Shown here: positions 1 through 12,009 of the stretch, piece after piece
Numbering within the stretch: position 1 is the stretch's first letter
Layout of the letters: each line of letters begins with the position of its first letter
Assembly: GCA_002898395.1 (NCBI GenBank)
Contig: BEHE01000030.1
Span: forward strand, 1 to 12,009
Source: Candidatus Calditenuaceae archaeon HR02
GTDB lineage: Archaea > Thermoproteota > Nitrososphaeria_A > Caldarchaeales > Calditenuaceae
Direction of reading: 5' to 3'
DNA length: 12,009 nucleotides
The notes under the pieces: model-generated
Database searches by the model: none
Seen by the model: the letters and a program-made list of their open reading frames with translations, nothing else
Told to the model about the DNA's origin: nothing
Translations under genes and position numbers: made by a program

Positions 1-111
1 CTCGAATTTTTCCCCAATCGCCAGTAGCTCATCCTCTAGGTCGAGGACGCTCAGCTGGCAGCCGTCGCATGACGCAAACTTGTAGACAGCTATCTTGGGC
101 TTCCGCCTCAT
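1..111 (-). CDS. hydD: Group 3b [NiFe]-hydrogenase small (delta) subunit, N-terminal part; continues beyond the left edge
   Basis: Not in the ORF track. Manual translation from ATG 111: MRRKPKIAVYKFASCDGCQLSVLDLEDELLAIGEKFE, containing the proximal Fe-S CxxC motif (SCDGC). ATGA overlap with the gamma stop at 108-110. Confidence 0.92.
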   Translation of the reverse strand, partial: MRRKPKIAVYKFASCDGCQLSVLDLEDELLAIGEKFE

Positions 112-962
112 ATCTCCCTCCTCCCGAAGAGATGCGACACCTCCGAGTAGCTGAAGACGGGGCCGTCTTTGCAGACGAAGTATGGGCCGAACTGGCAGTG
201 TCCGCACAAGCCTACACCACATCTCATGTTACGCTCCATGGAGATGAATATCCTGTCGTCGGAGAGCCCCTGTTTCCTCAACTCAGCTATCGTGAACCTC
301 ATCATTATCTCGGGGCCGCAGACGTATGCGTAGGTGTTTTCAGGGTCGAGTGTAACGTATTTGAACAGCGTCGTGACGACGCCGATGTATCCTCTCCATT
401 TTTCATCACCCTTGTCAACCGTTATGAGCAGCTGTGTGTCCAGCCTCTTCTTCCATGCCTGCAGCTCTTTTTTGTAGACCAGTTCGGCGGGGCTGCGGGC
501 ACCGTAGAGGATGTAGAGTTTCCCAATTTTTTCACGTTTTCTGAGAAAGTGTCTGATTAGGGGTCGGAGTGGTGCAAGCCCGATGCCTCCGGCGACAACC
601 ACCACATCGCGGCCTTCAGCCTCTTTCAGAGGCCAGCCGTTTCCGAAGGGGCCTCTCATGCCCACAGTGTCTCCCGGCTGAGCGGACGCTAATGCACGTG
701 TGACTCCTCCAACCGCCCTCACCGTGTGTTCAACCTGTTTACCGTTGTCCGAGTCTCCGCTGAATGAGATGGGGGCTTCGCCCACGCCGTAGCGGTAAAG
801 CATGCTGAACTGGCCCGGGCTATAGTTTACAGAGCCGTTGAGCGGCTTTATCTTAAGCGTGTAGGTGTCAGGCGTCTCTCTTCTCCTCGACACAACACGG
901 CACCACTTGAATGTGAAAGTGTCAAGCCCTTCCTCGAGCTGAATCTTCTGCTCGGCGATCAC
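108..962 (-). CDS. hydG: Group 3b hydrogenase gamma subunit (FAD/NAD(P)-binding, [2Fe-2S])
   Basis: FNR-like motifs RGPFGNGW, GGIGLAP and CGPEIMM; C-terminal CGVGLCGHC...VCKDGP cluster motif. GTG start overlaps the upstream TGA (GTGA 959-962). Confidence 0.93.
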   Translation of the reverse strand: MIAEQKIQLEEGLDTFTFKWCRVVSRRRETPDTYTLKIKPLNGSVNYSPGQFSMLYRYGVGEAPISFSGDSDNGKQVEHTVRAVGGVTRALASAQPGDTVGMRGPFGNGWPLKEAEGRDVVVVAGGIGLAPLRPLIRHFLRKREKIGKLYILYGARSPAELVYKKELQAWKKRLDTQLLITVDKGDEKWRGYIGVVTTLFKYVTLDPENTYAYVCGPEIMMRFTIAELRKQGLSDDRIFISMERNMRCGVGLCGHCQFGPYFVCKDGPVFSYSEVSHLFGRREI

Positions 963-1447
963 GCCTCAACCTCCTCCGCCTTGCCGTAGACGTCTAATAG
1001 ACGCATCCTCGCCGCCCTCAGCCTATCGGCGACAACCGTCACTATTCTCCGGTAAACCTCGGAGCCGAAAACAGGGTCGTCCCCCATCATCCGTAGAAGC
1101 TTCTCACTATCGACGGCTATTGCCAACGTGTTTTCCACAGTCACGGCGCCCGATGTTTTCTTGAAGGGTTCTACGAGTGATGACCATCCGAGGACCTCTC
1201 CGCTGCCTATTGTCTCGAACCTGAACTCGCCTTTCGTAGGGATGTGGAAATAGAGGGCTACCAGCCCGTAGACGATGAGATAGAGCCGTTTATGCACCTC
1301 GCCTTCCTCGAAAATCTTTTGACCTGCGGAAAACCTGACGAGCGTGGAGATTGAAGCGAGCTGCATGACCTTTTCCTCGGACATGTTCTTGGTGAAGGGG
1401 TGGTCTCTCAAAAGTGTCAAAAGCTCAACCTTCTGGCCGCTCATCAT
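959..1447 (-). CDS. Stand-alone cyclic-nucleotide-binding-fold (Crp/Fnr N-terminal) protein, 162 aa, no HTH
   Basis: HPFTKNMSEE...FSAGQKIFEEGE...LYLIVYGLVAL...IGSGEVLGW pattern. Start reassigned to ATG 1447 (ATGA overlap with the beta stop); the ORF-track start at 1537 lies inside the beta gene. Confidence 0.85.
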   Translation of the reverse strand: MMSGQKVELLTLLRDHPFTKNMSEEKVMQLASISTLVRFSAGQKIFEEGEVHKRLYLIVYGLVALYFHIPTKGEFRFETIGSGEVLGWSSLVEPFKKTSGAVTVENTLAIAVDSEKLLRMMGDDPVFGSEVYRRIVTVVADRLRAARMRLLDVYGKAEEVEA

Positions 1448-2571
1448 GTACCAGCCTCCACAGCCCTCTGCCTGATTTTGGCCGCTTCCTCGGCTATGTC
1501 TATGCCGACGGGACACCATGTGATGCATCTGCCGCATCCCACGCAGCCCAGCATCCCGAACTGGTCAACCCAAGTCGAAAGCTTATGTGTAATCCACTGC
1601 CTGTATCGGCTGAGCCTGCTCGCCCTAATCGGCCCCCCATGGATATAACTAAAGTCAGCGTTGAAGCACGAGTCCCATCTTCTCCACCGCTCAGCCTTCT
1701 CCCCCGAGAGGGGGGTCACCTCCTCGGTTGTTGTGCAGAAGCATGTTGGGCACACAAGTGTGCAGTTGCCGCATGCGAGACACCTTTCCGCAACCTCTGC
1801 GTAGACAGGGCTCTCTAGATTGTTGTAGAGAGCTTCTCTACATCCATTAGCTTCAAACTTTTTCCTGAAAAGCGTGCGACTCCTCTCCATGAGCGACGCG
1901 GCTTTCACCAACTCCTCCTCAGACGCCTTCCGGGCGCCAACCTGCTCGAGAAACTTCTGCCCATCGTTTGAACCGGGCCTAGCCACAAAATAGTGGACAC
2001 CATCCTCCAAAACCTCTGTAACGGCTATGTCAAACCCCGAGGAAGCCTCCGGCCCCGTCCCCATCGAAGAGCAGAAACAGTTCTCACCCGGCTCAGTGCA
2101 GTTGACCGCGACTATGAAGAGGTTTTTTCTCCTCACGGCGTAAATAGGGTCCACGTAGGGGCCGCCGAGTAGCACCTTGTCGAGAACACTTATGGCAGCC
2201 AGCTCGCAGCCCCGGACACCTATGAAAGCCATCTTCGGACTGTCCGTGTTGTGGGGCTTCACCTCTCCTTTACGAGTAACCGTGAGCAGCCTAACCCGAG
2301 CCGGGTAAAGAATTTTCTTCCACGAATGGGGCCCCACCACGTAGCCGAAAACTGCTTCATCACCCCTCTTCTCTAGCCTATAATAGCCCGGGCCCTGCCT
2401 ATCCCTCACCCCAACGGGAAACTGCGAAACTGAGTCAACCTCGTCATAGACTATCGCGTCATCCCGAACCCTCGGCCCAAAAACCGTATATCCCATACCG
2501 TGCAGAATCCGTATCAATCCGTCTAACTCTTGGGGCCCAATCACATAATAATCCACATTCCCAAAACTCAT
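1444..2571 (-). CDS. hydB: Group 3b hydrogenase beta subunit (4Fe-4S protein)
   Basis: CFCSSMG, CLACGNCTLVCPTCFC, RWDSCF, RYRQWITHKL and GCVGCGRCITWCPVGID motifs. GGGGGAG just upstream of the ATG. Confidence 0.93.
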   Translation of the reverse strand: MSFGNVDYYVIGPQELDGLIRILHGMGYTVFGPRVRDDAIVYDEVDSVSQFPVGVRDRQGPGYYRLEKRGDEAVFGYVVGPHSWKKILYPARVRLLTVTRKGEVKPHNTDSPKMAFIGVRGCELAAISVLDKVLLGGPYVDPIYAVRRKNLFIVAVNCTEPGENCFCSSMGTGPEASSGFDIAVTEVLEDGVHYFVARPGSNDGQKFLEQVGARKASEEELVKAASLMERSRTLFRKKFEANGCREALYNNLESPVYAEVAERCLACGNCTLVCPTCFCTTTEEVTPLSGEKAERWRRWDSCFNADFSYIHGGPIRASRLSRYRQWITHKLSTWVDQFGMLGCVGCGRCITWCPVGIDIAEEAAKIRQRAVEAGT

Positions 2572-2604
2572 GGCTCCCCCATATCCATACTACGCAGGCA
2601 TCTC

Positions 2605-2619
2605 ATTTAAGTTTGTCTC
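2605..2619 (-). promoter_or_regulatory. Possible BRE/TATA promoter for the hydrogenase structural operon
   Basis: Minus strand reads GAGACAAAC-TTAAAT about 35 nt upstream of the beta ATG, in the only intergenic gap (59 nt) of this block. Confidence 0.4.
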
Positions 2620-2630
2620 ACCACAGTGAT

Positions 2631-3404
2631 TTAAACAACCTTCAAACCAGCCTTTCTAAGCTTCTCTCTCAGAGACCGTGCGAAAACGGTGGACAACAAC
2701 TTTTCTGGACCCTTTTTTCCTCCCCCTACCATGATTTCGGCGTCAAAGGGGATGGCGCCCAAAGACTCTACACCAGCTTCAGCGGCCAGACGCCTCGATA
2801 GGCTGTCATCCTCTCCCCTGGACATATTCTCCACCACCCCAATTATTCTGTAGTTCATCGAGCCGAGAATCTCGATGACGCGTCTGGCCACGCTGATGGA
2901 GAGAGGAGAAGAAGTAGTGACTACGATGGCGCCGCCTACCTGCTTCGTCAGCCGTGTGATGGTTAACAGCTCGTCACCCGTCCCCGGTGGCGTGTCCACC
3001 ACAAGGTAGTCAAGCCGGCCAAAGCTGGTGAGAGCCATCATCTCCTTCACAACCTCCTCCTTCGCTCCACCGGTCAAAGGCAGAGGCCTCCCTTTCGCAA
3101 ACAAATCAACCGACATAACCTTCACCCCACCGACAGACGGAGGAATCAAGCCATCCTCCGCCTCCATTGGAGACTCGTCTACACCGAGTAGAAGACATGC
3201 CGAGGGCCCGTTCAAGTCAAGGTCGAGAAGCCCGGTCCTGTTACTGGATTGGGAGAGTATGAGAGCCGCCGTCGAAGCAATAGTGCTTTTTCCAACGCCA
3301 CCCTTACCGCCGGTGACGAGCAAAACATACGAAAATTCGCTTAAACGTTTCATGATCAAGGCATCTCGGTAATCTATACAGCCGTCTCTAGACATAGACG
3401 ACAT
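2631..3404 (-). CDS. hypB: Mrp/MinD-family ATPase, probably ATPase-type HypB (hydrogenase nickel insertion); start may be 3395
   Basis: Deviant Walker A GGKGGVGKS, DLDLNGPS, VVDTPPGTGDE and VENMS. Lacks the CxxC that follows ENMS in Mrp/Nbp35 Fe-S carriers. Overlaps hypA, as for the Thermococcus kodakarensis HypA/HypB pair. Confidence 0.75.
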   Translation of the reverse strand: MSSMSRDGCIDYRDALIMKRLSEFSYVLLVTGGKGGVGKSTIASTAALILSQSSNRTGLLDLDLNGPSACLLLGVDESPMEAEDGLIPPSVGGVKVMSVDLFAKGRPLPLTGGAKEEVVKEMMALTSFGRLDYLVVDTPPGTGDELLTITRLTKQVGGAIVVTTSSPLSISVARRVIEILGSMNYRIIGVVENMSRGEDDSLSRRLAAEAGVESLGAIPFDAEIMVGGGKKGPEKLLSTVFARSLREKLRKAGLKVV

Positions 3405-3789
3405 CCCGTATGCTCACCCCCCTACCCGACTCTATCCGCAAGTCCTTGCTGCCGCATATCCTACATGCCCCATAAGATGCAATCAGCTCGGGAAGAAAAT
3501 GTATCACCTCCTTCTCCTGGTCATCAAGGTCTTCAACAACTTCGCCAAAAGACATCACATAGCCACAGGACCCACATATCACACGGGCCCGCTCAACCTC
3601 AACCGAGAAAACCGCATCCGCGGCGTCGCTGTGTTTGATAAGCTTCTCCAAAGCTCCCCTCAGCACTTCAAGGTTCAACATGCTTAGCTCCCCGACGAAA
3701 ACTCTAAAACTCTTCACACGCCTCCCAGAGCTTTTGGAAAAATTTTTCAACGAGTCGACAACCCCCACCGCTATAGTGTATTCGTGCAT
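3388..3789 (-). CDS. hypA: Hydrogenase maturation nickel metallochaperone HypA (133 aa)
   Basis: The N-terminal MHE nickel motif fixes the start at 3789 rather than 3840. VGELS, two CxxC (CGSC, CRIC) separated by a long insert with HFLPE, and SGRGV. Confidence 0.93.
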   Translation of the reverse strand: MHEYTIAVGVVDSLKNFSKSSGRRVKSFRVFVGELSMLNLEVLRGALEKLIKHSDAADAVFSVEVERARVICGSCGYVMSFGEVVEDLDDQEKEVIHFLPELIASYGACRICGSKDLRIESGRGVSIRDVVYV

Positions 3790-3980
3790 GTGCCTTAGCA
3801 TGTTAGGCCCATCCATAACCTTAACTCCAGCCACAAGCACCCCGGCTTAGGAGTTGCACTGCTTTACCGGAGTAGGGTAAAGGCTTTCATCAACGTAACG
3901 CAATAGCCACGCATGTCCATGACTCTTCCGATGTGTGGGATGGTGTTGAGATTTTACGTATGGGCTATGTCTTAGTCTGT

Positions 3981-3993
3981 TAAAATATAAATA
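3981..3993 (+). promoter_or_regulatory. Archaeal TATA box for the heme-copper operon (probably leaderless mRNA)
   Basis: A-rich run followed by TATAAATA at 3986-3993, ending 24 nt before ATG 4018. No Shine-Dalgarno sequence before that ATG. Confidence 0.7.
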
Positions 3994-4017
3994 TTAGCCT
4001 AGACATATATTTCCACT

Positions 4018-4545
4018 ATGTGGTGGACGGGTCTCGGAGCCCTCCTACTTATGATATATTTGACCACTCCCTTCCTAGTGGCCTTCCTCCTCATCTTCTA
4101 CCTATCCATCCGTAGGGGCGGTAGGCCGGCTGCTGAGGGAGGAGGACGTGCTTGGGAGGTTCTGTGGATACTCTTGGTGGGTGGGGTTTGGGTGGTGATA
4201 AACCTGACCAGCATAGGCTGGATACCCTCAGGCCTGGGCGGTGCGGACAGGGGTGTGGAGCCAACACAGAGAATAACCGTAGAGGCTCACATGTGGTACT
4301 TCAAGCTTGACGCTGACAGGCTTGCACCCTACACCCCCACCGAGATAGTGGCGAAGAGCTACGATACGATGCATGGCGTCGGCATATACGACCCAGAGGG
4401 GCGGCTGGTCGCGACGATGATGCTCATGCCCGGGATGGGGGAGAGGCTGGTCCTCACACTGCAGCCGGGAGAATACATCATACGCTGCCTCGAATACTGC
4501 GGCGACGGACACGCCGCAATGGTTTCACGCTTTACCGTGGGGTGA
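4018..4545 (+). CDS. Heme-copper oxidoreductase subunit II with a CuA site
   Basis: Two N-terminal hydrophobic helices, AHMWYF, DTMH119G, and a complete C157-x-E-x-C161-G-x-G-H165-x-x-M168 CuA motif. Confidence 0.92.
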   Translation: MWWTGLGALLLMIYLTTPFLVAFLLIFYLSIRRGGRPAAEGGGRAWEVLWILLVGGVWVVINLTSIGWIPSGLGGADRGVEPTQRITVEAHMWYFKLDADRLAPYTPTEIVAKSYDTMHGVGIYDPEGRLVATMMLMPGMGERLVLTLQPGEYIIRCLEYCGDGHAAMVSRFTVG

Positions 4546-4551
4546 GATGAA

Positions 4552-6030
4552 TTGACAGTAACCGAGACTGTTAAGACCTCGCTTTCCGACATAGTCAACA
4601 TCCCCAAACTGATGTTCTACACATCCATCCTATGGTTCCTCCTTGGAGGAGGCGCAGGCCTCTACATGGTGTTGTCGCACCTATCGGGGGCCACCTATGT
4701 CGCAAACTACTACCAGGCTATGACGCTCCACGGTGTTGTCATGGCCTTCGGCGGGCTCTTCCAGCTTATGATGGCTCTCTCACTGATGAGGGCTGGATTC
4801 TGCTATGGAAAGCCTGTGAAAGGCTTTGTGGCCTCAGCCTCCTACCTCCTGCTCAACCTAGGTCTTCTAATGGCGGTGGTGGCCACCTGGCTGGGTGTGA
4901 GGACGAGCTACACGCTGATGTTCCCCCTCCCCGCCGTGGGAGCGCTCCATGGTCTATGGACGTTAGACGCTGTAACACTTTTCGTATGGGGTGTGGTCCT
5001 CGTTGTGGCGGTGGTGGTAGCCCTTTACCCATCGGCACTAGCGAGGCTCATATTCTTCGGAAAGACAAGAGAGGCCCTGATACTTGAGAGGTTCGTGGGT
5101 ACGCTCAACCCATCCGGCATGGCCAGCATGCTCCCATACATCTTCATAGTACCTGTACTGGGCTCGGCAATACTCCTAGAAGCAGCCCTTATAGGGATGG
5201 CCCTCATCAACCTAGTCCCACTAGACGAGATAGCATGGATACTCCACCCCCTGAACTTCAACTACCCCTTCTGGGTCTGGGCCCACAACCTGATGGAGGC
5301 CATGGGCATCATGGGCCTGGGTACGGTTTACTGGCTTATCCCCAGATACACAGCTAGGATGGAGAGAGCCGAGGACGCTGCACCCAGACTCTACAGCGAG
5401 AAGCTCGGCATATTCGCGATAATCTTCTACGCATCCGCCGCTGTCATGGCCTTCCCCCACCACCTCTACACCATGCCCACATCACAGCCCATAGGGCTCA
5501 GCTACACAGGCCAGATAGCCAGCTGGCTGACCGGCTTCGGAGCCGCATTCTCAGTCTTTAACATCTCCGCCACAGCTTACAGGAAAGGGCTCCGGCTCAC
5601 ACCGGCAACACTCGCGGCAATGCTAGGCTTCACCATATACGTGGTCGACGGCTTCATCGCCATGCAGCTGGGGACAATCGGATGGGCCTACAGACTCCAT
5701 GGAACATACTATGCGACAGCGCATCTCATGACAATTCTGTTGGCGGTGACGCTTATCTGGATAGGCGCGGCATACCACAGCCACAGCCTCCTAACAGGGC
5801 GAACACCATCCAACAGACTCGCATACACACATATACTGCTCACAGCCTTAGGCGCTCTGGGGATATTCTACATCATGGCATACATGGGTGCTGAGGGCTT
5901 CCCCAGAAGAACATATCCACTGCCCTTCTACTCAGACCCACCAATGGCAGGCATCCTCGTATTCGGCCTCCTCCTAGCAATCGGCCAGGCAGCCTTCCTC
6001 CTCAACCTCATCAAAGCTAAGTCCAAATGA
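4552..6030 (+). CDS. Heme-copper superfamily subunit I, probable nitric oxide reductase (nNOR-like)
   Basis: About 12 hydrophobic helices; H60 (MTLHG), FWVWAH245NLME249, PH303H304, HGTYYATAH391LM393 and GFPRR. TTG start preceded by GGGGTGA. Superfamily membership is very clear; the NOR function is inferred. Confidence 0.8.
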   Translation: MTVTETVKTSLSDIVNIPKLMFYTSILWFLLGGGAGLYMVLSHLSGATYVANYYQAMTLHGVVMAFGGLFQLMMALSLMRAGFCYGKPVKGFVASASYLLLNLGLLMAVVATWLGVRTSYTLMFPLPAVGALHGLWTLDAVTLFVWGVVLVVAVVVALYPSALARLIFFGKTREALILERFVGTLNPSGMASMLPYIFIVPVLGSAILLEAALIGMALINLVPLDEIAWILHPLNFNYPFWVWAHNLMEAMGIMGLGTVYWLIPRYTARMERAEDAAPRLYSEKLGIFAIIFYASAAVMAFPHHLYTMPTSQPIGLSYTGQIASWLTGFGAAFSVFNISATAYRKGLRLTPATLAAMLGFTIYVVDGFIAMQLGTIGWAYRLHGTYYATAHLMTILLAVTLIWIGAAYHSHSLLTGRTPSNRLAYTHILLTALGALGIFYIMAYMGAEGFPRRTYPLPFYSDPPMAGILVFGLLLAIGQAAFLLNLIKAKSK

Positions 6031-6056
6031 AATATTGTAGATAGAGCCCGTGTGAG

Positions 6057-6497
6057 GTGATGGATTTGGCTAGTAGAGCTGTTTTGATTGTTGTCGTGGC
6101 CGTGGTTGTAGTAGCGATTGTAGGCGCCGTTTTCGCGACTGGGATGCTGGGTGGGGGTTCGCAGCAGAGGCAGACCAAGGTTGTGAAGATAGTTAGCAAC
6201 AAAGACTCCTACCTTGCTCCTAAGGAGTGGAAGATGGGTGACCCCCCGGTCATCAGCGACAGGTACTACAACCCGAGTAGGGTAACGATAAACGTCGGCG
6301 ACACCGTCGAATACGTCAACCAAGACTCAGTCGCCCACACCTTCACCACGATGAAGGGCAAGGCCCCGGAACAGTTCGACTCGGGCCTAGTAGGCCCGGG
6401 CAAGTCTTGGAGATACACGGTCAAGACAGCAGGCGAATACAACATATACTGCACCGCCCACCCCCACAAAGGAGTAGTGATAACAGTCCAACCATGA
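6057..6497 (+). CDS. Membrane-anchored cupredoxin (amicyanin/plastocyanin-like)
   Basis: N-terminal hydrophobic helix; YNPSRVTINVGDTVEYVNQDSVAH94, FDSG and GEYNIYC132TAH135PHK. The exact start (GTG 6057, ATG 6060 or TTG 6066) is uncertain. Confidence 0.88.
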   Translation: MMDLASRAVLIVVVAVVVVAIVGAVFATGMLGGGSQQRQTKVVKIVSNKDSYLAPKEWKMGDPPVISDRYYNPSRVTINVGDTVEYVNQDSVAHTFTTMKGKAPEQFDSGLVGPGKSWRYTVKTAGEYNIYCTAHPHKGVVITVQP

Positions 6498-6551
6498 CAA
6501 TCTTTGTGAATAGGGTTCGGACATCTATGCATGAAAATTAGGAGAATATGC

Positions 6552-7030
6552 TCAGGACTCTAACCATTTTAGTAAATCGTAAACTTTTCTCCCAAGGTCT
6601 GTGGCGTATACTGTTCCCTTGCTTGTGATTCTGATTAGGCCAGATGCTTGTAGCCCGTTTAGAACTTCGTCGGGTAGATTTGCTGCATGTTTTTCCAGCT
6701 TTTCGCCGGTGAGTGTGCGGCGGACTCGTCTAAGCACTGTGAGAGGGTAAGGGATTATCGGTATTTTTATGACTGTGTAGTCTCCGAGCGGGGGATACAT
6801 GACCTGGTCGAACTCTTCTTTCAACCTGTTGTAGTAGCTGACGGGGTTTCGGAGGAGGCTAGGTTTTCTATTTCTCTGCGCAAAGTTTCCAACTTTTCGT
6901 TAATAACCTGTACATCAGGCATAATCACGTGGTAGACGCCGTTGACGCCGAAGTAGCTGGCGAGGAGAGCCGCAGTGATTCCCATATCTTTTCTCCCGCC
7001 TGCTAGACATAGGTGAACCGCGTCGACATG
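6552..7030 (-). pseudogene. 5'-truncated, frameshifted CRISPR-associated CARF-domain + winged-helix gene (Csx14/Crn1-like)
   Basis: The frame from 7030 reads HVDAVHLCLAGGRKDMGITAALLASYFGVNGVYHVIMPD...LASSE, with the CARF GGRK motif. A one-base shift at about 6847-6849 joins it to NPVSYYNRLKEEFDQVMYPP...SGLIRITSKGTVYATDLGRKV (wHTH-like). In-frame stop at 7064-7066 upstream, and no N-terminal CARF half. Confidence 0.7.
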
Positions 7031-7272
7031 ATGAAGGCTTCCCCCAGATTTAAGACATATTGTTTAGGATAATCACAGTCTTTCAACATATCGTCATCAT
7101 CGGTTATTTTTATCAATATCGCTTTTAATCCCAGTTTCTCCAATTCCGATAGTTTATTGAGTTTCATTCTTATTTCTTCCAACCGCGAAACATTAAACAA
7201 CAGCGAATACCCACATGTTGCCGTAACATTACCCAGCAAATCCACGGATACCTCTTCAACACATATATACAT
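7003..7272 (-). CDS. Hypothetical protein or gene fragment in an AT-rich patch
   Basis: 89-aa ORF with protein-like composition (LEEIRMKLNKLSELEKLGLKAILIKITDDDD). Its last codons run out of frame into the CARF remnant. No recognised family. Confidence 0.3.
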   Translation of the reverse strand: MYICVEEVSVDLLGNVTATCGYSLLFNVSRLEEIRMKLNKLSELEKLGLKAILIKITDDDDMLKDCDYPKQYVLNLGEAFIMSTRFTYV

Positions 7273-7289
7273 CCAAATAGGCTGAAAGA

Positions 7290-7623
7290 GAAATAGGCTA
7301 CAGCCAGCTTGTTGACATAGTGCACTGTGACCAAGTGTTTCTTACCAACAACGCCCTTCTAAAACCGTTTACGTAGCCGACGACAAAGACAAATTAGAAA
7401 AAGAGAACTCTTTCACAACAGACCTTCAACACCTCGCTTACAAGTTCCCTGATGCACCAGCCGTATCCAAGAAACAGAAAAGCACACCATCAATAAAGAT
7501 CTTAAAGCCAAAGATGTTATCAAAAAACATTCACCTTCACTGTTCATGCTCTGCAAGGACATAGTTGGTTTCATGATTTCGGAGGAGGAATATAGAAATG
7601 AAGCCTATGGCGTCTCCTCATGA
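7290..7623 (+). pseudogene. Probable degraded 3' end of a cas3' helicase gene
   Basis: Protein-like fragments in three successive frames (EIGYSQLVDIV...; TVYVADDKDKLEKENSFTTDL...; KDVIKKHSPSLFMLCKDIVGFMISEEEYRNEAYGVSS*). The last ends at TGA 7621-7623, overlapping the cas3'' start as cas3' commonly does in type I-A loci. Identity inferred mainly from position. Confidence 0.4.
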
Positions 7624-8317
7624 AACTTTGGAAGACCATCTCATATCCTGCTTCCAATTTTTGAAAAGCCACTTTATTGACAGAGACTACGCTGCCCATG
7701 TGGCCTACTGCTTCCGAATTGATGAGGCGGAGGCTGTGAAGGCATTGAAGACGGCGGTGATCTTCCATGACTATGGCAAGGCGGCTAACGAATACCAGAA
7801 GAAAGAGTCCAAGAAACTCAGTTTTCCAAAACACGAATACTTCTCAGCCTCTGCGGCGCACAAATCTATCAAAGAAACTGTTTGGCGGGACGAATGCTTA
7901 ATGGCTATTGGATGGCATCACATGGCTATGAGGGGCCCGAGCCTCTTAGACGACTTTACGACATGGAAAAAGTTTGGCGCACCCGAGAAAGCCACGTTCC
8001 CGGCAGAGTTTGTTGAAACCTTTCGCAAAATTGCAAAGGATAATGAATTGGGGGATATGCTTGTTAATGACCCGCCTCATGAAATAACCCTGCCCGAAGT
8101 CAGAAAGACGCTAGAACACATATCAGCTAGACTCTTGAGCCTCCAGACAGGACATACATTCTACCGCCTCACACTCAAGCTCTTACGTCCCCTTCTGATT
8201 GTGGATAACCTGGCCGCAGCGGAGAAGCGAGATGGAGTTGAGAAAATTTTTGTAAAAGATTTGCCCGACCCGGCGGAAATTCACCAGATAAGGGATGTGT
8301 TGCGAGGCCTGTGCTAA
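7598..8317 (+). CDS. cas3'': CRISPR-associated HD nuclease Cas3'' (type I-A split Cas3)
   Basis: ETLEDHL, IFHDYGKA...YQ, KHEYFSA, IGWHH and LIVDNLAA motifs all present. GGAGGAGG at 7581-7588. Confidence 0.9.
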   Translation: MKPMASPHETLEDHLISCFQFLKSHFIDRDYAAHVAYCFRIDEAEAVKALKTAVIFHDYGKAANEYQKKESKKLSFPKHEYFSASAAHKSIKETVWRDECLMAIGWHHMAMRGPSLLDDFTTWKKFGAPEKATFPAEFVETFRKIAKDNELGDMLVNDPPHEITLPEVRKTLEHISARLLSLQTGHTFYRLTLKLLRPLLIVDNLAAAEKRDGVEKIFVKDLPDPAEIHQIRDVLRGLC

Positions 8318-10617
8318 ACTGTTTCCACAACTTTTCCCTCATGTAGTCTTATTATATGGTTTACGTGTTCTTCGAGGCCGCCTACGTGGCTTATGATGAA
8401 TATTTGACTAAATTTTTTGGTGAGGTCAAGGGCTATGTATACGATGATGCCTGACCTTCTTACTTCATCGGAGCTTCCCAGCGGCTCGTCGAGGAATACG
8501 AACTCGGGTTTCTGGCCCTTGGCTTCGGGGAGAAGAGCCAATGCGAAGGCAAGCCTCATTGCGAGGAGCATCTGGTCCTCTGTGCCGCCTGAGAAAACCT
8601 CCTTGACCCTGTACTGGCCTGCGTCGGGGTCCCAGACCTGCAGCCGATAGTCGTCGTCGAGGATTGCGGCTTTGTATCGGTTGTTTGTGAGAGCCGGTAG
8701 AATGATTCCCATGTGTGCTGCGACAAGTGGTTTAACCCTGTTTCTTAGCGCCTCGGCTGTGGCCTGTACGGCTTCAACCGCTTTCCTGACGACTGCCAGC
8801 TCACGCTCCAGATTTGCGACAACATTCATCTGTTCGCTGTATCTCTGCTCCACGTCGCCGTGGGCCCTTAGCCACTCATCCAGCTCCAAAACCTGCTGCG
8901 ACAACAACTCAGCCCTCGTCCTATAAGCCTGAATGTTTTCTGCGAGCTGCTGAACCCTTCTCCTCGTCTCCTCCAGCACATCTCTGCTAAACTCCAGCCC
9001 CGGAGGCAGCGTGGGCAACCTTATACCCTCTAGCTGTTCCCGGAGACTGTGTATCTCGTCCTCGACTTGGTTGAGCTCATGCTCCGCTGGCAGGTTTTTG
9101 AGCTGCTCCCTGTAAGCGTCAAGCCTCGACTTGAGATTGTTGAGTTCTTGACGGTCTTTCACCGCCTGCTGCAACACGGCTTCGACAGCTTTTGGCAGTC
9201 CTTCTCCGAGTTTTTGCCGGAATAGCTCGCCATATCTTGGCAGGGATGAGAAGGCGTTTTTCAGATACGAGGTTTTTACGCTGTGGTTTTGAACAAGGTT
9301 TCCCAGTGTGGCCCTTGCAGTGGCATGCATTTCCCTAGCTTGCTCGAGTCGGGCGAGTGTTTCCTGAAGAACCATCATTCGAGAAAGTCTCGAAACCCGT
9401 TGAAACACGATGATTAGAAAAACCACTCCAGCAGCAACTAATAGGAGTGCTGGAAGAACGCCGCCGAGAAACAGGAGGACGAATGCTATGATGATGCTTG
9501 CTGCGGCTCCAGATGCAAATGGACGGATAGACGGTCTCCGTAACGCTGTTGCTTTAGCCGACGGCGGCAACTGCTGCTCCAAGCTCCTAACCTGTAAGCC
9601 TAGCCGCGTCTCAGCTTCACGCACCTCATCAATCTGATAATCAAGATTCCTCAGCTGCTGATACTCTTTCGACAACGATTCCAGCTCTTTTTCGACGAGA
9701 GGCAGGTCCCGGTAACGCTGTAAATCGTTCTCCATGTGTTCTATATTCTGTAGCAGTGTTTCTCTCGTTTTCCGAAGCGTTTCCAGGTGTTTTCGTTTCG
9801 TCTCTATCTCGAGCTCCAGCTTTTGCCGCCGATTGAGAAATTCATCGTAGTCCTGAAGTGTCTTATACAGTTTCTCCGCTTCCGCATATTCGGCCTCTGT
9901 TTTCTCGATGTTTTTGAGCAACTTCATTCTTTCCTCGACCAGGTCTTCGCGTTCTTTCTTCTTTTTCACGTATTCTTCCAGCTCCTTACGCAGGGATTCC
10001 AGTTTTTCTTTTTCGACCCGCAGACTGCCCGGCCTCTCCTTAGTGCCCTCCAACTCTCTTTTCTGCTCTTCAAGATTTTCCAGAACGATGTTGAAGCTTT
10101 CGAGGTTGAGGAAGACGTTGATTATCTTTTTTCGGTCCTCTTGCCGGAGCTCGATCAGCTTGTTCAGCTCCTTCTGGGCGACGACTGTGCTGGACACTAG
10201 TTCGTTGAAGGTTATTCCTCCGAGTATTGCTTCCACCTGCTCGGTTACTTTCTCCTGTCCTACGGCCAAGGGTTTGAGGGAATTGTCTGCAAGGATTTCG
10301 TCAAGATTGGCGTGAGGCTTTCCTTTTCTGCTTATTTCTCTTCTTACCCTGTAGCGTTTATCGCCGACGGCGAACTCGAGGACGACATGGGCTTTGCTGG
10401 CGCCATATGCGATGATGTCCTCGTTTCTTGTTTTACCTTTTTCCGGCGGCGGCCTGATTACTCTGGCGTAGAGGGCGTAGAGTATTGCGTCGAGGATGGA
10501 GGATTTTCCGGCTTCGTTGAGGCCTGATATCAGCATCACGCCATCTGAGAACCTTAACGGCTCATCGAACTTCAGTTTCTTGAAGTTGTAGGCGTAGAGG
10601 CTTAGCAGCTTTACCAT
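8314..10617 (-). CDS. rad50: Rad50/SbcC-like SMC-family ATPase with a central hydrophobic hairpin and no zinc hook
   Basis: Walker A GLNEAGKS, Q-loop VAQ, long coiled coils, signature FSGG, Walker B/D-loop FLDEPLGSSD and H-loop IISH. Start overlaps the mre11 stop. Confidence 0.9.
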   Translation of the reverse strand: MVKLLSLYAYNFKKLKFDEPLRFSDGVMLISGLNEAGKSSILDAILYALYARVIRPPPEKGKTRNEDIIAYGASKAHVVLEFAVGDKRYRVRREISRKGKPHANLDEILADNSLKPLAVGQEKVTEQVEAILGGITFNELVSSTVVAQKELNKLIELRQEDRKKIINVFLNLESFNIVLENLEEQKRELEGTKERPGSLRVEKEKLESLRKELEEYVKKKKEREDLVEERMKLLKNIEKTEAEYAEAEKLYKTLQDYDEFLNRRQKLELEIETKRKHLETLRKTRETLLQNIEHMENDLQRYRDLPLVEKELESLSKEYQQLRNLDYQIDEVREAETRLGLQVRSLEQQLPPSAKATALRRPSIRPFASGAAASIIIAFVLLFLGGVLPALLLVAAGVVFLIIVFQRVSRLSRMMVLQETLARLEQAREMHATARATLGNLVQNHSVKTSYLKNAFSSLPRYGELFRQKLGEGLPKAVEAVLQQAVKDRQELNNLKSRLDAYREQLKNLPAEHELNQVEDEIHSLREQLEGIRLPTLPPGLEFSRDVLEETRRRVQQLAENIQAYRTRAELLSQQVLELDEWLRAHGDVEQRYSEQMNVVANLERELAVVRKAVEAVQATAEALRNRVKPLVAAHMGIILPALTNNRYKAAILDDDYRLQVWDPDAGQYRVKEVFSGGTEDQMLLAMRLAFALALLPEAKGQKPEFVFLDEPLGSSDEVRRSGIIVYIALDLTKKFSQIFIISHVGGLEEHVNHIIRLHEGKVVETV

Positions 10618-11762
10618 GCGCCCGCCGCCTCAAGCATTCCCTCGCTCCGTCTAAGCGCCTCCGCCAAAATCTCCCGCTCCTCAGCCGACGCATTCTGCAT
10701 CAAGGTACTAAAGTAGCGACGCAGCTCCTCCAAGGGAGTGGTTTTCTCCAGTATGCTCGGTTTTTCAGTTGACTTGATCTCGAGACCGCTCTCGTCAACC
10801 ATGAGGTGGAATAGGCGGGTTTGGGCGTGAAGGAGGAGTTCTGATCTTCTGTATTCGGTTAGTTTTTCGGCTTCGACGACTCCTTTGATGACAAGACGTA
10901 GGACAAGCTGTGGGTCGGCATGTTGGTCTATCAGCTGCTTGAGCCGCTCTATTGCATCTTTTTCAGGGAACATGGTTTCTATGGTTTTGTAGGGACGGGC
11001 CTGTGTCTTGACGTGGTCAAGTGAGACAAGGCCTTCCCTGTTTAGCTCTGTCCAGACAAAGCCTTTAGGCTCCTCTTCCTCCGCGAAAGAGACTCTCTCT
11101 GTGCTACCGGGGTAAACTATCGCCGTGTCGCCGAGACGTTTGACTTGGTGTCGATGCAGGTGGCCGACTGCCACGAGTTGATAGGTTCTTGGAATAGAGC
11201 TCAGCCTAACCACCGGTTCTTCGCCATAGACGCCGACAAACCCTTCCACGGGATAGTGTAGCAAAAGAATGTTGACGTCGCCCCGTTTTTCAACCTTGAT
11301 AGAGGATAGCGGGTCGTCTGCCGGATGTAACAACGGGTTATGGCCAAGGCCCGCCATAACAACCTCGTAACCATCCACTTCAAGAGAAAAATAGACCACG
11401 CTGCTTGGGTCCTGGATAAAGTATGCGTATCCGGAGTGACCGTAGACAGCCAGCGGTGAAACGCCTTCTTCGACGCTTTTGGGTGTGTCGTGATGGCCGC
11501 TCACCATCACCACCTTAACACCTCTTTCATGCAGCTGCTTCATGTGCTGCATAAGACGCGCCCTGACAAAGTTGCTGGGCTTCACCGTGTCGAAAATGTC
11601 TCCAGCCATCAGCAAAAGGTCTGGTTTCTCTCTCTTAGCATGTTCCATAACCTCCTCGAAGCAGCGGAGATGGTCCCGTTTTCTCTCAAACCGTTTGGCG
11701 CCGAACATGGTTGCAGGCGGGTCGAGATGATTATCCGCTGTAATGATGACCTGCACGCTCAT
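10611..11762 (-). CDS. mre11: Mre11/SbcD-family nuclease
   Basis: Metallophosphoesterase motifs ADNHLD, GDIFD, GHHD, LLH, GHLH and YPGSTERVSFAE. Start reassigned to ATG 11762 (GAGGAG upstream, directly after the herA stop). Confidence 0.92.
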   Translation of the reverse strand: MSVQVIITADNHLDPPATMFGAKRFERKRDHLRCFEEVMEHAKREKPDLLLMAGDIFDTVKPSNFVRARLMQHMKQLHERGVKVVMVSGHHDTPKSVEEGVSPLAVYGHSGYAYFIQDPSSVVYFSLEVDGYEVVMAGLGHNPLLHPADDPLSSIKVEKRGDVNILLLHYPVEGFVGVYGEEPVVRLSSIPRTYQLVAVGHLHRHQVKRLGDTAIVYPGSTERVSFAEEEEPKGFVWTELNREGLVSLDHVKTQARPYKTIETMFPEKDAIERLKQLIDQHADPQLVLRLVIKGVVEAEKLTEYRRSELLLHAQTRLFHLMVDESGLEIKSTEKPSILEKTTPLEELRRYFSTLMQNASAEEREILAEALRRSEGMLEAAGAW

Positions 11763-11763
11763 T

Positions 11764-12009
11764 TCAGGTCTCCTCAAACTCGCCTTTGAAAGGCTTTCTC
11801 CGCTTTTCATCTTCTTCGGCTCTTTTATCGTTTCTCACAAGGTTGAGGGCCTCCCTTAGCTTGGACACAACATCGATGTCGGCGCCGCCCTCCATCGTGG
11901 TTCTGGGCCTCACCTTCATCATCACAGGCACCTTGGTCACCTCACCCACCACCACCGCCTCGCCCTGGTTGAGGCTTGGTAGATCGTTTAACAGGTCTTG
12001 GCTCATTCT
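11764..12009 (-). CDS. herA: HerA helicase/translocase, C-terminal part; begins beyond the right edge
   Basis: DLLNDLPSLNQGEAVVVG...PVMMKVRPR...GGAD resembles the HerA C-terminus, and the gene lies directly upstream of mre11-rad50. Confidence 0.82.
   Translation of the reverse strand, partial: RMSQDLLNDLPSLNQGEAVVVGEVTKVPVMMKVRPRTTMEGGADIDVVSKLREALNLVRNDKRAEEDEKRRKPFKGEFEET

What the first reader, a model, noticed from the sequence alone, without database searches (positions are those of the whole stretch)
8314..10617. Hook-less Rad50 with a predicted transmembrane hairpin at the coiled-coil apex, in a herA-mre11 operon
Seen: the 767-aa protein contains no Cys, so it cannot form the CxxC zinc hook. 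Near the coiled-coil midpoint (residues ~367-405, nt ~9403-9519) is an uncharged ~39-residue stretch, FASGAAASIIIAFVLLFLGGVLPALLLVAAGVVFLIIVF, split by a GG-x-x-P turn and flanked by Arg on both sides (RRPSIRP / QRVSRLSR). Known: archaeal Rad50 dimerises through the zinc hook; bacterial YhaN/SbcE-type SMC proteins have a central predicted membrane segment and a similar SGT..Q..LA.RLA signature region. Inference: a membrane-tethered Mre11-Rad50 working with HerA, which could process DNA at the membrane (incoming viral or plasmid DNA, or membrane-localised break repair).
Basis: partly seen in the sequence, partly recalled or inferred. Interest (0 to 1): 0.85.

Follow-up and report, generated by a model that had tools for sequence, protein, structure and literature searches.

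The report
Rad50 with a membrane hairpin apex
This archaeal DNA-repair ATPase (Rad50) has two membrane-type helices where the usual zinc hook sits, a feature conserved across a large family that in some archaea is the only partner of the Mre11 nuclease, suggesting DNA-end processing tied to the cell membrane.

Summary
The gene lies on the minus strand (8314-10617) and encodes 767 aa with no Cys. Residues 367-405 are 39 uncharged residues, 2 of them polar, at the exact midpoint, with basic flanks.

It is not chance. All 119 listed homologues (37-89% identity) carry the same central hydrophobic segment and none has an apex CxxC. In a search of 1.84 billion representatives, 122 of 136 new top hits have the segment and 0 have a central CxxC.

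A tree built from head domains only puts all hydrophobic-apex proteins (archaeal, plus longer AAA_27-bearing ones, two labelled bacterial) on one side of a branch (SH-aLRT 98). Hook-bearing Rad50s fall on the other side.

The operon nurA-herA-mre11-rad50 is conserved around these genes. In five complete Thermofilaceae genomes its mre11 is the only Mre11 match.

The window's contig is 92-93% identical to another genome (G024). G024 holds this operon beside cas3 genes, plus a second soluble Rad50 operon. The contig may be mis-binned.

The best reading is a membrane-anchored Mre11-Rad50 related to bacterial SbcE/YhaN. Membrane insertion itself is untested. I found no paper describing it in archaea.

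The parts
8314..10617 (-). rad50-like SMC/ABC ATPase, 767 aa (P0001). It has no Cys and a hydrophobic two-helix apex.
   Evidence: Best NCBIfam match is Rad50 PRK03918, 122.9 bits against a cut-off of 700. Pfam AAA_23 E 2.5e-17. PDB Rad50 heads E 8e-19. AF2 mean pLDDT 84.4. Foldseek top hits are Rad50.
10501..10524 (-). Walker A (GLNEAGKS, residues 32-39)
   Evidence: G32, G37 and K38 are invariant in the 64-row alignment A1.
9520..9546 (-). basic N-side flank of the hairpin (ALRRPSIRP, residues 358-366)
   Evidence: Net charge of the 12 residues upstream is positive in 120 of 134 family members.
9469..9525 (-). predicted membrane helix 1 (residues 365-383)
   Evidence: AF2 helix 365-383. Hydrophobicity.
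9460..9468 (-). three-residue turn L-G-G (residues 384-386)
   Evidence: P or G lies in the central 10 residues in 41 of 57 alignment rows that have an uncharged run of at least 35 aa.
9403..9459 (-). predicted membrane helix 2 (residues 387-405), continuous with the descending coiled-coil helix 387-457
   Evidence: The Kyte-Doolittle 19-residue maximum of 3.05 starts at residue 387.
9376..9402 (-). basic C-side flank (QRVSRLSRM, residues 406-414)
   Evidence: Net charge downstream is positive in 100 of 134 members.
8566..8598 (-). ABC signature region (VFSGGTEDQML, residues 674-684)
   Evidence: S676, G677, G678, D681 and Q682 are invariant in A1.
8482..8502 (-). Walker B (FVFLDEP, residues 706-712). 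The H-loop H744 lies at nt 8386-8388.
   Evidence: D710, E711 and H744 are invariant in A1.
10611..11810 (-). mre11-type nuclease (P0002, 399 aa as called; M17 is a likelier start). It overlaps the rad50 start by 7 nt.
   Evidence: Pfam Metallophos E 2e-13 and Mre11_Sulfo 94 bits. Motifs DNH26-28, GDIFD70-74 and GHLH216-219 are present; motif III reads GHHD. An Mre11 gene lies directly upstream of the hydrophobic-apex rad50 in 22 of 22 loci.
11764..12009 (-). 3' end of herA (81 codons), cut by the contig end
   Evidence: HerA models E 6e-9. It is 100% identical over 81 aa to the 495-aa HerA of G024.
7598..8317 (+). convergent neighbour: Cas3'' HD nuclease (P0003, 239 aa). Its 3' end overlaps the rad50 3' end by 4 nt. 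It is context, not shown to be part of the machine.
   Evidence: PADLOC Cas3 83 bits and TIGR01596 E 8e-10. The arrangement is the same in G024 and G021.
7281..7614 (+). remnant of the C-terminal ~130 codons of a Cas3' helicase, in shifted frames. The homology block with G024 ends at about 7363.
   Evidence: tblastn and blastn.

Best explanation
P0001 is the Rad50-type ATPase of a membrane-anchored Mre11-Rad50 complex.

Shown:
- It has a complete Rad50/SbcC-type ABC head and a long antiparallel coiled coil.
- It has an Mre11 gene fused to its start, and in the intact locus nurA and herA lie upstream.
- At the coiled-coil apex, where Rad50 normally carries the CxxC zinc hook, it has two ~19-residue uniformly hydrophobic helices. 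They are joined by a 3-residue turn and bracketed by Arg/Lys.
- This architecture defines a large clade that is coherent in a head-only tree and includes longer AAA_27-bearing proteins, two of them labelled bacterial.

Inferred:
- The two helices insert as a hairpin. Both ends stay cytoplasmic, which the two head halves require.
- The apex of the M2R2 complex is therefore fixed in the membrane. The ATPase/nuclease head hangs roughly 20-25 nm into the cytoplasm, estimated from ~150-residue arms.
- In the rod-shaped dimer the two hairpins would lie side by side and could replace hook-mediated apex dimerisation with a four-helix membrane bundle.
- With HerA-NurA the complex detects and resects DNA ends, as the hook-bearing system does, but only near the envelope. 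Such ends could be chromosomal breaks or DNA entering the cell.

The copy in the window is an extra operon in a lineage that also has a soluble Mre11-Rad50. In Thermofilaceae and several other families this type appears to be the only one, so its basic job is probably general end processing for recombination.
For: Head and fold:
- Pfam and NCBIfam assign a Rad50/SbcC-type head.
- Walker A, Q-loop, signature, Walker B and H-loop residues are invariant in 64 aligned members.
- PDB Rad50 heads match by sequence at E 8e-19.
- The AF2 model has mean pLDDT 84.4 and matches Rad50 structures in Foldseek.

Hairpin:
- 0 Cys; 39 uncharged residues, 2 of them polar; Kyte-Doolittle maximum 3.05.
- In 134 members the longest uncharged run has a median of 42 aa (range 20-49) at relative position 0.50. 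Flanks are net positive in 120 of 134 (N side) and 100 of 134 (C side).
- 119 of 119 listed homologues have the segment, and 1 of 119 has any CxxC, which is not at the apex.
- Among Thermofilum-type hits, P0126-P0190 (65 proteins) are all hydrophobic at the centre without CxxC. Of the weaker hits P0191-P0242, 49 of 52 have a central CxxC and no such segment.
- Of 136 new representatives, 122 are hydrophobic at the centre, 0 have a central CxxC and 14 have neither; 8 of those 14 are fragments under 400 aa.

Clade:
- In the head-only tree all 58 such rows fall on one side of a branch with SH-aLRT 98.

Operon:
- Of 22 loci, mre11 is adjacent in 22, herA in 18 and nurA in 15. No other gene family recurs across lineages.

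Sole Mre11 partner:
- Five complete Thermofilaceae genomes each give one Mre11 match, and it lies in this operon.
- 22 of 25 genomes of the phylum sample that carry this type have a single Mre11 match consistent with the gene beside it.

Relative with data:
- B. subtilis SbcE is hookless with a hydrophobic centre and a conserved Pro, and is insoluble on over-expression. It gathers at the poles of competent cells in a comK-dependent way and acts in DSB repair and transformation (PMC2811018).
Against: - No transmembrane predictor and no experiment was available.
- With a simple sum of the recalled Hessa scale, both 19-mers reach 0.5 kcal/mol or less in only 34 of the 123 members where two windows could be placed. 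In many members one helix is only marginally hydrophobic.
- AF2 confidence is lower at the apex: pLDDT 59-63 for residues 350-370 and 75-79 for 370-400. AF2 also cannot tell a membrane from a protein core.
- SbcE-YFP foci in B. subtilis were described as on the nucleoid, and as moving from pole to pole within a minute. That is not obviously the behaviour of an integral membrane protein.
- No membrane partner gene is conserved next to the operon.
- NCBIfam Rad50 equivalog cut-offs are far from met, 122.9 against 700.
- B. subtilis YhaN itself could not be put in the tree.
Confidence: 0.6

Rival explanations
1. The hydrophobic apex is not inserted in the membrane. It is a greasy dimerisation or oligomerisation plug that joins two or more Rad50 coiled coils in the cytoplasm, doing the job of the hook without zinc. 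It might touch the membrane only peripherally.
For: SbcE-YFP foci were seen on nucleoids and were highly mobile (PMC2811018). In many family members one of the two helices is only marginally hydrophobic on the recalled Hessa scale. The apex of Rad50 is a dimerisation point in known complexes (established knowledge; Rad50 structures listed).
Against: Only 2 of the 39 residues are polar, so there is no polar face. The length is conserved at about 2 x 19-20 residues, and the flanks are positively charged. Sequence conservation is low while hydrophobicity is kept, which is typical of lipid-facing helices. SbcE and its central domain were completely insoluble in E. coli.
Confidence: 0.15
2. The copy in the window is an accessory defence or CRISPR-linked module. 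It would be a mobile nurA-herA-mre11-rad50 cassette that degrades invading linear DNA at the envelope, rather than a chromosomal repair system.
For: In the window, G024 and G021 the rad50 3' end abuts cas3'' and cas3'. Distribution among relatives is patchy: 6 of 41 genomes, and two of those hold only fragments, one with stops (G006) and one a 99-aa open piece (G021). A further decayed fragment lies in G000 next to a DNA methyltransferase-like ORF; that label is by eye. The same lineage also has a soluble Mre11-Rad50 operon. PADLOC LmuB scores 114.6 bits.
Against: The LmuB hit is not specific: the soluble paralogue P0124 scores 124.3 on the same model. No LmuA or LmuC type partner is present. 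cas genes are not neighbours in the other lineages, where only the four operon genes recur. This type is the only Mre11-linked Rad50 in Thermofilaceae and most other carriers. None of 40 viral relatives has the hairpin.
Confidence: 0.2
3. The complex is dedicated to DNA that enters through an envelope DNA-import machine (competence-like, or Ced/Ted-like). It would trim or hand over incoming strands for recombination.
For: B. subtilis sbcE mutants show reduced transformation, and SbcE gathers at competence poles only when comK is present. Ted DNA-import loci of Pyrobaculum and Vulcanisaeta carry rad50 and herA genes (PMC9905601, passages).
Against: No VirB4-, CedA- or pilin-like gene recurs beside the operon in the loci clustered. 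I did not check whether the Ted-linked Rad50 has a hairpin or a hook. The orphan hook-bearing SMC-like genes of Thermofilaceae, not the hairpin type, stand apart from mre11.
Confidence: 0.15

Closest known systems
Archaeal Rad50 of the herA-mre11-rad50-nurA operon (e.g. Pyrococcus furiosus Rad50, PDB 3qku/3qkt/1ii8)
   Same: The ABC head carries all the motifs, there is an antiparallel coiled coil, an Mre11 gene is adjacent, and HerA and NurA are in the operon.
   Different: There is no Cys and so no CxxC zinc hook. The apex is a 39-residue hydrophobic hairpin. The protein is about 100 aa shorter than the ~880-position Rad50 models. Equivalog cut-offs are not met. In the head-only tree it lies on the other side of a branch supported at SH-aLRT 98.
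Bacillus subtilis SbcE (YhaN) with SbcF (YhaO) (PMC2811018)
   Same: SbcE is a hookless SMC-like protein nearest to SbcC/Rad50. It has a hydrophobic central domain with a conserved Pro, and an SbcD/Mre11-like nuclease gene next to it. P0001 and many of its homologues hit Pfam AAA_27. In the tree the longer AAA_27-bearing members fall in the same clade.
   Different: SbcE is described as 106 kDa, against 767 aa here. There is no HerA-NurA partner in B. subtilis according to the passages read. The paper does not call the central domain transmembrane. The B. subtilis sequence itself could not be compared here. AAA_27 scores only 22.0 bits against a cut-off of 22 for P0001.
E. coli SbcCD
   Same: It is an Mre11-Rad50 type nuclease-ATPase pair. 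The sbcc subfamily model matches at E 6.8e-16, and the fold matches 7yzp.
   Different: SbcC carries a hook CxxC (stated in PMC2811018). It has no membrane segment and no HerA-NurA.
Lamassu LmuB and other SMC-like defence ATPases
   Same: PADLOC LmuB scores 114.6 bits over the whole length, and Foldseek matches LmuACB structures.
   Different: The score is no better than for the soluble Rad50 paralogue, which gets 124.3 bits. No LmuA or LmuC genes are present. The partner here is an Mre11 nuclease with HerA-NurA.

Membership tests
Rad50/SbcC-type SMC-like ABC ATPases | Split ABC head (Walker A, Q-loop, signature, Walker B, D-loop, H-loop) joined by a long antiparallel coiled coil | tested here: met
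Rad50/SbcC-type SMC-like ABC ATPases | Adjacent Mre11/SbcD-type phosphoesterase gene | tested here: met
   P0002 overlaps the rad50 start. An Mre11 gene is adjacent in 22 of 22 loci.
Rad50 sensu stricto (archaeal/eukaryotic) | CxxC zinc hook at the coiled-coil apex | tested here: not met
   P0001 has 0 Cys. No apex CxxC occurs in 119 of 119 homologues. The Pfam Rad50_zn_hook model finds nothing over its cut-off in G000.
Rad50 sensu stricto (archaeal/eukaryotic) | Score over the NCBIfam Rad50 equivalog cut-offs | tested here: not met
   The best score is 122.9 bits against a cut-off of 700.
Archaeal NurA-HerA-Mre11-Rad50 end-resection operon | The four genes in one cluster | tested here: met
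   The cluster is complete in G024, which is 93% identical in DNA to the window, and in 15 of 22 loci. In the window itself only the herA 3' end, mre11 and rad50 are present, because the contig ends.
SbcE/YhaN-type hookless SMC-like proteins | No CxxC; hydrophobic central domain with a turn-region Pro; SbcD-like neighbour | tested here: met
   for P0001. The features are as described in PMC2811018.
SbcE/YhaN-type hookless SMC-like proteins | Sequence kinship with B. subtilis YhaN itself | tested here: inconclusive
   The evidence is indirect only. AAA_27 scores 22.0 bits against a cut-off of 22. P0001 shares a head-tree clade with longer AAA_27-bearing proteins, two labelled bacterial. The nearest Atlas clusters are AAA_23/AAA_27, including Bacillota. 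No tool gave me the YhaN sequence. That AAA_27 is the YhaN-type domain is my recollection.
Integral membrane helical-hairpin proteins | Two hydrophobic helices of about 19-20 residues, a short turn, and positive charges on the cytoplasmic side of both | tested here: met
   (sequence criteria only).
Integral membrane helical-hairpin proteins | Actual insertion in the membrane | not testable with these tools
   This needs fractionation or topology reporters. No transmembrane predictor was on hand.
Lamassu (LmuB) | LmuB together with LmuA effector and LmuC partner genes | tested here: not met
   Only a generic LmuB hit was found, and it is equalled by the soluble Rad50 paralogue. The neighbours are mre11, herA and cas3''.

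The most novel reading that the evidence does not exclude
Rad50/SbcC-type machines come in two ancient apex designs: a zinc hook or a transmembrane hairpin. In the hairpin clade the whole Mre11-Rad50(-HerA-NurA) end-resection machine would be an integral membrane complex. This clade includes the cultured Thermofilaceae, many proteins labelled Bathyarchaeia, some Caldarchaeales, and a large set of longer SbcE/YhaN-like proteins, some labelled bacterial. In those organisms the start of homologous recombination would be physically tied to the cell envelope. The universal need for the hook would then really be a need for a fixed, dimerised apex.
Probability: 0.45. Interest if true: 0.85.

Novelty: new variant of a known kind. 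Interest (0 to 1): 0.72.

Why it matters
The zinc hook is treated as a hallmark of Rad50, and its role is still debated. Here a large natural clade replaces it with a membrane-type hairpin while keeping the head, the Mre11 partner and, in archaea, HerA-NurA.

This offers a natural experiment on what the apex is for: dimerisation, anchoring or tethering. It would also place DNA-end processing at the membrane.

The clade includes cultured organisms (Thermofilum, Infirmifilum), and its likely bacterial relative SbcE sits in a genetically tractable one (B. subtilis). The idea can therefore be tested directly. It may also explain the old observation that SbcE has an insoluble hydrophobic centre and gathers at competence poles.

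Tried and rejected
- Zinc hook elsewhere: the Pfam Rad50_zn_hook search of G000 found nothing over its cut-off. The model rang over cut-off in only 3 of 14 control genomes, so its sensitivity is low.
- First related-loci scan of genome contigs with the single protein gave one distant Micrarchaeota locus, which I did not use.
- PADLOC: the LmuB, PbeC, JetC and DndD hits are generic SMC-head similarity. The soluble paralogue scores as well or better. I rejected this as evidence for a defence role.
- NCBIfam has no YhaN-specific model. Eight long relatives hit only Rad50/SbcC models below their cut-offs.
- Viral contigs: 47 distant relatives were found and 40 examined. I left out 7 that share match coordinates with listed ones. 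Of the 40, 0 have a hydrophobic apex, 31 have a central CxxC and 9 have neither. I used this only as a control.
- Apex homodimer: complex prediction on residues 325-445, two copies, returned 'no answer' with score 0.00. This is no evidence either way.
- Expression: the look-up of sequencing runs listed no RNA holder. The best DNA holder has 0.22 of the words, and the other holders 0.14 or less. No reads were laid. This is no evidence either way.
- Literature searches for a transmembrane or membrane-anchored Rad50/SbcC found no paper describing it. Supplements were closed. Supplementary Figure S1 of PMC2811018, the alignment of the SbcE central domain, could bear on the comparison and was not seen.
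- In my crude gene calling, locus L050 (G296) was mis-called on the opposite strand, so I left it out of the neighbourhood counts. Its rad50 ORF was seen (L027).
- The tetranucleotide distance of contig C30 is the largest of the 36 contigs, but small contigs are noisy. It is not decisive for binning.


Full report
**Observation.** The ORF at 8314-10617 is real but lies on the minus strand; the plus-strand frame is full of stops. It encodes 767 aa with no cysteine.
- Residues 367-405 (nt 9403-9519) are 39 uncharged residues, only two of them polar (both Ser).
- The 19-residue Kyte-Doolittle mean peaks at 3.05.
- The flanks are ALRRPSIRP and QRVSRLSRM.
- The head is a complete Rad50/SbcC-type ABC ATPase. 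It matches AAA_23, SMC_N and the Rad50 NCBIfam models, all below their equivalog cut-offs, and PDB Rad50 heads at E 8e-19.
- An AlphaFold2 model built on 64 aligned homologues has mean pLDDT 84.4. It shows an ascending coiled-coil arm, helix 365-383, a three-residue turn (L-G-G), and helix 387-457 running straight into the descending arm. Foldseek matches Rad50 structures first.
- Upstream on the same strand are an Mre11-type phosphoesterase that overlaps the rad50 start by 7 nt, and the last 81 codons of herA, cut by the contig end.

**Is it chance?** No.
- All 119 listed homologues (37-89% identity; labelled Ca. Caldarchaeum, Bathyarchaeia or Nitrososphaeria where named) have a hydrophobic segment at the same place. 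Only one has a CxxC anywhere, and it is far from the apex.
- Over 134 members the longest uncharged run has a median of 42 aa at relative position 0.50. Flanks are net positive in 120 of 134 (N side) and 100 of 134 (C side).
- The residues themselves are poorly conserved while the hydrophobicity is kept.
- A search with a Thermofilum-type member splits cleanly. The 65 strong hits P0126-P0190 are hydrophobic at the centre and lack CxxC. They include proteins of 985-1243 aa, two labelled bacterial, that carry AAA_27. Of the 52 weaker hits, 49 have a central CxxC and no hydrophobic segment.
- In the library of 1.84 billion representatives, 274 score E <= 1e-30. Of the 136 new ones among the top 150, 122 have the central segment, none has a central CxxC and 14 have neither; 8 of those 14 are fragments under 400 aa.
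- As a control, 0 of 40 viral Rad50/SbcC-like ORFs have the segment and 31 have a central CxxC.

**Two apex classes.** I built a tree from head residues only (first 175 plus last 185 residues), so the apex cannot drive it.
- It had 87 rows: the window protein, 31 hand-picked short hairpin members, every third long one (22), 4 long ones without a clear segment, every second hook-type hit (25), 3 Thermofilaceae hook-bearing proteins and P0124.
- Candidates under 640 aa, or without a Walker A in the first 80 residues, were dropped.
- All 58 hairpin-clade rows fall on one side of a branch with SH-aLRT 98 (quick IQ-TREE, LG+G4, unrooted).
- The ESM Atlas neighbours by features are AAA_23/AAA_27 clusters from Thermoproteota, Chloroflexota, Dictyoglomota, Bacillota and others.

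**Context and distribution.**
- In 22 loci with a hairpin-type rad50, mre11 lies directly upstream in 22, herA is adjacent in 18 and nurA in 15. No other gene family recurs across lineages. Locus L050 was left out because my gene calling failed there.
- In a sample of 401 genomes of the phylum, 27 have a match at E <= 1e-30: 25 with full or contig-cut genes and 2 with fragments. Every ORF recovered is hydrophobic at the centre and lacks CxxC.
- Group f28 is Thermofilaceae by the names of near-identical proteins (Thermofilum adornatum and pendens, Infirmifilum). It is positive in 10 of 12 genomes.
- In five complete f28 genomes the Mre11 model finds exactly one gene, the one in this operon. A separate ~800-aa SMC-like gene with a central CPVCG-type motif stands alone, not beside mre11.
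- Across the phylum sample, 23 of the 25 carriers have a single Mre11 match. For 22 of them it is consistent with the gene next to the hairpin rad50; in G077 it lies on another contig and scores like the soluble type. G000 and G024 have two. Positions were displayed only for the five genomes.

**The window's own situation.**
- Window 7363-12009 is 93.3% identical in DNA to G024, a one-contig genome of another family code in the same order. Window 1-3840 is 92% identical to another part of G024 but only 68-73% identical to genomes of G000's own genus.
- By contrast, a region of G000 contig C9 is 85-89% identical to same-genus genomes and 66-71% to G024. G000 also has its own ~71% copies of the window's left-hand genes on contigs C15 and C7.
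- So contig C30 either comes from a G024-like organism and was mis-binned, or it is a very recent transfer.
- G024 shows the intact locus: nurA (477 aa), herA (495), mre11 (399) and rad50 (767), followed convergently by cas3'' HD (239) and the cas3' helicase (537).
- In the window only about 130 C-terminal codons of cas3' remain, in shifted frames.
- G024, and the G000 bin on C9, also hold a second nurA-herA-mre11-rad50 operon. Its Rad50 (758-759 aa) groups with hook-type proteins but has no CxxC and no hydrophobic segment.
- Among 41 relatives the hairpin type is patchy: 6 genomes, of which G006 holds a fragment with four stops and G021 a 99-aa open fragment. The soluble type matches in 19 of 41. 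G000 also holds a decayed fragment on C19.

**Mechanism.**
- Shown: the Rad50 head and fold, the Mre11/HerA/NurA synteny, the conserved hydrophobic hairpin that replaces the hook, and a coherent clade.
- Inferred: the hairpin inserts with both ends in the cytoplasm, which the two head halves require. It fixes the apex of the M2R2 complex in the membrane, possibly as a four-helix bundle that takes over apex dimerisation. The head then processes DNA ends within reach of the envelope, together with HerA-NurA.
- Because it is the only Mre11 partner in several families, its core role is most simply general end processing for recombination.
- Specialisation for incoming DNA or defence remains possible. 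Pointers are SbcE at competence poles, cas3 next door in one lineage, and Ted loci with rad50 and herA (PMC9905601).

**Against this reading.**
- No transmembrane predictor or experiment was available, and the scales were recalled.
- In many members one helix is marginal on a simple Hessa sum: both windows are <= 0.5 kcal/mol in 34 of 123.
- AF2 confidence dips at the apex.
- SbcE-YFP foci were mobile and described as on the nucleoid.
- No membrane partner gene is conserved nearby.

**Known or new.**
- The bacterial relative SbcE/YhaN was described in 2009 as hookless with a hydrophobic, insoluble central domain (PMC2811018, passages read). The passages I read do not call it transmembrane.
- Five searches of the paper library for a transmembrane or membrane-anchored Rad50/SbcC found no description of the archaeal form. 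Databases name these proteins 'AAA family ATPase', 'SMC family ATPase', 'exonuclease SbcC' or, in Thermofilum adornatum, 'DNA double-strand break repair Rad50 ATPase'.
- I rate it a new variant of a known kind.
The apex homodimer job gave no verdict, and no RNA run was listed.

Noticed in passing
window 1-12009 (the whole of contig C30 of G000): The contig is 92-93% identical in DNA to G024, which has another family code, but only 68-73% identical to same-genus genomes. Another G000 contig shows the opposite pattern, and G000 has its own ~71% copies of the left-hand genes. The contig is probably mis-binned or was very recently transferred.
   Followed up: partly
window 7281-7614 (+) and 7598-8317 (+): An intact Cas3'' HD gene is preceded only by frame-shifted remnants of the last ~130 codons of a Cas3' helicase. 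The homology block with G024 stops at about 7363, so the type I cas module is broken here. G024 and G021 keep cas3'.
   Followed up: partly
L013 (G000:C9:24000-42000), rad50 at 7062-9341; L079 (G024): The second, soluble Rad50 of this lineage (759 and 758 aa) groups with hook-bearing Rad50 but has no CxxC at all, so it is a hookless Rad50 without a membrane segment. In G002 and G006 the flanks of the ~10.8-kb segment that carries this operon lie next to each other, so the operon sits on an insertion or variable island.
   Followed up: partly
L069-L073 (G174, G113, G227, G120, G250): Thermofilaceae genomes carry an orphan SMC-like gene of about 791-824 aa with a central CxxC of the CPVCG type. 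It is not next to mre11, herA or nurA, and its role is unknown.
   Followed up: partly
L002 (G000:C19:23626-23898); L017 (G006:C4:42119-42700); L018/L068 (G021): These are remnants of hairpin-type rad50 C-termini. The first is 47% identical with 2 stops, the second 47% identical with 4 stops, and the third is an 87% identical 99-aa piece with no internal stop, next to cas3''. The operon has been lost repeatedly in this order.
   Followed up: no
window 10611-11810 (-), Mre11 residues 104-108: Phosphoesterase motif III reads S-G-H-H-D rather than the usual G-N-H-D/E. The usual form is my recollection. The other motifs (DNH, GDIFD, GHLH) are present. I did not check whether this is typical of hairpin-linked Mre11.
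   Followed up: no
window 108-6497: The left part encodes, in order: an NAD-binding/Fe-S oxidoreductase subunit, a cNMP-binding protein, a 4Fe-4S dicluster protein, an NUBPL/Mrp-type ATPase, HypA, a 175-aa membrane ORF with no Pfam hit, a COX1-type oxidase subunit and a cupredoxin. The oxidase block has no match in G024.
   Followed up: partly
L057:3048-3707 and counterparts in L060-L063: A 1-Cys peroxiredoxin (AhpC/TSA) gene lies just upstream of nurA in five Thermofilaceae loci. This is conserved synteny within that family only.
   Followed up: no
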